From: an uncultured Bacilli bacterium
Lineage (GTDB): Bacteria > Bacillota_I > Bacilli_A > RF39 > UBA660
DNA length: 64,000 nucleotides
Assembly: GCA_944372545.1 (NCBI GenBank)
Contig: CALVZO010000002.1
Location: 4,538-68,537 of the forward strand
Reading direction: 5' to 3'
Positions within the stretch are counted from its first letter, which is position 1, and every line of letters begins with the position of its first letter. This document shows positions 1 to 64,000 of this stretch, one piece after another. Under the pieces are notes generated by a model. That model was not told the origin of the DNA. It did no database searches and saw nothing but the letters and a program-made list of their open reading frames with translations. The position numbers and the translations under genes were made by a program.

Positions 1-1
1 A

Positions 2-463
2 GATAAAATTATTAAAAATGGTAATAAAAGTAAAGAAGGTGTTTCTATAATTATTGTTAATAACGAAGAAGTTATCAACTATTCAAATGAGAAAAATATA
101 AATATTACTAGATTAATTAGTTTAGATACTTTTAATAAAAGTGCTTTATATGAACAAGTTAATATAGATGATATAAATTATAAGAAAGTAGATAGAATGC
201 TTAAAAACAATAATTTAGATAAAAATATATGTTTTATAAATGATAATTTAATTGAGTATTGCAGGGAAGATAAGAAATATTTAGTCATCAATAATAAAGA
301 ATTAAATAATTATAATTTAAGTGAAGTAAAAAATAATATAGTAAGTGGAGATATTATTTTAATTAAAGATAATGTTAATATAACAGATTATAAAATATTA
401 ATAAAACAAATTTATTATCAAAATTTAAAAATTTTGTCTTTAAGTGATTTGATAAGCGAATAG
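2..463 (+). CDS. C-terminal part of a hypothetical N/K/I-rich protein truncated by the window edge
   Basis: Hand translation shows the frame of the 197..463 ORF stays open back to base 2. No recognisable motif. Confidence 0.4.
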   Translation, partial: DKIIKNGNKSKEGVSIIIVNNEEVINYSNEKNINITRLISLDTFNKSALYEQVNIDDINYKKVDRMLKNNNLDKNICFINDNLIEYCREDKKYLVINNKELNNYNLSEVKNNIVSGDIILIKDNVNITDYKILIKQIYYQNLKILSLSDLISE

Positions 464-517
464 AAAAAAAACAACTAATTTGTATTTCTACATTTTAGTC
501 GTTTTTTTGGTCATTAT
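458..517. repeat. Left copy of a ~60-bp direct repeat: GAATAG stop context, terminator hairpin and a degenerate murE 3' end
   Basis: gaatagaaaaaaaacaactaatttgtatttctacattttagtcgtttttttggtcat recurs at 1840..1898 with 1 indel and about 3 mismatches. It contains the hairpin aaaaacaactaa/ttagtcgttttt. Confidence 0.85.
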
Positions 518-645
518 TAATAATTCCAATGTTAATTAAATGAGCCAAACTTCCAAAAGCATACATTTTGTGTATAGTTTTGGAAAAATATTTCCAAAAA
601 TTGACTTTTAGTAAAAAATAATATATAATTATTACGAGGTGGATT

Positions 646-1845
646 ATGATAGAGAGAACTGAATATCTTGAAGAATTAAAGAGATGGAAAGATAAAGACT
701 TAATTAAAGTTGTTACTGGAATTAGAAGGTGTGGTAAATCAACATTATTTGTTTTATATATTGATTATTTAAAAGAAACAGGTATAAGTGAAGAACAAAT
801 TATACACATAAATTTAGAAGATGCTAAATACGATTTTAAGGATTATAAAGAATTATATAATTATATCAATAATAAAATAAAAAAGAATAAACAATATTAT
901 GTGTTTTTAGATGAAGTTCAAAATATTCCTCGGTTTCAAAAAGCAGTAGATAGTTTATATATTAAAAATAATGTTGATGTTTATATAACTGGATCCAATG
1001 CATATTTATTATCGGGAGAACTTGCTACATTATTATCAGGAAGATATATAGAAATAAAAATGCTACCACTTTCATTTAAAGAATATGTATCAGCATTTGA
1101 AGATAATAATTATCAACAATTATTTTTAAATTATATGAAAAATGGTGGAATGCCAGGTAATATAGATATTTTAAAAACGCACCCAAATGATGTAGATAAA
1201 TATTTAGATGGAATATTTTCAACAATAATATATAAAGATATAATGGCCAGAAAAAACATAACCGATAAAATGTTATTAGAAAGTGTATTAAAATATATAT
1301 TTGATAGTATAGGAAGTCCTATATCAACAAAGAAAATAAGTGATACTTTAACAAGTAAAAGTATGAAAACAAGTAATCATACTGTTGAAAATTATATAAC
1401 GGCATTTTTAGAAGGATATTTAATATATAAAGCAGAAAAATTTGATATTAAAGGAAAGAAATTGCTTGCTAGAGATTACAAATTTTATGCTGTAGATACT
1501 GGATTAAGAAGTTATTTGCTTGGTAAGAGGGCAGATAGTGATATGGGACATATATTAGAAAACATCGTATATTTAGAATTAATTAGAAGAGGGTATAAAG
1601 TTTATACTGGAAAAGTTGATGATTTAGAAATTGATTTTGTTGCGGAAAATAGAGATGGATTAAAATATTATCAAGTTGCTTTAACGGTAAGAGATAATAA
1701 AGTATTAGAAAGAGAATTAAAATCTTTACAAAATACTAAAGATTTTTATCCCAAAGTATTGCTAACATTAGATATGGATTTAGAAGCAGATTATGATGGC
1801 ATAAAAAAAGTGAATGTTGTAGACTGGCTACTTAAAAATGAATAG
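646..1845 (+). CDS. AAA+ ATPase of the AAA_14/DUF4143 type
   Basis: Walker A GIRRCGKST and Walker B-like YVFLDEVQ, ~400 aa. It is a paralog of 39509..40714 with the same domain order. Family assignment is from memory of DUF4143 ATPases. Confidence 0.75.
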   Translation: MIERTEYLEELKRWKDKDLIKVVTGIRRCGKSTLFVLYIDYLKETGISEEQIIHINLEDAKYDFKDYKELYNYINNKIKKNKQYYVFLDEVQNIPRFQKAVDSLYIKNNVDVYITGSNAYLLSGELATLLSGRYIEIKMLPLSFKEYVSAFEDNNYQQLFLNYMKNGGMPGNIDILKTHPNDVDKYLDGIFSTIIYKDIMARKNITDKMLLESVLKYIFDSIGSPISTKKISDTLTSKSMKTSNHTVENYITAFLEGYLIYKAEKFDIKGKKLLARDYKFYAVDTGLRSYLLGKRADSDMGHILENIVYLELIRRGYKVYTGKVDDLEIDFVAENRDGLKYYQVALTVRDNKVLERELKSLQNTKDFYPKVLLTLDMDLEADYDGIKKVNVVDWLLKNE

Positions 1846-1898
1846 AAAAAAACAACTAATTTGTATTTCTACATTTTAGTTGTTTTTTTGTTCATGAT
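1840..1898. repeat. Right copy of the direct repeat; doubles as the bidirectional terminator shared with murE and includes the functional murE 3' end
   Basis: Near-identical to 458..517. Perfect 12-bp stem aaaaacaactaa/ttagttgttttt with U-runs on both strands. Confidence 0.85.
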
Positions 1899-3252
1899 TT
1901 TGAATATATTCTTTAATAATTTCTGCATCATCTAAATGAATTTTTTCATGGCCAATAATTTGATAATCTTCATGTCCTTTACCAAGAACTAATAAAATAT
2001 CTTCATTATCTAACATATCTAGTCCTTTAGTAATTGCACTTTTTCTATCATATATTACTTCATAATTTACGCTTTTATTATCTTTAATAATATCGGCCAT
2101 TATTTTCGATGGGTCTTCAGTTCTTGGATTATCATTAGTAAATATTACATAATCACTTAACTTAGTAGCAATACTACCCATAATTGGTCTTTTAATTGGA
2201 TCTCTATCACCGCCACACCCAACAATAGTTATAATTCTATTTTTCTTTAATTCAGTATAAGCACTTATAACTTTTTCAACAGCATCTGGTGTATGGGCAT
2301 AATCAACTACAGCATAACCTTTTAATACTTTATAAGTTTCACATCTTCCTTTAGGTGGATATATATCTTTTGTTATATTAATAATACTTTCAATACTAAA
2401 TCCTAAATTATTTACAATACTTAAACTTGTTAAATAATTATATATATTAAATTTACTAGTTAAATTAGTAGTAACTTCATATTCATTATTTTTATAAGAA
2501 AACTTTATATGAGTACTTGCGGGAGTAATATTATAATCTAATATTTTATAATCACCTTTTAGTCCAAATGATAAAGTATTTTTATATATTTTAAATTTTT
2601 CACTAGATAAATCATCACTATTAACAAGCATATAAGCATCTTTATTTAAATAATTTAATATTTTTAATTTTTCTTCTAAATAATTAGCCATTGTTTTATG
2701 ATAATCAAGATGGTCTTCAGTTAAATTAGTAAATCCTGCCGCAGTAAACTTAAGACCTTTAACTCTTTCATAAGATAGAGCATGACTAGATACTTCCATT
2801 ACAACATATTCACAATTATTTTCATAAGCATTCATTAATAATTTATATAATGTTAAGATATCTGGTGTAGTATTATTAAGTTCTTCATAAGTATTATTTA
2901 TATAATAACCAATTGTTCCTATATATGCTGTATTTTTTCCTAATTTATTTAACATTTGATAAATTAAATAACAAGAAGTAGTTTTCCCATTTGTACCAGT
3001 TACTCCAATTATCTTTAATTTATTTATATATTCACTATATTCTTTAACTAATACATCTTTTAAATATTCTTCTGTATTATCTACTTTTTCATAAGGTACA
3101 TTTAAATTTAAATCATATTCTCCAACTACTTTACTAGCCCCATTATTTATGGCATCTTCTATATAATCATGACCATCAACAGTATGTCCTTTAAGAGCAA
3201 TAAAAATTTGTCCTTTAGTTATATTTTTTGAATTTGTTTCATATTTTAGCAT
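1876..3252 (-). CDS. murE: UDP-N-acetylmuramoyl-L-alanyl-D-glutamate--2,6-diaminopimelate ligase
   Basis: Mur ligase P-loop GVTGTNGKTT and a DNPR motif (TNDNPRTEDP), which is typical of meso-DAP-adding MurE. 458 aa. Confidence 0.85.
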   Translation of the reverse strand: MLKYETNSKNITKGQIFIALKGHTVDGHDYIEDAINNGASKVVGEYDLNLNVPYEKVDNTEEYLKDVLVKEYSEYINKLKIIGVTGTNGKTTSCYLIYQMLNKLGKNTAYIGTIGYYINNTYEELNNTTPDILTLYKLLMNAYENNCEYVVMEVSSHALSYERVKGLKFTAAGFTNLTEDHLDYHKTMANYLEEKLKILNYLNKDAYMLVNSDDLSSEKFKIYKNTLSFGLKGDYKILDYNITPASTHIKFSYKNNEYEVTTNLTSKFNIYNYLTSLSIVNNLGFSIESIINITKDIYPPKGRCETYKVLKGYAVVDYAHTPDAVEKVISAYTELKKNRIITIVGCGGDRDPIKRPIMGSIATKLSDYVIFTNDNPRTEDPSKIMADIIKDNKSVNYEVIYDRKSAITKGLDMLDNEDILLVLGKGHEDYQIIGHEKIHLDDAEIIKEYIQNHEQKNN

Positions 3253-3394
3253 AAAATCCCTCCTTTAATTATTATATTATAATATATTTTTATTTTTTTA
3301 GTAAGAAGTTTATGCACTTATTTTTGAATAACCCGTTAAAACCCCACTATTTAAGTTAAAGTAATTATGTTATAATTAGTTAAGTGGTGATTTT

Positions 3395-4480
3395 ATGAAA
3401 AAAATTATATTAACTGGTGATAGACCTACAGGAAAATTACATTTAGGACATTATGTTGGTTCTTTAAAAACAAGAGTTAAACTACAAAATAGTGGTGAAT
3501 ATGATGAAATTTATTTAATGATCGCTGATAGTCAAGCCTTAACTGATAATTTTGATAATCCTAAAAAGGTTAGAGATAACGTTTTAGAAGTTGCTTTATT
3601 TTATTTAGCATGTGGAATAGACCCAAAGAAAACAAATATATTTATTCAGTCCCAAATTCCTGCCTTAACTGAATTAACATTTTATTATATGAATTTAGTT
3701 ACTGTTTCAAGATTATATAGAAATCCAACAGTTAAACAAGAATTAAATTTAAGAGGGTTTGAAGAAAGTATTCCATCAGGATTTTTAAATTACCCAGTTA
3801 GCCAAACTGCTGATATTACCGCATTTAATGCAACAACTGTACCAGTGGGAGAAGACCAATTACCAATGCTTGAACAAGCAAGAGAAATAGTGCACTCATT
3901 TAATCGTATATATGGAGATACTTTAGTAAGTCCAAAAGAATTACTACCAGATAGTAGTTATGCTAAAAGACTTCCTGGAATTGATGGCAAAGCCAAAATG
4001 AGTAAATCGCTTAATAATTGTATTTATTTAGATGACTCTGATGAAGAAATTAATAAAAAAGTAATGCAAATGTATACAGATCCTAATCATATTAAAGTAA
4101 GTGACCCAGGACAAATTGAAGGTAATGTCGTATTTACTTATTTAGATGTTTTCTCTACTGAAGAACACTTTGCTAAATATTTAAGTGATTATAATAACTT
4201 AGATGAATTAAAGGCTCATTATCAAAAAGGGGGACTTGGTGATGTTACTATTAAGAAATTCTTAAGTAATATTTTATGTGAAATTATTAGTCCAATTAGA
4301 AATGAATATAATAAATTAAAAAATAATTTAGATTATGTTTTAGAAGTTTTAGAAAATGGAACAAAAATCGCTAATGAAAAAGCAAATGCGACTTTAAAAT
4401 TAGTGAGAAAAAGTATGGGCATAGATTATTTTGAAAATGAAAATTTTAAAAAAGAAATGCAAGAAAAATTTAAGAATTAA
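3395..4480 (+). CDS. trpS: Tryptophan--tRNA ligase
   Basis: Class I HIGH-type motif GKLHLGHY, VPVGEDQ and KMSKS. Length and N-terminus GDRPTG fit TrpRS rather than TyrRS. Confidence 0.85.
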   Translation: MKKIILTGDRPTGKLHLGHYVGSLKTRVKLQNSGEYDEIYLMIADSQALTDNFDNPKKVRDNVLEVALFYLACGIDPKKTNIFIQSQIPALTELTFYYMNLVTVSRLYRNPTVKQELNLRGFEESIPSGFLNYPVSQTADITAFNATTVPVGEDQLPMLEQAREIVHSFNRIYGDTLVSPKELLPDSSYAKRLPGIDGKAKMSKSLNNCIYLDDSDEEINKKVMQMYTDPNHIKVSDPGQIEGNVVFTYLDVFSTEEHFAKYLSDYNNLDELKAHYQKGGLGDVTIKKFLSNILCEIISPIRNEYNKLKNNLDYVLEVLENGTKIANEKANATLKLVRKSMGIDYFENENFKKEMQEKFKN

Positions 4481-4548
4481 AAAAGAGATATAGAAATTAA
4501 AATAGCATTAAGTATCGTTAAATTATATTATGAAATTACAATTAAAAA

Positions 4549-4598
4549 AGGGAATATTAGAAATACATTTCCTAGTTCTAATATTTCCTTTTTATTTT
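4549..4598 (+). terminator. Rho-independent terminator after trpS
   Basis: Stem gggaatattagaa / ttctaatatttcc followed by tttttatttt. Confidence 0.7.
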
Positions 4599-4718
4599 CT
4601 ATAATTTAGATTCAATTGTTATTATTAAATTTTCTTTTTTTGCAATATTTAAAAGCAATTCAAAAACAAAATTTCTTTGACTGTAATTTAAAAAAAGAAG
4701 TGCACAGAAGTTGTGCAA

Positions 4719-4759
4719 TAAGCAAAATATGTCGTCAACGAAGACGTTAAAATAGACAA
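4719..4759. repeat. ~41-nt element containing the small hairpin CGTC-aacgaa-GACG, copy A
   Basis: taagcaaaatatgtcgtcaacgaagacgttaaaatagaca. The 25-nt core tcgtcaacgaagacgttaaaataga (4732..4756) is identical to 45645..45669. Confidence 0.8.
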
Positions 4760-4910
4760 AAGTATGTTTCACACATACTTCTTCCTGTTTAATTTAAGGC
4801 AAACCTTAGGGTTTGCTTTTAGAATATATAAGTTTATTCTAACAACTATTAAAAATAAATTGAAAAAAGTATCAAATTTTGATATTCTATATAATAGAAG
4901 AAGGTTGGTT

Positions 4911-7319
4911 ATGGCTAGTTTAGAGAATCACTTTAAAATTAATCCTGATGATTTAATAAGTAATTCACGCATAGTTTTTAAAGGCATCAATTACCGAATT
5001 ACTGTTTTAAGTGAGCGCTTAATTCGTTTTGAATATGCCTTAGATGGCAGTTTTTATGATGGAGCAACTGAAATAGTACATAACAGAAATTTTAAAGTAC
5101 CGAAAATTAAAGCCGAACAAGATGATAAATATTTAGTTATAACAACAAAATACTTTATGATGCAATATGCTAAAGAAAAACCATTTAAGGGGCCATCTTT
5201 CGCACCAGATTCTAATTTAAAAGTCAAGTTAGTAAACACTGATAAGATGTGGTATTATTCTCACCCTGAAGCAAGAAACTTTAAAGGTAGTGCTTTTAGT
5301 ATAGAAGATTTTGGAAGTGAAACATCTCTATCTAATGGACTTTATTCTACTGATGGTTTTGCTGTTTTAGATGACTCAAATAGTATGCTTATAAGTAATG
5401 ATGGTTTAATGTATACAAGTAATAAAAAAAGAATAGATTTCTATTTATTTGCTTATAGAAGAGATTTTGGTTTATGTCTAAAAGATTATTTTACTCTTAC
5501 AGGAAATCCCCCATTAATACCTAGATATGCTTTAGGTATATGGTGGAATAGAGATCAAATATATAGTTTTTCTGATACAAAAAAATTAGTTGAGGTATTT
5601 AAAAAACATGAGATACCTATATCAGTATTATTACTAAGTGAATTTTGGCATAAGAAAGATAAAAATAATTATAATTTATATAAGACTGGTTATTCATTTA
5701 ACGAAGAATTATTTCCAAATCCTAGTGAATTTGTTAATTATATGCATGAATTAGGAATTCATATTGGGCTTAATTTAGATGGCTCAGAAGGTATAAATGC
5801 TTTAGAAAATAATTATCTTAAGATGTGTAGTGAATTAGGATTAGAGACTGATAAAGTTATACCTTTTAAAGTATTAGATGCAAACTTTATAGTAAGTTAT
5901 TTAAATAATTTAATTAAGCCTTTAGATGATATTGGCATAGATTTTTATTGGTTAGATAATAAAGAAGAGGTAACTATTAGAGCATTATCTTATTATCACA
6001 TTAATAATTACAAACAAAATAAAAAGAATAGAGGTATGATTTTAGCACGAAATGGTGGTAAATCATCTCATTTATATCCAGTCCATTATTCTGGGGAAAC
6101 TAAAGTTGGTTGGGATACTTTAAAGTATTTACCTTATTTTAATTCTACTGCAAGCAATATTGGATTATCTTGGTGGAGTCATGATGTTGGAGGATTTAAA
6201 AATGGAATAGAAGATGAAGAACTATATTTAAGATATGTTCAGTTTTCAACATTTAGTCCGATATTTAGATTTAGTGCTAAAAGAGGAGCCTATTATAAAA
6301 GAGAACCATGGCGTTGGGATATGAAAACTTATGCAATTACTAAAGAATACTCCCAATTAAGACATAGATTAATTCCTTATTTATATACAGAAAGTTATAA
6401 ATATTACAATACTTGTTTACCAATAATTCAACCACTTTACTATTATTATCCAGAACTTTTTGATGAGCCAAATTATCGTAATGAATATTATTTTGGCACC
6501 GAATTATTAATATCACCAATTACAAAGAAAAAAGATAATGTCATGAATAGGACAGTTGAAAAAATATTTTTACCTAAAGGAACTTGGTATGATTTTAAAA
6601 CTGGTAAAAAATTTATTGGTAATAAAAGATATATTTCTTTTTTCAAAGATGAAGACTACCCAGTATTTGCTAAGTCTGGAGCAATTATTCCTCTTGCAAT
6701 TTTAGATGAAAATATAAATAATACCAATTCTCCTTCTAAAATGGAAATAGATATATTCCCAGGAAGTAGTAATGTTTACAGATTATATGAAGATGATGGC
6801 ATTTCTTCTTTATATAAAGATGGTTATTATATAATTAGTGCCATTGATTTCAATTATGCTCCCGATAATTATAGTTTATCTATTCACCCAGTTGAAGGTA
6901 AAACAGGAATTATACCAGATTACAGAGATTACACAATTAAATTTAGAAATACTAGATTACCAGAAAAAATTAATATAGATATAAATAGTAAGTTAATTAC
7001 TGATTATAAGGCATATATTAGTGATAATGATTTAGTTATTGAAATAAAGGGAATAGATACAAGAAAACAATTAAATATTAATTGTATTGGTAATAATATA
7101 GAAATAGATGCGGTTAGAATTATTAATGAAGATATTAATGAAATCATAAGTGGTTTAAAAATTGAAACATTATTAAAAGAAAGACTTGCTGCTATTTTAT
7201 TTAGTGATTTAGATATTAGTAAAAAAAGAATTGAAGTTAGAAAGTTAAAAAATGCTGGATTGGATCAATTATTTATCAAAATGTTTATAAAACTTCTTGA
7301 ATATATTAGTGAAATTTAA
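4911..7319 (+). CDS. Glycoside hydrolase family 31 (alpha-glucosidase/alpha-xylosidase-like)
   Basis: GH31-like motifs GIDFYWLDN and WWSHDVGGF, ~800 aa. Start moved from 4764 to the ATG at 4911 (MASLENH) behind gaagaagg, because the upstream extension crosses a terminator hairpin. Confidence 0.7.
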   Translation: MASLENHFKINPDDLISNSRIVFKGINYRITVLSERLIRFEYALDGSFYDGATEIVHNRNFKVPKIKAEQDDKYLVITTKYFMMQYAKEKPFKGPSFAPDSNLKVKLVNTDKMWYYSHPEARNFKGSAFSIEDFGSETSLSNGLYSTDGFAVLDDSNSMLISNDGLMYTSNKKRIDFYLFAYRRDFGLCLKDYFTLTGNPPLIPRYALGIWWNRDQIYSFSDTKKLVEVFKKHEIPISVLLLSEFWHKKDKNNYNLYKTGYSFNEELFPNPSEFVNYMHELGIHIGLNLDGSEGINALENNYLKMCSELGLETDKVIPFKVLDANFIVSYLNNLIKPLDDIGIDFYWLDNKEEVTIRALSYYHINNYKQNKKNRGMILARNGGKSSHLYPVHYSGETKVGWDTLKYLPYFNSTASNIGLSWWSHDVGGFKNGIEDEELYLRYVQFSTFSPIFRFSAKRGAYYKREPWRWDMKTYAITKEYSQLRHRLIPYLYTESYKYYNTCLPIIQPLYYYYPELFDEPNYRNEYYFGTELLISPITKKKDNVMNRTVEKIFLPKGTWYDFKTGKKFIGNKRYISFFKDEDYPVFAKSGAIIPLAILDENINNTNSPSKMEIDIFPGSSNVYRLYEDDGISSLYKDGYYIISAIDFNYAPDNYSLSIHPVEGKTGIIPDYRDYTIKFRNTRLPEKINIDINSKLITDYKAYISDNDLVIEIKGIDTRKQLNINCIGNNIEIDAVRIINEDINEIISGLKIETLLKERLAAILFSDLDISKKRIEVRKLKNAGLDQLFIKMFIKLLEYISEI

Positions 7320-7331
7320 TATAATAGGCGT

Positions 7332-7520
7332 AGCAGTTGAGAAAAGAGTAGTAATAGTTTAGAAATTTTATAGAGAGTTAGTGGTTGGTGCAAACTAATA
7401 ATTAATAAATTATGAACTTGCTTTTTGATGTATTAGGGTAGTTCCTATAAAGACTAAGAGTGTGAATTAAGGTGGTACCGCGGGGAAACTCGTCCTTTGG
7501 TTATCGCCTTTTTTATTTAG
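7332..7520 (+). promoter_or_regulatory. T-box leader, Leu-specific (specifier CUU)
   Basis: TTGAAT (7297..7302), 17-nt spacer, TATAAT (7320..7325). AGAGAG bulge and distal GGUGCAAAC. GAA-CUU-G at 7414..7420. T-box aattaaggtggtaccgcgg at 7465..7483, then a terminator with a U-run. UGGU matches discriminator A73. Confidence 0.85.
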
Positions 7521-7528
7521 GAGGCAAT

Positions 7529-7900
7529 ATGGAATTATTAATAATATTTAGTTTAATTTTCTTAATTGTTTTTATCGTATACTATATGATTTTAAAAAAT
7601 AATTATTTAAAAAACAATAAGAAAAAGAAGAAAAAGAAAAATGATGTTACAGAAATACTTTATTTAGTTAGTAAATTTAAGTTAAAGAAAGAAGATTTAA
7701 TTAATAAAAAGATGTTTATAATAATTTCTTTATTAAATGCTTTTATAATTTCTATAGTATGTACAATTATATTTTTAATTGATACACCATTTTATATAAG
7801 ATTAATAATTGGTTTTGTTCTTCTATTTGCCCTCATATATGCTTTATATGAATTATTAGGAAGATATTTAGTGAAAGTAGGTAGTGATAATGAATTTTAA
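7529..7900 (+). CDS. Small membrane protein (123 aa; about 3 hydrophobic helices and a K8 run) located between the T-box and leuS
   Basis: AGGAGG RBS 5 nt upstream of the ATG at 7529. Hydrophobic segments are present. Overlaps the leuS start. No homology recognised. Confidence 0.5.
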   Translation: MELLIIFSLIFLIVFIVYYMILKNNYLKNNKKKKKKKNDVTEILYLVSKFKLKKEDLINKKMFIIISLLNAFIISIVCTIIFLIDTPFYIRLIIGFVLLFALIYALYELLGRYLVKVGSDNEF

Positions 7901-10277
7901 AAATTATGAAAAAAAATGGCAAGAAATATGGGAAGAGAAAAATGTATTTCATGCCTTAAATGATAGTGATAAGAAAAAATATTATATTTTAGTAGAGTTT
8001 CCCTATCCATCTGGGAGTGGACTACATGTAGGTCATGTTCGCAGTTATACAGCGCTTGATGCTTATGCAAGAATGATGCGAATGAAAGGGTATAATGTTT
8101 TATTTCCAATGGGTTGGGACGCATTTGGGGCTCCGGCAGAACAATATGCAATAAAGAATCATATTCACCCTTCCTTAGCAGTTAAAGAAAATATTAAAAC
8201 TTTTAAAAGTCAAATTAAGTCATTAGGTATATCTTTTGACTGGGATAGAGAATTTTCAACAACTGATCCGGAGTATTATAAATGGACCCAATGGCAATTT
8301 CTACAGTTTTATAAACATGGTATGGCTTATAAAGCCAAGAAAGATATTAACTGGTGTCCAAATTGTAAAACGGGATTATCTAATGAAGATTCTTCCGGTG
8401 GTGTATGCGAGCGATGTGGTACTAAAGTTGTTCAAAAAGAAAAAGAACAATGGATGTTAAAAATGAGTGATTATGCCGAATCTTTAATTGATGGATTAAA
8501 TGATACCAATTTTGCTGATAAAATTAAATTAGGTCAAATTAATTGGATAGGCAAAAGTATTGGAGCGGAAGTTTTATTTCAAGTTAAAGATACTGATAAA
8601 TCTATTAAAGTTTATACAACAAGATGTGATACTCTTTTTGGAGCAACTTTTATGGTTGTATCGCCAGAACACCCAATAATTGAAGAATTAAAGGAAAAAA
8701 TTACTAATTTAGATGAGGTTAGAGATTATCAAATAAAAGCGAAAGAAAAGACAACTTTTGAAAGAACTGAATTAGTTAAAGAAAAAACAGGAGTAAAACT
8801 TGAAGGTGTTACTTGTCTTAATCCCGTTAATAATAATGAAGTTGAAGTTTGGGTAGGAGACTATGTAATGATGGGGTATGGTACAGGAGCAATTATGGCA
8901 GTACCAGCGCATGATGAAAGAGATTACGAATTTGCTAAAAAATTTAATATTCCAATTATCAAAGTTATTGATAGTAAAGATGATACTCTTCCATATATTG
9001 GTGATGGAACGCATATTAATTCAGGATTCCTAGATGGCCTAAATAAGGAAGATGCTATTAATAAAATGTTAGAATATCTTGAAGATAATAATTTAGGAAA
9101 TAAAAAAGTTAATTATCGTTTACAAGACTGGGTTTTTTCAAGACAAAGATTTTGGGGTGAGCCAATTCCTTTAGTTTATTGTGAAAAATGTGGTTGGGTA
9201 CCAGTAAAAGAAGAAGATTTACCAGTATTACTTCCTGATGTAGCAGAGTATGAGCCGACTGATGATGGAGAAAGTCCACTTGCAAAAATCACAGACTGGG
9301 TTAATACGACTTGTCCGAAGTGTGGCGGGCACGCAAGAAGAGAAACAGATACAATGCCAAACTGGGCAGGATCTAGTTGGTATTTCTTAAGATATATGGA
9401 TCCTCATAATCAAAATGAATTTGCATCTCTTGATGCCTTAAAATATTGGGGGAAAGTTGACTGGTATAATGGTGGTATGGAACACACTACAAGACATTTA
9501 TTATATGCAAGATTTTGGAATCAATTCTTATATAATATTGGTTTAGTTCCTAATAGTGAGCCAATTGATATAAGAGTATCTCATGGTATGATTTTAGGCT
9601 CTAATAACGAAAAAATGAGTAAGAGTAAAGGTAATGTTGTAAATCCAGATGATATAGTTAATGAATATGGGGCAGATACTTTAAGAACTTATGAAACGTT
9701 TATTGGGGATTATGAAAAAGATGCTGCTTGGAGTACAGAATCATTAAAAGGTTGTAAGAGATTTTTAGATAGAGTTAGTAGATTACAAACTAAATTAAAT
9801 GATAAAAATGGGTTTACTGATGATTTCATTATTAATAAAACAATTAAAAAAGTTACAAATGATTTGCAAAATATGAAATATAATACAGTTGTATCTTCCT
9901 TAATGATTTTAACTGGTTTCTTAGAAAAATGTGAAAGTATTACTAAAGATGATTATAGAACTCTTTTATTGCTATTAAATCCAATTGCACCTCATATTAC
10001 AGAAGAATTAAATGAAGTAAACAATTTAGGAAATATGTTAGTACTAAGTGCTTGGCCAGAATATGATGATGCCAAAACAATTGATGAAGAATTAGAAATT
10101 GGTGTTCAAGTTAATGGTAAATTAAGAGGCTCTATCAAAATTAAGAAAGATGAAGATAAAGAAATTATTTTAGAAAAAGCATTAAAGGAAGAAAATGTTA
10201 TGAAACACCTAGAAGGAAAAGACATTATTAAAGAAATAGTAATACCAAATAAAATAGTAAATATTGTAGTTAAATAG
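7890..10277 (+). CDS. leuS: Leucine--tRNA ligase
   Basis: N-terminus NFKNYEKKWQEIWEE resembles B. subtilis LeuS. HIGH-type HVGH and KMSKS are present. The GTG at 7884 is an alternative start. Confidence 0.93.
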   Translation: MNFKNYEKKWQEIWEEKNVFHALNDSDKKKYYILVEFPYPSGSGLHVGHVRSYTALDAYARMMRMKGYNVLFPMGWDAFGAPAEQYAIKNHIHPSLAVKENIKTFKSQIKSLGISFDWDREFSTTDPEYYKWTQWQFLQFYKHGMAYKAKKDINWCPNCKTGLSNEDSSGGVCERCGTKVVQKEKEQWMLKMSDYAESLIDGLNDTNFADKIKLGQINWIGKSIGAEVLFQVKDTDKSIKVYTTRCDTLFGATFMVVSPEHPIIEELKEKITNLDEVRDYQIKAKEKTTFERTELVKEKTGVKLEGVTCLNPVNNNEVEVWVGDYVMMGYGTGAIMAVPAHDERDYEFAKKFNIPIIKVIDSKDDTLPYIGDGTHINSGFLDGLNKEDAINKMLEYLEDNNLGNKKVNYRLQDWVFSRQRFWGEPIPLVYCEKCGWVPVKEEDLPVLLPDVAEYEPTDDGESPLAKITDWVNTTCPKCGGHARRETDTMPNWAGSSWYFLRYMDPHNQNEFASLDALKYWGKVDWYNGGMEHTTRHLLYARFWNQFLYNIGLVPNSEPIDIRVSHGMILGSNNEKMSKSKGNVVNPDDIVNEYGADTLRTYETFIGDYEKDAAWSTESLKGCKRFLDRVSRLQTKLNDKNGFTDDFIINKTIKKVTNDLQNMKYNTVVSSLMILTGFLEKCESITKDDYRTLLLLLNPIAPHITEELNEVNNLGNMLVLSAWPEYDDAKTIDEELEIGVQVNGKLRGSIKIKKDEDKEIILEKALKEENVMKHLEGKDIIKEIVIPNKIVNIVVK

Positions 10278-10336
10278 GCAAATTTAAAATTTGTCTTTTT
10301 TAATAAATAATGTTATAAATATATTGAAGGTGAATA

Positions 10337-10771
10337 ATGAAAAATTTTAATTTAAAAATGAATATTTTAATTACTTTAAATTTACTTTTAATACTATCTT
10401 TAGGGTTAATTGGATTTTATAATATATATAAAGATAAGGAAAATAAAAAAGTAGATAATAATTTATTATATAGTATCAAAAAGAGTAATTTAAATTGTGA
10501 ACAAGTTATATTAAATATTTTTAAAGATAATACATATGAATATATTTATGAATATGATGAGTTTAATAATAAATATAGTAAACTAAAAGGTACTTTTAAT
10601 TATCAAATAGATGATATAATTCAAAATAATGAAGAAAGTAGTAATATAAATTATTTAGTAACTGATAATTTAGGAAATACTTATAAAATAGATGAAAGTA
10701 ATATTTATTTACAAGAATTTTTAGAAGAAATAAATATTAATTTAGATAATTGTTTAAAAATAATTAATTAA
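10337..10771 (+). CDS. Hypothetical membrane-anchored protein
   Basis: N-terminal hydrophobic helix and good RBS context. No motif recognised. Confidence 0.4.
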   Translation: MKNFNLKMNILITLNLLLILSLGLIGFYNIYKDKENKKVDNNLLYSIKKSNLNCEQVILNIFKDNTYEYIYEYDEFNNKYSKLKGTFNYQIDDIIQNNEESSNINYLVTDNLGNTYKIDESNIYLQEFLEEININLDNCLKIIN

Positions 10772-10822
10772 TAATTGTTATTAAAATATATATCATTTAT
10801 AATAGGAAACGGAAGTGATTAT

Positions 10823-12094
10823 ATGGAAAATGCAACTTTACTACCTGCAGATAGATATGTAGTTATTAGTAAAAGTATCTTAACAGATATAGATAGAGAT
10901 ATTATTATTAATTTATATCAACCATTAATAGGTTCTTTTGCAGTTTCCCTATATTTTACTTTATGGAACGATTTAAAAATGACTAGTTTTATGAGTAATG
11001 ATTTAATTCATCATCATTTAATGGTTGTATTAAAAAGCGGAATAAATAATATAAAGATAGCAAGAGAATCCTTAGAGGCTTTTGGTTTAATAAGAAGTTT
11101 TCTAAAAGAAGGTTCTTTAAATGAATATTTATATGAAATTTATTCACCTCTTACTCCTAGTGAATTTTTTAATCACCCGATATTAAATGTTGTTTTATAT
11201 AATAATGTTGGTGAAAAAGAATATGAAACAATAAAAAATAGATATAAAACCCCAAGATTTGATTATAAAGATTTAGTTGAAGTTACTAAGAAATTAGATG
11301 AAGTATATGATACATCTAAATTTACTTTAGCAAGTAATTTACAAGATAAAACTAGTAATAATATATTAGTTAGTGAAAGAATTAATTTTGATGAAATATT
11401 AAGTAGTATACCAAAAGGGATTATTAATGAAAAAGCCTTAACTAAAAGGGTAAGGGAATTAATTAATAATTTAGCCTTTATTTATAATATTGATACTTTA
11501 AAAATGACAGAGTTAATAAGAAGTGTATTAAATGAGTATGGTAATATTGATAAAAATGGGTTAAGAATAGTAGCAAGAAAAGATTATCAATTTAAAAATG
11601 GAACATTACCAACCCTTATTTATAGAACTCAACCAGATTATTTAAAAAATCCATTGGGAGATAATTCCAAAAGAGGAAGAATTATTGGGGTATTTGAAAA
11701 TACTTCTCCTTATGATTTTTTAAGATTTAAAAATGGAGGTAAACCAACAGCAAGAGAATTAAAATTATTAGAGAAATTAATAATTGATTTAGAATTATCT
11801 CCTGCTGTAGTCAATGTTTTAGTAGATTATGTTCTTAGAAAAAATAATAATAAATTAACGGAAGGTTATGTTGAAACTATTGCGAGTCAGTGGAAAAGAG
11901 CGGGGTTAAAAACAGCCCAAGAGGCAATGGAATTTGCGGAAAAAGAACATAAGAAAATGATTAAAAAAGAAACTTTTAAAGAAAATAAAACAAAGAGTCC
12001 AACCCCAATTTGGTTTAATCAAAATATTAAAGACGAAAATTTAAGTGAAGAAGAAGAAAAAGAGTTAAAAGAACTTTTAAAGGAGTTTAATTAA
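10823..12094 (+). CDS. dnaB: Replication initiation and membrane attachment protein (Bacillus-type DnaB, DnaD-domain helicase loader component)
   Basis: N-terminus LPADRYVVISKSILTDIDRDIIINLYQPLIG matches the B. subtilis DnaB N-terminus. Immediately followed by dnaI. Start moved to the ATG at 10823. Confidence 0.75.
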   Translation: MENATLLPADRYVVISKSILTDIDRDIIINLYQPLIGSFAVSLYFTLWNDLKMTSFMSNDLIHHHLMVVLKSGINNIKIARESLEAFGLIRSFLKEGSLNEYLYEIYSPLTPSEFFNHPILNVVLYNNVGEKEYETIKNRYKTPRFDYKDLVEVTKKLDEVYDTSKFTLASNLQDKTSNNILVSERINFDEILSSIPKGIINEKALTKRVRELINNLAFIYNIDTLKMTELIRSVLNEYGNIDKNGLRIVARKDYQFKNGTLPTLIYRTQPDYLKNPLGDNSKRGRIIGVFENTSPYDFLRFKNGGKPTARELKLLEKLIIDLELSPAVVNVLVDYVLRKNNNKLTEGYVETIASQWKRAGLKTAQEAMEFAEKEHKKMIKKETFKENKTKSPTPIWFNQNIKDENLSEEEEKELKELLKEFN

Positions 12095-12095
12095 G

Positions 12096-12977
12096 ATGGA
12101 TTTAAAAGTAGATAAGAATAAAATAAATAATGAAGTAGATAAAAATTATCAAGAAGCAATGCAAAATGAAGATTACCTAAAGTTAGTAAAAAGATTAAAA
12201 ATTAGTGAAAAAGATGCTAAAAAGAATACGATGAAATTAAATGATTCCTTAGAAGAATTAAATAATTGTAAAAATTGTAGTAGTCTATTTACTTGTCCTA
12301 ATAAAGTAAAAGGGTATGTTTATTTTCCAGAAAAGAAAGAAAGTCGTTTGATTTTTTCCTATATTCCTTGTAAATATAAGAAAAAAGCCGATAAATTATT
12401 AGAAGAAAAGAAAACTAATCAAAGTATTTTAAGTAGTGCAAGAATTAAAGATATTAAAATAACTAAGAATAGAAGTGAAATAATTAAATGGATTAAAGAT
12501 TATTATGATAATTATAATCCTTATAAAACTGATAAAGGGCTATATTTACATGGTAATTTTGGGACTGGTAAAAGTTTTTTAGTAGCATCTCTTTTAAATG
12601 AATTAAAAAATAAATATGGCATAAGGACCGAAATTGTTTATTTTCCAGAATTATTAAGAAAATTAAAAGAAGATTTAAATTTAGTTGGTGATAAATTATA
12701 TTATTTAGAAAATGTTGATGTTTTATTGCTAGATGATATTGGGGCAGAAAAAGTAACTGAGTGGGGAAGAGATGAAATACTAGGAACTATTTTACAAACT
12801 AGAATGAATAATGGAATGCCAACATTTTTTACTTCAAATTTAAATATAAATGAATTAGAAAGTCATTTAAGTCTAACAAATAATAAAGAAGATTTAGTGA
12901 AAGCAAAGAGAATTATTGAAAGAATTAAGTATTTAACTAAAGATATGGAATTACTGGGAAATAACTATCGGGAATAG
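12096..12977 (+). CDS. dnaI: Primosomal helicase loader DnaI
   Basis: N-terminal Cys-rich zinc motif (CKNCSS..CPN), Walker A GNFGTGKSF and Walker B LLLDDIGAE. dnaB-dnaI synteny. Confidence 0.85.
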   Translation: MDLKVDKNKINNEVDKNYQEAMQNEDYLKLVKRLKISEKDAKKNTMKLNDSLEELNNCKNCSSLFTCPNKVKGYVYFPEKKESRLIFSYIPCKYKKKADKLLEEKKTNQSILSSARIKDIKITKNRSEIIKWIKDYYDNYNPYKTDKGLYLHGNFGTGKSFLVASLLNELKNKYGIRTEIVYFPELLRKLKEDLNLVGDKLYYLENVDVLLLDDIGAEKVTEWGRDEILGTILQTRMNNGMPTFFTSNLNINELESHLSLTNNKEDLVKAKRIIERIKYLTKDMELLGNNYRE

Positions 12978-12990
12978 TCATTTCTTTTTA

Positions 12991-13041
12991 AAAACATTTG
13001 TTCGTTTTAGTATTGACAATTAAATTTCTTTAATGTAAAAT
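12991..13041 (+). promoter_or_regulatory. recA promoter with an upstream degenerate LexA (Cheo) box
   Basis: aaaacatttgttcg (12991..13004) compared with consensus CGAAC-N4-GTTCG. TTGACA (13013..13018), 17-nt spacer, TG + TAAAAT (13034..13041). Confidence 0.55.
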
Positions 13042-13069
13042 GGACTTATCAGAGAGTGAAGGAGAAAAT

Positions 13070-14089
13070 ATGAATAAGTCAAAAGATGTTAAGAATACAG
13101 ATAAGGCTCTTGAACAAGTATTAAAAGATATTGAAAAACAATTTGGTTCGGGGGCAATAATGAAATTAGGGGCTGACGAACATATTAAAATAGATGTAAC
13201 TAGCACTGGGTCCATTGCACTAGATGTTGCTTTAGGTGTTGGTGGTTTACCAAAAGGGAGGATTATAGAAATATATGGACCAGAATCATCAGGAAAAACA
13301 ACAATAGCACTTCATGCCATAGCAGAAGCGCAAAAATCTGGAGGAAGAGCGGCATTTATTGATGCTGAACATGCACTAGATCCTGTTTATGCTAAAAAAT
13401 TAGGGGTTGATATTAACGAACTTTTATTAAGTCAACCAGATACTGGAGAACAAGCATTAGAAATTTGTGATGCTCTAGTTAAGAGTGAAGCAATTGATTT
13501 AATTGTTATTGACTCAGTCGCGGCTTTAGTACCCCAAGCAGAAATTGATGGAGAAATGGGCGATAGTCATGTTGGCTTACAAGCAAGATTAATGTCTCAA
13601 GCCTTAAGAAAGTTATCAGGTTCTTTAAATAAAACTAATACAACCGCTATATTTATAAATCAATTAAGAGAAAAAGTTGGTGTGTTATTTGGTAATCCTG
13701 AGACTACACCGGGCGGAAGGGCTTTAAAATTTTATTCTTCAGTTAGACTTGATATTAGAAGAGGAGAACAAATAAAACAAGGAGAACAAGTTTTAGGTAA
13801 TAAGACTAATATTAAAGTAGTTAAAAATAAAGTTGCACCACCTTTTAAAACTGCATCAGTTGATATTATGTATGGTGAAGGTATTTCTCATGTTGGGGAA
13901 TTAGTAGATATTGGTAGTGAAATTGGTGTTGTTGATAAAAGTGGGGCTTGGTATGCTTATAAGGGAGAAAAAATTGGTCAAGGTAAAGAAAATGTGAAGG
14001 CATTTTTGAAAGTTAATCCCGATATTGCCGAAGAAATTGAAGATAAAATTTATGAACATTATGGTTTTACTAAAAAGAAAGAAGAGTAG
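13070..14089 (+). CDS. recA: Recombinase RecA
   Basis: GPESSGKTT Walker A and FIDAEHALD, conserved throughout. Start set at the ATG at 13070 behind GAAGGAG. Confidence 0.97.
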
Positions 14090-14205
14090 CATCTTCTTTT
14101 TTAATTAAGGATTTTATCTTGATAAATGTTTTTTTTGCGCTTATAATAAAATTATAGATAATTATATTTAATATATTTTCTAATAAATGAAAATGGAGTG
14201 AAAAA

Positions 14206-15759
14206 ATGGAAAAAATAGCCATGAACATTTTACTTCTATTTCTTGGAACATTAATTGGAGCAATTATTACTGTAATTATAAATTATATGCGGGGGGTAAA
14301 CGCCCAAAATAAGGCTGATAAACTTTTAGAAGATGCAAAAAAAGAAATTGAAAAGAGTAAAAGAGATACTCTTCTAGAAGTTAAAGAAGAATCATATAAA
14401 TTAAAACAACAAACTAATACAGAAATTAAAGAAAAAAAACAAGAGATAAAAGAAAGTGAAGAAAGACTATTAAATAGAGAAAATAGTCTTGATAAAAGAG
14501 AAGAAATATTACAAAAAAGAGATTTAGCCTTAGAAGAAAAAGAAAATAATTTATTAGTAAAACAACAAAGTTTACAAGAAAAAGAAGAAAAAATGGAAAA
14601 ACTTTTGAAAGAAGAAGTTTTAGAGTTAGAAAGAATTTCTAACTTAACTAAAGAAAAAGCGCATGATTTAATTATGGCAAGAATTGAATCAGATATGGCT
14701 TTAGAAATAGCAGAATACATAAGAGATGAAGAAGCAAAAGCAAAATTAGAAGCAAGTGATAAAGCCAAACAACTTATTGTTAGCAGTATGGAAAGATATG
14801 CTGATGATGTTGTAAGTGTTCAAACTGTATCTACTATTGAACTTCCTAATGATGAAATGAAAGGAAGATTAATTGGTAGAGAAGGAAGAAATATAAGAAC
14901 TATTGAATCAGTTACTGGTGTTGATTTAATTATTGATGATACTCCAGAAGCAATAGTTATATCTTCGTTTGATCCTTTAAGAAGAGAAATTGCCAAAAAT
15001 ACAATTGAAACATTGATAAAAGATGGAAGAATCCACCCAAGTCGTATTGAAGAAGTTTATGAAAAAGCATCTAAAGATGCATTTAATATGATAACGGAAA
15101 TTGGTAATACTGCAATTACTGATTTAGGTATAAGTAAAATGGACCCTGATTTAATTAACTTAGTAGGTAAATTAAATTTTCGAACAAGTTATGGTCAAAA
15201 TGCTTTGAAACACTCAATTGAAGTTGCTAATCTTTGTGGCTTAATGGCAGGAGAACTTGGTGAAAATGTCACTTTAGCCAAAAGAGCCGGATTACTACAT
15301 GATATCGGAAAAGCAATTGACTTTGAAGTCGAAGGAAGTCATGTTGAAGTTGGTGAACAAATTGCCAAAAAATATCATGAAAATGAAGTGGTAATTGATG
15401 CTATTACTTCCCATCATGGCGATAGAGATGCGAAATCAATAATTGCGGTTTTAGTAAGTGTAGCAGATACTTTATCTGCGGCACGACCTGGAGCAAGAAA
15501 TGATTCTGTAGAAAATTACATTAAAAGATTAGAAGAATTAGAAGAAATTGGTAATTCTTTTGAAGGTGTAGAAAAAGCCTACGCAATGCAAGCAGGTAGA
15601 GAAATCAGAGTAATGGTTAAACCTGATGAAATTGATGATGCTCGAAGTTTTCAAATTGCCAGAGAAATTAAAGATAAAATTGAAGAAGAAATGCAATATC
15701 CAGGAACAATTAAAGTTACTGTTATAAGAGAAACAAGAGCCCAAGAAGAAGCAAAATAA
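14206..15759 (+). CDS. rny: Ribonuclease Y
   Basis: N-terminal TM helix, E/K-rich coiled coil, KH domain (GREGRNIR) and HD domain (LLHDIGKA). Confidence 0.93.
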
Positions 15760-15831
15760 CTTGTTTCTTTTTTATTGACTTTTACTACTTATTTGCTATA
15801 ATCATATTTACAGAAAGAAGAGAAGAAATTT

Positions 15832-16593
15832 ATGATTTCAAAAAAAAGATTGTTATCAACAATAATTGCTTTGGTAACAATCACATCTGCTACATCTTGT
15901 AGCAAAAACAAACAAGCAATTAGTATGGTATCAAATGTTGATGCTGAAAGTGTAATTGAAAATTCAATTGATGTGCCCCTCGAAAGTAGTGAGGTAAATC
16001 AAAACTTAAGTTATGATATTTTAGATAGTTTCAATGATGAAAGCAAAGAGGAACAAACAAAAAATGAAGTAATTGAAGAAAATATATCTAATGAAGAAGT
16101 ATCATTGGAAATAGTAAAAGAAAATACATCTAATGAAATTGTTAAAACTGAAGATTATCCAATTTCTTTATTAAATGCAAATCTTTATACAATAGATATT
16201 AATTACCAAGATGTAATTAGAACTTATTTAGAAACTGATTATAGCGAAAGAGAACAATTAGATTTAAATTACATAAAGGCTTTATATATGCTTTTATATA
16301 ATACAAATATACCTATGACAAATTATCTAAAAGAATTAAATACAATGGCTATAATGCAACAAATACCAACTTGTGTTCCAGAAGATATTTGGAATAAAGA
16401 GTTTGCTAATTTATTAACAAATTTTGATTATGAAAATGAATCATTATTTGAAAAATTTGGCCCACTTGCTTATTATGTTCACGTTCTTAAATGTGAAGAA
16501 GAACATAATTTAAATATTTATGGTGGTTATACTTGTCCAAATTTAGATAAAGAATTAAAATTAGAATTAATAAAAGACACTGATTTGAACTGA
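15832..16593 (+). CDS. Hypothetical lipoprotein
   Basis: Signal peptide with a lipobox-like ATSC at residues 20-23. Acidic, low-complexity N-terminal region. Confidence 0.5.
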   Translation: MISKKRLLSTIIALVTITSATSCSKNKQAISMVSNVDAESVIENSIDVPLESSEVNQNLSYDILDSFNDESKEEQTKNEVIEENISNEEVSLEIVKENTSNEIVKTEDYPISLLNANLYTIDINYQDVIRTYLETDYSEREQLDLNYIKALYMLLYNTNIPMTNYLKELNTMAIMQQIPTCVPEDIWNKEFANLLTNFDYENESLFEKFGPLAYYVHVLKCEEEHNLNIYGGYTCPNLDKELKLELIKDTDLN

Positions 16594-16630
16594 ACTATAT
16601 TAATTTAGACAGTTTCAAAAGTGTCTTTTT

Positions 16631-18307
16631 TTAATCTTCTTTTTGATTAACTTCCATAATAACTGGTAATATTATTGGCCTTCTTCTTGTAAGTTCATTA
16701 ATATATGGAAGTAATTCTAAAATAATTTGATTTTTTAAATCTGTATAATTATATATAGAAGTTTTCAAGAAATTATTAACAATGTCACTTATTTTATGTT
16801 CTATTTTATTCATTAATTCTTGATTTTCATTTACTAAGACAAATCCTCTTGCAGTAACATTAGGTTTAATTAATAATTTTCTTGATAAAGTATTTATATT
16901 TAAAATAGTAATAAGTATACCATCTTGACTCATAAGTTTACGATCTTTTATAACAACACTGCCAACATCACCAACTCTTGAGCCATCAACATAAACATCG
17001 CCAGCAGTAATAGTACCTCCTCTTGAAACTATACCATCTTTAAGAAGTATCACATCACCATTACTACAAATAAAAGTATTTTCTTCTGGAATATCACACA
17101 TTTTTGCAATATTAGCATGTTGTTTTAACATTCTAAATTCTCCATGCATTGGCATAAAATATTTTGGCTTTATTATTCTTAACATCCATTTTAATTCTTC
17201 TAATTTTGCATGCCCTGATGTATGAATATCACTAAACTCAGTATTTGTAAAAACTTTAACTCCTTTTAAACATAATTTATTGATAATTCTATTAATACTT
17301 TCACTATTTCCAGGAATTGGACTAGAAGAAAATATTACTAAATCATCTGGTAAAAGAGATATTTGTTTATGAGAACCATTAGCAATTCTTGATAAAGCCG
17401 CAAGAGGCTCTCCTTGGGAACCAGTACATAAAATACATATTTCATTTCTCTTCAATTTCTTTGCTTCTTTACTATCAATAAAAATTGATTTATCACTAAT
17501 TAAATTATTGTTAAGGGCAAGTTCAATTGAAGCTTCCATACTTCTTCCAAATACTATTATTTTTCTATTATATTTTTTACAAGTTTCTACTATATGTTTA
17601 ATTCGGAATATATTAGATGCAAATGTTGCAATTATTACTCTTCCAATATGTCTACTTATAATATCATTTAAAGTTCCATCAACAACAGATTCAGAATTAG
17701 AAAAACCAGTTGATAAAGCATTAGTGGAGTCACTTAATAAAAGTGTTACTCCCTTACTTCCTAAATAAGCCATTTTATGAATATCAGCCATTGGTCCAAT
17801 TGGAGTTAAATCGAATTTAAAATCTCCTGTTTCAAATATAACCCCGTTTGGAGTATGAATAACTATAGCAAAACTATCAGGAATAGAGTGAGTAGTATTT
17901 ACAAATTCAATTTTAAAATGCTTAGTATTTACTACTAAATCTTTATCAATAACTTCAATATTTTTATAATTAATACCTCTTTCTTCTAACTTTTTATTAA
18001 TTAAATCTTTTGCAATTTTTGGGGCATAAATAATTGGTATATTTACTTGATTAAGTAAAAAAGGTATTCCTCCAATATGGTCTTCATGTCCATGAGTTAT
18101 AAATAAACCTTTAATTTTTTCTTCATTTTGTTTTAAATAGGTAACATCTTGAATAACATAATCAACCCCTAAAAGGCCTATTTCTGGAAACATAACTCCG
18201 GCATCAATTACGATAATTTCATCATTATGGGTAATAACATACATGTTTTTCCCAACTTCGCCAAGACCACCTAAAGCGACAATACTAGTCGCATTGTTTT
18301 CTTTCAT
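16631..18307 (-). CDS. rnj: Ribonuclease J
   Basis: Metallo-beta-lactamase motif HGHEDHIGG, beta-CASP architecture, ~558 aa. Start moved to the ATG at 18307 (MKENNATS) behind AGAGGGA. Confidence 0.9.
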   Translation of the reverse strand: MKENNATSIVALGGLGEVGKNMYVITHNDEIIVIDAGVMFPEIGLLGVDYVIQDVTYLKQNEEKIKGLFITHGHEDHIGGIPFLLNQVNIPIIYAPKIAKDLINKKLEERGINYKNIEVIDKDLVVNTKHFKIEFVNTTHSIPDSFAIVIHTPNGVIFETGDFKFDLTPIGPMADIHKMAYLGSKGVTLLLSDSTNALSTGFSNSESVVDGTLNDIISRHIGRVIIATFASNIFRIKHIVETCKKYNRKIIVFGRSMEASIELALNNNLISDKSIFIDSKEAKKLKRNEICILCTGSQGEPLAALSRIANGSHKQISLLPDDLVIFSSSPIPGNSESINRIINKLCLKGVKVFTNTEFSDIHTSGHAKLEELKWMLRIIKPKYFMPMHGEFRMLKQHANIAKMCDIPEENTFICSNGDVILLKDGIVSRGGTITAGDVYVDGSRVGDVGSVVIKDRKLMSQDGILITILNINTLSRKLLIKPNVTARGFVLVNENQELMNKIEHKISDIVNNFLKTSIYNYTDLKNQIILELLPYINELTRRRPIILPVIMEVNQKED

Positions 18308-18442
18308 AATTTCCCTCTTTCTTAAAATAAAAGTTCTAAAACTATTAATGATTATACCAAAAAAATAAGTAGTTGTAAACAAACTTGTAAAAATAGTTTA
18401 AAATAGTTGTAAAGTTTGATATTATTAAAGGGGTGAAATAAT

Positions 18443-19435
18443 ATGGGATTATTTGATAAGTTAAAAAATATTGTAGCCAAAAAATCTGCGGTTTTAGATA
18501 AAAATGAAAAAGAAGAAATTATAAATTATGAAAAGGGTTTAAAAAAGACAAGAGAAGAATTTGTTTCTAAATTAAATATTTTAGGATTTAAATATACTAA
18601 AGTAAGTGAAGAATATTTTGAAGAATTAGAAAATATTTTAATTATGGCTGATATTGGGGTTAATACAGTCATGAAATTTATGGATAAATTAAGAAAAAGA
18701 GTAAAAGAAGAAAATATTACTGATACAGAATATTTAAAAGAAGTTATTGTCGATGAACTTTTAATAATTTATGTTGAAGGGGAAAGTTTATCTGATAAAA
18801 TTAAGATAAATGAAAATGGACCAACAGTTATTTTAATGGTTGGAGTTAATGGTGTTGGTAAAACTACCACTATTGCTAAACTTGCTTATAAATATAAAAG
18901 TGAAGATAAAAGTGTTATGCTTATTGCTGGTGATACTTTTAGAGCTGGGGCTAGTGAACAATTAAAAATATGGGCAGATAAAACCGATTCTTTATTTTAT
19001 GGCAAAAGTGAGAGTGATGCTGCGAGTGTTATATATGATGGCCTTTTATTAGCCAAAGAAAAAAATGTTGATATAGTTTTAATTGATACAGCGGGTAGAT
19101 TACAAAATAAAGTCAATTTAATGAAAGAATTAGAAAAGATAAATAAAGTAATTGGAACTCATATAGAAGGTGCTCCCCATGAAACTCTTTTAGTAATTGA
19201 TGCCCAAACTGGCCAAAATGGAATTATGCAAGCAAAGGCTTTTAAGGAAATTACAAATATTACGGGTATTGTTTTAACTAAATTAGATGGAACTGCTAAA
19301 GGGGGAATAGTTCTTGCTATTAAAGAAGAAGTTAATTTACCGGTAAAATTTATTGGTTTAGGAGAAAAAATGACTGATTTAAAACCATTTGATATTGAAA
19401 ATTATATTTATGGTTTATTTAAGGATATGATTTAA
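18443..19435 (+). CDS. ftsY: Signal recognition particle receptor FtsY
   Basis: SRP GTPase motifs GVNGVGKTTT, DTAGR and TKLDG. Confidence 0.93.
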   Translation: MGLFDKLKNIVAKKSAVLDKNEKEEIINYEKGLKKTREEFVSKLNILGFKYTKVSEEYFEELENILIMADIGVNTVMKFMDKLRKRVKEENITDTEYLKEVIVDELLIIYVEGESLSDKIKINENGPTVILMVGVNGVGKTTTIAKLAYKYKSEDKSVMLIAGDTFRAGASEQLKIWADKTDSLFYGKSESDAASVIYDGLLLAKEKNVDIVLIDTAGRLQNKVNLMKELEKINKVIGTHIEGAPHETLLVIDAQTGQNGIMQAKAFKEITNITGIVLTKLDGTAKGGIVLAIKEEVNLPVKFIGLGEKMTDLKPFDIENYIYGLFKDMI

Positions 19436-19737
19436 TGGAAAAGTTTATTTATTATAATGAATTATATTTAATTTATAAAGATTTAATTAAGAATAAAAGT
19501 ATTCTAATATTTGATTTATATTATGGAGATAATTTAACTATGCAAGAAATTGCTAATATGAAAAATATATCTAAAAGTAGAGTAGGAAGTATTATTAAAA
19601 ATATTCAAAATAAATTAGATTTTTATGAAAGTACTCTACATATATATGAAAATAATAAAAGATTAAATAAATTATTAGAAGTTAATAATATAAGTGCAAT
19701 AAAAAAAGAAATAAAATTAATAATTAAAGGAGAATAA
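19435..19737 (+). CDS. ylxM: YlxM-like small helix-turn-helix protein (UPF0122)
   Basis: 100 aa. LTMQEIANMKNISKSRV resembles sigma region 4-like YlxM. Conserved position directly upstream of ffh. Confidence 0.75.
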   Translation: MEKFIYYNELYLIYKDLIKNKSILIFDLYYGDNLTMQEIANMKNISKSRVGSIIKNIQNKLDFYESTLHIYENNKRLNKLLEVNNISAIKKEIKLIIKGE

Positions 19738-19739
19738 TT

Positions 19740-21044
19740 ATGTTTGAATATATGGGTGATAGAATCAGTAGTGCTATTAAAAATATAAGAGGTATGGGAA
19801 AAATTACGGAAAGTAATATTAATGAAGCCATGCGAGAAATTAGACTTGCTCTACTTGAAGCCGATGTTAACTATAGTGTTGTTAAAGAATTTACTAGTAA
19901 AGTTAAAGAGAAGGCTTTAGGCCAAAATGTGGAAAATAGTTTAAAGCCAGATGAATTATTTATTAAAATTGTTAAAGATGAATTAGTTGAATTATTAGGG
20001 CGTGAATATGTACCAATATCTACTAAAAATAATTTTGAAGTTATTATGCTTTGCGGACTTCAAGGTAGTGGTAAAACAACAACTGCGGGAAAACTTGCTA
20101 ATATGTTAAGAAAAAAATACAATAGAAAACCTCTTTTAGTAGCGGGAGATATTTATAGACCTGCTGCAATAGAGCAATTAAAACAAATTGGCTCTTCTTT
20201 AAATATTCCGGTTTTTAGTGAAGATAAAAAAGTTTTAGAAATTGTTACTGATGCCATAAATTATGCTAAAGAAGAAAAATTAGATTATGTTATTATCGAT
20301 ACTGCTGGGCGACTTCAAATTGATGAAGTTTTAATGGAAGAATTAAAAGAAATCGAGAAAAATGTTAATTTAAGTGAAGTTATTTTAGTAATTGATGCCA
20401 TGATGGGACAAGATGCAATAAATGTTATTAATGGATTTAATGATTCTTTAAATGTAACTGGGTGTATTTTAACAAAAATGGACGGTGATACAAAAGGTGG
20501 GGTAGCACTATCTTTAAGACATTTAACAAATATTCCAATTAAATTTTTAGGAACATCTGAGAAAATGGACGGCTTAAATGAATTTTATCCAGAGAGAATG
20601 GCGAAAAGGATTCTCGATATGGGAGATATTTTATCAATTGCGGAAAAAGTTGAAGATGTAATTAGTGAAGATGATGCGAAAAAACAAGCCGAAAAAATGA
20701 AAAAAGGGACATTTGATTTAGAAGATTTCTTACAAACTTTTAAACAAATAAAAAAATTAGGCCCCCTAGAAAATATTTTGAAAATGTTACCTGGTGCAAG
20801 AAATATGGGGATTAATAATATAAATATTGATCCTAAAGATATGGCTCATATTGAAGCAATAATTTTATCTATGACTCCATATGAAAGAAGACACCCAGAG
20901 ATTTTAAAAGCAAGTAGAAAACAAAGAATTGCTAAAGGTAGTGGAAGAAGTGTTGAAGAAGTAAACAGATTACTTAAACAATTTGACACTATGAAAGAAT
21001 TAATGAAACAAATGAATAGTGGTAAATTTAAAATGCCATTTTAA
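19740..21044 (+). CDS. ffh: Signal recognition particle protein Ffh
   Basis: GLQGSGKTTT, DTAGR, TKMDGD, and a Met-rich C-terminal M domain. Confidence 0.95.
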   Translation: MFEYMGDRISSAIKNIRGMGKITESNINEAMREIRLALLEADVNYSVVKEFTSKVKEKALGQNVENSLKPDELFIKIVKDELVELLGREYVPISTKNNFEVIMLCGLQGSGKTTTAGKLANMLRKKYNRKPLLVAGDIYRPAAIEQLKQIGSSLNIPVFSEDKKVLEIVTDAINYAKEEKLDYVIIDTAGRLQIDEVLMEELKEIEKNVNLSEVILVIDAMMGQDAINVINGFNDSLNVTGCILTKMDGDTKGGVALSLRHLTNIPIKFLGTSEKMDGLNEFYPERMAKRILDMGDILSIAEKVEDVISEDDAKKQAEKMKKGTFDLEDFLQTFKQIKKLGPLENILKMLPGARNMGINNINIDPKDMAHIEAIILSMTPYERRHPEILKASRKQRIAKGSGRSVEEVNRLLKQFDTMKELMKQMNSGKFKMPF

Positions 21045-21204
21045 TTAAATTAATGTTCCTTTTTAAATGAAAAATATAAAAAAATCATTTAGAAAGGAAC
21101 ATTTCTTATATAATAGGTTTACACTTAGTAAATTTTTTTTGACATACTTTACTATATATATGATATAATTTTCTAAAGCAATAAATTTAGAAAGGTAGTA
21201 TTTT

Positions 21205-21345
21205 GTTGCTAGCGCATGGACCAGTTTGGTTGACGAGGTTGATAGTTATCGATTTATCAGCGGGTGCTATCACGGATTAATAATTCGTTAGATATACTTT
21301 AAAAAACAAAATCAATATTGTAACAAAGGGTATATCAATATTTAC
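21205..21345 (+). ncRNA. glmS ribozyme (GlcN6P-dependent self-cleaving leader)
   Basis: agcgcatggacc...gttgacgaggttgatagttatcgatttatcagcgggtgctatcacgg parallels the B. subtilis core AGCGCC...GUUGACGAGG..GGUUAUCGAAUUUUCGGCGGAUGCC. Sits directly upstream of glmS. Confidence 0.85.
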
Positions 21346-21360
21346 AAAGGAGAATTTTTT

Positions 21361-23127
21361 ATGTGTGGAATTGTTGGCTACGTAGGTAAAGAAAAAGCCT
21401 TACCGCGTATTTTAAGTGGCCTTAAATTTTTAGAATATAGGGGTTATGATTCAGCCGGAGTGGCTTATATATTAAATGAAAAAGTTAATATTACTAAAAG
21501 AGTAGGAAGAATAAAAGAATTAGAAAGTAGTGTTGACTATAACTTAGATACATATATTGGTATTGGTCATACAAGATGGGCAACTCATGGAGTCCCAAGT
21601 GAAATAAATTCACACCCTCATCAAGTAGGTAAATTTACTGTTGTTCATAATGGTATTATTGAAAATTATTTAGAAATTAAAGAAAAATTAATTAAAGAAG
21701 GTGTTAATTTTATATCAGAAACTGATACAGAAGTAATTCCGGCTTTACTAGATTATAATTATAAAAAAGAAAAAGATATATTAAAAACTATAAAGAAAAC
21801 TTTATCTAGTTTAGAAGGAAGTTATGCCTTAGGAATAATTTGTAGTGATGATTTAGATAACATATATGCAGCAAGATGTGGAAGTCCGCTAATTATTGCC
21901 AAAGAAGATAATGGTAATTTTATTGCTAGTGATGTTCCTGCCATACTTAGTTATACTAATAAATACATTTTATTAGAAGAAGGTGAAATTGCTAAAATAA
22001 GTAAAGATAATATCTCTGTATATGATAATGAATTAAATAAAATTATTCCGAAAGAAAATATATTTGAAGGAACAGAAGATGCAGCCATGTTAAATGGTTA
22101 TGAACATTATATGTTAAAAGAAATTCATGAAGAAGAAAAAGTTTATTTAGATACTTTAAATTATTATGTCGAAAATAATAAATTTAAAAATACAATGTTA
22201 GAATTTAAAGATTATAAACATATTCATATAGTGGCTTGTGGAAGTGCTTATTATGTTGGTAATATTGGTAAAAGTTTAATTGAAGAATACGCTAATATTC
22301 CAGTAGATGTAGAAGTTGCAAGTGAATACAGATATAAGAAAAATTTCTATGATAAAGATACTTTAGTTATAATTATTAGTCAGTCTGGAGAAACTGCCGA
22401 TAGTCTTGCGGCTTTAAGAAAAGCCAAAGAAGATGGTATTGATACTTTAGCAATTGTAAATGTTTTTGGTTCTTCCATAGCAAGAGAGGCTTTATATACT
22501 TTATATGTTAAAGCCGGTCCAGAAATTGCCGTAGCAACTACAAAAGCCTTTTTAGCCCAAACAACTCTTTTAACATTACTTGCAGTTAGACTTTCGAAAA
22601 AAGAAGAATTATTAAAAGAATTTGTGGGATTAGAAAAGAGTATTAATGAATTATTAAATAAAGATTATTTAGAATATGCTAAATATATTTATAAACACAA
22701 TGATACTTTCTTTATTGGTCGTTTAGTAGATTATGCTTTATGTTTAGAAGGAAGTCTAAAATTAAAAGAAACTTCTTATATTAATTCAGTAGCATTTCAA
22801 GCCGGAGAATTAAAACATGGTACTATTTCTTTAATTACAGATGGTACTCCAGTTATAAGTATTTGTACTGATGATTTAGTTCGTAGTAAAACAATTAGTA
22901 ATATTAAAGAAGTTAAGGCTAGAAATGCCTATGTAATTTTTATAACTAATGAATTTATAGAATCTGACTTCTATGATAAAATTATTGTTATACCAAAAGT
23001 ATCAAAATTAGTTAGTCCAATTATAAGTGTTATACCTCTTCAATTAATAAGTTATGAAGTTGCTAAATTAAGAGGTTGTGATATTGATAAACCTAGAAAT
23101 TTAGCCAAAAGTGTAACAGTCGAATAA
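21361..23127 (+). CDS. glmS: Glutamine--fructose-6-phosphate aminotransferase
   Basis: N-terminal MCGIVGY (catalytic Cys2), SIS domains and C-terminal KSVTVE. Confidence 0.96.
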   Translation: MCGIVGYVGKEKALPRILSGLKFLEYRGYDSAGVAYILNEKVNITKRVGRIKELESSVDYNLDTYIGIGHTRWATHGVPSEINSHPHQVGKFTVVHNGIIENYLEIKEKLIKEGVNFISETDTEVIPALLDYNYKKEKDILKTIKKTLSSLEGSYALGIICSDDLDNIYAARCGSPLIIAKEDNGNFIASDVPAILSYTNKYILLEEGEIAKISKDNISVYDNELNKIIPKENIFEGTEDAAMLNGYEHYMLKEIHEEEKVYLDTLNYYVENNKFKNTMLEFKDYKHIHIVACGSAYYVGNIGKSLIEEYANIPVDVEVASEYRYKKNFYDKDTLVIIISQSGETADSLAALRKAKEDGIDTLAIVNVFGSSIAREALYTLYVKAGPEIAVATTKAFLAQTTLLTLLAVRLSKKEELLKEFVGLEKSINELLNKDYLEYAKYIYKHNDTFFIGRLVDYALCLEGSLKLKETSYINSVAFQAGELKHGTISLITDGTPVISICTDDLVRSKTISNIKEVKARNAYVIFITNEFIESDFYDKIIVIPKVSKLVSPIISVIPLQLISYEVAKLRGCDIDKPRNLAKSVTVE

Positions 23128-23146
23128 GTCCTTAATGGACTTTTTC
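23126..23146 (+). terminator. glmS terminator
   Basis: aagtcc-ttaat-ggactt followed by a T-run. Confidence 0.65.
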
Positions 23147-23499
23147 TTATGAAATAATTTTTTATACTTTCTGTAGAGGTATTTATTGTGAATATAATAT
23201 AAAGTTTTACACTATCTTCAACCTAATCATATAGTATTTTAATCAAATTTATGGTATCATGAATATGTCAAGAGAAATTGGCATAAAATAAAAAAGGGAG
23301 CATTCAGTTTTGTTTCGTTGAATGTCTACCAAAAATTAGTGGTGACATTTAAGTCACTTAGACTTAAGTGTTATTTTTTTTGCCCTTTACATACTCCCAA
23401 TTTTTTATCATATCTATTCCATTTAAATATTTAAGCGAATATTATTTCATTATTTGCAAAACCCTTAAATTTAATATATAATTTAGTTGGTGATTATTT

Positions 23500-24087
23500 A
23501 TGCAAATTGATAAGGTAAATGAGCCGATTATTGCGATAAGAATTAGTCAATACCCAAGTGATGAAAAGTGTGAGTTTTTATTACTCGGAAGAAGTAATGT
23601 GGGAAAAAGCAGTTTTATCAACACTTTAATTGAAAGAAAAAACTTTGCCCGTACATCTTCAAAACCAGGAAAAACCCAAACACTAAATTTTTATCAAGTA
23701 AATGATACTTTTTATTTAGTTGATGTCCCAGGGTATGGCTATGCTAGTGTATCAAAAGATATGCAAAAAAAGTTTGGTATCATGATAGAAGAATATATTA
23801 AATCAAGAGAGAATTTAAAACATGTTTTTTTACTTGTTGATTATCGCCATAAACCAACAGATGATGACATACTAATGTATAATTTCTTAAAGTATTACAA
23901 TTTAAATATAACAATAGTAGCAACCAAGTATGATAAGATTACAAAAAATGGTCGAGTTAAGCAAGATAAATTAATCAAAGATGCTTTAAAATTAGAAGGA
24001 GAAAATAGTTTTATACCATTTTCGACTGTTACTAAAAAAGGCCGTTTAGAAATATTAGAAATTATTAATAGTTATTTAGAAAAATAG
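23500..24087 (+). CDS. engB: Ribosome biogenesis GTPase EngB/YsxC
   Basis: G1 GRSNVGKSS, DVPGYGY and TKYDK, ~195 aa. Confidence 0.9.
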   Translation: MQIDKVNEPIIAIRISQYPSDEKCEFLLLGRSNVGKSSFINTLIERKNFARTSSKPGKTQTLNFYQVNDTFYLVDVPGYGYASVSKDMQKKFGIMIEEYIKSRENLKHVFLLVDYRHKPTDDDILMYNFLKYYNLNITIVATKYDKITKNGRVKQDKLIKDALKLEGENSFIPFSTVTKKGRLEILEIINSYLEK

Positions 24088-24099
24088 GAAGGAAATATT

Positions 24100-24540
24100 A
24101 TGAAGAATAGAAATGGGTTTACTTTAGTAGAGTTATTAATAGTTATTGTTATCTTAGGCATTATTGTAACAATAGCAGTTCCATCAATTGCCGGTATTAC
24201 AAATATGATTAATCAAAACATGTTAGAGAAAAAAGCCGAGATTATAGAAGAAGCCGCGACTCTTTTAGGCCAAGATATAAAGGGTTCAATAATGGCAAGT
24301 AATCTTACATATAATGGTAGTCCTTGTCGAAATTTTATAGTTAGTGATTTAGTACCAACTTATTTAGATAAAGATAACGATAATACTTGTTTAAATAGTG
24401 AATCTACTAGTGAAATTGGTTGTATTGTAAATCCAGCCGATAGTAATAAATATATGGATCAAATGAAAGTTATAATATATTATAAAAATAAAAGAATACA
24501 TGCTAAAGTAGATATAAATAATGAACTTAGTTGTAGTTAG
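24100..24540 (+). CDS. Prepilin-type (type IV pilin / pseudopilin-like) protein
   Basis: Class III signal MKNRNG|FTLVELLIVIVILGII with Glu at +5. Two Cys pairs in the C-terminal half. Confidence 0.8.
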   Translation: MKNRNGFTLVELLIVIVILGIIVTIAVPSIAGITNMINQNMLEKKAEIIEEAATLLGQDIKGSIMASNLTYNGSPCRNFIVSDLVPTYLDKDNDNTCLNSESTSEIGCIVNPADSNKYMDQMKVIIYYKNKRIHAKVDINNELSCS

Positions 24541-24549
24541 GGGGTAATT

Positions 24550-25854
24550 ATGAAAACAGTTTGTTTAATTGGCAAACCAAATGTTGGAAAAAGTAGTATT
24601 TTTAACAGATTAATTAAAGAAAAGAAATCAATTATTTTAAGTGAGCCAGGTATTACTAGAGATAGAGTATATGGAATAGTTAAATATAAGAATAAAGAAT
24701 TTAGTTTAATAGATACTGGGGGAATACATGGTAATGAAGATAATTTTAATAAAGATATTTTAATGCAAGCAACACTTGCAATAGAAGAAGCAGATATTAT
24801 TTTATTTGTAGTAGATGGACTTACTGATGTATCAAGTGAAGATAAAAAAATAAGAGATATGTTAAAGAAGACTAATAAAGAAGTAATAGTATTAGTTAAT
24901 AAAATAGATAATGATAAAAGAGTTAATAATATATATGCTTATTATGAATTAGGATTTAATAAAGTAATGGGAGTATCTGCAGAACATAATTTAGGTTTTA
25001 AAGAATTATTAGAGTATTTAACAAAAGATATAGAAGAATTAGATAGTAGGGAAGATAATATTTTAAAATTTTGTTTTATTGGAAGACCTAATGTTGGTAA
25101 GAGTTCTTTAATTAATGCCTTATTAAATGAAGAAAGAGTAATAGTTAGTGATGTATCTGGAACTACTAGAGATGCTGTAGATACTTTATTTAAGTATGAT
25201 GGTAAAGAATATATAGTAGTAGATACAGCCGGTATGAGAAAAAAAGGGCGTATTTATGAAAGTGTTGAGAGATATAGTTTATTAAGAAGTTTAAAAGCAA
25301 TTAATGAAAGTGATGTTTGTGTTCTTGTTATTGATGGGGAAGTTGGTATTATAGAACATGATAAACATATATTATCTTATGCCCTAGAGAGTGGGAAAGG
25401 AATAGTTATTGCTGTTAATAAATGGGACACTATGAAAAATCCAAATGAAGATATTAAAAGATGGAAAATGGAATTAGAAGTTTATTTTAAATTTGTTCCT
25501 TTTATTAATTTTGTCTTTGTATCTGCAAAAACTAAGAAAAGAATACATACATTAATGCCAGAAATATTAAAGGCCTATGAAAATAATCAAAAAGTAATTA
25601 AGACTAGTTTACTTAATGATGTTATTACAGATGCTGTTAATATGCATGAGCCACCTTCTTATAAGGGTAAGAGATTAAAGATATATTTTGTTAGTCAAAC
25701 TGGTAGTAGACCTCCTAAATTTACATTTAATGTCAATAATAAAAAATTAATTCATTTTAGTTATGAAAGATATTTAGAAAATAAATTAAGAGAGGCTTTC
25801 GACTTAGTGGGAACACCAATTATCTTACAATTTAAAAATAAGAGTGATAATTAA
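24550..25854 (+). CDS. der: Ribosome-associated GTPase Der/EngA
   Basis: Two tandem GTPase domains (GKPNVGKSS and GRPNVGKSS) plus a KH-like C-terminus. Confidence 0.95.
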   Translation: MKTVCLIGKPNVGKSSIFNRLIKEKKSIILSEPGITRDRVYGIVKYKNKEFSLIDTGGIHGNEDNFNKDILMQATLAIEEADIILFVVDGLTDVSSEDKKIRDMLKKTNKEVIVLVNKIDNDKRVNNIYAYYELGFNKVMGVSAEHNLGFKELLEYLTKDIEELDSREDNILKFCFIGRPNVGKSSLINALLNEERVIVSDVSGTTRDAVDTLFKYDGKEYIVVDTAGMRKKGRIYESVERYSLLRSLKAINESDVCVLVIDGEVGIIEHDKHILSYALESGKGIVIAVNKWDTMKNPNEDIKRWKMELEVYFKFVPFINFVFVSAKTKKRIHTLMPEILKAYENNQKVIKTSLLNDVITDAVNMHEPPSYKGKRLKIYFVSQTGSRPPKFTFNVNNKKLIHFSYERYLENKLREAFDLVGTPIILQFKNKSDN

Positions 25855-25933
25855 AATTACTTTTATTTTTTTTATAATTTTTTTTAATTTGTCAAAATAT
25901 AAAAAAAATATCACAAAATCTTCATAAAATATA

Positions 25934-25962
25934 TTGACACCTTTCTTATAATTTTGTAAAAT
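25934..25962 (+). promoter_or_regulatory. Near-consensus sigma-A promoter of the 26020 gene
   Basis: TTGACA (25934..25939), 17-nt spacer ending in TG, TAAAAT (25957..25962). Confidence 0.6.
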
Positions 25963-26019
25963 TATTTTAGAAATATAGAAGATAGTATTTCGGAATGTGT
26001 AATTGAGAGGAGGGAAATA

Positions 26020-26652
26020 ATGGATAAGAAGAACACAATGTTATTAACAGTTATCGCTGTTGCTACATTATTAGTTGCTGTAGTTGGTGCTACATTTGCA
26101 TACTTCACTGCAAGTAATACAAATAGTACAACTAATACAACTACAACAGTTACTACTGAACAAGTTGGTGCTGTTACATTAGCAGGTGGTAAAACTTTAT
26201 ATCTTGCTTTAAGTGCTGCTGATATGGCTCAAACTGCTGCAAATACAACATATTATTCATCTGATACTGCATCAAGTCGTAACACTTCAGCAACACCATA
26301 TGACATTGCTACTGCAAATGTTTCTGGTGGTGCTAGTGGAACTGCTTACAATTGTACATTTACTTTAACTGCTACAATTGATGGTGATATGGCTGCTTTA
26401 CTTTCTGCTGACGATGCTAAATTAGTATTAAGCGGAGCAACAACTCAAACTTTAGACCTTGCTACAGATTTTTCTGATAATACTTGGTCTACAGAAGTTA
26501 CTATGAGTGGTTTAACTAGCAAAGCATCTCAAAAAGTTTCTGGTTATGTATCATTTACTAACAGAAATGCTAACCAAGATACTTTACAAAACAAAACTTT
26601 AACAGTTACACTTGCAAGTACTGACTTTAATTGTACAGTTGCTGGTGCATAG
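26020..26652 (+). CDS. Secreted Thr/Ala/Ser-rich protein with a SipW-dependent-type signal peptide (TasA/camelysin-like N-terminus)
   Basis: N-terminus KKNTMLLTVIAVATLLVAVVGATFAYFTAS fits the ..G(G/A)TFAYF(S/T)D SipW-cognate signal pattern. Strong RBS GAGAGGAGGG. Codon usage is biased toward gct/act/ggt/gtt. Confidence 0.6.
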   Translation: MDKKNTMLLTVIAVATLLVAVVGATFAYFTASNTNSTTNTTTTVTTEQVGAVTLAGGKTLYLALSAADMAQTAANTTYYSSDTASSRNTSATPYDIATANVSGGASGTAYNCTFTLTATIDGDMAALLSADDAKLVLSGATTQTLDLATDFSDNTWSTEVTMSGLTSKASQKVSGYVSFTNRNANQDTLQNKTLTVTLASTDFNCTVAGA

Positions 26653-26693
26653 TAGTATCTAGTCCATTATTTGAGACTTAGTTCTCACTTAAA

Positions 26694-26721
26694 AAGAAGA
26701 AGTATTATCTTCTTTTTTTTG
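26694..26721 (+). terminator. Terminator after the 26020 gene
   Basis: aagaaga-agtatta-tcttctt followed by T7. Confidence 0.65.
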
Positions 26722-26868
26722 TTATGGAATATATTGCACCTTCAATATATAAATAACTTGAAATAAATATAATATTATTTATGAATTTGCAAAAAATATT
26801 CAAATATAGCAAAAATAATGTTGATTTTATTGTATATTAGTAAATAATATTGGTAGGAGTTGAGGAAA

Positions 26869-28068
26869 ATGCTTATAGAGTTTAGTGTTAAAAATTTTTT
26901 ATCATTTAAAAATAAAGTAACCTTATCAATGGAAAAAGGTAGTGGGGAAGAAAATTTAGATAATATAGTATCTAATAATAATCTGAAATTACTTAAAATA
27001 GCGGCAATTTATGGTGCCAATGCGTCTGGTAAATCAAATATAATAAGGGCTTTAACTAGTGCTATTTTAATGGTAAGAAATTCTAGTTTTATTCCTATTG
27101 GGGTTAAATGGGATTTTATAAAGCCATTTTTATTTGATAAAGATAGTAAGAATAAACCTAGTGAATTTGAATTTATTTTTATTACTAATAATATTAAATA
27201 TCGTTATTATTTTAGTGCTGATGAAAGTAAAATATATTCAGAAGTTTTAGATGCTTATTATAGTCAAAAACCTACTAATATTTTTAGAAGAACAGATACA
27301 AATGTTTATGAATTTAATAATGATAAAAATAAAATAGAAGCACTTTCTTTAAATAATACTGATAATAAATTATTTTTAGCGACTGCTACTACATGGAATT
27401 ATGACAAAACAAAAGATGCTTATTTATGGTTTGTTAATTCCATAGATACATTTAATTCTTTTGATAATATAAATGATAAAGATTTATTAGGGCTTGTAAG
27501 TGGGGAAAATAATTTAAAAGAATTTACTTTGAAATTATTAAAAGAAGCCGATATACTTATTAAAGATATAAGTGTAGATTATGAAGAGAAAGAAATGGTT
27601 AAATTAGAACATGAAGTTTTAGATAAAAATAATAATAAATCGACTTATAAATTAAATTTTATTGAAGAGTCATCTGGAACCAAAGTGTTATTTACTTTTG
27701 CCCCATTTTTAAAGAAGGCTTTTGAAACAACTAAAGTTATAGTGGTAGATGAATTAGAAAAAAGTTTACACCTAACTTTAGTAGAATTTATAGTTAAATT
27801 ATTTAATAATAAAGAAATTAATAAAGCAAATAGTCAATTAATATTTACAACTCATGATACTAATTTATTAAATTTAGAATTATTAAGAAGAGATCAAATA
27901 TGGTTTGTAGAAAAAGATTTTAAAAATGGAATTTCTGATTTATATTCACTTGATTCTTTTTCTGTTAGAAAAAATGAAAATATTCAAAAAGGTTATTTAA
28001 ATGGCCGTTATGGAGCAATACCATTTATTAGAGATATAGAAGACAACATGTTTAATAATTTAAAATAA
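26869..28068 (+). CDS. AAA_21/COG1106-like ATPase (abortive-infection/defence-associated ATPase family)
   Basis: N-terminus IEFSVKNFLSFK, Walker A GANASGKSN, Walker B VVVDELEKSLH, FTTHD and C-terminal GRYGAIPF. Start set at the ATG at 26869 behind GGTAGGAG. Confidence 0.7.
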   Translation: MLIEFSVKNFLSFKNKVTLSMEKGSGEENLDNIVSNNNLKLLKIAAIYGANASGKSNIIRALTSAILMVRNSSFIPIGVKWDFIKPFLFDKDSKNKPSEFEFIFITNNIKYRYYFSADESKIYSEVLDAYYSQKPTNIFRRTDTNVYEFNNDKNKIEALSLNNTDNKLFLATATTWNYDKTKDAYLWFVNSIDTFNSFDNINDKDLLGLVSGENNLKEFTLKLLKEADILIKDISVDYEEKEMVKLEHEVLDKNNNKSTYKLNFIEESSGTKVLFTFAPFLKKAFETTKVIVVDELEKSLHLTLVEFIVKLFNNKEINKANSQLIFTTHDTNLLNLELLRRDQIWFVEKDFKNGISDLYSLDSFSVRKNENIQKGYLNGRYGAIPFIRDIEDNMFNNLK

Positions 28069-28170
28069 AATAAAACTCTATCAATAATAGAATTTTTAAA
28101 ACATAGCCTAGTGTATTTACCTATACAATAATTTATAAAAAACATTTAATATACTAGGGTGTTATGTTTA

Positions 28171-28965
28171 ATGTTTAATTGGTATTTAGAATTATCTATT
28201 TATTCACAAGTAATAATTGCTTCCTTATTTACATGGGGTATTACTTCTTTAGGGGCATCAATAGTTTTCTTTTTTAAAAAAGTTAATCAAAATATATTAG
28301 ATGCTATGCTCGGATTATCTGGAGGAGTTATGATAGCGGCATCATTTTTTTCTCTTTTAAATCCAGCGATAGAAGGAGCCACTAATTTAGGTATGATACC
28401 TTGGGTAGTTGTTTCCATTGGCTTTTTATGTGGTGGTTTATTTCTAATATTAGGAGATAGTTTATTTTCTAAAATTCTTAATAAAAGACAAGTAAATAAT
28501 GTAAGTAGTATTAAAAGAAGTTTAATGTTAATATTTTCCATAACTATGCATAATATTCCAGAAGGTTTGGCTATTGGAGTAGCGTTTGGGTCAATAAGTA
28601 GTGGTGGTAGTACTCTTATGGGAGCACTTATGTTAGCAATAGGTATAGGTATTCAAAATTTTCCTGAAGGTTGTGCAGTTAGTCTTCCTTTAAGAAGAGA
28701 AAAAATTAGTCGGAAAAAATCATTTTTCCTTGGTGTATTAAGTGGTATAGTTGAACCAATATCGGCTTTAGTAGGTTGTATTTTAGTAATGTATGTGGAA
28801 AAAATATTACCATTTTTACTAGCCTTTGCGGCCGGTTGTATGATATATGTTGTAGTTAGTGAATTAATACCAGAAAGTCAAAATAATAAATATAAAAGAT
28901 TAATGTCTTTATTTACTATAATTGGTTTTGTAATAATGATGTTATTAGATATTAGTTTAGGTTAA
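28171..28965 (+). CDS. ZIP family metal (zinc) transporter, ZupT/GufA-like
   Basis: Multi-TM protein with HNIPEGLA and QNFPEG motifs typical of ZIP transporters. The GTG at 28159 is an alternative start. Confidence 0.8.
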   Translation: MFNWYLELSIYSQVIIASLFTWGITSLGASIVFFFKKVNQNILDAMLGLSGGVMIAASFFSLLNPAIEGATNLGMIPWVVVSIGFLCGGLFLILGDSLFSKILNKRQVNNVSSIKRSLMLIFSITMHNIPEGLAIGVAFGSISSGGSTLMGALMLAIGIGIQNFPEGCAVSLPLRREKISRKKSFFLGVLSGIVEPISALVGCILVMYVEKILPFLLAFAAGCMIYVVVSELIPESQNNKYKRLMSLFTIIGFVIMMLLDISLG

Positions 28966-29036
28966 TTCCAAGTTCTTTGGAATTTTTTTATTGTAATAAA
29001 TACTTAAATAAGATAAAATTATAATAGGTGAACGTA

Positions 29037-30011
29037 ATGAATAAAGGGTTTACATTAGTTGAATTATTAGCAGCGATAGTTATATTGAGTTTAATAGTTT
29101 TAATCGCTGTTCCTAGTTATAATAGAATAAGTGATGCGATTAATAGTAATCATCGTAAAAATTTAATAAGTGATATTGAAATATCGGCATCTAAGTATGC
29201 ATTTGATACTAGTAAAACTATGATATTTGTTGATGAATTAGTAACTGAAGGTTATATTGAAAGTGATGAAGAGGGAAATATTATAGACCCAGTAAATAAT
29301 GGCAGATTAAATTGTTATATAGTGGAAATGAATAAACAAGGGGATTATTATAATGCTAAATTTATTGATGGCAAAAATTATGATAATAATGGGGTATGTG
29401 ATTTAAGTAAATTACAAGAGAGTAGTGAAAATGTTAATATTGAAGTATTAAATGGAAGTGAATTTGTAAGTGATACATCTATTTGGCTTACTGGTAGTCT
29501 TAGTTTAAGAGCGACAAGTAATACTTTAGCAATAGACTGCACTAATAATCGTTGTAGTTGGACTAGTAGTAGTGGTGCAAGTTATACAGGAACTGATAAT
29601 GTTATATTAGATAATATTAGTACTATATTAGAAACTAAATATACTTTTCAATATACAATATATGATGATAATACAAGTGAAATTAAAAGATATAATCAAA
29701 GTGTTAATTTAAAGATAGATAATGAGTCTCCTGTAATATATGAAAATGAAATAAATGTTACTAATCGTTTTGTTTATACAAGTAGTAAAAATGTTACAAT
29801 ATCAGCAAGTGATGGCAAAGGATCTGGTATTAGTGGCTATTATTTAGGGCTTTATACGGGAGAAAGTTGTAATAGTAGTAATATAGAAAGTAAATATCAA
29901 ACAAGTAATAAATTTACAATTAGTAGTAATGGTACTTATCAAATATGTGTTAAAGATAATGTAGGAAATGTTAGTAGTTATAATAGTTTAAAAATTAATT
30001 ATATTTCTTAA
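29037..30011 (+). CDS. Large prepilin-type protein (324 aa) with a C-terminal Ig-like region
   Basis: MNKG|FTLVELLAAIVILSLIV class III signal. C-terminal SASDGKGSGISGYY...VKDNVGNVS resembles Ig-like/HYR-type repeats. Confidence 0.75.
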   Translation: MNKGFTLVELLAAIVILSLIVLIAVPSYNRISDAINSNHRKNLISDIEISASKYAFDTSKTMIFVDELVTEGYIESDEEGNIIDPVNNGRLNCYIVEMNKQGDYYNAKFIDGKNYDNNGVCDLSKLQESSENVNIEVLNGSEFVSDTSIWLTGSLSLRATSNTLAIDCTNNRCSWTSSSGASYTGTDNVILDNISTILETKYTFQYTIYDDNTSEIKRYNQSVNLKIDNESPVIYENEINVTNRFVYTSSKNVTISASDGKGSGISGYYLGLYTGESCNSSNIESKYQTSNKFTISSNGTYQICVKDNVGNVSSYNSLKINYIS

Positions 30012-30087
30012 TGTAAATTAAGTTTTGAGAATTGACATTAAGACTTAATTATTGTAAGATTATTTTAAGGATAGAGGTGAATAATTA

Positions 30088-30549
30088 ATGAAAATTTTAA
30101 AAAATAAAAAAGGTTTTACATTAATCGAATTATTAGCAGTTATTGCGATACTTGCAATAGTATCAGTTATTGCAACAAGGACAGTATTTCCATATATGGC
30201 AAATGCAAGAAAAGATGCTTTTGCAACTGAAGCTAATGAAATTATTGGAGTTACATCTGATGCGATGAGTTTAATTTCTTTAGGAGAAATAAGAGATAAT
30301 TATACTATTGAACCAACTGGAACTTATTGTTTTACTTTAGAAAACTTAAGAAATTTGGGTTTACTAGTAAAAGAAGATGAAGATTATGTAGGAACTGTTA
30401 CCGTTACTGTAAATGGCAATGCTTATAGTTATGCAATATCAATGTCTAATGGAACTTATAATGTTGATAAAAGTGGTCAAATAAATGCTGATACAGATGT
30501 AAATGAAGGTGCTGGCGAAGATATTAAAACAGCATGTACTACTTCATAA
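30088..30549 (+). CDS. Prepilin-type pilin, tandem paralog 1
   Basis: MKILKNKKG|FTLIELLAVIAILAIV. Own TTGACA-17-TAAGAT promoter at about 30042. Confidence 0.8.
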   Translation: MKILKNKKGFTLIELLAVIAILAIVSVIATRTVFPYMANARKDAFATEANEIIGVTSDAMSLISLGEIRDNYTIEPTGTYCFTLENLRNLGLLVKEDEDYVGTVTVTVNGNAYSYAISMSNGTYNVDKSGQINADTDVNEGAGEDIKTACTTS

Positions 30550-30572
30550 GTAACAGGTTAAAGAGTGAAAAA

Positions 30573-31052
30573 ATGAAAAATAATAAAGGTTTTACATTAA
30601 TCGAATTATTAGCGGTTATTGCAATACTTGCTGTAGTATCAGTTATTGCTACAAGAACAGTACTACCTTATATGTCTGGTGCAAGAGAAGATGCATTTCG
30701 TATTGAAGCAAATACTGCTTTAGATAGTGCAAGAGACTACTTAGATTTATATAATTTAGGAGAACTAGATATTACTAATGATACTGAAAGTTGTAAAAAC
30801 GGAAACACAGTATGTTTATCAATTGCCAAATTAATTGATGCTGGTCTATATAACGCTGATAAATCCACTTTTACTGGTAAGGTTATGATAGATATAACTA
30901 ATGCAAATATTCCAACATACAAGTTATATTTTAAAAAGAATAATGAATTTAATATTGATGGGGGAACTGAAACTGATTATATTGATAACGGGACAGTTAA
31001 TTCTGGTACTTGGGCTAGTAATGATGGCCAAGCGGTTTGTAGTTGTAGTTAA
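30573..31052 (+). CDS. Prepilin-type pilin, tandem paralog 2
   Basis: MKNNKG|FTLIELLAVIAILAVV. The first ~80 nt after the signal are about 90% identical to the 30088 gene by eye. Start moved from 30534 to the ATG at 30573. Confidence 0.8.
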   Translation: MKNNKGFTLIELLAVIAILAVVSVIATRTVLPYMSGAREDAFRIEANTALDSARDYLDLYNLGELDITNDTESCKNGNTVCLSIAKLIDAGLYNADKSTFTGKVMIDITNANIPTYKLYFKKNNEFNIDGGTETDYIDNGTVNSGTWASNDGQAVCSCS

Positions 31053-31054
31053 GG

Positions 31055-31081
31055 GAACTAATTTACTTAGTTCTTTTTTTA
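31055..31081 (+). terminator. Terminator after the pilin genes
   Basis: gaactaa-tttac-ttagttc followed by T8. Confidence 0.7.
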
Positions 31082-31110
31082 TGAGATAATCAGTACAAGG
31101 AAGTGATAGT

Positions 31111-32007
31111 TTGATAATTGGAAGTCATGTTAGTTTTGGCAAAGAGCAAATATATAATGCTACAAAAGAGGCAATATCTTATGGAGCAAATACATTTATG
31201 ATATATACTGGTGCTCCCCAAAATACTGTACGTAGTGAAATAAATATTGAATATTTAAATAAAGCAAAAGAGTTAATGAAAGAAAATAATATTGATATTA
31301 ATAATGTTATTGCTCATGCTCCTTATATAATTAATTTAGCCAATAAAAGTAAAATAGAGTCTTGGTATTTTTCAATTAATTTTTTAAAAAAAGAAATTAA
31401 AAGATGTGAAGTACTGGGAATTAAATATATTGTATTGCACCCTGGAAGTCATGTTAGTCATACTAAGGAAGAAGGTATTCAAAATATAATTGATGCCCTA
31501 AATTTAGTTATAAGTGATAATGATAAATGTATGATTTTACTAGAAACTATGGCTGGTAAAGGTAGTGAAGTAGGAAGTAATATATTAGAGTTAAAAGAAA
31601 TAATTGAGGGACTTAAAATAAAAAATATTGGAATATGTTTAGATACATGTCATTTAAATGACTCTGGCATAGATATTGCCAATTTTGATAATTATTTAGA
31701 AGAGTTTGATAAGATAATTGGTATAGATAAAATAAAATGTGTACATGTAAATGATAGTAAAAATGCAATTTCTTCTCATAAAGATAGACATGAAAATATT
31801 GGCTATGGAACAATTGGATTTACAAATTTAATAAATGTTATAAATAATCCCAAATTAAAAGATATTCCTAAAATATTAGAAACACCTTATGTAAGTAGTA
31901 AAGACAAAGATAAAGATATGCCACCATATAAATTAGAAATAGAAATGATTAGAAATAATAAATTTAATCCTAATTTGAAAGAAGATTTAATCAAACTTTA
32001 TAAGTAA
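31111..32007 (+). CDS. nfo: Deoxyribonuclease IV (endonuclease IV)
   Basis: IGSHVS, HAPYIINL, VLHPGSH, LETMAGKG, CLDTCH and HVNDSK. TTG start. Confidence 0.9.
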   Translation: MIIGSHVSFGKEQIYNATKEAISYGANTFMIYTGAPQNTVRSEINIEYLNKAKELMKENNIDINNVIAHAPYIINLANKSKIESWYFSINFLKKEIKRCEVLGIKYIVLHPGSHVSHTKEEGIQNIIDALNLVISDNDKCMILLETMAGKGSEVGSNILELKEIIEGLKIKNIGICLDTCHLNDSGIDIANFDNYLEEFDKIIGIDKIKCVHVNDSKNAISSHKDRHENIGYGTIGFTNLINVINNPKLKDIPKILETPYVSSKDKDKDMPPYKLEIEMIRNNKFNPNLKEDLIKLYK

Positions 32008-32267
32008 CGAAAGTACATTTTTGAGTATTCATTAAATATTTTTTCAATTTTTAGAAAGTTTTCTTCACTAAATTCTTGTCTGTAAAGATTTAAATTTAAA
32101 AGGGCAGGATTACCTAATACTTCTTTATAATTCTTTTTTATAAATTCATAAATAAAATTTAATTCGTGTTCATTTAGTTGAACACCTTTTTTTATGGCAA
32201 AATTATTAATATCTTCTTTAGTCATTTTTAAAATAAATTTTTCAATAATATTATACATGTAGGTCAC
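31998..32267 (-). CDS. Small conserved hypothetical protein (YqfT/DUF2624-like by position next to nfo)
   Basis: 89 aa, convergent with nfo as yqfT is in B. subtilis. The family assignment is tentative. Confidence 0.4.
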   Translation of the reverse strand: MTYMYNIIEKFILKMTKEDINNFAIKKGVQLNEHELNFIYEFIKKNYKEVLGNPALLNLNLYRQEFSEENFLKIEKIFNEYSKMYFRYL

Positions 32268-32329
32268 CTATTATAATGTATGTTTAAATTTAAAAATGAA
32301 TACATAAACTTAAATTATTCATAATAATA

Positions 32330-34285
32330 ATGATGGGTATGAAGAAGTATTTAATAAGTATAATAATTATATTTAGTATTATTTTTATAAGAGTATTTTA
32401 TTTATGGCAAATTAAAGGAAATTATTATCAAGAACTATTAGATAAGAAAACTAATAATTATATCTATGGAAGTAGTGCGCCAAGAGGAAGAATATTAGAT
32501 AGAAATGGGAAAGTTTTAGTAGATAATATTGGGGTTAATTCTATTTATTATACAAAGTTAAAAGGGATTAGTAAAAAAATGGAATTAGAAATTGCTGGTA
32601 CTTTAGCAAATATATTAAGTGATATAAAAATTAATGAAGAATCTCTAAAAGATTACTGGTTAATTATAAATAATAATGGGGAAGATTTAATAAGAGAAGA
32701 AGAAAAAGAATTATATGAATTAAGAAAGTTAAGTAGTAGTGATATAAAAAGGTTAAAATATGAAAGAATTACTGATGAATTACTAAGTGAATTAAGTGAA
32801 GAAGAAAAAGTAATATCTACTATTTATTATTTAATGAATAAAGGTTTTAGTTATGAAAAGAAATTAATTAAAAAGGGAGTAAGTGATGAAGAATTTAGTA
32901 AAATAATAGATAGTAATTTACCGGGGATTACAACAGAAATAACTTGGGAAAGAATATATAATTATGAAGACACTTTAAAAGATATATTTGGTTCAGTAGG
33001 TAGTATTCCTGTGAATTTAAAAGAGGAATATTTAAAGTTAGGTTATAGTCTTAATGATATAGTAGGTATTTCCTATTTAGAAAAAGAATATGAAGAATAT
33101 TTAAAGGGAGAAAAAGATTATTATAAAGTTAATAGTGATAATACACTTTCTTTAGTAAAGTCAGGGAAAAGAGGAAGTGATTTAGTATTAAGTATCGATA
33201 TTGATATTCAAATGTATTTAGAAAGTGTTATAGAAAGTAATATATTAAAAGCCAAAAATTATAAAAATACTAATTATTTTAGTGAAAGTTATAGTATAGT
33301 GGGTAATCCTTTAACGGGAGAAATACTTGCTTTATCGGGAAGAAAATTAATAGATGAGGAAAATAAAATATTTAAAAATGTTAATACTAATTTAATTAAT
33401 ACATCATATACAGTAGGGTCTGTTGTTAAAATGGCTACTATTTCGACTGGCTATAAATATAATGTAATAGATATTGGCACTACTTTTCAAGATAGTTGTA
33501 TTAAATTATATCAAGTACCAATTAAGTGTAGTTATAAAAGTTTAGGTAGAGTATCTGATATGGAAGCAATTAGTAAAAGTAGTAATTATTACCAATTTAA
33601 AATAGCCTTAGGCCTAACTAATAATGAATATAAATATAATATGAAATTAGATGTTAGTGAAAGTGATTTTAATAAATTTAGAGGTGTTTTTTCAGAATAC
33701 GGATTAGGGGTACTTACTGGTATTGATTTACCTAATGAAAGTATTGGCATAATAGGGAGTACTTATAGTAGTGATTTATTACTTAATTTAAGTATTGGTC
33801 AATATGATACATATACTCCGATTGAATTATTTCAATATGTTAATACAATAGGTAGTATGGGTAGTAAGAAAAGTCCTAGTTTAATGAAGAAAATTATTAA
33901 TAGTGAGAAAGAAGTAATACTTGAAAATAAATATGAAGAAGTAAGTAAAGTTAATTTAGAAAGTAAATATTTAGAAAGAATTAAAGAAGCAATGCATAAT
34001 GCCACGACTAGTGGGACAGCAAGAAATTATATTAGTAAAGAATATATACCGGCTGGAAAGACTGGGACAAGCGAAACATTTATTGATACTAATAATGATG
34101 GCATAGTAGATACAAAGACTACATCAATTGCCTTTGTTGGTTTTGCTCCATACGATAATCCCAAGTATAGCATAGTAGTTTTAGCCCCTCATATTTATGA
34201 AGATAAAGACTATGAATATAGTAAAGTTTATATAACTAGGTATATTTCTCGCGATATAACGAACTTTTTGTTTGAAAAAGAATAA
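32330..34285 (+). CDS. Class B penicillin-binding protein (PBP2-type transpeptidase)
   Basis: N-terminal TM helix and the motifs SVVK (SxxK), SSN (SxN) and KTGT. The start could be the ATG at 32339. Confidence 0.85.
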   Translation: MMGMKKYLISIIIIFSIIFIRVFYLWQIKGNYYQELLDKKTNNYIYGSSAPRGRILDRNGKVLVDNIGVNSIYYTKLKGISKKMELEIAGTLANILSDIKINEESLKDYWLIINNNGEDLIREEEKELYELRKLSSSDIKRLKYERITDELLSELSEEEKVISTIYYLMNKGFSYEKKLIKKGVSDEEFSKIIDSNLPGITTEITWERIYNYEDTLKDIFGSVGSIPVNLKEEYLKLGYSLNDIVGISYLEKEYEEYLKGEKDYYKVNSDNTLSLVKSGKRGSDLVLSIDIDIQMYLESVIESNILKAKNYKNTNYFSESYSIVGNPLTGEILALSGRKLIDEENKIFKNVNTNLINTSYTVGSVVKMATISTGYKYNVIDIGTTFQDSCIKLYQVPIKCSYKSLGRVSDMEAISKSSNYYQFKIALGLTNNEYKYNMKLDVSESDFNKFRGVFSEYGLGVLTGIDLPNESIGIIGSTYSSDLLLNLSIGQYDTYTPIELFQYVNTIGSMGSKKSPSLMKKIINSEKEVILENKYEEVSKVNLESKYLERIKEAMHNATTSGTARNYISKEYIPAGKTGTSETFIDTNNDGIVDTKTTSIAFVGFAPYDNPKYSIVVLAPHIYEDKDYEYSKVYITRYISRDITNFLFEKE

Positions 34286-34328
34286 AAGTTTGATATAATA
34301 TTGAGGTATTGAGTGAGGAGGATTTTAG

Positions 34329-34493
34329 ATGGCTAAAAATGAAAATCGTAATTTTGTTAATATGAGATGTACTGTCTGTGGTAGTGAATTACGTCCAACT
34401 AGCAAAAATAAAAAAAATAATCCTGAACGTTTAGAATTAAAAAAATATTGTCCTAAATGTCGTCAAAGTGTTATCGCAAAAGAAAAGAAATAA
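34329..34493 (+). CDS. rpmG: Ribosomal protein L33 (not in the ORF track)
   Basis: Hand translation gives MAKNENRNFVNMRCTVCGSELRPTSKNKKNNPERLELKKYCPKCRQSVIAKEKK, with NNPERLELKKYCP and CxxC..CxxC characteristic of L33. RBS GAGGAGG. Confidence 0.9.
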   Translation: MAKNENRNFVNMRCTVCGSELRPTSKNKKNNPERLELKKYCPKCRQSVIAKEKK

Positions 34494-34522
34494 AAATATA
34501 GTGTAAGTAGGAGGTAAAATAA

Positions 34523-35083
34523 ATGAATATTAATATTAATGAAATTAAAAATGGAATGACTGTTATTATTGAAGGTAATTTATGTTTAATTCAAGAATTT
34601 CAACATGTCAAACCTGGTAAAGGTCCTGCTTTTGTTAGAATAAAATTAAAAAATTTAAGAACAGGTTCAATTGTGGAACAAACATTTAATACAAACATTA
34701 AAATAATGAAAGCCCATGTTGATAAAGTAAATGCTCAATTTATATTTAAGAGTGGCGATAATTTTGTCTTTATGAATAAAGAAACTTATGAACAAGTTGA
34801 AGTTCCTAGTGATGTTTTAGGAGATAATGCTTTATTTATCAAAGATGGAATAGACATTACTATTGATTTTTATGAAGGTGAAATTATTGGTATTACTCTT
34901 CCTGAAAAAGTTAGTTATAAAGTTGTAGAAACTACTGATGCCGTTAAAGGTAATACTGCTACTAATGCTGGAAAAGATGCTAAATTAGAAACAGGCTTAG
35001 TAATTAAAGTACCTTTATTTATTGGTGAAGGGGAAGAAATAATTGTATCTACTCGCGATGGTAAATATTCTAGTAGAGCATAA
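34523..35083 (+). CDS. efp: Elongation factor P
   Basis: FQHVKPGKGPAFVRIKLKNLRTGS, 186 aa. Confidence 0.95.
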   Translation: MNININEIKNGMTVIIEGNLCLIQEFQHVKPGKGPAFVRIKLKNLRTGSIVEQTFNTNIKIMKAHVDKVNAQFIFKSGDNFVFMNKETYEQVEVPSDVLGDNALFIKDGIDITIDFYEGEIIGITLPEKVSYKVVETTDAVKGNTATNAGKDAKLETGLVIKVPLFIGEGEEIIVSTRDGKYSSRA

Positions 35084-35189
35084 GGTAACTTAATGGTTAT
35101 CTTTTTTATTTTTCTAAAATTAATATAAATAGATATTTTATAAATTAATAATTAATGATATAATTAAAGAAAAGTAAGGAGTGAATAAA

Positions 35190-36701
35190 ATGGGTATTGA
35201 AAAATTTTTTCCTAATGAGTCACCAGTAGACATAATTTTTGACCCTGTTCCTTCTTACAGTGGTGACTGGTTATTTACAGTGCCTAATTTACTTAAAAAT
35301 GCCAAAGTTGTCGATAAAAAGAATTTATTTCAAGAGTTTTATCAAAAAACTTATCAAAAGCCATTAGAAAATATTTTTCAAACACCAAGAATTTTAGATT
35401 TACAAGTTGGTTTTATTTCTAGGCCCAATAGTGATAATTTAGGAAGATGTTTAAGATATTCTAAGGTAGATTTCTTTTTAGAATTAACTAGTTATTTAGA
35501 CCAAAATATTGATAATTACAAACTTAGTAATGAAGAAAGAAGTAAAAGATTAAGAAGTCTTATTAGTAATTTAAAAAAAGATAATGAAACCTTAAATATT
35601 GCTTATTCTGAAGCATTAAAAGAGAAGGTTAGAAAAATAAATGATACTCTAGTTAATGGGGTAAGTTCAGAATATTATGAAGCCTTATTACAAGATTATG
35701 CTCCATATGAAAAAAAGATAAGTTTTGAAGAATATCTAAAGGCATCTTATGGAATTACGAGTAAATTTCAAATGGGTATGTTAAGACTTAATGATTTTTT
35801 TGACCAAAACATCGATTTTCATGAATTATATAATTGTTTTGACTCAGATATATTTTGTTTATTATTTGCTAAAATTATTTACGAAAACAATTTAATTAGA
35901 GAACAAGAAACTGGACATTTAGATAATAGTTATGGTTATTTATTTCAATATATGGACGCTTTAAATAAAATGATTAGTGAAAATAAAAAGTATGATCCCA
36001 AAATATTATATCAAAAAGAGAAAAGTCGTCGGTATAGTAGATATCAATTTCAACAAGATTTTAAAGAATTAATGGGAAGACACCCGGAGGCTAAACAAAT
36101 TAAATTACCTGATTTAGGCAATGATGATATTGAAAAGTATAAAGATATTAGTTTAATGGAAAAAATTTCTCTATTATATAGTGATGATGTCAAAGTTAAT
36201 TGGGAATTTTTAAAAGAGGGAGAGAAAATTAAAAAGGGGGGTAGTGAAAGTAAGAAAACAAGTACTACACCTATAAAAAAAGATATAAATGAATTAGTAA
36301 GAGAAACTAATTTACGAATAGGTATTTTAGAAGATTCTGGTTTTATTGGAAGACCTGTAAAAGGATTAAATACATTTAATGGTTATTATGCTTTTATCTA
36401 TGCCAGTGGAGTTGTTATATTAGAAAAATTTTGGAATAATGAAAGTGAATTAACTCCCGCAGTTGGTAATGCTACTTATGTTATGAATATTGATAATTTT
36501 ATTGAGTTATCAAAATTAAGTAAGACTGATTTAATAGAATATATGAAAACTTTACCAGAAATTGGGGTTAAAAGAATATTTCATACAACAATTAATAATT
36601 GGCAAAAAAATTTATATAAAGAAATAAATGGTTCTTATCGTTTAGAAGATGCAATTGAATTTATTAATGGGTTAAAAGGGGGAAGAACTAATGAACAATA
36701 A
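35190..36701 (+). CDS. Hypothetical cytoplasmic protein (503 aa), function unknown
   Basis: AAGGAG RBS 8 nt upstream of the ATG at 35190. No TM helix or signal peptide. No catalytic motif recognised. Confidence 0.5.
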   Translation: MGIEKFFPNESPVDIIFDPVPSYSGDWLFTVPNLLKNAKVVDKKNLFQEFYQKTYQKPLENIFQTPRILDLQVGFISRPNSDNLGRCLRYSKVDFFLELTSYLDQNIDNYKLSNEERSKRLRSLISNLKKDNETLNIAYSEALKEKVRKINDTLVNGVSSEYYEALLQDYAPYEKKISFEEYLKASYGITSKFQMGMLRLNDFFDQNIDFHELYNCFDSDIFCLLFAKIIYENNLIREQETGHLDNSYGYLFQYMDALNKMISENKKYDPKILYQKEKSRRYSRYQFQQDFKELMGRHPEAKQIKLPDLGNDDIEKYKDISLMEKISLLYSDDVKVNWEFLKEGEKIKKGGSESKKTSTTPIKKDINELVRETNLRIGILEDSGFIGRPVKGLNTFNGYYAFIYASGVVILEKFWNNESELTPAVGNATYVMNIDNFIELSKLSKTDLIEYMKTLPEIGVKRIFHTTINNWQKNLYKEINGSYRLEDAIEFINGLKGGRTNEQ

Positions 36702-37161
36702 TTTCTATAGTAGATTATTACATATTATTATTGAAGATAAAGAAGGTTTTGATACTTTAGTAGAAGCCGATAATATTTTAGGTCTTAATGTTACTAGTGA
36801 AGATATTATTAATTTTTTAGAGTTTGCATCTTCTAGTAACACTTTAAATAATCCCATAATTGGTAATGTAATAATTACTGAAGGAGATATTTTAAGTACT
36901 TTAAAAATTATTAATGATTTACAAAGTTATACAGGATTATATAAAATTTATATTAATAATGATAATTTAGGTACTAATACTTATCTTATTAGTAGGGCTA
37001 ATATGATTTATCAAGAATTAGGATTAGATATAAAATTAGAAATAGATTATAGTGATAATTATAATGCTTTATTAAATGAATTAGTTACAATTGTAGGTAG
37101 TGAAGAATTTATATTAGAAACTAATGAAGATTTTCCTAATGCTAATCATATAGTAGTGTAA
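36691..37161 (+). CDS. Hypothetical acidic protein (156 aa), translationally coupled to the 35190 gene
   Basis: 11-nt overlap with the upstream ORF. No motif recognised. Confidence 0.45.
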   Translation: MNNNFYSRLLHIIIEDKEGFDTLVEADNILGLNVTSEDIINFLEFASSSNTLNNPIIGNVIITEGDILSTLKIINDLQSYTGLYKIYINNDNLGTNTYLISRANMIYQELGLDIKLEIDYSDNYNALLNELVTIVGSEEFILETNEDFPNANHIVV

Positions 37162-37239
37162 ATAAATGTTAAATATTTAAAAAATGTATACAGAGTTATA
37201 CATTTTTTTTGATAAAATTATAATTAGGAGAGTGGTTTT

Positions 37240-37971
37240 ATGTTTATTGGAGAAAATCCTATTCATATTAATGCGGAAAAAGGGAGTATTGCTGAAATTG
37301 TTTTAATGCCAGGCGATCCTTTAAGGGCTAAATATATTGCCGAAAATTTTTTAACGGAAGCAAAAGAGGTATGTAATTTAAGAAATATGCTTGGGTATAC
37401 TGGTTTTTATAAAGGGGTAAGAGTATCAGTAATAGGTTCAGGTATGGGTATGCCAAGTATGGGTATATATTCTTGGGAATTATTTTATTATTTTAATGTA
37501 AAAAAGATAATTAGAATTGGTACTTGTGGTGTTGTAAGTGAAGAAGTAGAAGTGCCAGAATTAATACTTGCTACTAGTGCTTATAGTGAATCTAATTTTG
37601 CTTATACTTTCGATAATTATGATAAACACATAACTTATCCATCAAAAGATTTAAATGAATTAATAATAAAAAAGAGTAAGGAATTAAATTATAAATTACA
37701 TGTTGGTGATATAACAACAATGGATGTTTTTGGCCCTTACATTGATTATGATAGAGTCTTAAATAGAATTCCAAAAAACTTAAATGTTATTGGGGAAGAA
37801 ATGGAGGCTTTTGCGCTATTTCATATTGCGAGTCACTTTAAAAGAGAGGCATCTTGTATTCTAACTGCAGTAGATTCAAAGTTTAGCGATGTAGTTTTAA
37901 GTGGAGAAGAGAGACAAAATAGTTTAAATGAAATGATTACTTTAGCCCTTGAAGCAATAATTAGTGAATAA
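37240..37971 (+). CDS. deoD: Purine nucleoside phosphorylase, DeoD type
   Basis: HINAEKGSIAEIVLMPGDPLRAKYIAENFL is almost identical to the E. coli DeoD N-terminus pattern. Confidence 0.9.
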   Translation: MFIGENPIHINAEKGSIAEIVLMPGDPLRAKYIAENFLTEAKEVCNLRNMLGYTGFYKGVRVSVIGSGMGMPSMGIYSWELFYYFNVKKIIRIGTCGVVSEEVEVPELILATSAYSESNFAYTFDNYDKHITYPSKDLNELIIKKSKELNYKLHVGDITTMDVFGPYIDYDRVLNRIPKNLNVIGEEMEAFALFHIASHFKREASCILTAVDSKFSDVVLSGEERQNSLNEMITLALEAIISE

Positions 37972-37992
37972 AAAGATGGTTTAGTGCCATCT

Positions 37993-39348
37993 TTATTTAT
38001 TATATAAATCGATTAATGTTGTAAATATCTTTTCTAACTTTTCTAAATCTTCTTGATTCTTAGATTCACATCTTAATGTAATGTTTGGTCCAGTATTACT
38101 ACATCTTACATAAGCCCAACTATCTTTAAATTGAATTTTTAACCCGTCAATTTCTATAAATTGATAATTTTTTTCTAAACAATATTTTTTAATATTTTCT
38201 ATTACTTCATATTTTTTTGTATCAGTTGATAAAAACTTCTTTTCTTCACTATTATAGTAATGAGGAATGGTACTAACAAGTTCACTTAAAGTTTTATCTG
38301 TCTTACTTAAAATTTCTATAAGTCTTAAAGAAGAATACATAGCACTTTCTGTATCAAATAAACGGTCATTTAAAGATATGTGGCCAACATATTGAATTCC
38401 TAGTGGTAATTTGTTTTCTAAAACTTTTAATCTTGTATAACTAGTACCAGTCCGGCAAATTATAGGAGTACCACCTAGTTTTATAACTTCATCTTTAAAA
38501 CTATCAGAACATTTTGCATCATATAAGAATTTTTTATTATCAACTTTATCAATAATATTTCTTAAAATAATAATACCATAATCTTCAATAGAAACAATAT
38601 TTCCTAATTCATCAATTATGCCAATTCTATCACCATCGCCATCAAAGCCAATACCTATATCAGCATTTATTTCTTTAACTTTTTCTTGTAATTGTATTAA
38701 ATTTTTGGCAATGCTTGGGTCTGGGTGATGACTTGGAAATGTTCCATCACTTTCTTCATTAATTATAGTTAAGTCAATATTAAATTTTGAATATATATCT
38801 CTTGCTACTAAAGATGTTACTCCGTTCGCGGGGTCTAATACAACTTTTAATCTTTTTTTTCCAAATTTTATATGTCTAACTATATAATTTATATAATCAT
38901 CTTTAATATCTTTTTTTTCTAATTTACCATTTCCTTTTTTAAAAATTCCTTTTTTAATATAATTTTTAAAATCTTTAATCATAATACCTCTTGCATTAGA
39001 AAATGCATCAAAAGAAAATTTAAAACCATTATCTTCTTTTGGATTATGACTAGCAGTTATCATAATGCCAAATAAATTATTTACATGTCTTACATAATAA
39101 TGCATCGGAGTAGTAGTAAGTCCATAATCTATAACATTAATACCACTTTCTAGTAAACCTTTTATTAAATTTTCATGGAGCATTTCACTAGATATGCGAT
39201 TATCATGAGATACAACACATGCCTCTTCATTTAATATTTCTTGTAAAAATGAGCCATAACCTAAACCAATTTTGTAAGCAACTTCTTCATTTATATCTTT
39301 AGGTACCACACCTCTTATATCATATTCCCGAAAAATATTATCGTTCAT
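37993..39348 (-). CDS. Phosphoglucomutase/phosphomannomutase family protein
   Basis: Active-site loop TASHNP and metal loop FDGDGDR. TASHNP (rather than SASHNP) favours PGM/PMM over GlmM. Confidence 0.8.
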   Translation of the reverse strand: MNDNIFREYDIRGVVPKDINEEVAYKIGLGYGSFLQEILNEEACVVSHDNRISSEMLHENLIKGLLESGINVIDYGLTTTPMHYYVRHVNNLFGIMITASHNPKEDNGFKFSFDAFSNARGIMIKDFKNYIKKGIFKKGNGKLEKKDIKDDYINYIVRHIKFGKKRLKVVLDPANGVTSLVARDIYSKFNIDLTIINEESDGTFPSHHPDPSIAKNLIQLQEKVKEINADIGIGFDGDGDRIGIIDELGNIVSIEDYGIIILRNIIDKVDNKKFLYDAKCSDSFKDEVIKLGGTPIICRTGTSYTRLKVLENKLPLGIQYVGHISLNDRLFDTESAMYSSLRLIEILSKTDKTLSELVSTIPHYYNSEEKKFLSTDTKKYEVIENIKKYCLEKNYQFIEIDGLKIQFKDSWAYVRCSNTGPNITLRCESKNQEDLEKLEKIFTTLIDLYNK

Positions 39349-39434
39349 TTAAATCCCTTCCTTATTATATAAGTTTATCATAAAATATAAGAAATTGATA
39401 TAGAAACAAGTAGCGTAATAATTTTAAAAAGCAA

Positions 39435-39464
39435 AAAGTTTTTACGGTTAATCGTAAAAACTTT
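39435..39464. promoter_or_regulatory. Perfect 12-bp inverted repeat overlapping the -35 of the second DUF4143 ATPase gene
   Basis: aaagtttttacg-gttaat-cgtaaaaacttt. TTTACA (39462..39467), 17-nt spacer, TATAAT (39485..39490). Half-site-like tttacgg recurs at 39493..39499. Confidence 0.45.
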
Positions 39465-39508
39465 ACAAATAAGTAAAAATGATATATAATTATTTACGGG
39501 TGAAAGGT

Positions 39509-40714
39509 ATGCTTATAAGAGAAAATTATTTATCTAAAATAAGAGGTTTTTATGATTCTGATTTAATTAAAATTTTAGTAGGTATAAGAAGATGTGGCAA
39601 ATCTGTTATATTAAATCAAATAATTGAAGAATTAAAAAAGGTTAGAAAAATAGATGATGAACACATTATATTTATTAATTTTGAATTTATTGAATTTGAA
39701 GATTTATTGGATTATAAAAAATTAAATAAATATATAAAAGAGAAAATAAAAGATAATAAAAAGTATTATTTATTTTTAGATGAAGTTCAAAATGTTGATA
39801 ATTTTGAAAAAGTAGTTAATTCACTTAGAGCATCATTAAAAAATATTAGTATTTTTTTAACTGGTTCAAATAGTAAATTGTTATCTATAGAATTATCTTC
39901 AGTTTTATCTGGAAGATATGTTTTATTTAATATAAACCCTTTATCTTATAAAGAATATGTAACTCTTACAAATAAAGATGGGTATGATTTAGATACGTTT
40001 TGGGATTATGCAAAATGGGGAGGCCTTCCTAATAGATGTGAATTTACTAATGAAATTGATATTAAGAATTATTTACATAGTGTATATGATTCAATTATTT
40101 TAAGAGATGTTGTAAAAAGATTAAATTTAAAAGATACTATATTATTTGACACAATATTACAATATTTAATCGAAACTGCTGGGAGAGAATTTTCGTTTGA
40201 TAATATTATAAAATATTTAGATAAAAAAAATAAAAAAATATCTAATGAAACGCTATATAATTATATAGATGCTTTATGTAAAGCGTTAATTATTAAGAAA
40301 GTTTATAGATGTGATATTGCTGGTAAAGGTGTTTTAAAAACACTTAATAAATATTATGCAACAGATTTAGGTATTGCACAAATTAAAAATAATAATCCTG
40401 AATTTAAAAGTTATATAGTATTAGAAAATATAGTTTATAATGAATTAATAAATAGAAATTATGATGTGTATATTGGTAAAACAAAAAATGGCGAAGTTGA
40501 TTTTTTAGCAAAAAAAGATAATGAAATTAAATATATTCAAGTAACTTATGAAATGAAAGGTAATGATAGTACCATTGAAAGAGAATTTGGGGCATACAAA
40601 TCAATTGAAGATAATTACCCTAAATATGTTATATCTCTTGATAAAGTAGATTTATCTCGAGATGGAATTATTCATTTAAATTTAATTGATTTTCTATTAA
40701 GTGAAGACTTTTAA
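39509..40714 (+). CDS. AAA+ ATPase of the AAA_14/DUF4143 type (second paralog)
   Basis: Walker A GIRRCGKSV and YLFLDEVQ, collinear with 646..1845. Start moved to the ATG at 39509 (MLIRENYL), which aligns with MIERTEYL. Confidence 0.75.
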   Translation: MLIRENYLSKIRGFYDSDLIKILVGIRRCGKSVILNQIIEELKKVRKIDDEHIIFINFEFIEFEDLLDYKKLNKYIKEKIKDNKKYYLFLDEVQNVDNFEKVVNSLRASLKNISIFLTGSNSKLLSIELSSVLSGRYVLFNINPLSYKEYVTLTNKDGYDLDTFWDYAKWGGLPNRCEFTNEIDIKNYLHSVYDSIILRDVVKRLNLKDTILFDTILQYLIETAGREFSFDNIIKYLDKKNKKISNETLYNYIDALCKALIIKKVYRCDIAGKGVLKTLNKYYATDLGIAQIKNNNPEFKSYIVLENIVYNELINRNYDVYIGKTKNGEVDFLAKKDNEIKYIQVTYEMKGNDSTIEREFGAYKSIEDNYPKYVISLDKVDLSRDGIIHLNLIDFLLSEDF

Positions 40715-40756
40715 AAATAAGTTGACTTGCTGTAAATTTTTGCATATAATTGTAAA

Positions 40757-40990
40757 TATAAATTAAAAAAACGGAACAAGACACGTAAATTAATGAATTA
40801 TTAAAGAGAATTAGTGGTTGGTGCAAACTAAGAATAAATAATTAATTTATATCACTTGGGAGTGATTATTGGAAATTTAAGTATAATAATCCGCTTATTA
40901 AGCGTTATAAAAATAAGGTGAATTTAAGTTCATGAATTAAGGTGGTACCGCGGGGAAACTCGGCCTTTATTTATGAACTTTTTTTTATAG
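40757..40990 (+). promoter_or_regulatory. T-box leader, Ile-specific (specifier AUC)
   Basis: TTGACT (40722..40727), 17-nt spacer, TATAAT (40745..40750). Distal GGUGCAAAC. AUC-A at 40851..40854. T-box aattaaggtggtaccgcgg at 40935..40953. Terminator gttcatgaattaagg/cctttatttatgaac plus T8. Confidence 0.85.
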
Positions 40991-41001
40991 GGAGGAATAT
41001 A

Positions 41002-44000
41002 ATGAAAAAATTTGTTAGTCTTGATAATAGGAAAGTTTCTTTAGTAGAGGAAGATATTCTAAAACGTTTTATGAAAGACAAAATATTAGATAAGTGTATT
41101 GAAAACAGAAAGAGTAGTCCTTATTGGGTATTTTATGATGGACCTGCTACTGCCAATGGAATGCCAGGATTACACCATATGGTGGCTAAATTCTTAAAAG
41201 ATAGTTTTTGTAAATATAAAACTATGCAAGGTTATAAAGTTTTAAGAAAAGTTGGTTGGGATACACATGGATTACCAGTAGAAGTTCAAGTAGAAAAAAA
41301 ATTAGGTTTTTCTTCTAAAGGTGAAATTGAAAAATATGGTATCAAAGAATTTAATGAAGAGTGTAAAAAGGCTGTTTGGGAAAATGAAAAAGCATTTTGT
41401 GATTTAACTAATAAAATGGGACAATTCATTGACTTAGAAAATAGATATATTACTTATGATAATAAATATATTGAAACAGAGTGGTGGATTTTAAAGAAAT
41501 TCTTTGAGGAAGGATTATTCTATGAAGGAAGTAAGATTCTTCCATATTGTCCTAGATGTGGAACAGGACTTGCTTCCCATGAAGTTGCCCAAGGTTACAA
41601 AGAAGTTTCTGTTGATACCGTAATTGTTCCAATGAAAAAAAAGGGAGAAGATGTATATTTTCTTGTTTGGACAACAACACCATGGACACTTTTATCTAAT
41701 GTAGCAATATGTGTAAATCCTAATGAAGAATATGTTTTATGTAAATCATTAGATTATAAATTTATTGTGGCTAAAAAACTTGCATCTTCAGTACTTGGTA
41801 ATGATTATGAAGTATTAGAAACTTATTTAGGTAAAGATTTAGAATATACTGAATATGAACAATTAATTCCCGAATTAAAAGTAGATAAAAAAGCATTCTT
41901 TGTAACATGTGATACTTATGTAACAATGGATAGTGGTACAGGTATAGTTCATATTGCCCCAGCCTTTGGAGCAGATGATGCCCTAGTTGGTAAAAATTAT
42001 AATCTTCCTTACTTAAATCCAGTAGGAGAAGATGGAAAATATACAGATGGGCCTTGGAAGAATATGTTAGTATTCGATGCTGACTTAGAAGTTATCAAAT
42101 ATTTAAAACAAAATGATAAATTATTTAAAAAACAAAAGATGGTTCATAATTATCCCCATTGTTGGCGTTGTAAATCACCACTTATCTATTATTCTAAACC
42201 ATCATTTTATTTAGAAATTACCAAAATTAAAGATAAAATAGTCGAGAATAATAAAAAAGTTAATTGGTACCCAAGTTATATTGGCGAAAAAAGATTTGGT
42301 AATTGGTTAGAAAATTTAAATGACTGGGCAATATCAAGAAGTAGATATTGGGGAACACCACTTCCATTATGGCGTTGTTCTTGCGGACATGATATTATGG
42401 TGGGATCAATTAAAGAATTAGTCGAGTTATCTATTGAAGATATCAATGAAGATATTGATTTACATCGCCCATATGTTGATGATGTTCATATAACTTGTCC
42501 AAAATGTGGAAAAGTAATGAATAGAGTTAAAGATGTTATTGACTGTTGGTTTGATTCTGGAGCAATGCCTTTTGCTCAATATCATTATCCATTTGAAAAT
42601 GAAGAATTATTTAATACGCAATTTCCAGCAGATTTTATTTGTGAAGGAATTGACCAAACAAGAGGTTGGTTTTACTCACTTTTAGTAATAAGTACTTTTG
42701 TAAAAGAAGTATCTCCTTATAAAAATGTTTTAGTAAATGAATTATTACTTGATAAAAATGGTCAAAAAATGCATAAATCAAAAGGAAATGCTATTGAACC
42801 ATTTGGTATTATGGAAAAATATGGGGCAGATACCGTAAGATGGTATTTACCTTATGTATCTCCAGTTTGGACACCTTTAAAATTTGATGAAGATGGCTTA
42901 AAAGAAGTATATTCAAAATTCTTTAATCCTCTAAAAAATACTTATAATTTCTTCTCAATGTACGCAACTACTGATAATATAGATATTGATGAGTGTAAGG
43001 TAGATATAAGTGAAAGAGAAGAAATAGATAAATGGTTAATTTCTAAATATAATAGTTTATTAAAGGTAGTTACTGAAGGTTATGAAGAATATGATTTAAA
43101 TAAAGTAGTTAGAAATATTACTAACTTTGTATCTGATGATTTATCTAATTGGTATATAAGAAGATGCCGTAATCGTTTCTGGGGTAGTACTTTAGATAAT
43201 TCTAAAAAAGCCGTTTATATAACAACTTATGAAGTTTTAGTTGGACTTTCTAAAATAATTGCTCCAATTGTACCTTTTATAAGTGAAGAGATATTTACTA
43301 AATTGACTAATAAATATTCTGTTCATACAGAAGACTTCCCTAAATATAATGAATCTCTAATAAATTCAGTTTTAGAAGAAAAAATGGATTTAGTTAAGAA
43401 TTTAATTTCGATGGGTAGAATGATTAGGGAAGAAGTTAAAATAAAAGTTAGGACTCCTTTAGAATCTGCAATTATTGATGAAGAAGTTTATAAGAAAATA
43501 GAAGATTTAATTCCTTTAATTAAAGAAGAATTAAATGTTAAAGAAATAATTAAGGAAAAAGACTTAAATAAATATATGAATATTGAAGTTAAACCTAATT
43601 ATAAAGTTGTTGGTAAATTATTTGGTTCTAAAATTAAGGATTATGAAGAATTTTTAAGAGATGTTAATTTAGAAGAATTAAAAAATAATAGTTTAGAATT
43701 TAATGATACTTTAATTAGTGAAGAGATGTATGAATTAAAAATATCTGCTAAAGAAGGATTTAATGTCTTTGTTTTAGATAATTTATTTATCATATTAAAT
43801 ACTAACTTAACAGAAGATTTAATTAATGAAGGTCATGCTAGAGAATTTGTTTCTAAAATTCAAAATTTAAGAAAAGTTAAAGATTTTGAAGTAAGTGACA
43901 GAATTAATATATATTATGACAGTGAATTATTTACAAAAATAATTAATGAATTTAGTGACTATATTAAAAATGAAACTTTAGCAATAAATATTATTAATAA

Positions 44001-44082
44001 AAAGTTAGATACAGAAGAGGTAAATATTAATGGTATTAATGTAAAAGTAGATGTTGAAAAAATAACAAATAAAAAGGACTAA
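41002..44082 (+). CDS. ileS: Isoleucine--tRNA ligase, long type-2 form
   Basis: ENRKSSPYWVFYDGPATANGMPGLHH parallels the Thermus-type IleRS2 N-terminus. KMHKSKGN (KMSKS). 1026 aa. Start moved to the ATG at 41002 downstream of the T-box. Confidence 0.93.
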   Translation: MKKFVSLDNRKVSLVEEDILKRFMKDKILDKCIENRKSSPYWVFYDGPATANGMPGLHHMVAKFLKDSFCKYKTMQGYKVLRKVGWDTHGLPVEVQVEKKLGFSSKGEIEKYGIKEFNEECKKAVWENEKAFCDLTNKMGQFIDLENRYITYDNKYIETEWWILKKFFEEGLFYEGSKILPYCPRCGTGLASHEVAQGYKEVSVDTVIVPMKKKGEDVYFLVWTTTPWTLLSNVAICVNPNEEYVLCKSLDYKFIVAKKLASSVLGNDYEVLETYLGKDLEYTEYEQLIPELKVDKKAFFVTCDTYVTMDSGTGIVHIAPAFGADDALVGKNYNLPYLNPVGEDGKYTDGPWKNMLVFDADLEVIKYLKQNDKLFKKQKMVHNYPHCWRCKSPLIYYSKPSFYLEITKIKDKIVENNKKVNWYPSYIGEKRFGNWLENLNDWAISRSRYWGTPLPLWRCSCGHDIMVGSIKELVELSIEDINEDIDLHRPYVDDVHITCPKCGKVMNRVKDVIDCWFDSGAMPFAQYHYPFENEELFNTQFPADFICEGIDQTRGWFYSLLVISTFVKEVSPYKNVLVNELLLDKNGQKMHKSKGNAIEPFGIMEKYGADTVRWYLPYVSPVWTPLKFDEDGLKEVYSKFFNPLKNTYNFFSMYATTDNIDIDECKVDISEREEIDKWLISKYNSLLKVVTEGYEEYDLNKVVRNITNFVSDDLSNWYIRRCRNRFWGSTLDNSKKAVYITTYEVLVGLSKIIAPIVPFISEEIFTKLTNKYSVHTEDFPKYNESLINSVLEEKMDLVKNLISMGRMIREEVKIKVRTPLESAIIDEEVYKKIEDLIPLIKEELNVKEIIKEKDLNKYMNIEVKPNYKVVGKLFGSKIKDYEEFLRDVNLEELKNNSLEFNDTLISEEMYELKISAKEGFNVFVLDNLFIILNTNLTEDLINEGHAREFVSKIQNLRKVKDFEVSDRINIYYDSELFTKIINEFSDYIKNETLAINIINKKLDTEEVNINGINVKVDVEKITNKKD

Positions 44083-44098
44083 ACAAATGTCCTTTTTT
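44072..44098. terminator. Bidirectional terminator between ileS and the HTH gene
   Basis: aaaaggac-taaacaaat-gtcctttt with A/T runs on both sides. Confidence 0.7.
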
Positions 44099-44103
44099 AA
44101 ATT

Positions 44104-44322
44104 CTATTTTTTTACCTTTTCAATTGTAACTTTTATATTATGGATTTTACACATTTCTAAAAAATCATTTAAGTACATTCTATTTCGCCTGTTTTCTATA
44201 TTATTTATACTATCACGCCCTCTATTAATAGATTCACCAAATTTAGTTTGTGATAATTCAGTCCACTCTCTAATAATCTTGATAATGTCTTTGGCTTCAT
44301 AATTATTTGCGTTTATTTTCAT
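44104..44322 (-). CDS. XRE-family helix-turn-helix protein
   Basis: 72 aa. LSQTKFGESINRGRDSINNIENRR fits the HTH_3 pattern. Confidence 0.6.
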   Translation of the reverse strand: MKINANNYEAKDIIKIIREWTELSQTKFGESINRGRDSINNIENRRNRMYLNDFLEMCKIHNIKVTIEKVKK

Positions 44323-44496
44323 GTTTTTATTCCTTTCGCAAGTAGATTATCATAGGACTTTTATAAAAAGATTAATTTGATTATTAACTATTACTCAAAG
44401 TTTGTTTTATAATACAAATGTATATGATTATAGTTAGTAATCAAATAAAATAGAAAGGTATAGTCCTTTATCATTATGGATTTATTATTTTTAAAT

Positions 44497-45623
44497 ATGC
44501 AAAGAAGTAAAAAATTAAAATTTGTAATTATCTTATCTCTTTTTATTTTAGAATTATTATCGGTATTTCTAACAATAAAATCTTTTTCTAATAAGGAAAT
44601 AGTAGAAATTAAAGAAGAAAATAAAATAAAAAAAGAGAAATTTTCTATGTATATAGAAAATGATACAGGAGAATATACAGAATATACTACATCAGAATAT
44701 TTTCCTGTAGGGTATAATTTAAATTTAGATAAGTCCACTTGTGTAGATAGTAATGATAATACTTTAACGGGAGTATTAACAGGAACAAATAATAGTATTA
44801 CTGTTACTAGTAATAAAACTATGTTTTGTTATCTTTATTTTGATAAGGTTTCAACTGCAGGAGAAATATTTCTTGAAAGCCCAACAACAGGATTAAATAT
44901 AACAATGGAAGGTGGATTATATAGATATCAAGGAACAAGTGTAGATAATTACATATGTTTTGGAACAAGTGATAAATCGACATGTACAGGAAATACCGAT
45001 GCATATATGTATAGAATAATAGGAATCAATTCTTCTGGACAATTAAAACTAATCAAGAAAGAGTCTTTAAATAGTTCAATGCAATGGTATAGTAGTTATT
45101 CATCAAACATAACATGGCCAAATTCAACAATATACTCAAACATAAATGGAAGTAGTTTCCTAAGTAACACAACATACGTACCAAGCGGTTGGAGTAGTAA
45201 AATATCAATAACTTCATGGAAATACGGAGATAACACAACATCAAACACAACCGTAGCAAATCTATATTCAACAGAAAATGGCTGGAGTAGTACAGTATCA
45301 GCGAAAATAGGATTATGGTATTTACATGATTATTATTATGGTTTATCTGGAGGAAATAACTGTTCATCAAATTACAGTACGTGTGTAACAAGTTGGATAC
45401 ACTTATCAAACAACGATAGTGGAGCCCCATCTACAGCGGAGTGGACCATGTCGCGTTACAGTGGAAGCAGCAGTTACAGTGCGTGGGATGTGCGTTCGAA
45501 GGCGGTGTCGCTATTGACTATTTGACTGCTTCGAGTTCGGTTCGCCCAGTCTTCTATCTAACGTCCGAGGTAGAGATAGTGAGTGGAACAGGAACATCAA
45601 GCGATCCATTTATTATAAATTAA
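44497..45623 (+). pseudogene. Frameshifted membrane-anchored surface protein with a C-terminal ...SAW.V...G.V....SSVRPVFYL motif
   Basis: Two overlapping frames (…45525 and 45441…45623) join into AWDVRS-EGGVAIDYLTASSSVRPVFYL if one base is restored near 45493..45495. N-terminal TM helix. The 3' ~200 bp are about 50-57% GC. Confidence 0.65.
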
Positions 45624-45630
45624 CAGACTA

Positions 45631-45672
45631 TAAGTAAAATAAAATCGTCAACGAAGACGTTAAAATAGAAGA
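45631..45672. repeat. ~41-nt element with the CGTC-aacgaa-GACG hairpin, copy B
   Basis: taagtaaaataaaatcgtcaacgaagacgttaaaatagaaga. The 25-nt core at 45645..45669 is identical to 4732..4756. Followed by the terminator gagagatttaaaatctctc plus T-run. Confidence 0.8.
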
Positions 45673-45780
45673 CTTAACCCTTCGAGAGATTTAAAATCTC
45701 TCATTTTTATTTAATTTTTATTTAGTGCTAGTTATTTTTAGAAAATTCCATTATAATATAGTTAGTGTGGAGGTAATTAT

Positions 45781-46686
45781 ATGAAAGATGTAAGAGTAGT
45801 ATTTATGGGAACACCAGAGTTTTCTTTAAAACCACTAGAGGTATTAATTGAAAAAACTAATGTAGTTTTAGTAGTTACTAAGCCTGATGCTTTAGTAGGA
45901 AGAAAGAAAGAATTAACACCTTCTCCAGTTAAAGTGTTAGCAGAGAGTCATGGTATACCCGTTGTAACTCCAAAAAGTATTAAGAAAGAATATGAAAGTA
46001 TTTTAGAATATAAACCAGATTTAATAGTAACTTGTGCTTATGGGAAGATAATTCCAAAAGTTTTAATAGATTACCCAAAATGGGGTTGTGTTAATATTCA
46101 TGCATCAATATTACCTAAATATAGAGGGGCTGCGCCAATTCAGTGGGCTTTAATTAATGGGGAAAAAGAAACTGGTATAACACTCATGTATATGGACGAA
46201 TTTATGGATACAGGTGATATTATCGATATAGAAAAGTGTTCTATAGAAGAAGATGATGATATAGAGACATTACATAATAAGTTAAGTAAAATAGGGGCTT
46301 TTATATTAGATAAGAATTTAAGTAATTTAGTTAGTGGCAAAGCAAGTAGAACTAAACAAAGAGATGAAGATGCCACGTATGCAAAAATGATCGATAGAGA
46401 AATGGAAGAACTAGATTTTAATGATTATGGGAAAAATATAATTAATAAAATAAGGGCCTTTAGTCCATGGCCTCTTACAAAAACCAAAATAAAAGAAGAA
46501 GAAATAAAAATAGTTAAGGCTCATTTTGTTGAGGGGATTAGTGTAGTAAATAAAATATATATAGATAAAAATTCTTTAGGTATTGGTGTAATTGATGGTA
46601 TAGTATATTTTGATATAATTAAGCCAATTGGGAAAAGTAATATGCCAGTTAAAAGTTACTTAAATGGGAAAAAGAATTTGTTTTAG
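45781..46686 (+). CDS. fmt: Methionyl-tRNA formyltransferase
   Basis: VFMGTPEF, NIHASILPKYRGAAPIQ, ~300 aa. Confidence 0.92.
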   Translation: MKDVRVVFMGTPEFSLKPLEVLIEKTNVVLVVTKPDALVGRKKELTPSPVKVLAESHGIPVVTPKSIKKEYESILEYKPDLIVTCAYGKIIPKVLIDYPKWGCVNIHASILPKYRGAAPIQWALINGEKETGITLMYMDEFMDTGDIIDIEKCSIEEDDDIETLHNKLSKIGAFILDKNLSNLVSGKASRTKQRDEDATYAKMIDREMEELDFNDYGKNIINKIRAFSPWPLTKTKIKEEEIKIVKAHFVEGISVVNKIYIDKNSLGIGVIDGIVYFDIIKPIGKSNMPVKSYLNGKKNLF

Positions 46687-46694
46687 GAGTAAAA

Positions 46695-47417
46695 ATGATT
46701 TTTAAAATATTATTTATAAATTTATTGACATTAATAAGAGTAATAGGAACAATTATATTAATCCCTTTATATACTAATTATGGGGCAAAAATAGTAGGAA
46801 TTACTTCTCTTATTTGTTATGCGACTGATAGTATCGATGGAATATTTGCAAGACATTTTAAGGCATCAACATTTTTTGGAGCCTTATTTGATGGCATTGC
46901 TGATAAATTATTTACAATAGTTAATTTTATTATTCTTTATATGATAACTCCTTATGCAATAATACCTATAGTTATAGAAATATTAATAGTTTTAGTGCAA
47001 TTATTTAAATTTAATAAAAGATTAAATATTCAGTCTAATATTATTGGTAAATTTAAAGTATGGGTTTTAGCATTTTGTGTTGTTTTAACATTTTTAGTAA
47101 GTGATATTAATAGTATTTCTTTTATTAATGAAAGTATTAAAACATGGGTTTTATCAATTAATAAAGATTTATTATATTTATGTCTTTTATTACCTGCAAT
47201 TATTATGGAATTTTTAACTTTATTAAGTTATATATATGAAATATATTATTATAAAGAAAAAAGGGAAGTTGAGATAAAAAAAGAAATAGTAAAAGGAGAA
47301 AACAAGAAGAAAAAAAGTTTTATAAGACATTTAAAAGATTTTTGGTTTAATCCGGAATTTTATTTAGAACATAAAGATGATAATAATTTAAGAGATTTGA
47401 GAAAAGATACAAAATAA
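46695..47417 (+). CDS. CDP-alcohol phosphatidyltransferase family protein
   Basis: Complete motif DG-x2-AR-x8-G-x3-D-x3-D in DSIDGIFARHFKASTFFGALFDGIAD. Multi-TM protein. Confidence 0.8.
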   Translation: MIFKILFINLLTLIRVIGTIILIPLYTNYGAKIVGITSLICYATDSIDGIFARHFKASTFFGALFDGIADKLFTIVNFIILYMITPYAIIPIVIEILIVLVQLFKFNKRLNIQSNIIGKFKVWVLAFCVVLTFLVSDINSISFINESIKTWVLSINKDLLYLCLLLPAIIMEFLTLLSYIYEIYYYKEKREVEIKKEIVKGENKKKKSFIRHLKDFWFNPEFYLEHKDDNNLRDLRKDTK

Positions 47418-47435
47418 AAAATCCATAAAAATGGA

Positions 47436-47930
47436 TTAACTATTAAATTTAACGGTAATGTATTTTTCTTCATCAAATAACTCTTGCACACTTCTTATTA
47501 TCGAATTAGCAATTTCTGTATTGTGTTCTTTAGAGGCAATTACTATACTGATAGAATTGTCTTTTATTTTAGCAAAAGCATTTAGTTTAAATTTCTCATT
47601 TATGAGATTTTTTATTTTGGTTTCATCTGATTTAGTTGATTTTAATTTTTGCATATTTTCGTAGGCGACATTTTTTTCTTCAACTGTACTTTCATTATCT
47701 AATAAAATATCTTGATATTCTTCCATTAAGGCTTGTTTTTCTTCATCATTTTCTACTTCTAAAGCCACTAGAACATCTGATTCAGTTATTTCGATTACTT
47801 CGCTTTGATTATTTTCTGTATCTGTTTTTAAAACGGCTTCAATATCATCATCGATACTAACATAGTAAATCCCTAAAATTAATATTAAGGAAAAAAGGGT
47901 AATAAACCATAAATTTTGTTTGTTAATCAT
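47436..47930 (-). CDS. SpoIIIAH-like protein
   Basis: N-terminus MINKQNLWFITLFSLILILGIYYVS parallels B. subtilis SpoIIIAH MLKKQTVWLLTMLSLVVVLSVYY. Acidic linker. No other spoIIIA genes are adjacent. Confidence 0.55.
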   Translation of the reverse strand: MINKQNLWFITLFSLILILGIYYVSIDDDIEAVLKTDTENNQSEVIEITESDVLVALEVENDEEKQALMEEYQDILLDNESTVEEKNVAYENMQKLKSTKSDETKIKNLINEKFKLNAFAKIKDNSISIVIASKEHNTEIANSIIRSVQELFDEEKYITVKFNS

Positions 47931-48063
47931 ATTTATAATCTCCTTATTTGCTAATTAATTTTATGATGGAAATAAAAATAAATGCAATTTTTTAAAAAAA
48001 TTTTCATTAAAAAAAAGGAAATCGAGAATAAAAATCGAAAATAAGTAATGAAGGGAGGAAAAT

Positions 48064-50118
48064 ATGAAAAAATTAAATGCAGTAAGACAAAAAGATTTGC
48101 AAGACTGTGGAGTATGCGTAATGCAGTGGATTATTCAGTATTATGATGGGTATGTTTCTTTAGAAAGATTAAGAAATGATACTTATACTGATAAATTTGG
48201 AACAACTGCTTATCACATAGTTAATGCCTTTTTGAAGTGGAATTTTGATGCTTTAGGAATTTATATTAAAGATATAAATGATAAAAATTTAAAGTTTCCA
48301 CTTATTGCCCATTTAAAATTAGATAATGGTTTACTCCATTTTGTAGTTGTAAGATTTATAAAAGGTAAATACGTATACTTAATGGACCCGGGAGTTGGGT
48401 ATACAAAAATGAATTTCAAAGAATTTCAAAGATTATTTACTGGTAATGTCATCGTTGTAAGGCCAAGAGGCAAAATCTTAAAATGTGAAGAAGGAATTTC
48501 TATATTTGAATTGTTTGGCAAAATATTAAATGAGGAAAAGTTTTTAATTATTAAAATTGTTATAACAAGTCTTATATGGACAATTTTAGCAATAATATCT
48601 TCCTATTATTTAAAAGTTGCAAGTAATATTCTTAATTATGATATAAAACTTTTACGATTTGTAATATTTGTGTTTGGTATTGTTATATTGTTAAAAGTAT
48701 TTATGTTATATATAAGAGAGTATTATGAAAATCACTTAAATAATCTTGTAGATACTTATTTGTACCCTGATTTTATAAGTCATTTATTTTCTCTCCCTTT
48801 GAAAACCATCAAAAATAGGACAACTGGCGAGATAATTTCAAGAGTAGAAGAATTAGGAAGCATTAAAAACTTATTTTCAGATATTTTTGTAACTTGCTTT
48901 TTGGACTCATTTATGATGTTAATATCTATAATTATTTTATACATGATTAATGGTAGTTTGGCAAATATCTTGTTATTATTTATTATAATATATAGTATAT
49001 TTGGGTATTTATTTAGTAAAATGATGTATAAAAAAGTATTAGAGAATATCGATTATAATGCTAATTTTAATAGTGTATTAATCGAAAATGTCAAAATGTT
49101 TGATAGTATTAAGCATTTACAAGTGACAGATATTATTTTAAATAAAATTGAATTTGCCTTAGCAAAATATTTATTAAGTAATTTTAAATTTACTAGTTTT
49201 TATAATATTTTTAATATGATTAAAGACTATATTATTGAGATATGTTTTTTCTTAATTAATAGTTATGGTTTTTTTAAAGTAATAAATGGTGATATTAATA
49301 TAGTTGATTTATTTACTTTTAATCTATTACTATCATATAGTATAGAACCTGTGAAAAATATAATAAATTTGTTACCAAAATACAATTATATAAAAGCATC
49401 ATTTATGAAAATAAAAGAATTTTTAAATATTGAAGAAGAGAAACTTATTAAAAATAATAATAAATTAAATGGGAATATAAGTTTTGTTGATGTATGGTAT
49501 TCATATAACGATTATGATTATGCTTTAAAAAATATTAATTTAGAAATAAAAGAAAATACTCATGTGCTACTTAATGGAACATCTGGTTGTGGAAAAAGTA
49601 CTATTTGTAAACTTATAAATAAAGATAGTATTCCAAGTAAAGGAAGTATTTATTTAGATAAAGTAAACATTTTAGATATTGACTTATATACAATAAAAAA
49701 TAATATTTTATATGTATCACAAAATGAAGAACTCTTTTATGGAACAATTAAAGATAATATTATATTAGATAGAAATATATCTAATTCTTTATTTCATCAA
49801 GTTTGTCAAATATGTGAAATAGATAGTATTGTAGCCAAAAAATCTTTGCGTTATGATTCACTACTTGATCCAGATTCCACTAATATTTCAGGGGGAGAAA
49901 AGCAAAGAATTATTTTAGCAAGAGGTCTTTTAAAAGATTCTAAAATAATAATTTTAGATGAGGCATTATCGGAAGTGGATATATCATTAGAAAATAAAAT
50001 TATTAAAAATATAAGGAATTTTTATAAAAATAATACATTAATTTATATATCTCATAAAAATCAAATTAAAAATTTTGAAAACATAATAAATATAGGAGAA
50101 GATAATGGAATACTTTAA
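48064..50118 (+). CDS. Peptidase C39 domain-containing ABC transporter (bacteriocin processing/export)
   Basis: N-terminal C39 motif QKDLQDCGVCVMQ with downstream HFVVV and MDPG. TMD present. Walker A GTSGCGKST, signature SGGEKQR and Walker B ILDEALSEVD. Confidence 0.88.
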   Translation: MKKLNAVRQKDLQDCGVCVMQWIIQYYDGYVSLERLRNDTYTDKFGTTAYHIVNAFLKWNFDALGIYIKDINDKNLKFPLIAHLKLDNGLLHFVVVRFIKGKYVYLMDPGVGYTKMNFKEFQRLFTGNVIVVRPRGKILKCEEGISIFELFGKILNEEKFLIIKIVITSLIWTILAIISSYYLKVASNILNYDIKLLRFVIFVFGIVILLKVFMLYIREYYENHLNNLVDTYLYPDFISHLFSLPLKTIKNRTTGEIISRVEELGSIKNLFSDIFVTCFLDSFMMLISIIILYMINGSLANILLLFIIIYSIFGYLFSKMMYKKVLENIDYNANFNSVLIENVKMFDSIKHLQVTDIILNKIEFALAKYLLSNFKFTSFYNIFNMIKDYIIEICFFLINSYGFFKVINGDINIVDLFTFNLLLSYSIEPVKNIINLLPKYNYIKASFMKIKEFLNIEEEKLIKNNNKLNGNISFVDVWYSYNDYDYALKNINLEIKENTHVLLNGTSGCGKSTICKLINKDSIPSKGSIYLDKVNILDIDLYTIKNNILYVSQNEELFYGTIKDNIILDRNISNSLFHQVCQICEIDSIVAKKSLRYDSLLDPDSTNISGGEKQRIILARGLLKDSKIIILDEALSEVDISLENKIIKNIRNFYKNNTLIYISHKNQIKNFENIINIGEDNGIL

Positions 50119-50518
50119 AGTTAATTATGGAGTACTTCAAAATTTAAGACAAATAAAGTTTTATAAAATAGTATTAATTATTCTTATAATATTGGTTTTG
50201 TTATTGAAAGTTGCTCATAATTCTATAGTTTGGCAACATATTGAGTGTGAAAGTATCTATATAAATGATAATCTTTCTTTGACAATTAATGTACAACTCT
50301 CTGATAAGTTGAAGAAAGCAAAGTATATAACATTTAATGATGCGAAAGCCAATATTGATAAAATAAATTATGGTGATTATGAAATGATAAGTAATGAAAT
50401 ATATCAAAATATAAATTTAATTATAGATAGAAAGTTTTCTAATAATGAAGTAGGTGTTTTAAAAATCTATTATGAAGAGAAAAGCATCTTAAAAATTGTT
50501 TTAGATTTATTTAAGTAA
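50105..50518 (+). CDS. Small single-pass membrane protein (candidate export accessory or immunity protein)
   Basis: 137 aa with one N-terminal TM helix. 14-nt overlap with the ABC gene. No motif recognised. Confidence 0.45.
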   Translation: MEYFKVNYGVLQNLRQIKFYKIVLIILIILVLLLKVAHNSIVWQHIECESIYINDNLSLTINVQLSDKLKKAKYITFNDAKANIDKINYGDYEMISNEIYQNINLIIDRKFSNNEVGVLKIYYEEKSILKIVLDLFK

Positions 50519-50531
50519 AAGGAGGTAATAT

Positions 50532-50675
50532 ATGGAGTATTTAAGTAATGAAGAAGCATTAAATGTATCTGGGGGAGCCTTTGGTAAAGGACTAATATTT
50601 GGTATAATTGGTGGAACTTTAGTATTCTTATGTGGTCTTATTGATGGGTTTATAAATCCCAAAAAATGTAATTAG
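50532..50675 (+). CDS. Double-glycine-leader peptide 1 (47 aa, candidate class II bacteriocin precursor; not in the ORF track)
   Basis: MEYLSNEEALNVSGG|AFGKGLIFGIIGGTLVFLCGLIDGFINPKKCN. The leader has L-12, S-11, E-8, V-4, G-2 and G-1. AGGAGGT RBS. GxxxG motifs in the mature part. Confidence 0.75.
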   Translation: MEYLSNEEALNVSGGAFGKGLIFGIIGGTLVFLCGLIDGFINPKKCN

Positions 50676-50683
50676 GAGGTAAT

Positions 50684-50845
50684 ATGTTAGCAAAAGAAGA
50701 ATTAATTGAAGTAAGAGGGGGAGGAATTACCGCAACTTTCTTAAATTCAATGTCAAGATTAATTGAAACTTTTTTCAATTTAGGGCAAAGTGTTGGCTCT
50801 TCCCTAAGAAGAGTAATGAGTAAAAAAGTTTGTAAAATGAGTTAA
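50684..50845 (+). CDS. Double-glycine-leader peptide 2 (53 aa, candidate class II bacteriocin precursor; not in the ORF track)
   Basis: MLAKEELIEVRGG|GITATFLNSMSRLIETFFNLGQSVGSSLRRVMSKKVCKMS. The leader has L-12, E-8, L-7, V-4, G-2 and G-1. AGGAGGT RBS. Cationic amphipathic mature part. Confidence 0.75.
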   Translation: MLAKEELIEVRGGGITATFLNSMSRLIETFFNLGQSVGSSLRRVMSKKVCKMS

Positions 50846-50875
50846 CTGAAATTTTACAAATTACTAGACTTTTTG

Positions 50876-50904
50876 TTGTCAAATGAGTGTGTAAGTGGTA
50901 TAAT
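50876..50904 (+). promoter_or_regulatory. rpsU promoter
   Basis: TTGTCA (50876..50881), 17-nt spacer, extended -10 TGgTATAAT (50896..50904). Confidence 0.6.
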
Positions 50905-50935
50905 ATTGTCAGTTAAAAGCGAAGGGAGGGCGAAC

Positions 50936-51121
50936 ATGACAAAGGTTGTAGTACAAAATGGTAACATAGATGGCGCTTTAAAGAAATTTAAAGTTAAAGT
51001 GGCTAGAAGTGGTGTCCCTTCAGAACTAAAGAAAAAGAAATTTTATTCTAAACCAGGTGTGGAAAGAAGAATAAAGAAGGAAGAAGGCATAAAAAATTCT
51101 CATAAAAAAAATCATAATTAA
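50936..51121 (+). CDS. rpsU: Ribosomal protein S21
   Basis: MTKVVVQNGNIDGALKKFKVKVARSG..., basic, 61 aa. Start moved from 50873 to the ATG at 50936 behind GGGAGGG. Confidence 0.9.
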   Translation: MTKVVVQNGNIDGALKKFKVKVARSGVPSELKKKKFYSKPGVERRIKKEEGIKNSHKKNHN

Positions 51122-51133
51122 GGAGGATTAAAT

Positions 51134-51571
51134 ATGTTAGAGAAAATCAATAATGATTTAAAAGATGTGTTAAAAAATAAAGATAAATTTCGCCTTTCGG
51201 TTTTACGAATGGTTAAAAGTGCCTTACAACTAGATGCAATTAATAAAATGCGAGAATTAACTGATGATGATGTAGTTGGTGTTTTGAAAAAACAAGTCAA
51301 ACAAAGAGCTGACTCTTTAGAAGAATATAAAAAATTTGGTAAGGAAGAAACTGTTAAATCATTACAACAAGAAATTGATATTATCAGTGCATATTTACCA
51401 GAAGAGGCTTCAATGGAAGAGATAATTTCAGTAATTGATGCGGCCTTTCAAGAAATAAAACCAACAAGCATGAAAGAAATGAGTTTAATCATGAAATACG
51501 CAACAGACCATTTGAAAAATGCTGATATGGCAACAGTTAGTAAAATTGTTAGAGAAAGATTAGTAAAATAG
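51134..51571 (+). CDS. yqeY: GatB/YqeY domain protein
   Basis: LKDVLKNKDKFRLSVLRMVKSAL fits the YqeY pattern. Follows rpsU as in B. subtilis. Confidence 0.85.
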   Translation: MLEKINNDLKDVLKNKDKFRLSVLRMVKSALQLDAINKMRELTDDDVVGVLKKQVKQRADSLEEYKKFGKEETVKSLQQEIDIISAYLPEEASMEEIISVIDAAFQEIKPTSMKEMSLIMKYATDHLKNADMATVSKIVRERLVK

Positions 51572-51601
51572 TCTTTCTTTTTTTAATCTTCATATAATTA
51601 A

Positions 51602-51862
51602 TTGATGAAAAATTTGCATTTTAAAGACACTTTCAAAAATTTTTTATTTGATTTAGAAAATTTCATAACTATATATGATAAGCATTTGCATGTCTTTAAT
51701 TATCAAAAACTAGATAAGTTAAGTGAGAAAGAAATAGATTTAATAATAGATAATAAAAAAGTTATCATTGAGGGAAATAATTTAGTTGTCAAACAAATGA
51801 CAAAACAAGAACTTTTAATTGAAGGATTTATTTTGAAAGTAGAGTTTAAATATGAAAAATAA
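51602..51862 (+). CDS. yqfC: YqfC-like sporulation protein (YabP/YqfC family)
   Basis: 86 aa. The C-terminal ELLIEGFILKVEF parallels B. subtilis YqfC EILLEGKITEVEY. Positioned upstream of yqfD. Confidence 0.65.
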   Translation: MMKNLHFKDTFKNFLFDLENFITIYDKHLHVFNYQKLDKLSEKEIDLIIDNKKVIIEGNNLVVKQMTKQELLIEGFILKVEFKYEK

Positions 51863-52994
51863 AAGTATTGTCTGGGTTAAAATTAAAAGTGATAAATATT
51901 ATAATTTATTATTAAAACTAAATAAAATAGGTATAAATGTTTTAGAAATAAAGAAAGATAAAAATAATATATTAATAAAAACTTATTATGAAGATTATAA
52001 AAGAATAAAAAAATATTTAATAAGTTATAAAGTAAAAATAGTAAGTAAAACAGGATTAATTAAATATATAGAGGTAGCCAAAAAATATATTGTATTTATT
52101 ATAAGTATCATTATAAGTATTGTTTTATTATTTATAATAAATAATATGATTTTTAAAGTGGAGATAAAGACTGATAATAAAAAAGTGGAAAAACTATTAA
52201 TAAAAGAGTTGAAAAGTTATGGGTTATCAACATTAAAATTAAAAAAAAGACATGATAAAATAGAGGTTATAGTAAAAGAAATTTTAGATAATCATAAAAA
52301 TGAAATAGAGTGGTTAGAAATTAAGTTTGATGGCTTAATAATGATAGTTAATGTCACAGAAAAGATTAGTAAAAAAGAGGAAGATAATTACGAAAATTGT
52401 AATATAGTTGCTACTAAAGATGGTAAAATATTGAGTTTAAATTTATACCGGGGTGTTGCTTTAAAAGAGATAAATGATTATGTATTAAAGGGAGATATTT
52501 TAATAAGTGGAAGTATTACTCATAATGAAGAAGTAAAAGATATAGTTTGTGCAAGTGGTGAAGTTTATGGTGAAGTTTGGTATAAAGTGAAAGTGGAAGT
52601 GCCTTTTGAAGAAACAATAACTAAGTATACTGGTAAAAATAGATATAATTTAAGTATTAAAGTTAATGATAATATTTATTCTATTTTTAGAAGTCGAGTT
52701 AATGATAAGGAAGAAGATGTAACTAATTTATATAAATTAAATGATTTTGAAATTAATTTAGTAAAAGAAAAAGAAATAATTAAAGATAAAAATATTTTAA
52801 GTGAAGAAGAGGCTTATAATAAGGCATTAAAGTTAGCAGAAGAAAAGATTTTATTAATGCTTCAAAAAGAAGAAGAAATATTAGTGAAAAAAGTTTTGAA
52901 AAATACTACAAATAATAGTACAATATATTTAGAATTATTTATTGTAACAAAAGAGAATATTGGTGAGTTACAAGTAGTGAAAGAAGGTTTATAA
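51852..52994 (+). CDS. yqfD: Sporulation protein YqfD (stage IV sporulation protein-like)
   Basis: ~380 aa with a central TM helix. Synteny yqfC-yqfD. Confidence 0.7.
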   Translation: MKNKSIVWVKIKSDKYYNLLLKLNKIGINVLEIKKDKNNILIKTYYEDYKRIKKYLISYKVKIVSKTGLIKYIEVAKKYIVFIISIIISIVLLFIINNMIFKVEIKTDNKKVEKLLIKELKSYGLSTLKLKKRHDKIEVIVKEILDNHKNEIEWLEIKFDGLIMIVNVTEKISKKEEDNYENCNIVATKDGKILSLNLYRGVALKEINDYVLKGDILISGSITHNEEVKDIVCASGEVYGEVWYKVKVEVPFEETITKYTGKNRYNLSIKVNDNIYSIFRSRVNDKEEDVTNLYKLNDFEINLVKEKEIIKDKNILSEEEAYNKALKLAEEKILLMLQKEEEILVKKVLKNTTNNSTIYLELFIVTKENIGELQVVKEGL

Positions 52995-53612
52995 GTGATA
53001 ACAAGTTTAGTCTTAAAAATATTTAATAATATTTGGCCTATGTTAGTAGTCTTTGTTGTAGCAATTGGTTTGATTAGATTCTTTTATTTACAAACTCACA
53101 GAGAAAGATTTTGTTTTTATAAAGAAATATCTTATCTTGTATCAATAATTTATATTTGGCTATTATTTGAAATATTGACTATGACTGAACTTAATAGTAC
53201 AGGTGGTATGAATTTAGTACCATTTTCTGAAATAACTCGTTTTAAATTTGGAACAGATATGTTCAATTATTATGTTTTTGGTAATATTTTAATATTTATT
53301 CCTTTTGGTTATTTAATTGGGGTTTATGTAAATCCGAAAAAAGTTTGGCCTGTTTTAATAACCTCTATTGTAACTAGTACTGTAGTAGAGTTTGTTCAAT
53401 TACAAATTGGAAGATCTTTTGATGTTGATGATATAATGTTAAATGTTTTAGGAAGTATTATTGGTTATTTATTATATATTGGTTTAAGTGCAATTAATAA
53501 AAGATTACCAGATATATTCCATAGTGATTTATTTTATAATATTTTAGCAATAGTTATTATATTATTATTTGGAATTTATGTTTTGGGTTATTGGGGTGTT
53601 ATATTTTCATGA
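52995..53612 (+). CDS. VanZ family membrane protein
   Basis: Multi-TM protein. EFVQLQIGRSFDVDDIMLNVLGSIIGY is a typical VanZ-like signature. GTG start. Confidence 0.7.
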   Translation: MITSLVLKIFNNIWPMLVVFVVAIGLIRFFYLQTHRERFCFYKEISYLVSIIYIWLLFEILTMTELNSTGGMNLVPFSEITRFKFGTDMFNYYVFGNILIFIPFGYLIGVYVNPKKVWPVLITSIVTSTVVEFVQLQIGRSFDVDDIMLNVLGSIIGYLLYIGLSAINKRLPDIFHSDLFYNILAIVIILLFGIYVLGYWGVIFS

Positions 53613-54064
53613 ACGATTACAGTATTACAAATGAATTTGGTTATAATAAAGATTATAGTTATTTAGATAGTGTTATAAAAAGAACATTAAAGTGGGAAAA
53701 AGTTAAAAATGCTAACTTTAGTATAGTTTTTGTTGATAATGAAAAAATTCAAGAATTAAATAAAAATTATCGCCATATAGATAAAGTTACCGATGTTATA
53801 TCATTTGCATTTGAAGATAATCAAAAAGTAGTGTATAATAACATCAGATTTTTAGGAGAAATTTTTATTTGTATTCCTAGAATGATAGAGCAAGCGGAAC
53901 TTTATGGGCATAGCGAAGAAAGAGAACTAGCCTTTTTAGTAGTGCATGGATTACTCCATTTACTGGGTTATGACCATATGGAAAAGGAAGATGAAGAAGT
54001 AATGTTTGCGATGCAGGAGAAGATATTAGATGAAGACGAAAGAACAAAAAGAAAAAAAGACTAA
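53609..54064 (+). CDS. ybeY: rRNA maturation endoribonuclease YbeY
   Basis: HGLLHLLGYDH zinc motif. ATGA overlap with the vanZ-like stop. Confidence 0.9.
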   Translation: MNDYSITNEFGYNKDYSYLDSVIKRTLKWEKVKNANFSIVFVDNEKIQELNKNYRHIDKVTDVISFAFEDNQKVVYNNIRFLGEIFICIPRMIEQAELYGHSEERELAFLVVHGLLHLLGYDHMEKEDEEVMFAMQEKILDEDERTKRKKD

Positions 54065-54437
54065 TTTACTTACCAATATTTTTAACAAATGTAAATATTC
54101 AATGCAAGGATTAAGTTATTGCTTTCAAAGTGAATCAAGTTTTTTACTAGAGGCAATTACGGCTTGTGTAATTATCATTTTTGGTATTTATTTTGATATT
54201 GAATTTTTAGAGTGGGTAATATCATTTGGAAGTTTAGCATTAATTAGCATTACAGAGTTAATTAATACGGCGATTGAAGCAACAGTTGATATGGTTACGA
54301 AAGAATATAATGAATATGCTAAAATTGCTAAAGACTGTGGTTCGGCAGCGACTGGGGTTATGAGTGTTTTAGCAGCAATTGTCAATTTAATAATTTTTGT
54401 TCCTTATATAATTGAGTTTTTTATAGAAAAGTTTTAG
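54030..54437 (+). CDS. dgkA: Diacylglycerol/undecaprenol kinase DgkA family
   Basis: ~135 aa, 3 TM helices. N-terminal amphipathic FNKCKYSMQGLSYCFQSESSF aligns with E. coli DgkA, and the NTAIEA motif is present. Confidence 0.85.
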   Translation: MKTKEQKEKKTNLLTNIFNKCKYSMQGLSYCFQSESSFLLEAITACVIIIFGIYFDIEFLEWVISFGSLALISITELINTAIEATVDMVTKEYNEYAKIAKDCGSAATGVMSVLAAIVNLIIFVPYIIEFFIEKF

Positions 54438-54446
54438 GGTGATTTT

Positions 54447-55328
54447 ATGAAGAGTGGTTTTGTTAGTATTGTTGGAAGACCTAATGTTGGGAAAAGTACT
54501 TTAATTAATGCTATAATTGACCGTAAAATTGCCATTACTTCTGATGTTTCGGGGACTACTAGAAATATCATTGAAGGTATATATCATGATGATGGTTATC
54601 AAATTATTTTTGTTGATACACCAGGTATTTCTAAACCAATAAATAAATTAGGAAAAATATTAAATAAACAAGCAACTTCTTTAACAAAAGATGTTGATTT
54701 AATTCTTTTAGTAGTAGATATTGCATCAGGTATTGGCAAAGGTGATAAATTTTTAATGGAAAATTTATTAAATGGCGATATACCTGTAATACTTGTTATT
54801 AACAAAATTGACAGAGTTTCTAATGAAACTTTAATTATGGCAATTAATGAATTTAAAGATTATTCTTTTGCAGAAATTGTTCCAGTTAGTGCTTTAGAAA
54901 ATGATAATGTTAAGCATTTAATTAGTGTTATTAAAAAATATTTAAAAGATGATGTTAAATATTATGATGATGATATTATTACAAGTAGTAGTACTTCCTT
55001 CTTAGTAAGTGAAATAGTTAGAGAAAAATTATTACAAAATACAGAAGAAGAAGTGCCTCACGCAATAACTTGTCATACAACTAAAATAGAAAATAAAAAA
55101 GATATAGTTAATTTATATGTTGATATAATAGTAGATAGGGCAAGTTTAAAAAAAATCGTTATTGGAGCAAATGGGGAAATGTTAAAAAAAATTGGGACAT
55201 TATCAAGAAAAGATTTAGAGAATATGTTTCAAAAAAAAGTTTATTTAGAGTTATATGTTAAAGTAATTGAAAATTGGAAAGATAAAGAAAGATATTTAAA
55301 AGAATTAGGTTTCTTTGATTATGAATAA
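54447..55328 (+). CDS. era: GTPase Era
   Basis: GRPNVGKST, DTPG and NKID, plus a C-terminal KH domain. Confidence 0.95.
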   Translation: MKSGFVSIVGRPNVGKSTLINAIIDRKIAITSDVSGTTRNIIEGIYHDDGYQIIFVDTPGISKPINKLGKILNKQATSLTKDVDLILLVVDIASGIGKGDKFLMENLLNGDIPVILVINKIDRVSNETLIMAINEFKDYSFAEIVPVSALENDNVKHLISVIKKYLKDDVKYYDDDIITSSSTSFLVSEIVREKLLQNTEEEVPHAITCHTTKIENKKDIVNLYVDIIVDRASLKKIVIGANGEMLKKIGTLSRKDLENMFQKKVYLELYVKVIENWKDKERYLKELGFFDYE

Positions 55329-55372
55329 AAAATTCAATACCTTCTCAATATAATAGTAGGAAGGTGTTTTTA

Positions 55373-55453
55373 ATGGAAAAAGATAAGGCTTGGGAAAAAT
55401 TTAAGAAAAGTGGCAAAGTAGAAGATTATTTAAATTATAAAAAAATAAAATAA
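55373..55453 (+). CDS. yqzL: YqzL-like small protein (26 aa; not in the ORF track)
   Basis: MEKDKAWEKFKKSGKVEDYLNYKKIK fits the W..F..(T/S)G....YL pattern. Located between era and recO exactly as B. subtilis yqzL is. Confidence 0.6.
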   Translation: MEKDKAWEKFKKSGKVEDYLNYKKIK

Positions 55454-55463
55454 AAGAGGATTT

Positions 55464-56195
55464 ATGATAGAAGAAGTTGAAGGAATTATCTTAAGTGTTA
55501 CTCCTTATGGAGAAACATCGAAAATTATCAATGTTTATACAAAAGAGCATGGCATAATTGGTATAATTTGTAAGGGAGCAATGAGTGTTAAATCACGCCT
55601 TAGAAGTTTTACGCAAAAATTAACTTATGGTAATTTTAATATCTATTATAAAAAAGATAGGCTTTCAACTTTAGCATCAGTTGAAGAAATAAATCCCTTA
55701 AAAAATATTAAAAGTGATATCTTACTTATTAGTTATGCTTCCTACCTAAGTGATTTAGTAATGCAAGTAGCAAGACAAAATAATAATAAAAAAATTTATT
55801 TTGATTTTATCAATAGTTTATTAAAAATAGAAGAAGGATTAAATCCTTTAGTAATTACTAATATACTAGAGGTTAAATTACTAGATTATTTAGGAGTCGG
55901 ACTTAATTTAACAAGTTGTATAATGTGTGGAAGTAAAAATAGAATAGTTACGCTTTCTAGTGAAAAAGGAGGACTTATTTGTGAAAATTGTTATCAAAAT
56001 GAAAGAATAGTTCCCGTAAATATTATAAAAATATTAAATATGTATTATTTAGTAGATATAAAAAGTATAAGTAAATTAAATATTAAAGAAGATATTATAA
56101 AAGAAATAAATCATTTTTTAGAAGTTTATTATGATGATTATACTGGTCTTTATTTAAAAAGCAAAGATTTTTTAAAGTCTATTCAAAAATTATAG
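55464..56195 (+). CDS. recO: DNA repair protein RecO
   Basis: OB-fold N-terminus (EGIILSVTPYGETSKII) and the zinc motif CIMCGS...CENC. era-recO synteny. Confidence 0.88.
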   Translation: MIEEVEGIILSVTPYGETSKIINVYTKEHGIIGIICKGAMSVKSRLRSFTQKLTYGNFNIYYKKDRLSTLASVEEINPLKNIKSDILLISYASYLSDLVMQVARQNNNKKIYFDFINSLLKIEEGLNPLVITNILEVKLLDYLGVGLNLTSCIMCGSKNRIVTLSSEKGGLICENCYQNERIVPVNIIKILNMYYLVDIKSISKLNIKEDIIKEINHFLEVYYDDYTGLYLKSKDFLKSIQKL

Positions 56196-56244
56196 AAAAA
56201 AAATAAAAGATAATAACTACTTAGATTATATTTATTTTATTGAT

Positions 56245-57270
56245 TTGGACATATTCAAATGTTATAATAAACCTATAAGGTGGAACACTATAAATAAAAA
56301 GAGTTGGCTAATAATAATTACTATTTTAATAACAATTTTACTAGGAATATGTACAGGCTGCTTAATTTATAAGTTTATTTTGGATAATAATTCTTTACAA
56401 GAACAATTAAATTATTATGAAAAACAAGGATATAAAAATTTAACATTTCCATCTGAATTGTCGAGTGTTCATATAGATAAAGTTTTTGATAGTGAAATTT
56501 ACTTTCATATTGAAGATGAAGATGATTTTGGAACAATTTGTTTTGATACAGATTTAAAAAAACTATATTATAATTATAAAGATGAAAAAATATATATTGA
56601 AATAGATAATGTAAAAGAATATCTATATTTAGTTGAAGGAACTGCAGTAGATAATGATTATTTATTTATATTAGATGATATTGGTAATATTTATTATATA
56701 CAAGGTTTTTACTTTAGTAGTGTATTAGAATTAAGAGGTAGTGTAGATGATTATCAAAAAATAAATAGCGATACTTATGATAGTATTAAAATTTACACTT
56801 ATACAGTTACACCTAATAATTATAACGATTATGAATTAATTGGAATTAAACAAAACAAAGAGTATTCTATTGCTTATGCTTCTGATGGCATTTTAAAATT
56901 TGATGAAAAAGAATATAAAAATGAAAGATTTAATTATGTTTATTTAGATTTTAGTTATTTATATGGGGACGGCAATAATTATTTTGAAGTAGAAAAAAAT
57001 GGTAAAATTAAAATATATGAATTAAATGAAAGTGAAGATTATTCGTATAGTGATATAATAGTCAAAAATATAATAGTAGCCAATGATGAAGATTTTATAT
57101 TTATCGATAGTAATAATTATTTATATAGTATTAATTTTAATAAAATTAATAAAATGCATGAAAGTAAAATTAAAAATATTTTGTCTAAAAGTCCTTTTCA
57201 AAATTTAATTATTATTTTTGAAAATGGTGATACAATGAATTTAAATGTGAAAAAAATCGCTAAATATTAG
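56245..57270 (+). CDS. Hypothetical membrane-anchored protein
   Basis: N-terminal TM helix followed by a Y/D/N-rich extracellular region. TTG start. No motif recognised. Confidence 0.4.
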   Translation: MDIFKCYNKPIRWNTINKKSWLIIITILITILLGICTGCLIYKFILDNNSLQEQLNYYEKQGYKNLTFPSELSSVHIDKVFDSEIYFHIEDEDDFGTICFDTDLKKLYYNYKDEKIYIEIDNVKEYLYLVEGTAVDNDYLFILDDIGNIYYIQGFYFSSVLELRGSVDDYQKINSDTYDSIKIYTYTVTPNNYNDYELIGIKQNKEYSIAYASDGILKFDEKEYKNERFNYVYLDFSYLYGDGNNYFEVEKNGKIKIYELNESEDYSYSDIIVKNIIVANDEDFIFIDSNNYLYSINFNKINKMHESKIKNILSKSPFQNLIIIFENGDTMNLNVKKIAKY

Positions 57271-57346
57271 TAATTTCTTTTTTTATTAAAATATTTATTG
57301 TTAAGTTTTAAAAAATAATTTATACTATAACTAAGGTGGTAGTAAT

Positions 57347-57988
57347 ATGGCAGAGATGGTTTTTAAGTATAGTGCAATGAATGGTGGTAAAACATTAAAT
57401 ATTTTACAAACTGCTCATAGTTATGAAGAGAATAATTTTAAATTTGTAATTGTTAAGTCAATTAAAGATACGAAGGGTAATGATTTTATTTTATCTCGTA
57501 ATGGTATGAAGAGAAAAGTTGATATTTTATTAGAAGATAATGAGTCATTATTAACAGAAGAAAATTATCAAATTTATTATACTGCAAAAGTTATTTTAGT
57601 TGATGAAGTTGAATTATTAAATAAAAGTCAAATTAAAGAGTTATGGTACATTGCGCATTTAATAAATATTCCTGTATTATGTTTTGGTTTGAAAAGTAAT
57701 TTTAAAGGTGAAATATTTAGTGAAGGAGTTTCCCAAATATTTGCTATTGCTGATATAATTGAAGAAATTGGTAGTAGTAGTTTATGCCGTTGTGGGAAAA
57801 AAGCCATATTTAATGCTCGAAAAGAAAATGATAAATTTACTGATGTTGGACCAAATATTGTAATTGATGATGGGACAAATAAAGAATATGAATATGTTCC
57901 TCTTTGTTCTGACTGTTATTTAAAATATGTAAAAATCGGTAGCGAAGAAGCGAAAAAATTAGCAAATTTAGTTGATAAAATAAAATAA
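57347..57988 (+). CDS. tdk: Thymidine kinase
   Basis: YSAMNGGKT P-loop, VDEVELL, and the CRCG...CSDCY zinc ribbon. Resembles E. coli-type Tdk. Confidence 0.9.
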   Translation: MAEMVFKYSAMNGGKTLNILQTAHSYEENNFKFVIVKSIKDTKGNDFILSRNGMKRKVDILLEDNESLLTEENYQIYYTAKVILVDEVELLNKSQIKELWYIAHLINIPVLCFGLKSNFKGEIFSEGVSQIFAIADIIEEIGSSSLCRCGKKAIFNARKENDKFTDVGPNIVIDDGTNKEYEYVPLCSDCYLKYVKIGSEEAKKLANLVDKIK

Positions 57989-58006
57989 TTAATATATAAT
58001 TTAGAT

Positions 58007-58128
58007 ATAGAAGCGATGATGGCGTGGAAAACCGGAGCTATATAAAGATGAGTGATTTTTCTAGGATAATTAGGGTGGAACCGTGGGAATATCTCACCCC
58101 TATGTTTTAGAAGTTTTTTTTATTTAGG
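58007..58128 (+). promoter_or_regulatory. Compact T-box leader upstream of glyQS
   Basis: TTGATA (57972..57977), 17-nt spacer, TATAAT (57995..58000). GCGAUGA start. T-box aattagggtggaaccgtgg at 58068..58086, whose UGGA matches the tRNA-Gly discriminator U73. Terminator arm ccctatgttttag plus T-run. Only about 60 nt are available for Stem I. Confidence 0.7.
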
Positions 58129-58137
58129 AGGAATATT

Positions 58138-59511
58138 ATGAAATTAACAATGGAAGATTTAGTGAATTATGCAAAACAATATGGATTTATTTATCAAGGT
58201 AGTGAGATATATGGTGGTCTTGCTAATTCTTGGGATTACGGACCACTTGGAGCATTACTAAAACAAAATGTTAAAAATATGTGGTGGAAAAAATTTATTC
58301 AAGAGTGTCCTTATAATTATGGATTAGATTCAGCCATATTAATGAATCCAGAAGTATGGGTAGCATCAGGACATGTAGCATCTTTTTCAGACCCTTTAAT
58401 TGACTGTAAAAAATGTAAGGGAAGATTTCGGGCAGATAAATTAATTGAAGATGCAACAAAGGGAGAAATTACTGGCGATGGCTTAAAAAATGAAGAATTA
58501 ATTAATTTAATTAAAGAAAAAAATATTGCTTGTCCAAAATGTGGTAGTCATGATTTTACTGATATTAGAAACTTTAATTTATTATTTGAAACTTATCAAG
58601 GTGTAACAGAAGATGCTAAAAATAAAATATATTTAAGGGGAGAAACTGCTCAAGGAATATTTGTGAATTTCAAAAATGTTGAAAGAAGTATGCGGGCTAA
58701 AGTACCTTTTGGAATAGGGCAATACGGAAAAAGTTTTCGTAACGAAATAACTCCCGGAAATTTTATATTTAGAACAAGAGAATTTGAACAAATGGAATTA
58801 GAATTTTTCTGTAAACCAGGAACTGATTTAGAGTGGTTTGGATTTTGGAAAAATTTCTGTTTAGATTTTCTAAAATTACTGGGATTAAATGAAGAAAATT
58901 TAAGATATCGCGACCATGCTAAAGAAGAATTATCATTTTATAGTAAAGCAACGACTGATATAGAATATAAATTTCCTTTTGGTTGGGGAGAATTATGGGG
59001 AATAGCAGATAGAACTGATTATGATTTAGGAGTACACATAAAACATGCAAATGCTGATTTAAGATATTTAGACCCAGAAACTAATGAAAAATATATTCCT
59101 TATGTTATTGAGCCATCTGTTGGAGTAGACCGACTTATTTTAGCAATACTTAGTAATGCTTATCAAAAAGAAGTAGTAGATGATGAAGAAAGATTAGTTT
59201 TAAAAATTAAACCGGCTTTAGCACCAATAAAGGCTACAATACTTCCTTTAGTAAAGAAAATTCATGCCCAAAAAGCAAGTGATATATATGGAAGTTTAAG
59301 TAAATATTTTTCTGTAAGTTATGATGAAACAGGAAGTATTGGAAAAAGATACAGAAGAAGTGATGCAGTTGGTACACCTTTTACAATAACTATTGATGAT
59401 GAAACATTAAATAATGGAACTGTTACAGTAAGAGATAGAGATACAATGAAACAAGTTGCATTAAAAATAGAAGAAGTAAAAGACTACATTGAGAGCAAAA
59501 TAGTCTTGTAA
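58138..59511 (+). CDS. glyQS: Glycine--tRNA ligase (homodimeric GlyQS type)
   Basis: N-terminus [28 protein letters not shown] plus class II motifs, 457 aa. Confidence 0.95.
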
Positions 59512-59561
59512 AAGTAGATATTTTTTGATAGAATTAAAGAGTAATCTAGGGAGGATTAGTT

Positions 59562-59972
59562 ATGGCACTTGAGAAAATAAAAAGTATTTTTAAATCAATA
59601 GACGATGAAGAGGTTATTGGTACTGAAGATGAATACTATGCAGTATCGGAAGCAGAAGCCTTAAAAGAAGCAGATAAAGTCGGAAATAAAATGATTTTAC
59701 TTGAGCCAAGGTCATTTTCAGAATCACAAGCCATCGCTGATCATTTAAAATCTCGTAATAGTGTAGTAGTAAATTTAAAAAGAGTAACATCAGCCCAAGC
59801 CAAAAGAATTATCGACTTTTTAAGCGGTTGTATTTATGCAATTGGAGGAAATATGCAAAAAATTGGTGTTGGAATATATTTATGTACACCAAAAAATGTT
59901 AATATTCAAGGAAAGATAACTGATGATTCTGATAAAACAAAAAGTGGAGCAGAAGACGATTTAGAGTGGTAA
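59562..59972 (+). CDS. sepF: Cell division protein SepF
   Basis: LEPRSFSESQAIADHLKSRNSVVVNLKRV...AKRIIDFLSGCIYAIGGNMQKIG is a typical SepF/YlmF core. Confidence 0.88.
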   Translation: MALEKIKSIFKSIDDEEVIGTEDEYYAVSEAEALKEADKVGNKMILLEPRSFSESQAIADHLKSRNSVVVNLKRVTSAQAKRIIDFLSGCIYAIGGNMQKIGVGIYLCTPKNVNIQGKITDDSDKTKSGAEDDLEW

Positions 59973-59991
59973 TAAGAATAGGTTGTGAGTT

Positions 59992-60417
59992 ATGAGAAAA
60001 TTTAATAATAGTTTTCCAGGTTATAATAAAAATGAAGTTAATTCTTTTGTATCTAACGTAACAACTGAATATGAAAATATGCTTAATAATTTAAAGGAAA
60101 GAGATAATGAAATAGAACATCTAAAAAAAGAATTAGAACATTATAAAGAGATGGAAAAAACTTTAAATAGAGCCATATTAATAGCAGAAGAGTCTTCGCA
60201 AAATATAAAGAAATCTTCAATTGAAGAAGCAAAGTTGATTATTGAAGAGGCTAAGAAAAATGCTTCTAGGATAATTAATAATGCTTTAATAAAATCAGAA
60301 AAAGTGGAAATAGAAGCAAATAATTTAAAAAGACAAGTAGAAGTTTATAAAAGAAGATATAAAAATATATTAGAAGAGCAATTAGAAGAAGTAGAAAAAT
60401 TAGATTTAGATAATTAA
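59992..60417 (+). CDS. DivIVA domain protein
   Basis: N-terminal F..GYNKNEVNSFV (DivIVA lipid-binding motif) followed by a coiled coil. Confidence 0.8.
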   Translation: MRKFNNSFPGYNKNEVNSFVSNVTTEYENMLNNLKERDNEIEHLKKELEHYKEMEKTLNRAILIAEESSQNIKKSSIEEAKLIIEEAKKNASRIINNALIKSEKVEIEANNLKRQVEVYKRRYKNILEEQLEEVEKLDLDN

Positions 60418-60510
60418 GGCACTTTTCTCTTGCTAAATACAAATATTTATAGTATATTATTAATGAACACGAAAGTGTTTTTTAATTTACAATGATTTTT
60501 AGGAGGAACA

Positions 60511-60723
60511 ATGGCAAAAGAAATCAAAAAGAAAGCGAAGAAAAAAGAACAAAAAGAAAGTTTAATGAAAGGAATTAAAAAGGAACTAAAACAAGTAAAA
60601 TGGCCTAGTTTTAAAGACCTTATGAAATATACTTTGGCTACATTAGTACTATGTATTATTTTAGTTGCGTTTTTTGAGGCTTTAAATATAATTATGGCTT
60701 ATGTAAAGGGGTTATTTAACTAA
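60511..60723 (+). CDS. secE: Preprotein translocase subunit SecE
   Basis: 70 aa, K-rich N-terminus, VKWPS motif and a single TM helix. Directly upstream of nusG. Confidence 0.88.
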   Translation: MAKEIKKKAKKKEQKESLMKGIKKELKQVKWPSFKDLMKYTLATLVLCIILVAFFEALNIIMAYVKGLFN

Positions 60724-61256
60724 TGGAAAAATTATGGTATGTTGTTAATACTTATTCAGGACATGAAAGTAAAGTAAAAGAAAAACTAGAAGCAAAAATT
60801 GAGTCAATGGGTATGGAAGATCATATTTTTAGAGTGGTTATACCAGAAACAACTGAAGTAGAAGTTAAAGATGGTGCAAAAAAAGAAAAGACTAAAAAAA
60901 TGTTTCCAGGTTACATTTTAGTTGAAATGGTTATGTCTGATGAGGCATGGTATATAGTAAGAAATACGCCGGGAGTTACAGGATTTATTGGTTCAAGTGG
61001 AAAAGGTGCTAAACCAACACCATTATTACCACAAGAAATTGACCGTATTTTAGTTAATATGGGAATGAGTCGTGTTAATATAGAAGATGATTTAAAAGTT
61101 GGCGATTCTGTTTCAATTATTGATGGACCATTTAAAGGTATGATGGGTAAAGTTGATAACATTGATTCTGAAAATAATCGTTTAAATATCTTAATTGATT
61201 TATTTGGCCAAGAAACATCAGTTGATGTAGAATTATTCCAAGTTAGTAAAAATTAA
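60723..61256 (+). CDS. nusG: Transcription termination/antitermination factor NusG
   Basis: KWYVVNTYSGHE, FPGYILVEM, and a C-terminal KOW domain (GDSVSIIDGPFKG). Confidence 0.95.
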   Translation: MEKLWYVVNTYSGHESKVKEKLEAKIESMGMEDHIFRVVIPETTEVEVKDGAKKEKTKKMFPGYILVEMVMSDEAWYIVRNTPGVTGFIGSSGKGAKPTPLLPQEIDRILVNMGMSRVNIEDDLKVGDSVSIIDGPFKGMMGKVDNIDSENNRLNILIDLFGQETSVDVELFQVSKN

Positions 61257-61324
61257 AATAAAAAAGTGAAATTCAAAATAATTTGGGTTTCACTTTTTAT
61301 ATGTGTTTTAACAATTTATTTTCT
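61090..61324. repeat. Left (intact) copy of a duplicated segment: nusG 3' end, terminator and the last 9 codons of the convergent permease gene
   Basis: 61221..61324 matches 62375..62478 with 2 mismatches over 104 nt. 61090..61130 matches 62324..62365 at roughly 85%. Confidence 0.9.
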
Positions 61325-61466
61325 GTAATTCTATGAGTTAGTTTAAGATAAGTATGGTAAAAATAATATATTAAAAGTGCTCAAAAATCATATCTAAGTA
61401 ATGATAAATATAGTGGTTTGTGGTATAATATTCATATCAAATTAGAAAAGAAAGTGAGTGATTTCA

Positions 61467-61658
61467 ATGTCTAAAAGCAATTTAACTGAAAAAGAAATAC
61501 AAGAAAAAATAAGAAAAGTTGATGGCGCTATGGCGCAAGAGGGTATGCCTTTAACAAAGGAAATTAAAAAGAAATTATATGATTGTTTAACAGGAAAATC
61601 TACTTATGAAAAGGAAAGAAAAAAAATAATTGAAAAATATAGGAGAATATATGAATAG
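61467..61658 (+). CDS. VbhA-like antitoxin of a class I Fic module
   Basis: 63 aa. GAMAQEGMPLTKE resembles the (S/T)xxxE(G/N) inhibitory motif, with Ala in place of Ser/Thr. 8-nt overlap with fic. TGgTATAAT -10 at about 61421. Confidence 0.6.
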   Translation: MSKSNLTEKEIQEKIRKVDGAMAQEGMPLTKEIKKKLYDCLTGKSTYEKERKKIIEKYRRIYE

Positions 61659-62307
61659 TAAGTATAAATATACTTATGAGAAGACGGCTGATTATTGTTA
61701 TAAGGATACAGATGTATTAATAAATAAATTAAATATTACTAATGAAAAAGATTTATATAATGCAGAAAGAGAACTAGTTTCTTTAAGGGTGTCAGCGTTT
61801 AATGATAATCCTTTAAAAGGTAATTTTGATTTCGATTATTTAAAAGCTATACATAAATATTTATTTCAAGATATTTATAGATGGGCAGGAGATATTAGAA
61901 ATTGTAATATAGCAAAACAAGATTTATTTTGCTTAACTGAACATATTGAATCATTTGCAAATGATATATTTAATAAATTGAAAAAAGAAAATTATTATAT
62001 GGATTATGATTATGAAACTACGATTTTAAAATTAGTGGAATTATTCGCAGATATAAATGCATTGCACCCTTTTCGTGAAGGTAATGGTAGAAGCCAAAGA
62101 ATGTTTATAGAATCACTTGCTAAAATAAATGGTATTAATTTAGATTTAACTAATGTATCAAGTATGGATATGATAGTTGCTAGTCATGAAAGCATAAATG
62201 GACATTATGATAAATTAAATAAAATGTTTAAAGAAAACAGCCATAAAATATCTGAAGAAGAAAGATTAAAATATGTAGAACTTTACTGTTTAAATAAATT
62301 ATGTTAA
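61651..62307 (+). CDS. Fic family protein (AMPylase-type toxin)
   Basis: Canonical Fic motif HPFREGNGRSQR. Start moved to the ATG at 61651 behind AGGAGA. Confidence 0.85.
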   Translation: MNSKYKYTYEKTADYCYKDTDVLINKLNITNEKDLYNAERELVSLRVSAFNDNPLKGNFDFDYLKAIHKYLFQDIYRWAGDIRNCNIAKQDLFCLTEHIESFANDIFNKLKKENYYMDYDYETTILKLVELFADINALHPFREGNGRSQRMFIESLAKINGINLDLTNVSSMDMIVASHESINGHYDKLNKMFKENSHKISEEERLKYVELYCLNKLC

Positions 62308-62323
62308 AAATAATAAATAAGCA

Positions 62324-62478
62324 AATTTAAATGTCGCCGATTCTGGTTCAATTATTGATGAGGATATAGATAAAGTTGATGTAGAATTATTCTAAGATAG
62401 TAAAAATTAAAATAAAAAAGTGAAATTCAAAATAATTTGGGTTTCACTTTTTATATGTGTTTTAACAATTTATTTTCT
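62324..62478. repeat. Right copy of the duplication: decayed nusG 3' fragment with an ~80-bp internal deletion and a premature stop, plus the terminator and the functional permease 3' end
   Basis: aaatgtcgccgattctggttcaattattgatgagga compares with the nusG sequence aaagttggcgattctgtttcaattattgatggacca. CAA is changed to TAA at 62392..62394. Terminator aagtgaaattc...gggtttcactttt is present. Confidence 0.9.
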
Positions 62479-63239
62479 AAAATAACAATAAATTTATAAA
62501 GTATAAATGAGATAATAGCAAGAATTACTATACCACTCATTACTAAATCTAAATTAAATACTTGTTTACCATAAACAATTAGATAGCCAATACCTTGTTT
62601 ACTTACTAAAAATTCCCCCATTATTACACCAATTAAAGTTAGAGAAATATTTAGTTTAAGACTAGTTATTATAGTTTGATAACTACTAGGTATTACTAAT
62701 TTTGTTAAAATTTGTAAATTACTTGCGTTCATTGACTTTAACAATTTAATTTTATACTCATCTGTATTTAAAAAACCATTATAAATACTTAATATACTAG
62801 TAATTAAATTAATTAAAAGAGTCATTAGAATAATACTTTTAACATTGGCTCCACATATTATTATAATAAGTGGTCCAAGCGCTACTTTAGGAAGGGAATT
62901 TAACATAGTTAGAAATGGATCTATAATTTTGGCAAGCATTTTAAATTCATACAAAATTAGAGCAGTTATAAACCCTAGAGTTATACCTAAAATAAATGAT
63001 ATAAATATTTCTTTTAAAGTAACATAGATGTGAATGAAAAAATTATTATTTTGAATTAAATTAGTAATTGTTTTAAATATTCTTGATGGACTAGAGTAGA
63101 TAAAACCATTTAATATTTCATAATTTACTAATAGTTCCCATAACGAAAGAAATAAGATAACTAATAAAATTTGGAAGAAAAAAATTAATTGTTTTTTTCG
63201 TTTTTCTTTTTTTAAAAACTCTTTTTGTTTATTACTCAT
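62451..63239 (-). CDS. ABC transporter permease (NitT/TauT-like binding-protein-dependent family)
   Basis: 6-TM protein with an EAA-like loop region. 8-nt overlap with the upstream ATPase gene. Confidence 0.75.
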   Translation of the reverse strand: MSNKQKEFLKKEKRKKQLIFFFQILLVILFLSLWELLVNYEILNGFIYSSPSRIFKTITNLIQNNNFFIHIYVTLKEIFISFILGITLGFITALILYEFKMLAKIIDPFLTMLNSLPKVALGPLIIIICGANVKSIILMTLLINLITSILSIYNGFLNTDEYKIKLLKSMNASNLQILTKLVIPSSYQTIITSLKLNISLTLIGVIMGEFLVSKQGIGYLIVYGKQVFNLDLVMSGIVILAIISFILYKFIVILENKLLKHI

Positions 63240-63978
63240 TTTTATCTAAATCCTTCCAAATTAAATCAAAATAAGTATTATAATTTTCATCTTTTCTTCT
63301 TATATAAACATCTTCTTTATTTTTAATATCAATTGGAATTATCTTTTTTATTTCTGTTGGTCTTTTAGATAAAACAATAACTTTATCAGAAAAAATAATG
63401 GCTTCTTCAATATTATGAGTAACTAAAATAACTGTTTTCTTTTCCTTTTTAATTATTTTATAAACATCATCACTTATAAGTAAACGTGACTGTTGATCGA
63501 GAGCACAAAATGGTTCATCAAGTAGTAATAAATCTGGTTTTAAAGCAAGAGTTCTAATTAAAGCAACTCTTTGTTTCATACCTCCCGATAAACTTTTTGG
63601 ATATTTATCTTTAAAATCATATAAATTATAAGTTTTTAGTAAGTTATCAACATAAAGAATATTTTCTTTTGTTAATTCATTACTAATTTTTAACCCTAAA
63701 ATAGCATTTTCATAAATAGTCAACCAAGGAAATAGAGCATCACTTTGTAACATATATGCAATTTTTAAATCCTTATTTTTGATTATATTTCCAAAGTAGT
63801 CTTTATCTAAACCGGCAATAATCGATAATATAGTAGATTTTCCACAACCAGAAGGTCCTACTAGTGAAATAATTTCTCCTTTATTAATTTCTAAATTAAT
63901 ATCTTTTATTGCTTCTATTTCTCCTTCTTTGGTATGATAATTTTTCATTAAATTCTTAATTTCAATAACATTATTCAT
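63232..63978 (-). CDS. ABC transporter ATP-binding protein (NitT/TauT-like)
   Basis: Walker A GPSGCGKST, signature LSGGMKQR and Walker B LLLDEPF. Confidence 0.88.
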   Translation of the reverse strand: MNNVIEIKNLMKNYHTKEGEIEAIKDINLEINKGEIISLVGPSGCGKSTILSIIAGLDKDYFGNIIKNKDLKIAYMLQSDALFPWLTIYENAILGLKISNELTKENILYVDNLLKTYNLYDFKDKYPKSLSGGMKQRVALIRTLALKPDLLLLDEPFCALDQQSRLLISDDVYKIIKKEKKTVILVTHNIEEAIIFSDKVIVLSKRPTEIKKIIPIDIKNKEDVYIRRKDENYNTYFDLIWKDLDKNE

Positions 63979-64000
63979 ATAAATTATTTACCATATCATT

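Follow-up and report, generated by a model that had tools for sequence, protein, structure and literature searches.

A GC-rich spike at the 3' end of a lectin-like surface-protein gene in an uncultured gut Bacilli genome is probably an orphaned DGR variable region

Introduction

Why does a gene in a genome of about 25% GC end in a short stretch of more than 50% GC, in which its own reading frame is broken? The question is raised by a stretch of 64,000 nucleotides (the window, C2:4538-68537) from an uncultured Bacilli bacterium, whose genome assembly (G000) is a 90%-complete MAG of 906,774 bases in 41 contigs. The gene lies between ileS and fmt, and the initial annotation of the window read its 3' end as a module recently imported or gene-converted from a much higher-GC donor, now inactivated by a 1-nt frameshift or possibly phase-variable. 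When an AT-rich genome shows a GC spike, a structured RNA gene is usually responsible. Diversity-generating retroelements (DGRs) offer a different source of local sequence change. In these systems a DGR-type reverse transcriptase (RT), together with Avd and a MutS-like accessory protein, reverse-transcribes the RNA of a template repeat (TR), and the variable proteins have a lectin-like fold with the variable region (VR) near the C-terminus. Here, we report that the spike is very probably a DGR variable region, and that in this genome it has probably outlived the machinery that wrote it.

Results

A GC-rich module ends a gene of the ileS-fmt islet

Sliding-window analysis bore out the spike, with a GC content of 53% at 45400-45580 against a genome mean of 25.5%. 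The 120-nt windows gave 0.533 at 45400-45519 and 0.517 at 45460-45579, and those of the flanks 0.16-0.35. Measured over G000 in 180-nt windows, GC had a mean of 0.255 and an SD of 0.055, which places the spike about 5 SD above the mean; only 14 regions in the 907 kb reached 0.48 or more, and four of these 14 were the same module in paralogs. The core at 45444-45549 was found to be 54.7% GC with 18% A, as compared with 40-42% A both for the more 5' portion of the gene itself and for ileS and fmt. The intermediate composition that had been noticed further 5' in the gene was also recovered, the region 45100-45399 being 33% GC, A-rich and T-poor.

The description of the gene and its small HTH neighbour as an islet holds as well. 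In five relatives the gap between ileS and fmt is no longer than 72-220 nt, and for this reason the HTH gene and the surface-protein gene are regarded as an accessory insertion. A member of the same gene family lies just upstream of fmt in the relative G023, and small HTH-like ORFs were present upstream of family genes, on the opposite strand, at four further loci (L037, L039, L041 and L048). The repeated element downstream of the gene is likewise real; its 25-nt core has nine copies in the genome at up to three mismatches, most of them directly 3' of family genes. The features of the locus and the copies of the module are collected in Table 1.

Table 1. Features of the ileS-fmt islet (window positions) and copies of the GC-rich module elsewhere in the genome (contig:positions).
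Feature	Position	Strand	Basis or remark
Small XRE-type HTH gene, divergent	44104..44322	-	Weak Pfam HTH_31 match, E = 7e-4, below the curated cut-off
Truncated surface-protein family ORF, 349 aa	44476..45525	+	ORF list; premature stop after the frameshift
VR, homologous to DGR template repeats; spike core	~45441..45549	+	VR/TR alignment
Out-of-frame remainder of the C-terminal domain (EGGVAIDYLTASSSVRPVFYLTSEVEIVSGTGTSSDPFIIN, then stop)	45489..45623	+	Translation
Single-base deletion site inside the VR	45500..45501	+	One extra base in 5/5 paralog VRs and 5/5 aligned TRs
TTCGGTTCGCCCAG, GC-rich 3' end of the TR/VR homology, junction resembling an IMH (initiation of mutagenic homing)	45536..45549	+	Alignments
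VR-specific 3' flank, last beta strands and stop codon	45550..45623	+	DNA conserved among paralogs and across species
Repeated intergenic element, core ATCGTCAACGAAGACGTTAAAATAG, 25 nt	45644..45668	+	Followed by a terminator-like hairpin
Full module copy	C20:23978-24223
Full module copy	C3:1056-1298
Full module copy	C41:57099-57343
Full module copy	C16:23-289
Full module copy	C19:14213-14479
Partial tails	C35, C28		At or near contig ends

A genuine frameshift makes the gene a pseudogene

As had been annotated, the frame is interrupted within the GC-rich stretch. The 349-aa ORF ends in SAWDVRSKAVSLLTI and stops there, and the C-terminus continues in the next frame, whose translation matches the conserved tail SVRPVFYLTSDVEI..GTGT..DPFII of the intact family members; this agrees with the earlier assignment to a surface protein with a C-terminal domain of the W..RS...G.V....VRP.FYL type. 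A single base is missing with respect to five paralogs and five TRs of related species, so the proposed inactivation by a 1-nt frameshift stands. An assembly error is excluded by the same deletion in two further assemblies. One of them, GCA_947854765.1 (L050), contains the same ileS-HTH-gene-fmt stretch with eight substitutions in 7050 nt, none of which falls in the VR; its VR is identical to that of the window, deletion included, and a 349-aa product is on record. The other, a short ENA contig (P0121), encodes the same VR residues and the same truncated end. Since both the deletion and the VR are shared by three assemblies, we take the frameshift as real and the VR as frozen, and the gene is a pseudogene with a truncated lectin-like domain in which the frameshift is fixed. 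Related proteins from other MAGs (P0008, P0010 and P0040) differ in their VR residues.

The suggestion of phase variation was not sustained. The deletion site (TTCGAAGGCGG) contains neither a homopolymer nor a short tandem repeat, and the sequence is the same in the three assemblies, which makes classical phase variation unlikely at this position. Programmed frameshifting was also considered and rejected, as the site has no slippery heptamer.

Disruption is seen elsewhere in the family, three of the six full VR genes of G000 being affected. The paralog on contig C41 has three in-frame stops and that on C19 has one; both of the disrupted Trp codons have changed from TGG to TGA, as expected from decay under AT-biased mutation. 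A recoding of TGA as Trp was rejected as the source of these stops, because under table 11 ileS and every other gene can be read through, with TGG.

The family is predicted to carry an enlarged C-type-lectin-like domain

Homology search returned 289 homologs, all from uncultured Bacilli gut MAGs and with no informative name or Pfam domain, and neither the window protein nor an intact paralog matched any Pfam or NCBIfam family. The fold was approached through an AlphaFold model of the intact paralog P0002 (contig C3, 77% identical), which was computed with 56 aligned homologs and had a mean pLDDT of 89.3. In the model, a membrane helix (residues 3-30) precedes a small beta domain, and the rest of the chain from about residue 130 forms a large alpha/beta domain. 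Its top fold match in the PDB was the Thomasclavelia ramosa IgA peptidase (IgAse) 9QA6 (E = 1.9e-6, 297 aligned columns); the C-terminal domain of Legionella Lcl (8Q4E) was matched weakly (E = 0.4), and several classical C-type lectins were also among the matches. These proteins are alike in fold and far apart in sequence, the identity of the modelled ectodomain being 14% to IgAse and 10% to Lcl, and a profile search against PDB sequences gave no solved-structure match, only a chance hit at E = 0.07. The N-terminal domain of T. ramosa IgAse is a CTLD of double size related to Lcl-C (PMC12237041), and the aligned length suggests that the match of P0002 falls on this domain. The window family is therefore, as modelled, a membrane-anchored protein with an enlarged C-type-lectin-like domain.

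The spike coincides with a hypervariable block that differs from template repeats at adenines

A search of the genome with 45380-45630 revealed five more full copies of the module and some partial tails, giving six full and two partial copies in G000. In the alignment of the six full copies the GC-rich flanks were almost identical (GAGTGGACCATGTCGCGTT ... TTCGGTTCGCCCAGTCTTCTATCTAAC) and enclosed a hypervariable block of about 90 nt, whose invariant columns were almost all T, G or C. Such a pattern is characteristic of the VR of a DGR. It is in this block that the window copy lacks its one base. The homology to the TRs of relatives runs from GTCGCGTTAC to GGTTCGCCCAG. The 14-nt motif TTCGGTTCGCCCAG at its 3' end is identical in all six VRs of the genome and recurs in the VRs and TRs of relatives; beyond GGTTCGCCCAG the VRs continue with TCTTCTATCT and the TRs with CCCACTATAAC (or CCTTC). 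A GC-rich IMH-type element with a diverged TR counterpart is thus present, and its function in homing is putative. The stop codon lies 74 nt beyond the end of the VR, which accordingly sits at the 3' end of the gene, in a C-type-lectin fold as predicted by the P0002 model (pLDDT 89). Analysis of 12 VR 3' flanks with RNAalifold gave -3 kcal/mol and no covariation, and no conserved hairpin or cruciform of the BPP-1 type was found in them.

As no cognate TR of G000 is available, its six VRs were aligned with five TRs from three other species, and scoring was restricted to columns that are invariant among these TRs. Against these TRs of other species, the window VR mismatched at 11 of 20 template adenines and at 2 of 46 other bases (Fisher p = 9e-6), and the six VRs together at 62 of 120 adenines and 33 of 285 non-adenine positions (Fisher p = 7e-17). 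Non-adenine positions accounted for 2 of the 13 mismatches in the window VR and for 33 of the 95 in all six, the templates again being those of other species. The differences of the window VR from these heterologous templates are therefore almost confined to adenines.

Relatives of the same genus carry a complete DGR cassette

The most complete arrangement was found in G023, where a 561-aa target gene with a VR is followed by TR1, a CdiA_C-like ORF, TR2, a small MutS_I-like gene, an Avd-like gene and the RT gene. TR1 and TR2 are non-coding copies of the module stretch with adenines at the variable positions. The RT has 375 aa and the motifs GLPIGNMTSQ and YMDD, and the Avd-like product is a four-helix protein. 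Family assignments were to Pfam MutS_I, bAvd and RVT_1, with the NCBIfam DGR Avd model below its cut-off. Over 101 nt, the VR of G023 and TR2 are distinguished by 14 positions, each of which is an adenine in the template (14 of 27 A and none of 74 non-A).

Across the fetched loci, taking about 115 nt 5' of the shared motif, TRs were 30-40% A and 33-38% GC and VRs 18-25% A and 44-57% GC. The VR-type junction was detected in 18 of 42 genomes of the genus, with up to 28 copies per genome, and the TR-type junction GGTTCGCCCAGCCCAC in four of the 42, in 6, 4, 4 and 1 copies. A full-length RT is kept in about 15 of the 42 genomes, and ten relatives that have one contain 7-28 VR-type junctions per genome of about 1 Mb. 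The TR units of relatives are scattered over several contigs, and 9 of 13 TR-bearing loci had no RT in the fetched stretch. RT genes with stops or truncation were encountered in G045, G043, G021, G006 and G011, so that decay of the RT recurs in the genus.

Only fragments of the cassette were found in G000

Exact and fuzzy pattern searches, blastn-short and an nhmmer profile of 16 TR units recovered no TR from the 907-kb assembly. The profile matched the six VRs and nothing else, and it did so with its TR portion alone. Short matches to the 3' flank of the TRs (C41:53783, C31:32132, C17:4156 and C25:45512) fall within ordinary coding sequence and were discarded as chance.

For the RT, Pfam RVT_1 gave two sub-threshold matches, both at contig ends. 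A tblastn search with the G023 proteins located a further remnant in the middle of contig C11 (C11:15109-15463), consisting of the C-terminal half of Avd fused to RT residues 1-62, then a stop. The Avd piece (C11:15281-15463) covers residues 58-118 and is 77% identical to the G023 Avd, the RT piece is 80% identical, and the fragment has the same downstream neighbour gene as the G023 cassette, with an IS3-like transposase upstream. The end of C14 encodes RT residues from about 120 to 157 (some 40 residues), then a stop; the start of C18 encodes residues from about 95 to 153 at about 35% identity, with an internal stop and without the N-terminal part. That the three pieces might be one RT gene split by contig ends was examined and rejected, because C11 continues into unrelated sequence and the pieces on C14 and C18 overlap in RT coordinates and carry stops. 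Thus, among the sequences of this 90%-complete MAG, the DGR-clade RT ([LI]GxxxSQ, YxDD) is present as fragments only and Avd as its C-terminal half only. Strain-level diversity of the VR was not seen either, its sequence being unchanged between G000 and GCA_947854765.1 despite 8 SNPs.

Discussion

We hold with high confidence that the GC spike is a DGR variable region. It was asked whether the stretch could instead overlap a structured non-coding RNA gene, as RNA genes often underlie GC spikes of this size in a genome of 25% GC. An Rfam scan of 44000-46000 on both strands gave no family at E <= 1, and every intact paralog uses the stretch as coding sequence for a conserved protein domain, which leaves an RNA gene with practically negligible probability. 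A recent acquisition or gene conversion from a much higher-GC organism, as first annotated, would fit the local GC and the position of the gene in an accessory islet. The same GC-rich tail, however, occurs in at least six paralogs of the genome itself and, elsewhere in the genus, in 17 of the 41 other genomes; it was just such a tail in relatives that the initial annotation had named as evidence against transfer, and the genome GC behind this comparison was measured for G000 only. Moreover, the borders of the module are those of the homology to the DGR TRs of relatives, these TRs are themselves just 33-38% GC, and the differences sit on template adenines, where the excess in the VR arises. What survives of the import reading is a discrete module written in from elsewhere; a high-GC donor lineage as its source is extremely improbable. 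Diversifying selection with recombination between copies, and no retroelement involved, might also produce a conserved framework with variable loops, and it would accommodate the several non-adenine differences among the copies. It does not account for the strong excess of differences at template adenines, for the perfect 14/14 pattern of G023, where TR, Avd and RT are adjacent, or for the remnants of the same cassette in G000, and we consider it very unlikely.

The second part of the reading, that the VR is orphaned in G000 with no active DGR acting on it, follows from the lack of a TR and the presence of RT fragments only, and is quite likely. It has to be weighed against a DGR that is still active, with RT, Avd and TRs in the unassembled tenth of the genome and a transient frameshift, due to be overwritten at the next round of retrohoming. 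Unassembled sequence could indeed contain an intact RT and TRs, for many contigs of this MAG break inside family genes, the RT-like fragments of C14 and C18 touch contig ends, and about 15 members of the genus keep a full-length RT. Against this stand the syntenic cassette site, which is mid-contig and truncated in both Avd and RT, and the stops within the C14 and C18 fragments. In addition, one to six TR units are assembled in relatives where none was found in G000, the VR and its deletion are the same in three assemblies that differ elsewhere, and half of the full VR genes are disrupted. Continued activity is therefore unlikely, and taken together the two parts of our reading, a DGR variable region and one orphaned in G000, are probably right.

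In the relatives, the RNA of a TR would be copied into cDNA by the DGR-type RT with Avd and the MutS-like protein, the template adenines being copied as any base, and the cDNA would overwrite the VR up to GGTTCGCCCAG, which may act as the homing junction; that retrohoming operates in this manner in the genus is inferred from what is established for DGRs in general. In G000 the machinery would have been lost, leaving the VR as a frozen orphan no longer refreshed by retrohoming, and the orphan would then have come to carry the fixed one-base deletion that truncates the lectin-like domain. This order of events, with the DGR lost before the deletion arose, is conjectural.

The same process can be proposed for the composition of the VR, part of this account being measured and part deduced. 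Variable codons in the TRs are AAT or AAC, and invariant residues are specified by GCG TGG, GTG, TCG, GGT, GTC, TTG, ACG and GTT CGC CCA-G. Residues that must stay constant would thus be encoded by adenine-free codons in the TR (GCG, GTG, TCG, ACG, CGC, GGT), and avoidance of A at these fixed positions would already raise GC above the genomic 25%. Randomisation of the remaining adenines in the VR would raise it further, and the GC-rich shared 3' homing motif would add to it. We attribute the GC excess of the VR to these three contributions. The 44 nt 5' of the TR homology (45400-45443) are also GC-rich, at 50%, and TR copying offers no explanation for this; they encode the conserved SGAP...EWTMSRY segment and are near-identical across the paralogs.

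Orphan VRs left after loss of a DGR are already known from Treponema denticola. In this organism one RT/TR serves several dispersed surface-protein genes, and strains without RT and TR keep their targets. It is mainly at adenines that the VRs of these targets depart from the TRs found in other strains, and the authors read them as leftovers of DGR loss (2016, PMC4891356). The window resembles them in its orphan VR. T. denticola belongs to another phylum and differs in RT lineage, accessory set and targets, which are lipoproteins with a C-type-lectin fold of the FGE-sulfatase type; on the side of G000, the VR left behind bears a frameshift that has become fixed, and the cassette site retains a truncated RT/Avd remnant.

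With respect to gene content, the TR - MutS-like - Avd - RT set of the relatives is that of architecture D (MSL-containing) of Wu et al. 2018, which includes the DGR of Legionella pneumophila; in that survey MSL always occurred with avd and never with HRDC, remote targets belonged to non-phage DGRs, and the maximum was seven non-adjacent targets (PMC5758913); the numbers counted here, 7-28 VR-type junctions per genome, are larger. The DGR of Bordetella phage BPP-1 (Mtd, IMH; Guo et al. 2011, PMC3240598) is alike in the adenine-specific transfer from TR to VR, in a VR that ends a gene whose product is a binding protein of C-type-lectin fold, and in a GC-rich element that closes the homology on its 3' side, TR and VR diverging beyond it. 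It differs in having a hairpin downstream of the VR, where no conserved one was found here, and in serving one phage tail-fibre gene, whereas many chromosomal targets and free-standing TRs are seen in this genus. More than one TR per system is also known from other multi-TR DGRs, among them that of Stenotrophomonas with its two TRs and targets of the DUF1566 type (Yan et al. 2019, PMC6642488). Its targets, too, are of the DUF1566 or Lcl-like lectin class; its TRs and targets are clustered, in contrast to the TR units scattered over several contigs in the relatives.

Such scattering suggests a wider view, which we offer tentatively and would doubt slightly more than believe. The genus might possess a distributed DGR network, in which one RT-Avd-MutS-like cassette serves scattered free-standing TR RNA genes and, in genomes of about 1 Mb, some seven to nearly 30 lectin-like targets; the network would collapse repeatedly, and the window would be a stranded node of it. 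Each TR gene would bring its own promoter-like -10 box and a terminator, together with an 11-bp closing stem and a conserved 3' domain, and a genome would have up to six such genes. A non-exhaustive search of the DGR literature found no such architecture of dispersed, self-contained TR genes. If the network exists, its nodes would be recognisable in AT-rich genomes by their GC spikes, whether or not an RT is found.

The locus thus exchanges a reading by horizontal transfer for a mechanistic one. A short, sharp GC spike at the 3' end of a surface gene in an AT-rich genome can be the footprint of adenine-directed retro-mutagenesis, and such footprints are still detectable once the retroelement is gone. 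After T. denticola, this would be a second, independent case of orphaned DGR targets, here with the RT/Avd remnant in view and with decay of the stranded targets apparently under way in G000. This genus of uncultured gut Bacilli appears to give a large share of a genome of about 1 Mb to DGR-diversified lectin-like proteins, and it would be suited to the study of multi-template DGRs and of their repeated loss.

Family genes and their 3' element in G000

In the family gene of the window, the part upstream of the variable region (45100-45399) was found to be rich in A (0.41) and poor in T (0.26), with an AT skew of up to 0.39 and a GC content of 33%, unlike the neighbouring genes, and the initial annotation had correctly remarked on its atypical codon choice. 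Additional fragments of family genes were present at or near contig ends of G000, the genome containing the window, and therefore the family was estimated to have about 10-12 members. This surface-protein gene family is one of the main causes of fragmentation of the G000 assembly. The genome also contains nine copies (up to three mismatches) of a 25-nt element, ATCGTCAACGAAGACGTTAAAATAG, each followed by a terminator-like hairpin. The majority of the copies are located immediately 3' of family genes and at least two are elsewhere. In G023 (locus L027), a relative with a full cassette of the diversity-generating retroelement (DGR), the element also follows a family gene.

TR units and probable DGR loss

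The template repeat (TR) occurs in relatives of the same genus as self-contained units, several per genome (six in G023, four each in G022 and G013), which are spread across different contigs, and the reverse transcriptase (RT) was absent from the fetched stretch in 9 of the 13 TR-bearing loci read. Every TR unit carries a TATAAT-like box and a terminator, and its 3' domain is conserved. The unit also includes an 11-bp stem, in which the 5' leader UAGGUAAUCUU pairs with AAGAUUAUCUA, located 3' of the TR; some of the pairs showed compensatory changes. Between TR1 and TR2 of the cassette in G023 lies a 178-aa ORF in which Pfam recognises a domain resembling the CdiA_C toxin (E = 2e-15).

Downstream of gatB in G000, a short stretch matched the TR-unit leader at 19 of 22 positions (TAGGTGAACTTATGAAAAAGAG vs TAGGTAATCTTATGATAAAGAG), and relatives (L041 and L042) have a TR unit at the same position after gatB. 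The stretch is a weakly supported candidate (pairwise E = 0.009) for the stump of a deleted TR unit. Outside the window, G000 also retains a cassette remnant comprising the C-terminal half of the accessory protein Avd and RT residues 1-62. Adjoining the remnant are genes for an IS3-family transposase and an HTH protein; the cassette loss in this genome could plausibly have resulted from IS-mediated deletion.

Coordinates of features in G000 and in relatives (TR units are examples; further units exist in relatives)
Feature	Genome	Coordinates
TR units	G023	L011:1825-2114, L011:2786-3075
TR units		L041:2374-2663, L044:7511-7800, L045:896-1185, L049:6675-6964
CdiA_C-like ORF	G023	L011:2188-2724
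CdiA_C-like ORF		L048:7088-7624
Leader match	G000	C19:6097-6118
Cassette remnant and adjoining genes	G000	C11:15109-16514
Family-gene fragments	G000	C11:105-443, C21:5797-6078, C25:354-689, C29:19020-20141, C36:44-214, C28:31279-31569, C35:18696-18744
25-nt element, window	G000	45644-45668, 4731-4755
25-nt element, elsewhere	G000	C16:302, C19:14176, C20:23940, C29:506, C35:18659, C41:41850, C41:57357

In the genus survey, the DGR RT was split or contained in-frame stops in other species (G045:C63, G043:C24, G021:C21, G006:C5 and G011:C30). Because such disruptions were found in several species, DGR loss seems to be recurrent within the genus.

Follow-up and report, generated by a model that had tools for sequence, protein, structure and literature searches.

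Does a block of four closely spaced open reading frames on the forward strand (48064-50845, +), comprising an ABC exporter, a 137-aa membrane protein and two short peptides (pep1 and pep2), encode an antimicrobial system and, if so, of what kind? An earlier note on the 64,000-nucleotide stretch of DNA analysed here (the window) had proposed a class IIb two-peptide bacteriocin locus, and all four reading frames were found where that note had placed them. On the sequence comparisons described below, we favour with moderate confidence the reading that the locus is a chromosomal operon for a class IIb-like two-peptide bacteriocin of a previously unnamed family.

Locus architecture and chromosomal position

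The exporter gene (48064..50118, +; 684 aa) encodes C39, membrane and nucleotide-binding domains, and its stop is overlapped by 14 nt by the start of the gene for the 137-aa single-pass membrane protein (50105..50518, +). The precursor genes of pep1 (50532..50675, +; 47 aa) and pep2 (50684..50845, +; 53 aa) follow, separated by a gap of 8 nt, with the pep1 stop codon overlapping the Shine-Dalgarno sequence of pep2. Both are identified by reading frame, ribosome-binding site, orthologues and dN/dS. The earlier description of AGGAGGT at optimal spacing before each peptide was accurate for pep1 (6 nt), but not for pep2, where the spacing is just 4 nt. A strict double-glycine leader pattern matched only pep1 and pep2 in the 64-kb window, against 0.01 matches expected in simulated sequence, and both frames are intact in ~20 other lineages. 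Selection on both is purifying, with dN/dS at dS 0.6-1.9 of 0.11-0.50 for pep1 and 0.09-0.28 for pep2, and among the closest relatives pep2 is 74-91% identical, compared with 59-78% for its own transporter. The double-glycine leader genes pep1 and pep2 picked out in the earlier note are real and conserved, and they share an operon with a C39 ABC exporter whose catalytic residues are intact. The four genes form a tightly packed operon, until now unannotated, in a very AT-rich uncultured gut bacterium.

The order ABC-pep1-pep2 is maintained in ~20 species-level lineages, and the block occupies the same site in seven GTDB species representatives and many metagenome contigs. A spoIIIAH-like gene adjoins it in every locus with that flank visible, rpsU usually adjoins it on the other side, and yabP/yqfD lie further downstream. 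In two loci (L023 and L078) the gene after pep2 is not rpsU; the contig of L023 ends inside the ABC gene. Many relatives from herbivore and human guts have inherited the operon at this one place in the chromosome. A recent insertion or island, which the earlier note had suggested checking by synteny, is ruled out by this fixed position across a clade of uncultured gut Bacilli and by the native base composition of the block, which has no GC anomaly. A universal core gene is likewise ruled out, as the block is missing at this site in many relatives that bear the spoIIIAH-like gene (L025, L028-L058, L081-L092). One of these, L081, is 96% identical to L093 in one flank and has murG-murB-ftsQ as its other flank.

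The exporter and its 137-aa neighbour

The ABC protein has an N-terminal C39 cysteine protease, a six-helix membrane domain and then a nucleotide-binding domain, recognised by Pfam as Peptidase_C39 (E 7e-29), ABC_membrane and ABC_tran. The catalytic cysteine context pointed out previously, QDCGVC, occupies residues 13-18, and the protease residues Q9, C15, H92 and D108 are invariant across 18 orthologues, as are Walker A, the signature, Walker B and the H-loop. The top match among solved structures was PCAT1 (4ry2, E 3e-93), followed by ComA (8e-81). PCAT1 from Clostridium thermocellum and ComA align with the ABC protein over their full length and share its protease Q/C/H/D and ATPase motifs, but are just ~30-35% identical to it, and the protein here has a small single-pass protein as its partner. 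Both peptide profiles found their best PDB sequence match, albeit a weak one (E 0.75), in the PCAT1 substrate CtA, whose leader resembles the leader profile of pep1 and pep2. Scores against TIGR01193 (375.5 bits, cut-off 523.85) and NF045998, the 'Mbov_0121 family' (290 bits, cut-off 500), fell under the curated thresholds. Going by these similarities, the ABC protein is a divergent member of the PCAT superfamily, outside the curated TIGR01193 subfamily.

The single-pass topology proposed earlier for the 137-aa protein was upheld: a cytoplasmic N-tail with conserved N7, Y8 and L11 precedes a transmembrane helix (19-39), beyond which come an all-beta extracellular domain (41-127) and, at the C-terminus, a further helix (AF2 pLDDT 87.7). 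It is not, however, a random membrane protein, as its family travels with this type of exporter. No Pfam family was found for it. Word-index searches with pep1 and the 137-aa protein returned just the queries, and an exhaustive search of 1.84 billion proteins was required to recover 46 representatives of the 137-aa family, nearly all of 131-137 aa. Twelve of 42 family members matched NF045999, the 'MAG1140 family', over their full length (best E 5e-7, 28.6 bits; cut-off 35), and the window's own protein gave no match to that model. By sequence similarity we assign the protein to a small unnamed family, remotely similar to Mycoplasmopsis MAG1140. In the Mycoplasmopsis NF045998/NF045999 pair the partner is likewise of similar size (~126-137 aa) and adjoins the peptidase-ABC gene, although all scores here lie under the respective cut-offs (500 and 35 bits). 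No published function was found for the Mycoplasmopsis pair; Mbov_0121 appears in virulence-factor lists only.

Known exporter accessories offer a further comparison. LcnD/ComB (HlyD-like) and PedC share with the 137-aa protein an N-terminal membrane anchor, an extracellular domain and a gene beside the ABC transporter. In contrast to LcnD/ComB, the 137-aa protein is one third the size; it had no HlyD match in Pfam or NCBIfam, an hhalign probability of 0.2% against the Lactococcus pJM3E accessory protein, and weak Foldseek matches only, several of them to efflux adaptors (MacA, MexA, AcrA, CusB and BesA). We rejected a truncated LcnD/HlyD accessory, which had no sequence support beyond these weak fold echoes, and a PedC-like thiol-disulfide accessory, as the protein has no CxxC and an all-beta rather than a thioredoxin fold.

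What the protein does for the operon is best approached through its pattern of divergence, which tracks the ABC protein (rho 0.79) above the peptides (0.58 and 0.39). Conservation within it is highest in the cytoplasmic N-tail and in the C-terminal helix. It is probable that the protein is a transporter partner, more than an immunity protein. Alternatively, by analogy with lantibiotic LanI-type proteins, it might bind the mature peptides at the producer membrane through its surface-exposed beta-domain and so confer immunity, the exporter needing no accessory. Such a role would suit a protein that evolves faster than any other in the block (30-50% identity, dN/dS 0.33-0.67) and shows a modest partial correlation with each peptide (0.30-0.35), in an operon that holds no other immunity candidate, and accessory proteins of class IIb systems may act in immunity and/or secretion (PMC2850506). 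We nevertheless regard it as rather unlikely: the best-conserved residues are not in the exposed domain, divergence follows the exporter, translation of the gene is coupled at its start to that of the ABC gene, distant members of the family match MAG1140, the partner of Mycoplasmopsis peptidase-ABC transporters, and two lineages (L068 and L078) retain the peptides without the 137-aa gene. These same two lineages also argue against the gene being indispensable to the module.

Peptide features and comparison with class IIb bacteriocins

pep1 comprises a 15-aa leader, MEYLSNEEALNVSGG (50532-50576, +), and a predicted hydrophobic mature peptide of 32 aa, AFGKGLIFGIIGGTLVFLCGLIDGFINPKKCN, with G20xxxG24 and a conserved Cys31. 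pep2 comprises a 13-aa leader, MLAKEELIEVRGG (50684-50722, +), and a predicted mature peptide of 40 aa, GITATFLNSMSRLIETFFNLGQSVGSSLRRVMSKKVCKMS, which is cationic (+5) and amphipathic, with G21xxxG25 and a conserved Cys37. Both peptides show the double-glycine leader consensus that had been claimed position by position (L-12, E-8, hydrophobic -7/-4, G-2, G-1), and the two leaders are homologous to each other (hhalign probability 95.6%). Across orthologues the predicted mature peptides span 31-41 aa and are membrane-helix-like. The division into a hydrophobic pep1 and a cationic, amphipathic pep2 was borne out, each with one invariant GxxxG: a single motif, starting at mature residue 17-23, occurs in all pep2 and in all pep1 but one, in which GxxxA replaces it (L022).

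Cysteines in the two peptides follow a stricter rule than the earlier note had supposed. Of the two that it counted in pep1, both are present here, but only precursor C46 is conserved and C34 is peculiar to this genome; the family feature is one co-varying cysteine per peptide. In every Cys-bearing lineage this residue lies exactly 11 residues past the first Gly of GxxxG in pep1 and exactly 16 past it in pep2. Approximately 19 lineages carry it in pep1 and pep2 together and two unrelated lineages (L024 and L068) in neither; no lineage was found with a Cys in one peptide alone. Cysteine in both peptides or in neither suggests an interchain disulfide joining pep1 to pep2. Distances of pep1 and pep2 also co-vary beyond the ABC signal (partial rho 0.43).

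No peptide reached the curated cut-off of a bacteriocin family (TIGR03949, NF038034, NF038035 and PF10439); the window's pep1 scored 13.1 bits against NF038034 (cut-off 37) and its pep2 had no match. Sub-threshold matches were frequent among pep1 orthologues to TIGR03949 and NF038034 (14/20 each), TIGR01847 (5/20) and PF10439 (4/5), and among pep2 orthologues to NF038034 (7/20) and NF038035 (4/20). Best E-values ranged from 8e-6 to 7e-4, all sub-threshold, and the leader contributes part of each weak match. Searches with TIGR01847 and class IIb models, as the earlier note had advised, thus gave recurrent matches below and none at cut-off, and those that recurred were to class IIb and double-glycine leader families only. 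The mature sequences had not been recognised as any known bacteriocin; no named family fits them, and no name for them was found in the literature, the IIBacFinder catalogue supplements lying outside this comparison.

Like characterised class IIb systems (lactococcin G/enterocin 1071, plantaricin EF and JK, lactobin A/cerein 7B), the locus has two small peptide genes side by side in a single operon, double-glycine leaders (cleavage here being predicted) and a C39 ABC transporter dedicated to them, ~30-40-aa mature peptides with GxxxG near residue 20 in both, and the pairing of one hydrophobic with one cationic amphipathic peptide. The helix-helix motif of the class is GxxxG, or alternatively AxxxA or SxxxS. 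All class IIb bacteriocins so far characterised are described as containing GxxxG, for example as G18xxxG22 in lactococcin G beta and G20xxxG24 in plantaricin E (PMC2850506). In contrast to these systems, leaders here are just 12-16 aa across orthologues, at or under the short end of the quoted 15-30, each peptide carries one co-varying Cys at fixed spacing, the place of a ~460-aa LcnD-type accessory is taken by the 137-aa partner, and the operon sits at a vertically conserved chromosomal site rather than on a plasmid or island. Class IIb operons are also said always to carry an immunity gene (PMC2850506), whereas none is recognisable in this operon, and the stretch from pep2 to the rpsU promoter holds no further gene. 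The class IIb reading of the earlier note is partly upheld, by adjacency, coupled translation, GxxxG and the hydrophobic/cationic split; the operon lacks the hallmark of an in-operon immunity gene. That note had itself remarked on the missing immunity and regulatory genes, and our comparison extends its remark from this locus to the conserved neighbourhoods of the others: no histidine kinase or response regulator occurs in that of any locus, in contrast to pheromone systems of the ComC/BlpC/PlnA type.

Proposed mechanism and competing readings

Under the two-peptide bacteriocin reading, the four genes would be transcribed together, and stop/start and stop/Shine-Dalgarno overlaps would couple translation of the exporter with its 137-aa partner and of pep1 with pep2. 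The C39 domain, through Q9, C15, H92 and D108, would recognise the amphipathic leaders, in which -4, -7 and -12 are hydrophobic and -8 is Glu, and cut after Gly-Gly, and the ATP-driven membrane domain would export the 32-aa and 40-aa mature peptides. The 137-aa protein would most likely assist the exporter as a membrane partner, in preference to conferring immunity specific to the peptides. Outside the cell, pep1 and pep2 may pair in parallel through their single GxxxG, ~20 residues from the new N-termini, and in most lineages the pair may be locked by a disulfide between the conserved cysteines near each C-terminus. We infer that the heterodimer would insert into and permeabilise the membranes of related bacteria, probably by engaging a membrane protein as its receptor, as other class IIb bacteriocins do. 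The more specific proposal of a covalent heterodimer, held by GxxxG packing and an interchain disulfide and exported by a PCAT with a minimal MAG1140-like partner, is put forward only tentatively. The producers are gut anaerobes, in which extracellular disulfide formation is not assured. We know of no described class IIb pair joined by an interchain disulfide, and a literature search found no paper on disulfide-linked two-peptide bacteriocins.

The fixed position of the block, the purifying selection and the higher conservation of pep2 than of the transporter are less typical of strain-variable bacteriocin islands, and count against the bacteriocin reading. They are what might be expected if the peptides instead served a 'self' function of the clade, as a signal pair, in sibling-killing (cannibalism or fratricide) or as an envelope-acting factor tied to sporulation, with the operon belonging to the core genome and retained next to sporulation genes. 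The constant spoIIIAH-like neighbour, yabP/yqfD downstream, the lack of an immunity gene, the native base composition and a conserved, non-sigma-70-like motif in the shared intergenic region would all accord with this. Yet many relatives with the same spoIIIAH-like gene do without the block, so it is not required for sporulation; adjacency to that gene may be simply inherited, and rpsU is not the gene after pep2 in L023 and L078. Furthermore, no sensor kinase, response regulator or other receptor gene lies nearby, and the mature peptides, by length (31-41 aa) and GxxxG, resemble pore-forming class IIb peptides and not pheromones. We consider a 'self' function improbable.

It is likewise improbable that pep1 and pep2 act independently, as a pair of one-peptide (class IId-like) bacteriocins or as a bacteriocin and an inducer, sharing an exporter without forming an obligate heterodimer. 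Many class II loci do hold several unrelated double-glycine peptides behind one transporter, one locus here (L060) has a third, pep1-like peptide, and homologous leaders are expected of any substrates sharing one C39 domain; but pep1 and pep2 always occur together, in fixed order and with coupled translation, each has its one invariant GxxxG at an equal distance from the cleavage site, cysteines are gained or lost in both together, their divergence is correlated after the ABC signal is removed, and a kinase or regulator for an inducer is absent.

If the peptides are active, the two-peptide bacteriocin reading would add a new, unannotated family from a group of uncultured low-GC Bacilli of ruminant, rabbit and human guts that has no cultured representatives to screen. 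Its sequence rules (one GxxxG per peptide, fixed GxxxG-Cys spacing, Cys in both or neither) point to a covalent heterodimer; if this is true, no two-peptide bacteriocin linked by a disulfide would have preceded it. The small partner links these loci to a conserved, functionless gene pair of Mycoplasmopsis pathogens, and the same proposal, if true, would give that pair a testable function. With no immunity gene and a site that is fixed clade-wide, the operon prompts one to ask how its bearers tolerate such a toxin and why they keep it.

DNA elements flank the operon on both sides. The motif AAAAAAAAGGAAATC (48009..48023, +) lies ~40-55 nt before the ABC start, between the ABC gene and the divergently oriented spoIIIAH-like gene, and is invariant in an alignment of five species in which the surrounding bases vary. 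A sigma-70 promoter scan reported no good match there, by-eye comparison with SigH, SigE, SigG and sigma-A gave no consistent fit, and we regard the motif as a candidate promoter or operator element. At the other end, an AT-rich hairpin (50828..50861, +; MFE -11.3 kcal/mol, z -1.55) has the Cys-Lys codons of pep2 as its 5' arm and the conserved, non-coding TTTACAAA as its 3' arm, followed by a T-run. Eight pairs are maintained in eight species, virtually invariant and thus with no informative covariation, and a standard terminator scan found no terminator at the hairpin, which may be a weak terminator or attenuator between the operon and rpsU. Beyond it, a promoter conserved in five species (TTGTCA-17-TG-TATAAT; 50876..50904, +; 11/12 match, extended -10) serves rpsU, and shows that this gene does not depend on the peptide operon.

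A conserved peptide pair and its exporter

Four genes are packed tightly on the forward strand of the window (48064-50845): one for an ABC protein of 684 aa (48064-50118), one for a protein of 137 aa that shares its first 14 nt with the end of the ABC gene (50105-50518), and two small ORFs of 47 aa (pep1, 50532-50675) and 53 aa (pep2, 50684-50845), the Shine-Dalgarno sequence of pep2 containing the pep1 stop codon. No source names any of the four proteins. The two small ORFs, proposed in an earlier note as a new two-peptide class II bacteriocin, are genes: they are the only ORFs in the 64-kb window to match a strict double-glycine (GG) leader pattern (0.01 expected by chance), they are conserved in about 20 lineages, and their pairwise dN/dS is below one (0.11-0.50 for pep1 and 0.09-0.28 for pep2, at dS 0.6-1.9). 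A word-index search with pep2 returned homologues of 74-77% identity, all of 53 aa; the same search with pep1 returned nothing beyond pep1 itself. In fetched genomic contexts the four genes recur as the same block: in metagenomes of the ruminant gut, in goat and rabbit gut MAGs that are the GTDB representatives of seven species and are all labelled 'uncultured Bacilli bacterium', in more distant contigs, and in contigs reached via the neighbouring spoIIIAH-like gene, human gut assemblies among them.

The ABC protein carries the Pfam domains Peptidase_C39, ABC_membrane and ABC_tran, bearing out its earlier description as a C39 exporter. Its best NCBIfam match is TIGR01193 ('peptide cleavage/export ABC transporter'; 375 bits, below the cut-off of 524), and it matches NF045998 ('Mbov_0121 family peptidase domain-containing ABC transporter') at 290 bits. 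Alignment over its whole length with PCAT1 (E = 3e-93) and with ComA, together with residues Q9, C15, H92 and D108 and Walker A, signature, Walker B and H-loop motifs that are invariant in 18 orthologues, identifies it as an intact peptidase-containing ABC transporter. Its pairwise dN/dS is 0.20-0.33 at dS 0.6-1.9.

Peptide architecture and the paired cysteines

Both peptides of the window fall below every curated family cut-off. When orthologues were scanned one by one against the families, all matches were sub-threshold and recurred to class II families and almost nothing else. For pep1 these were TIGR03949 (class IIb, lactobin A/cerein 7B) in 14 of 20 orthologues, with a best E of 8e-6, NF038034 (lactococcin G-beta/enterocin 1071B), again in 14 of 20, TIGR01847 in 5 of 20 and PF10439 in 4 of 5; for pep2 they were NF038034 (7 of 20) and NF038035 (4 of 20). 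The leader contributes part of this signal. Both peptide profiles have as their best PDB sequence match the leader of the PCAT1 substrate CtA (E = 0.75), and they align with each other at 95.6% probability, mostly via their leaders. The pair is accordingly built like a class IIb bacteriocin and would work like one, but it is outside every named family. The observation in the earlier note is confirmed, and the kind it assigned is largely right. Class II bacteriocins have proved plentiful in gut genomes under large-scale mining (PMC12648112), which makes a new family unsurprising in itself; some members of this one may already stand unnamed in catalogues of that kind.

Compared across about 20 lineages, the leaders (12-16 aa) share a Leu at -12, a Glu at -8, a hydrophobic residue at both -7 and -4, and a terminal GG; in pep2 the cut must come behind the second Gly of a GGG run because the next residue varies in other species. 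In the window's own peptides the predicted cuts are behind G15 of pep1 and G13 of pep2, giving mature forms that begin AFGKG and GITATF, respectively. Predicted mature pep1 spans 31-36 aa, is hydrophobic (GRAVY about 1.0) and ends in ...G-x3-G-x2-(N/S)-P-x2-C-(N). For pep2 the predicted mature form, of 33-41 aa, has a maximum helical moment of about 0.6, which makes it amphipathic, and it is usually cationic, typically +3 to +6, with charges of 0 and -1 at the related loci L023 and L024, respectively. Each peptide holds exactly one invariant GxxxG, which starts at mature residue 17-23 in both, the exception being a GxxxA in pep1 of locus L022. One Cys per peptide is conserved, always +11 residues from the first motif Gly in pep1 and always +16 in pep2; the earlier note had counted two in pep1, the second of which (C34, mature residue 19, where the family consensus has Ile) is found in this genome alone.

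The two conserved Cys residues are kept or lost together. Both peptides carry one in about 19 lineages, neither does in two dissimilar lineages (L024 and L068), and no lineage among the roughly 20 has a Cys in just one peptide; were the two losses per peptide independent, the probability of their coinciding in the same two lineages would be about 1 in 200. Distances of pep1 and pep2 also remain correlated once the ABC signal is removed (partial rho 0.43). GxxxG has been described in every class IIb bacteriocin characterised, as the mediator of helix-helix pairing (PMC2850506). The equal distances from motif to N-terminus and the same-side Cys residues would fit a parallel pep1-pep2 pair closed by an interchain disulfide, and the finding gains interest if such a disulfide-locked heterodimer is true.

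Some loci carry additional or altered peptides. At locus L060 a third GG peptide, similar to pep1, is present (2421-2281), and L061 has an extra leaderless membrane peptide of 53 aa (501-340) with a pep2-like C-terminus ending in Cys. At L061 the pep1 orthologue (about 805-668, minus strand) is preceded by a good Shine-Dalgarno sequence, but its expected start position holds ATA in place of ATG, GTG or TTG, which may reflect a rare start codon or an error in assembly.

The 137-residue protein

Among 1.84 billion representatives, searched exhaustively, the 137-aa protein has 46 relatives, nearly all of 131-137 aa, and the fetched contexts of three of the most distant showed its homologue with two GG peptides and, where the contig reaches, the ABC gene. 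An AlphaFold2 model built with its alignment (pLDDT 87.7) comprises a short N-terminal tail, a transmembrane helix (19-39), an all-beta domain (41-127) and a C-terminal helix; the single membrane pass described earlier is present in the model. The earlier note is corrected in that the protein is a family-specific, probable partner of the exporter. It has no Pfam family and no CxxC motif, and Foldseek gave no convincing match (best E 0.04), the weak ones including the efflux adaptors MacA, MexA, AcrA, CusB and BesA. Compared with a Lactococcus accessory protein of the LcnD type, it shows no similarity (probability 0.2%). Full-length matches to NF045999 ('MAG1140 family protein') were obtained for 12 of 42 family members, below cut-off, and the number of this family adjoins that of NF045998, matched by the ABC protein. 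This link to a Mycoplasmopsis gene pair goes beyond the earlier note, as do the Cys co-variation with its spacing rule and the clade-wide conservation that includes human gut members.

Pairwise dN/dS of the 137-aa protein is 0.33-0.67 at dS 0.6-1.9. Its best-conserved residues lie in the cytoplasmic tail (N7, Y8, L11) and the C-terminal helix, and its divergence tracks that of the ABC protein (rho 0.79) more closely than that of the peptides (0.58 and 0.39). This conservation and co-divergence favour a partner of the transporter, which we consider the probable role, over an immunity protein, which we consider rather unlikely. The partner reading is tempered by loci L068 and L078, where the ABC gene and both peptides are present and the 137-aa gene is absent, and by a review of class IIb systems that leaves the role of the accessory protein between secretion and immunity (PMC2850506). 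In agreement with the earlier note, the conserved neighbourhood of the block holds no immunity gene, kinase or regulator, nor any modification enzyme.

Just upstream of the ABC gene of L068 lies a multi-pass membrane protein of 237 aa (4893-4180), which could be an immunity candidate. Separately, five stretches of P0037, a protein of 1876 aa from the exhaustive search, match the beta domain, so that this domain is found repeated within a giant protein as well.

Genomic setting and inheritance

At each locus whose flank on that side is visible, the neighbour of the block is a divergently oriented, monocistronic spoIIIAH-like gene; rpsU-yqeY-yabP-yqfD lies downstream in most, and a different gene follows pep2 in L023 and L078. 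The earlier note had asked whether the block is an insertion; this shared setting shows that it is not a recent one, nor is it an island, and the block shows no GC step within a region of 20-30% GC. The block is not universal: other genes occupy its site in many contigs whose spoIIIAH-like gene is related (42-69% identity). Human gut contigs of the L081 type match contig L093 at 96.4% identity on the right-hand side of the spoIIIAH-like gene (L081 1-4997, L093 1-4926), whereas their left flanks are wholly different (murG-murB-ftsQ in L081, the ABC block and then rpsU-yqeY in L093); a rearrangement breakpoint coincides exactly with the block edge. Taken together, the loci depict an ancient module passed on mainly by vertical descent, which some lineages have lost or moved elsewhere.

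Between the spoIIIAH-like and ABC genes, the intergenic motif AAAAAAAAGGAAATC (A8-GGAAATC; 48009-48023) is invariant in five species; it matches no promoter consensus tried, and no sigma factor or regulator could be assigned to it. At the other end, a hairpin (50828-50861) pairs the conserved Cys-Lys codons of pep2 (5' arm) with the conserved non-coding TTTACAAA (3' arm); it is kept in 8 species with essentially invariant pairs, which therefore give no covariation evidence. A near-consensus promoter for rpsU, the next gene, follows on the forward strand (50876-50904) and is kept in relatives.

Elsewhere in the window, two T-box leaders and a glmS ribozyme (40765-40970, 7328-7500 and 21200-21346) all exceed Rfam gathering scores, one T-box leader lying directly upstream of an ileS-like gene (40942-44082). 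A Ser/Thr/Asn-rich protein of 349 aa (44476-45525), with an N-terminal hydrophobic segment and no Pfam match on record, is encoded where GC is locally raised (0.30-0.34), beside a small HTH gene that runs on the other strand.

Follow-up and report, generated by a model that had tools for sequence, protein, structure and literature searches.

How did a pair of genes that encodes no enzyme for its own movement come to lie between nusG and the convergent gene of an ABC transporter permease, with a long copy of the junction on either side? The locus belongs to an uncultured Bacilli bacterium (RF39; UBA660; assembly GCA_944372545.1) and was analyzed within a stretch of 64,000 nt (contig CALVZO010000002.1, positions 4,538-68,537; hereafter “the window”). 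An earlier note on this DNA had read the arrangement as the footprint of a Campbell-type event, in which a circular DNA carrying a patch of homology entered the chromosome by a single crossover.

The duplication and its target

The borders of the repeats were placed by comparison with the closest cassette (L032) and by local alignment (Table 1), and the duplication of about 235 bp described in the earlier note was recovered nearly to the base. The left copy contains the 3′ end of nusG, a bidirectional terminator, and the end of the permease gene; its last 28 nt belong to the permease reading frame and comprise the stop codon, eight codons, and one further nucleotide, rather than the nine codons reported before. 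As had been claimed, this copy completes an intact nusG, and the right copy provides the real 3′ end of the permease gene. The right copy aligns with the left one in two parts, of which the first (62326-62360 versus 61091-61125) is identical at 31 of 35 positions by local alignment and the second (62374-62478 versus 61220-61324) at 103 of 105 (98%). Between these parts, the right copy has 13 odd nucleotides, flanked by two TTGATG microhomologies, in place of 94 nt of the left one (61126-61219), a net loss of 81 nt, and one of the two differences in the 105-nt part converts a CAA codon of nusG to TAA. Thus, the earlier description of a decaying nusG fragment with an internal deletion of about 80 bp and a CAA-to-TAA change, joined to a terminal stretch of some 104 nt with two differences, holds. 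The exact stretch common to both copies measures 81 nt, and the terminator hairpin is identical in the two. The cassette is separated from the repeats by 0-20 nt on both sides; the left spacer, a 20-nt filler (61325-61344), aligns with the left arm of the cassette family. The left joint falls between permease codons 253 and 254. A duplication of this length is too long for the target-site duplication of a transposase, as had been argued, and an insertion of the transposase type is excluded. A mosaic of two ages within the repeat (11% versus 2% divergence) was considered as proof of a crossover and rejected, because it was not significant once the first 15 nt had been reassigned to the cassette and selection on the terminator and the permease end had been allowed for.

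Table 1. Coordinates of the features at the nusG/permease junction, numbered from the first nucleotide of the window.
Feature	Position	Strand	Remarks
nusG, intact, 177 aa	60723..61256	+	Pfam NusG 2.2e-30 and KOW; last 166 nt form part of the left repeat
Left copy of the target duplication, 234 nt	61091..61324	.	permease part non-functional; single-piece at the G023, G020 and G008 empty sites
Terminator hairpin serving nusG	61261..61298	+	17 pairs, then T-rich tail
FicTA insert, 1001 nt	61325..62325	+	without own terminator; homology to other cassettes from ~61345/61396 to 62301/62325
Cassette promoter, ATGATA-17-TGgTATAAT	61401..61429	+	10/12 matches; best promoter in the region
63-aa antitoxin candidate, motif DGAMAQEGMPLT	61467..61658	+	stop overlaps the Fic start (ATGAATAG)
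Class I Fic gene (putative toxin), 218 aa, active-site motif HPFREGNGRSQR	61651..62307	+	Pfam Fic 1.4e-13
Right copy of the target duplication, 153 nt	62326..62478	.	decayed nusG fragment (62326-62406), terminator, functional permease 3′ end
Second terminator copy	62415..62452	+	present end of the Fic operon; on the opposite strand, end of the ABC operon
ABC transporter permease, convergent with nusG	62451..63239	-	Pfam BPD_transp_1 1.7e-19
ABC transporter ATPase	63232..63978	-	same operon as the permease; Pfam ABC_tran 3.2e-31

The earlier note had proposed a search for the empty site in related genomes. The genus has 41 other species; sequences were retrieved for 20 of them, and the stretch past nusG was readable in 19. 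In three congeners (G023, G020, and G008), nusG, the terminator, and the permease gene form one piece, in which the repeat sequence occurs once and the two stop codons are 30-60 bp apart; within the same species, the search found no empty site. The signature of an empty site is ...TTCCAAGTTAG... running into ...TTTTCTAAAATAAC. The supposition that the cassette displaced rplK and rplA from nusG was not sustained: nusG is not followed by rplK in any of the 19 readable congeners, and at the empty sites it already faces the ABC operon. ABC genes lie within the fetched downstream sequence of nusG in 13 congeners; the permease gene abuts nusG in three, and the operon is inverted in two.

The NusG protein of the window genome is 88-95% identical to those of the congeners. 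The decayed fragment is closest to the nusG of its own genome (41 of 50 positions, versus at most 34 of 50 in congeners), which rules out a foreign source for the duplicated piece. This comparison indicates that the piece derives from the lineage’s own nusG, that is, that the duplication consists of target DNA. Beside nusG, a fragment of the permease gene was found only in the window genome and in one of the congeners, G013. In the latter, a 214-nt duplication with other borders, whose repeats are 94% alike, encloses a different cargo of 2.7 kb at the same junction, and the permease fragment begins at the very codon at which a mobile element of another genome (G058, see below) splits the permease gene. 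Homology of the 2.7-kb cargo to that element was sought and not found. The nusG/ABC-permease junction thus presents itself as a hotspot for cargo in this genus.

The window genome is a short-read metagenome bin of 41 contigs (90% complete), and the repeats might be suspected of being an artefact, a possibility that the earlier note had named as fatal to its own reading. The 81-nt exact repeat could have led the assembler to thread a separate molecule, or the allele of another strain, into the nusG locus, and one Logan contig (L105) does stop within the repeat. Contigs from five other samples, however, are collinear with the window over the whole arrangement or part of it (99.4-100% identity), and three contigs (L104, L107, and L108) span one cassette junction or both, so that both unique junctions are covered in assemblies of other samples. 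Samples in which this species occurs are represented by the ENA assemblies ERZ24773508, ERZ28614031, ERZ28613773, and ERZ28613591 and by the runs ERR14964824 and ERR10422952. Furthermore, an assembler cannot create a decayed nusG fragment, and G013 shares the design with repeats that are just 94% alike. Because independent contigs from five other samples show the arrangement wholly or partly, we regard an assembly artefact as extremely improbable.

The cassette and its carriers

The insert contains two toxin-antitoxin genes only, preceded by their own extended −10 promoter, in agreement with the earlier description of an integrase-less insert of about 1 kb; neither a recombinase, nor a relaxase, nor an element end was found between the repeats. 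The TGnTATAAT box of the promoter is kept in nearly all related loci aligned. The Fic gene is intact and carries the canonical motif, as had been stated, and its product matches the NCBIfam families VbhT (3.5e-42) and E. coli Fic (1.8e-38) as well as the structures 8wt0 (5e-30) and 3shg, the latter being VbhT (1.7e-28), in the PDB. The two genes overlap by 8 nt and are paired in all loci that hold the 5′ end of Fic (62 of 65).

This organization resembles that of the FicTA/VbhTA modules, represented by VbhT-VbhA of Bartonella schoenbuchensis (PDB 3shg) and FicT-FicA of E. coli (PDB 5jff) (PMC5033356, PMC5675462). The likeness comprises a small upstream gene overlapping a Fic gene of ~200 aa with the motif HxFx(D/E)GNGRxxR, best family matches to VbhT and E. 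coli Fic, and an invariant Glu-Gly within a predicted helix of the candidate antitoxin. The active-site motif is intact, and the antitoxin-first, overlapping operon is inherited as a pair, as in class I FicTA modules. The inferred role of the insert is that of a two-gene FicTA addiction module, composed of a small candidate antitoxin and a class I Fic adenylyltransferase as the putative toxin.

The designation of the 63-aa gene as “VbhA-like” in the earlier note stands with respect to gene order, size, and the xxxxEG motif, but not with respect to sequence, profile, or fold. Similarity to VbhA, FicA, or BiaA was absent in single-sequence searches of Pfam, NCBIfam, and the PDB and in profile searches of the PDB and Pfam; a Foldseek search with the AlphaFold model gave nothing significant, chains of BiaA appearing at E-values of 6-7. 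Homology to VbhA/FicA is thus not supported by sequence. The model (pLDDT 80) consists of three helices, with the motif in predicted helix 1. Glu-Gly of the motif, which reads AMAQEG in the window, is invariant in 17 aligned members of the family. At position −4, occupied by Ser or Thr in the (S/T)xxxE(G/N) motif, most members of the family have Ala, and L041 has Thr. Genomic context and this one motif make the 63-aa protein a candidate antitoxin, and the locus defines an unannotated family of such candidates for class I Fic proteins in gut Bacilli, with at least 411 members and neither a Pfam domain nor a name.

VbhA and FicA inhibit Fic by means of a Glu placed in the ATP site, and the characterized FicT toxins AMPylate GyrB and ParE. 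By analogy, the invariant Glu of the 63-aa protein would enter the ATP site and hold Fic inactive, and a released Fic protein would AMPylate an essential target. The operon would be read from its own extended −10 promoter to the duplicated nusG/permease terminator. Fic carries a frameshift or a truncation in 16 of the 65 loci (L077, L079, L081, L082, L084-L089, and L091-L096), and in 14 of these 16 the small gene was detected.

The same gene pair occurs in 65 genomes of gut Bacilli in many neighborhoods, and within the genus Fic is present in 7 of 42 species, each time on a different contig. The nearest copies (Fic, 96% and 92% identical in amino acids; cassette, 93% and 90% in nucleotides) reside in genomes whose permease ortholog is only 42-57% identical, and the closest of them (93%) is cargo of a gene-splitting element in a distant genome. 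This distribution shows, at the level of sequence comparison, a foreign cassette that was acquired by horizontal transfer and is now stranded without a mobility gene, which agrees with the earlier claim of a foreign, recombinase-less FicTA cassette at the nusG/permease junction. Between neighborhoods, homology ends at most ~100 nt 5′ of the promoter and at most ~30 nt past the Fic stop codon, which marks the cassette as a discrete unit.

Small integrative mobilizable elements that combine a large serine recombinase with a relaxase of the MobV (Mob_Pre) type are found in streptococci and other Bacillota. The closest relatives of the window cassette ride on such elements, for which FicTA is probably a stabilization module. 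At least nine loci have MobV or serine-recombinase genes no more than 5 kb from the cassette, and in five of these (G058, L039, L035, L052, and L059) the cassette occupies one end of an element by which a host gene is split. In G058, it is the cargo of an ~11-kb element with a serine recombinase and Mob_Pre that divides the permease ortholog between G201 and V202; the element of L039, which is 4.6 kb long and encodes a large serine recombinase, has FicTA at its left end and interrupts an amidase gene at DxGH|GG; in the other three, the amidase gene is broken at DxGH|GG on the cassette’s contig and continues 8-12.6 kb past the cassette. In six related loci, the insert begins on the left exactly at the end of the recombinase element (attL), while its right end, at the Fic stop codon, is ragged. 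These relatives suggest the serine-recombinase/MobV elements as the source of stranded cassettes. By contrast, the window copy is devoid of recombinase, relaxase, and element ends and is flanked by a long duplication; at most, it was left behind by such an element or escaped from one. No Mob_Pre gene was found in the window genome, and its two serine-recombinase homologs are ~24% identical to the enzymes of the carriers.

The left joint of the window coincides neither with the site used by the recombinase in G058 (codons 201/202) nor with a motif resembling an att site. If the cassette descends from an element that had integrated in the permease gene, an additional deletion must be assumed; otherwise no such descent took place. 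An 11-nt match of the filler to the permease sequence next to the G058 element was dismissed as chance; its orientation is wrong, and the filler fits the left arm of the family.

Recurrence of the footprint and its published class

Flanking direct repeats (E≤1e-10) accompany ~22 of ~58 testable Fic loci, as compared with 4 of 298 pseudo-cassettes of 0.9 kb placed at random in the same genome. The duplications are 28-400 nt in length. The 400-nt repeat of L080 occurs once and without interruption in at least 13 relatives, and the cassette of L079 lies between 49-nt duplications of a tRNA 3′ end. From locus to locus, the repeats are for the most part local sequences without relation to one another, and the ends of the cassette are not at fixed positions. 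Repeats of this kind cannot be parts of the element or attC-like sites, which the unrelated local sequences and the empty sites rule out.

A footprint of this type is on record as “insertion with long target duplication” (Nobusato et al., 2000, Gene 259:99, as cited in PMC2853133; Furuta, Abe and Kobayashi, 2010, NAR 38:2428, PMC2853133). The published cases are units of less than 20 kb without a mobility gene, flanked by direct repeats of more than 30 bp and up to ~420 bp, which are single-copy at the related empty site, vary in length, and often lie over a start or stop codon (PMC2853133). All of them carry restriction-modification systems, and DNA breaks made by the restriction enzyme were suspected to play a part; in the literature, the mechanism is unexplained (PMC2853133). 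The window locus is an insertion with long target duplication, an event of the same kind with a new type of cargo: the repeats exceed 30 bp, the empty site holds their sequence once, and the insert is shorter than 20 kb and free of mobility genes. The repeats are probably not att sites, given the different borders in G013 and the unrelated repeats at other loci, although a recombinase supplied in trans is conceivable. Both the published units and the window cassette carry cargo of the addiction type. They differ in that the cargo is FicTA in the window, and an AAA_14/DUF4143 gene elsewhere in the window genome, and in that the same cassette also rides on serine-recombinase elements, with a left end that is the element’s end in six relatives. 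Since neither cargo is a restriction-modification system, breakage by the cargo is not required. A class that has been tied near-exclusively to restriction-modification since 2000 is thereby extended to a toxin-antitoxin cassette. The earlier note had not recognized this class.

Routes to a stranded cassette

It is probable that the FicTA addiction module was acquired horizontally and became stranded at the nusG/permease junction through delivery by an element and subsequent recombination by the host, which duplicated the site. We infer the following order of events and the enzymes involved. A small integrative mobilizable element with a large serine recombinase and, usually, a MobV relaxase would have delivered the cassette; such elements integrate inside conserved genes, among them the ortholog of the window permease. 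Host recombination would then have fixed the cassette alone, by one crossover or more within nusG-terminator-permease and one or two illegitimate joints. The event may have been of the ends-in (Campbell) type or one-sidedly homologous; in either case both flanking genes would remain whole and the site would be duplicated, and the useless nusG copy would decay afterwards. This two-step model is unproven on the right side, because the DNA between the Fic stop codon and the right repeat in L080, L036, L046, L093, and L085 had no homology to the element interiors sampled. ComEC is present in the window genome, in which DprA was not found (90% complete), so that its natural competence is unproven.

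In its pure form, the Campbell route proposed in the earlier note would involve a circle composed of the cassette and a 234-bp copy of the junction and a single RecA crossover with the chromosome. Insertion-duplication by a non-replicating circle with chromosomal homology is a laboratory tool in Bacillus and Streptococcus, and its end product is that of the window: an insert between two copies of the target, with genes that end inside the cloned piece left intact. The topology of the window agrees exactly, the duplication corresponding to the patch; units between repeats are able to excise as circles and to enter empty sites again, and many sites show the footprint, with differing patches. On the other hand, this route does not account for the first joining of the cassette to a copy of each new target, nor for the natural source of the chimeric circle, which would lack functions for replication and transfer. 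A cassette with a nusG/permease patch occurs at none of the 65 other loci, and no circle or excision product was seen in the assemblies compared. The signatures of such products are the right-copy variants CTAAGAT joined to ...TTTTCTGTAATTC for a circle, and the right-copy variants ...TTCTAAGATAG... running into ...TTTTCTGTAATTCTATG for a circle or tandem. The topological part of the earlier proposal therefore stands, and the single crossover becomes one of several routes; the window data fit it without separating it from its rivals, and in the pure form we consider it possible but doubtful.

Template switching during replication or repair (MMBIR/FoSTeS) needs no prior link between cassette and target. 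The nascent strand would leave at 61324, copy the ~1-kb cassette, and return 234 nt behind its point of departure, a process that gives duplications of variable length and cassette ends without fixed positions, as are seen among the Fic loci. The complex joint inside the right copy, with its odd nucleotides between two microhomologies, could be a further trace of it; that gap, however, is explained equally well by later decay. At the two joints of the window, microhomology amounts to 1 nt or is not assessable, and the left end in the six loci with an attL border is the element’s end rather than a random position. Template switching is thus unlikely as the origin of the duplication.

Still less probable is a decayed site-specific island, in which the repeats would be attL and attR of an integrase element that had targeted the 3′ end of nusG and since lost everything except FicTA. 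The 3′ ends of genes are often targeted and duplicated by integrative elements, the cassette is cargo of recombinase elements elsewhere, and in L079 it is enclosed by tRNA 3′ duplications. However, no more than 0-20 nt separate the cassette from either repeat, the large serine recombinases of the carriers split genes without a long duplication, the event at the same junction in G013 has different borders, and the repeats at the other loci are unrelated local sequences.

We tentatively propose that long target duplications around addiction modules are scars of rescue rather than products of a special insertion mechanism. A recombinase-borne element would first integrate inside a host gene; the element would then disappear, or a wild-type copy on a sister chromosome or on transforming DNA would serve to repair the split gene. 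Post-segregational killing would spare only those rare recombinants in which the gene is restored and the toxin-antitoxin pair is kept, and one homologous crossover together with one illegitimate joint just past the toxin gene would duplicate the target. Rescue would explain why the insert in the six related loci has attL as its left end and an irregular right end at the Fic stop codon, why the published cases carry restriction-modification systems, which are likewise addiction modules, and why duplications lie over gene ends. It would also explain their clustering at genes that are targeted by elements, as illustrated by the G013 fragment that starts at the split codon of G058. Addiction-enforced duplicative repair is therefore a concrete hypothesis that can be tested against a natural series present in the relatives, which runs from intact gene-splitting elements through stranded cassettes with fresh, 98%-identical duplications to old, decayed ones such as that of the window.

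The duplicated nusG end and its insert

The repeats were located by repeat search and gapped local alignment, and the border between cassette and repeat was set against the closest related cassette (locus L032). In the right copy, 62326-62360 is identical to 61091-61125 at 31 of 35 positions (local alignment), 13 unrelated nucleotides replace 94 nt present on the left, which leaves it 81 nt shorter, and 62374-62478 agrees with 61220-61324 at 103 of 105 positions, one of the two changes being CAA to TAA. The decayed nusG fragment is closer to the window's own nusG (41/50) than to that of any congener (at most 34/50); thus, it is native DNA that was duplicated. The earlier note, which had placed the copies at 61090..61324 and 62324..62478, described the anatomy of the locus correctly, with coordinates and details accurate to within 1-2 nt. 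Contigs from five other samples are collinear with the window at 99.4-100% identity, which rules out an assembly artefact to the extent that assemblies can tell.

Features of the cassette, the flanking repeats and the contigs that cross them (window positions)
Feature	Positions	Description
Left copy	61091-61324	234 nt; last 166 nt of nusG, 40-nt spacer, 28 nt of the convergent ABC-permease gene (stop and 8 codons)
Terminator in left copy	61261-61298	bidirectional, 17-pair; forms the 40-nt spacer between nusG and permease
Insert	61325-62325	1001 nt; promoter, small ORF and Fic gene
Cassette promoter	61401-61429	ATGATA-17-TATAAT with TG extension; top promoter match of the region
Small ORF	61467-61658	63 aa
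Fic gene	61651-62307	218 aa; overlap with small ORF is ATGAATAG
Right copy	62326-62478	153 nt
Terminator in right copy	62415-62452	duplicated nusG/permease terminator
Contig L104	60625-64000	with L107 and L108, crosses both junctions
Contig L107	61190-63002	
Contig L108	61270-62846	

The Fic protein contains the canonical motif HPFREGNGRSQR and matches Pfam Fic (1.4e-13), NCBIfam VbhT (3.5e-42) and E. coli Fic (1.8e-38), as well as the solved structures 8wt0, VbhT (3shg, 3zc7) and E. coli FicT (5jff) (1e-24 to 5e-30); it is predicted to be a class I Fic toxin. Wherever a related locus includes the Fic 5′ end, the small ORF accompanies it, and the block ...DGAM[A/S/T]QEGMPLT... is invariant among aligned family members. 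Neither Pfam, NCBIfam nor the PDB yielded a match to it, profile searches included, and its 411 database relatives all lack a domain or name. Its AlphaFold model consists of three helices (pLDDT 80) with the motif within helix 1, and a Foldseek search with this model returned nothing significant, the BiaA antitoxin chains 5eu0_B and 5nh2_B standing at ranks 10 and 15 (E 6-7). Given that the sequence, profile and fold searches gave no significant match, the label "VbhA-like" in the earlier note stands as a reasonable guess at function rather than as a family assignment. The cassette lacks a terminator, and its operon reads into that of the right copy.

Cargo at the nusG/permease junction in the genus

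The window's genome (G000) is a 0.9-Mb metagenome bin of 41 contigs from an uncultured gut Bacilli genus. When the nusG neighbourhoods of 20 congeners were compared, the DNA retrieved behind nusG included ABC-transporter genes in 13; the operon converges on nusG in 11 of them and has the inverted orientation in the other two (G003, G006). The empty site for which the earlier note proposed a search in related genomes was found in three of them (G023, G020, G008), where the nusG and permease stop codons lie 30-60 bp apart with the terminator alone in between. Since other species bear unrelated cargo of 0.5-2.8 kb there, namely a Bro-N protein (G001, G009, G017), a UDG-family protein (G010), a YunG-like protein (G011), a prolyl-tRNA synthetase (G018) and HTH (XRE-type) membrane proteins (G007, G017), the junction is a hotspot for cargo throughout the genus. 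That rplK-rplA do not follow nusG is characteristic of the genus, and the cassette did not displace these genes as had been supposed. G013 shows another event of this design at the junction, independent of the first: a 214-nt duplication (94% identical overall, about 170 nt without a difference), comprising the terminator and the last ~54 permease codons, surrounds 2.7 kb of inserted DNA that contains a 715-aa ORF of unknown function.

Distribution and carriers of the cassette

A scan of species-representative genomes identified 65 loci with Fic identities of 69-96%, all from uncultured gut Bacilli (bins labelled "Tenericutes"/"Mollicutes"). The DNA homologous to the window always spans about 61396-62301, the closest copy matching 61345-62325 at 93%, and among 44 complete loci the homology shared by unlike neighbourhoods ends no more than ~100 nt upstream of the promoter and ~30 nt past the Fic stop. 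The cassette moves horizontally, because its neighbouring genes vary widely among loci, the Fic gene occurs in only 7 of 42 species of the genus, every time on a different contig, and permease orthologues are only 42-57% identical in the genomes whose cassettes are nearest. Three states of decay or rearrangement also occur: a truncated Fic fused to a C-terminal fragment of a serine recombinase (L091 5001-5401), a second, partial cassette 4.8 kb downstream of the first (L049 9529-9915), and a Fic 3′-end fragment with terminator upstream of a full cassette (L071 4619-4721).

The cassette of genome G058 (L032/L097) is carried by an ~11-kb element (L097, G058:C1, 3834-15602) with a serine recombinase (Resolvase and Zn_ribbon_recom), XRE regulators and a Mob_Pre relaxase (7e-28); the element has imperfect inverted ends and interrupts the ABC-permease orthologue between G201 and V202. 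The L039 element (4.6 kb; 4480-9200) splits an N-acetylmuramoyl-L-alanine amidase gene at its DxGH|GG motif with no duplication; FicTA lies right after attL, and the gene at attR encodes a large serine recombinase (Resolvase, Recombinase, Zn ribbon, DUF4368). The amidase gene is broken at DxGH|GG on the cassette's contig in L035, L052 and L059 as well, its continuation lying 8-12.6 kb beyond the cassette. The gene has further breaks there, and in G099, G101 and G103 its two or three pieces are separated by many kilobases; both findings suggest nested insertions. Nine loci have Mob or recombinase genes no more than 5 kb from the cassette. Small elements that encode a large serine recombinase enter conserved genes, and do so at motifs that are conserved too (amidase DxGH|GG, ABC permease G201|V202). 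A gene with a predicted pPIWI-associating nuclease domain (PF18165, 1.2e-37) directly follows FicTA in some elements (L052 5691-6542; L039 5565-6411, frameshifted). The window's genome itself has two distant large serine recombinase homologues, on contigs C14 and C22.

Origin of the long target duplication

The term "insertion with long target duplication" is used, in nearly all of the literature searched that mentions it, for restriction-modification units. Such units are inserted with long, variable target duplications (>30 bp to ~420 bp), with no other mobile element and with an empty site in a related genome; the repeats frequently span start or stop codons, the events occur mainly in naturally competent species, and the mechanism is unknown, DNA breakage by the cargo being suspected to matter (Furuta, Abe and Kobayashi 2010, PMC2853133). 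The window shares all defining features except the type of cargo. Its insertion is real, old and fixed, a FicTA-cargo member of a described but unexplained class.

Direct repeats of local sequence (40-400 nt) flank the cassette in ~22 of ~58 testable loci, compared with 1.3% of controls (4 of 298 random 0.9-kb segments of G000 at E<=1e-10), and mostly contain a terminator with a gene end or gene start. The L080 repeat (400 nt, 98% identity) comprises the 3′ end of a uridine-kinase-like gene, a spacer and the first 42 amidase codons, and at least 13 relatives have its reconstructed empty site in one uninterrupted piece. In L036, L047, L080, L093, L046 and L051, the left end of the insert is the attL end of a recombinase element and the right end falls anywhere 0-0.8 kb past the Fic stop; at these loci, the duplication evidently followed a site-specific integration as a secondary event. 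The left joint of the window lies ~21 nt inside the left arm of the family, at permease codon 253/254, and nothing resembling an att sequence was found there; unlike the window, the permease fragment of G013 begins at the exact codon at which the G058 element splits the permease.

The analysis shows foreign origin, target duplication, no mobility gene, carriers in relatives and a recurring footprint. The cassette would have become fixed through host recombination that included at least one exchange within the duplicated DNA. Campbell-type integration of a circle, as favored in the earlier note, is possible; a one-sided homologous event with an illegitimate joint, or template switching, gives an identical end product, and the three are inseparable here. 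The boldest interpretation compatible with the data is that long target duplications are scars of addiction-enforced rescue after an integrated element was lost or repaired, a reading that we consider less likely than not. ComEC is present in G000 (C3:5881-6615), and a whole-genome search of G000, which is 90% complete, did not find DprA (PF02481). Pseudopilin genes lie inside the window at about 29000-31050.

Further repeats were observed in the same genome. A second target duplication in the window is a 61-nt direct repeat (458-518 and 1840-1899, 93% identical) of the last two codons and stop (GAATAG) with a terminator, enclosing an insert (519-1839) with a single AAA_14/DUF4143 ATPase gene (646-1845), whose neighbours are a deacetylase-like gene and a murE-like gene that is convergent. 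On contig C23, a direct repeat (552-686 / 4986-5203, with an 80-nt indel) of a terminator and the 3′ end of a convergent 131-aa gene encloses an IS110-like transposase gene and a 647-aa ATPase gene, again a cargo unit bounded by duplicated local sequence. Finally, a dispersed repeat family (~0.8-1.1 kb, 76-83% identity) has at least six copies in the 0.9-Mb genome (C3, C19, C20, C41, C16, C11 and window 44548-45717, i.e., C2:49085-50254), and its window copy overlaps a GC-rich surface-protein region.
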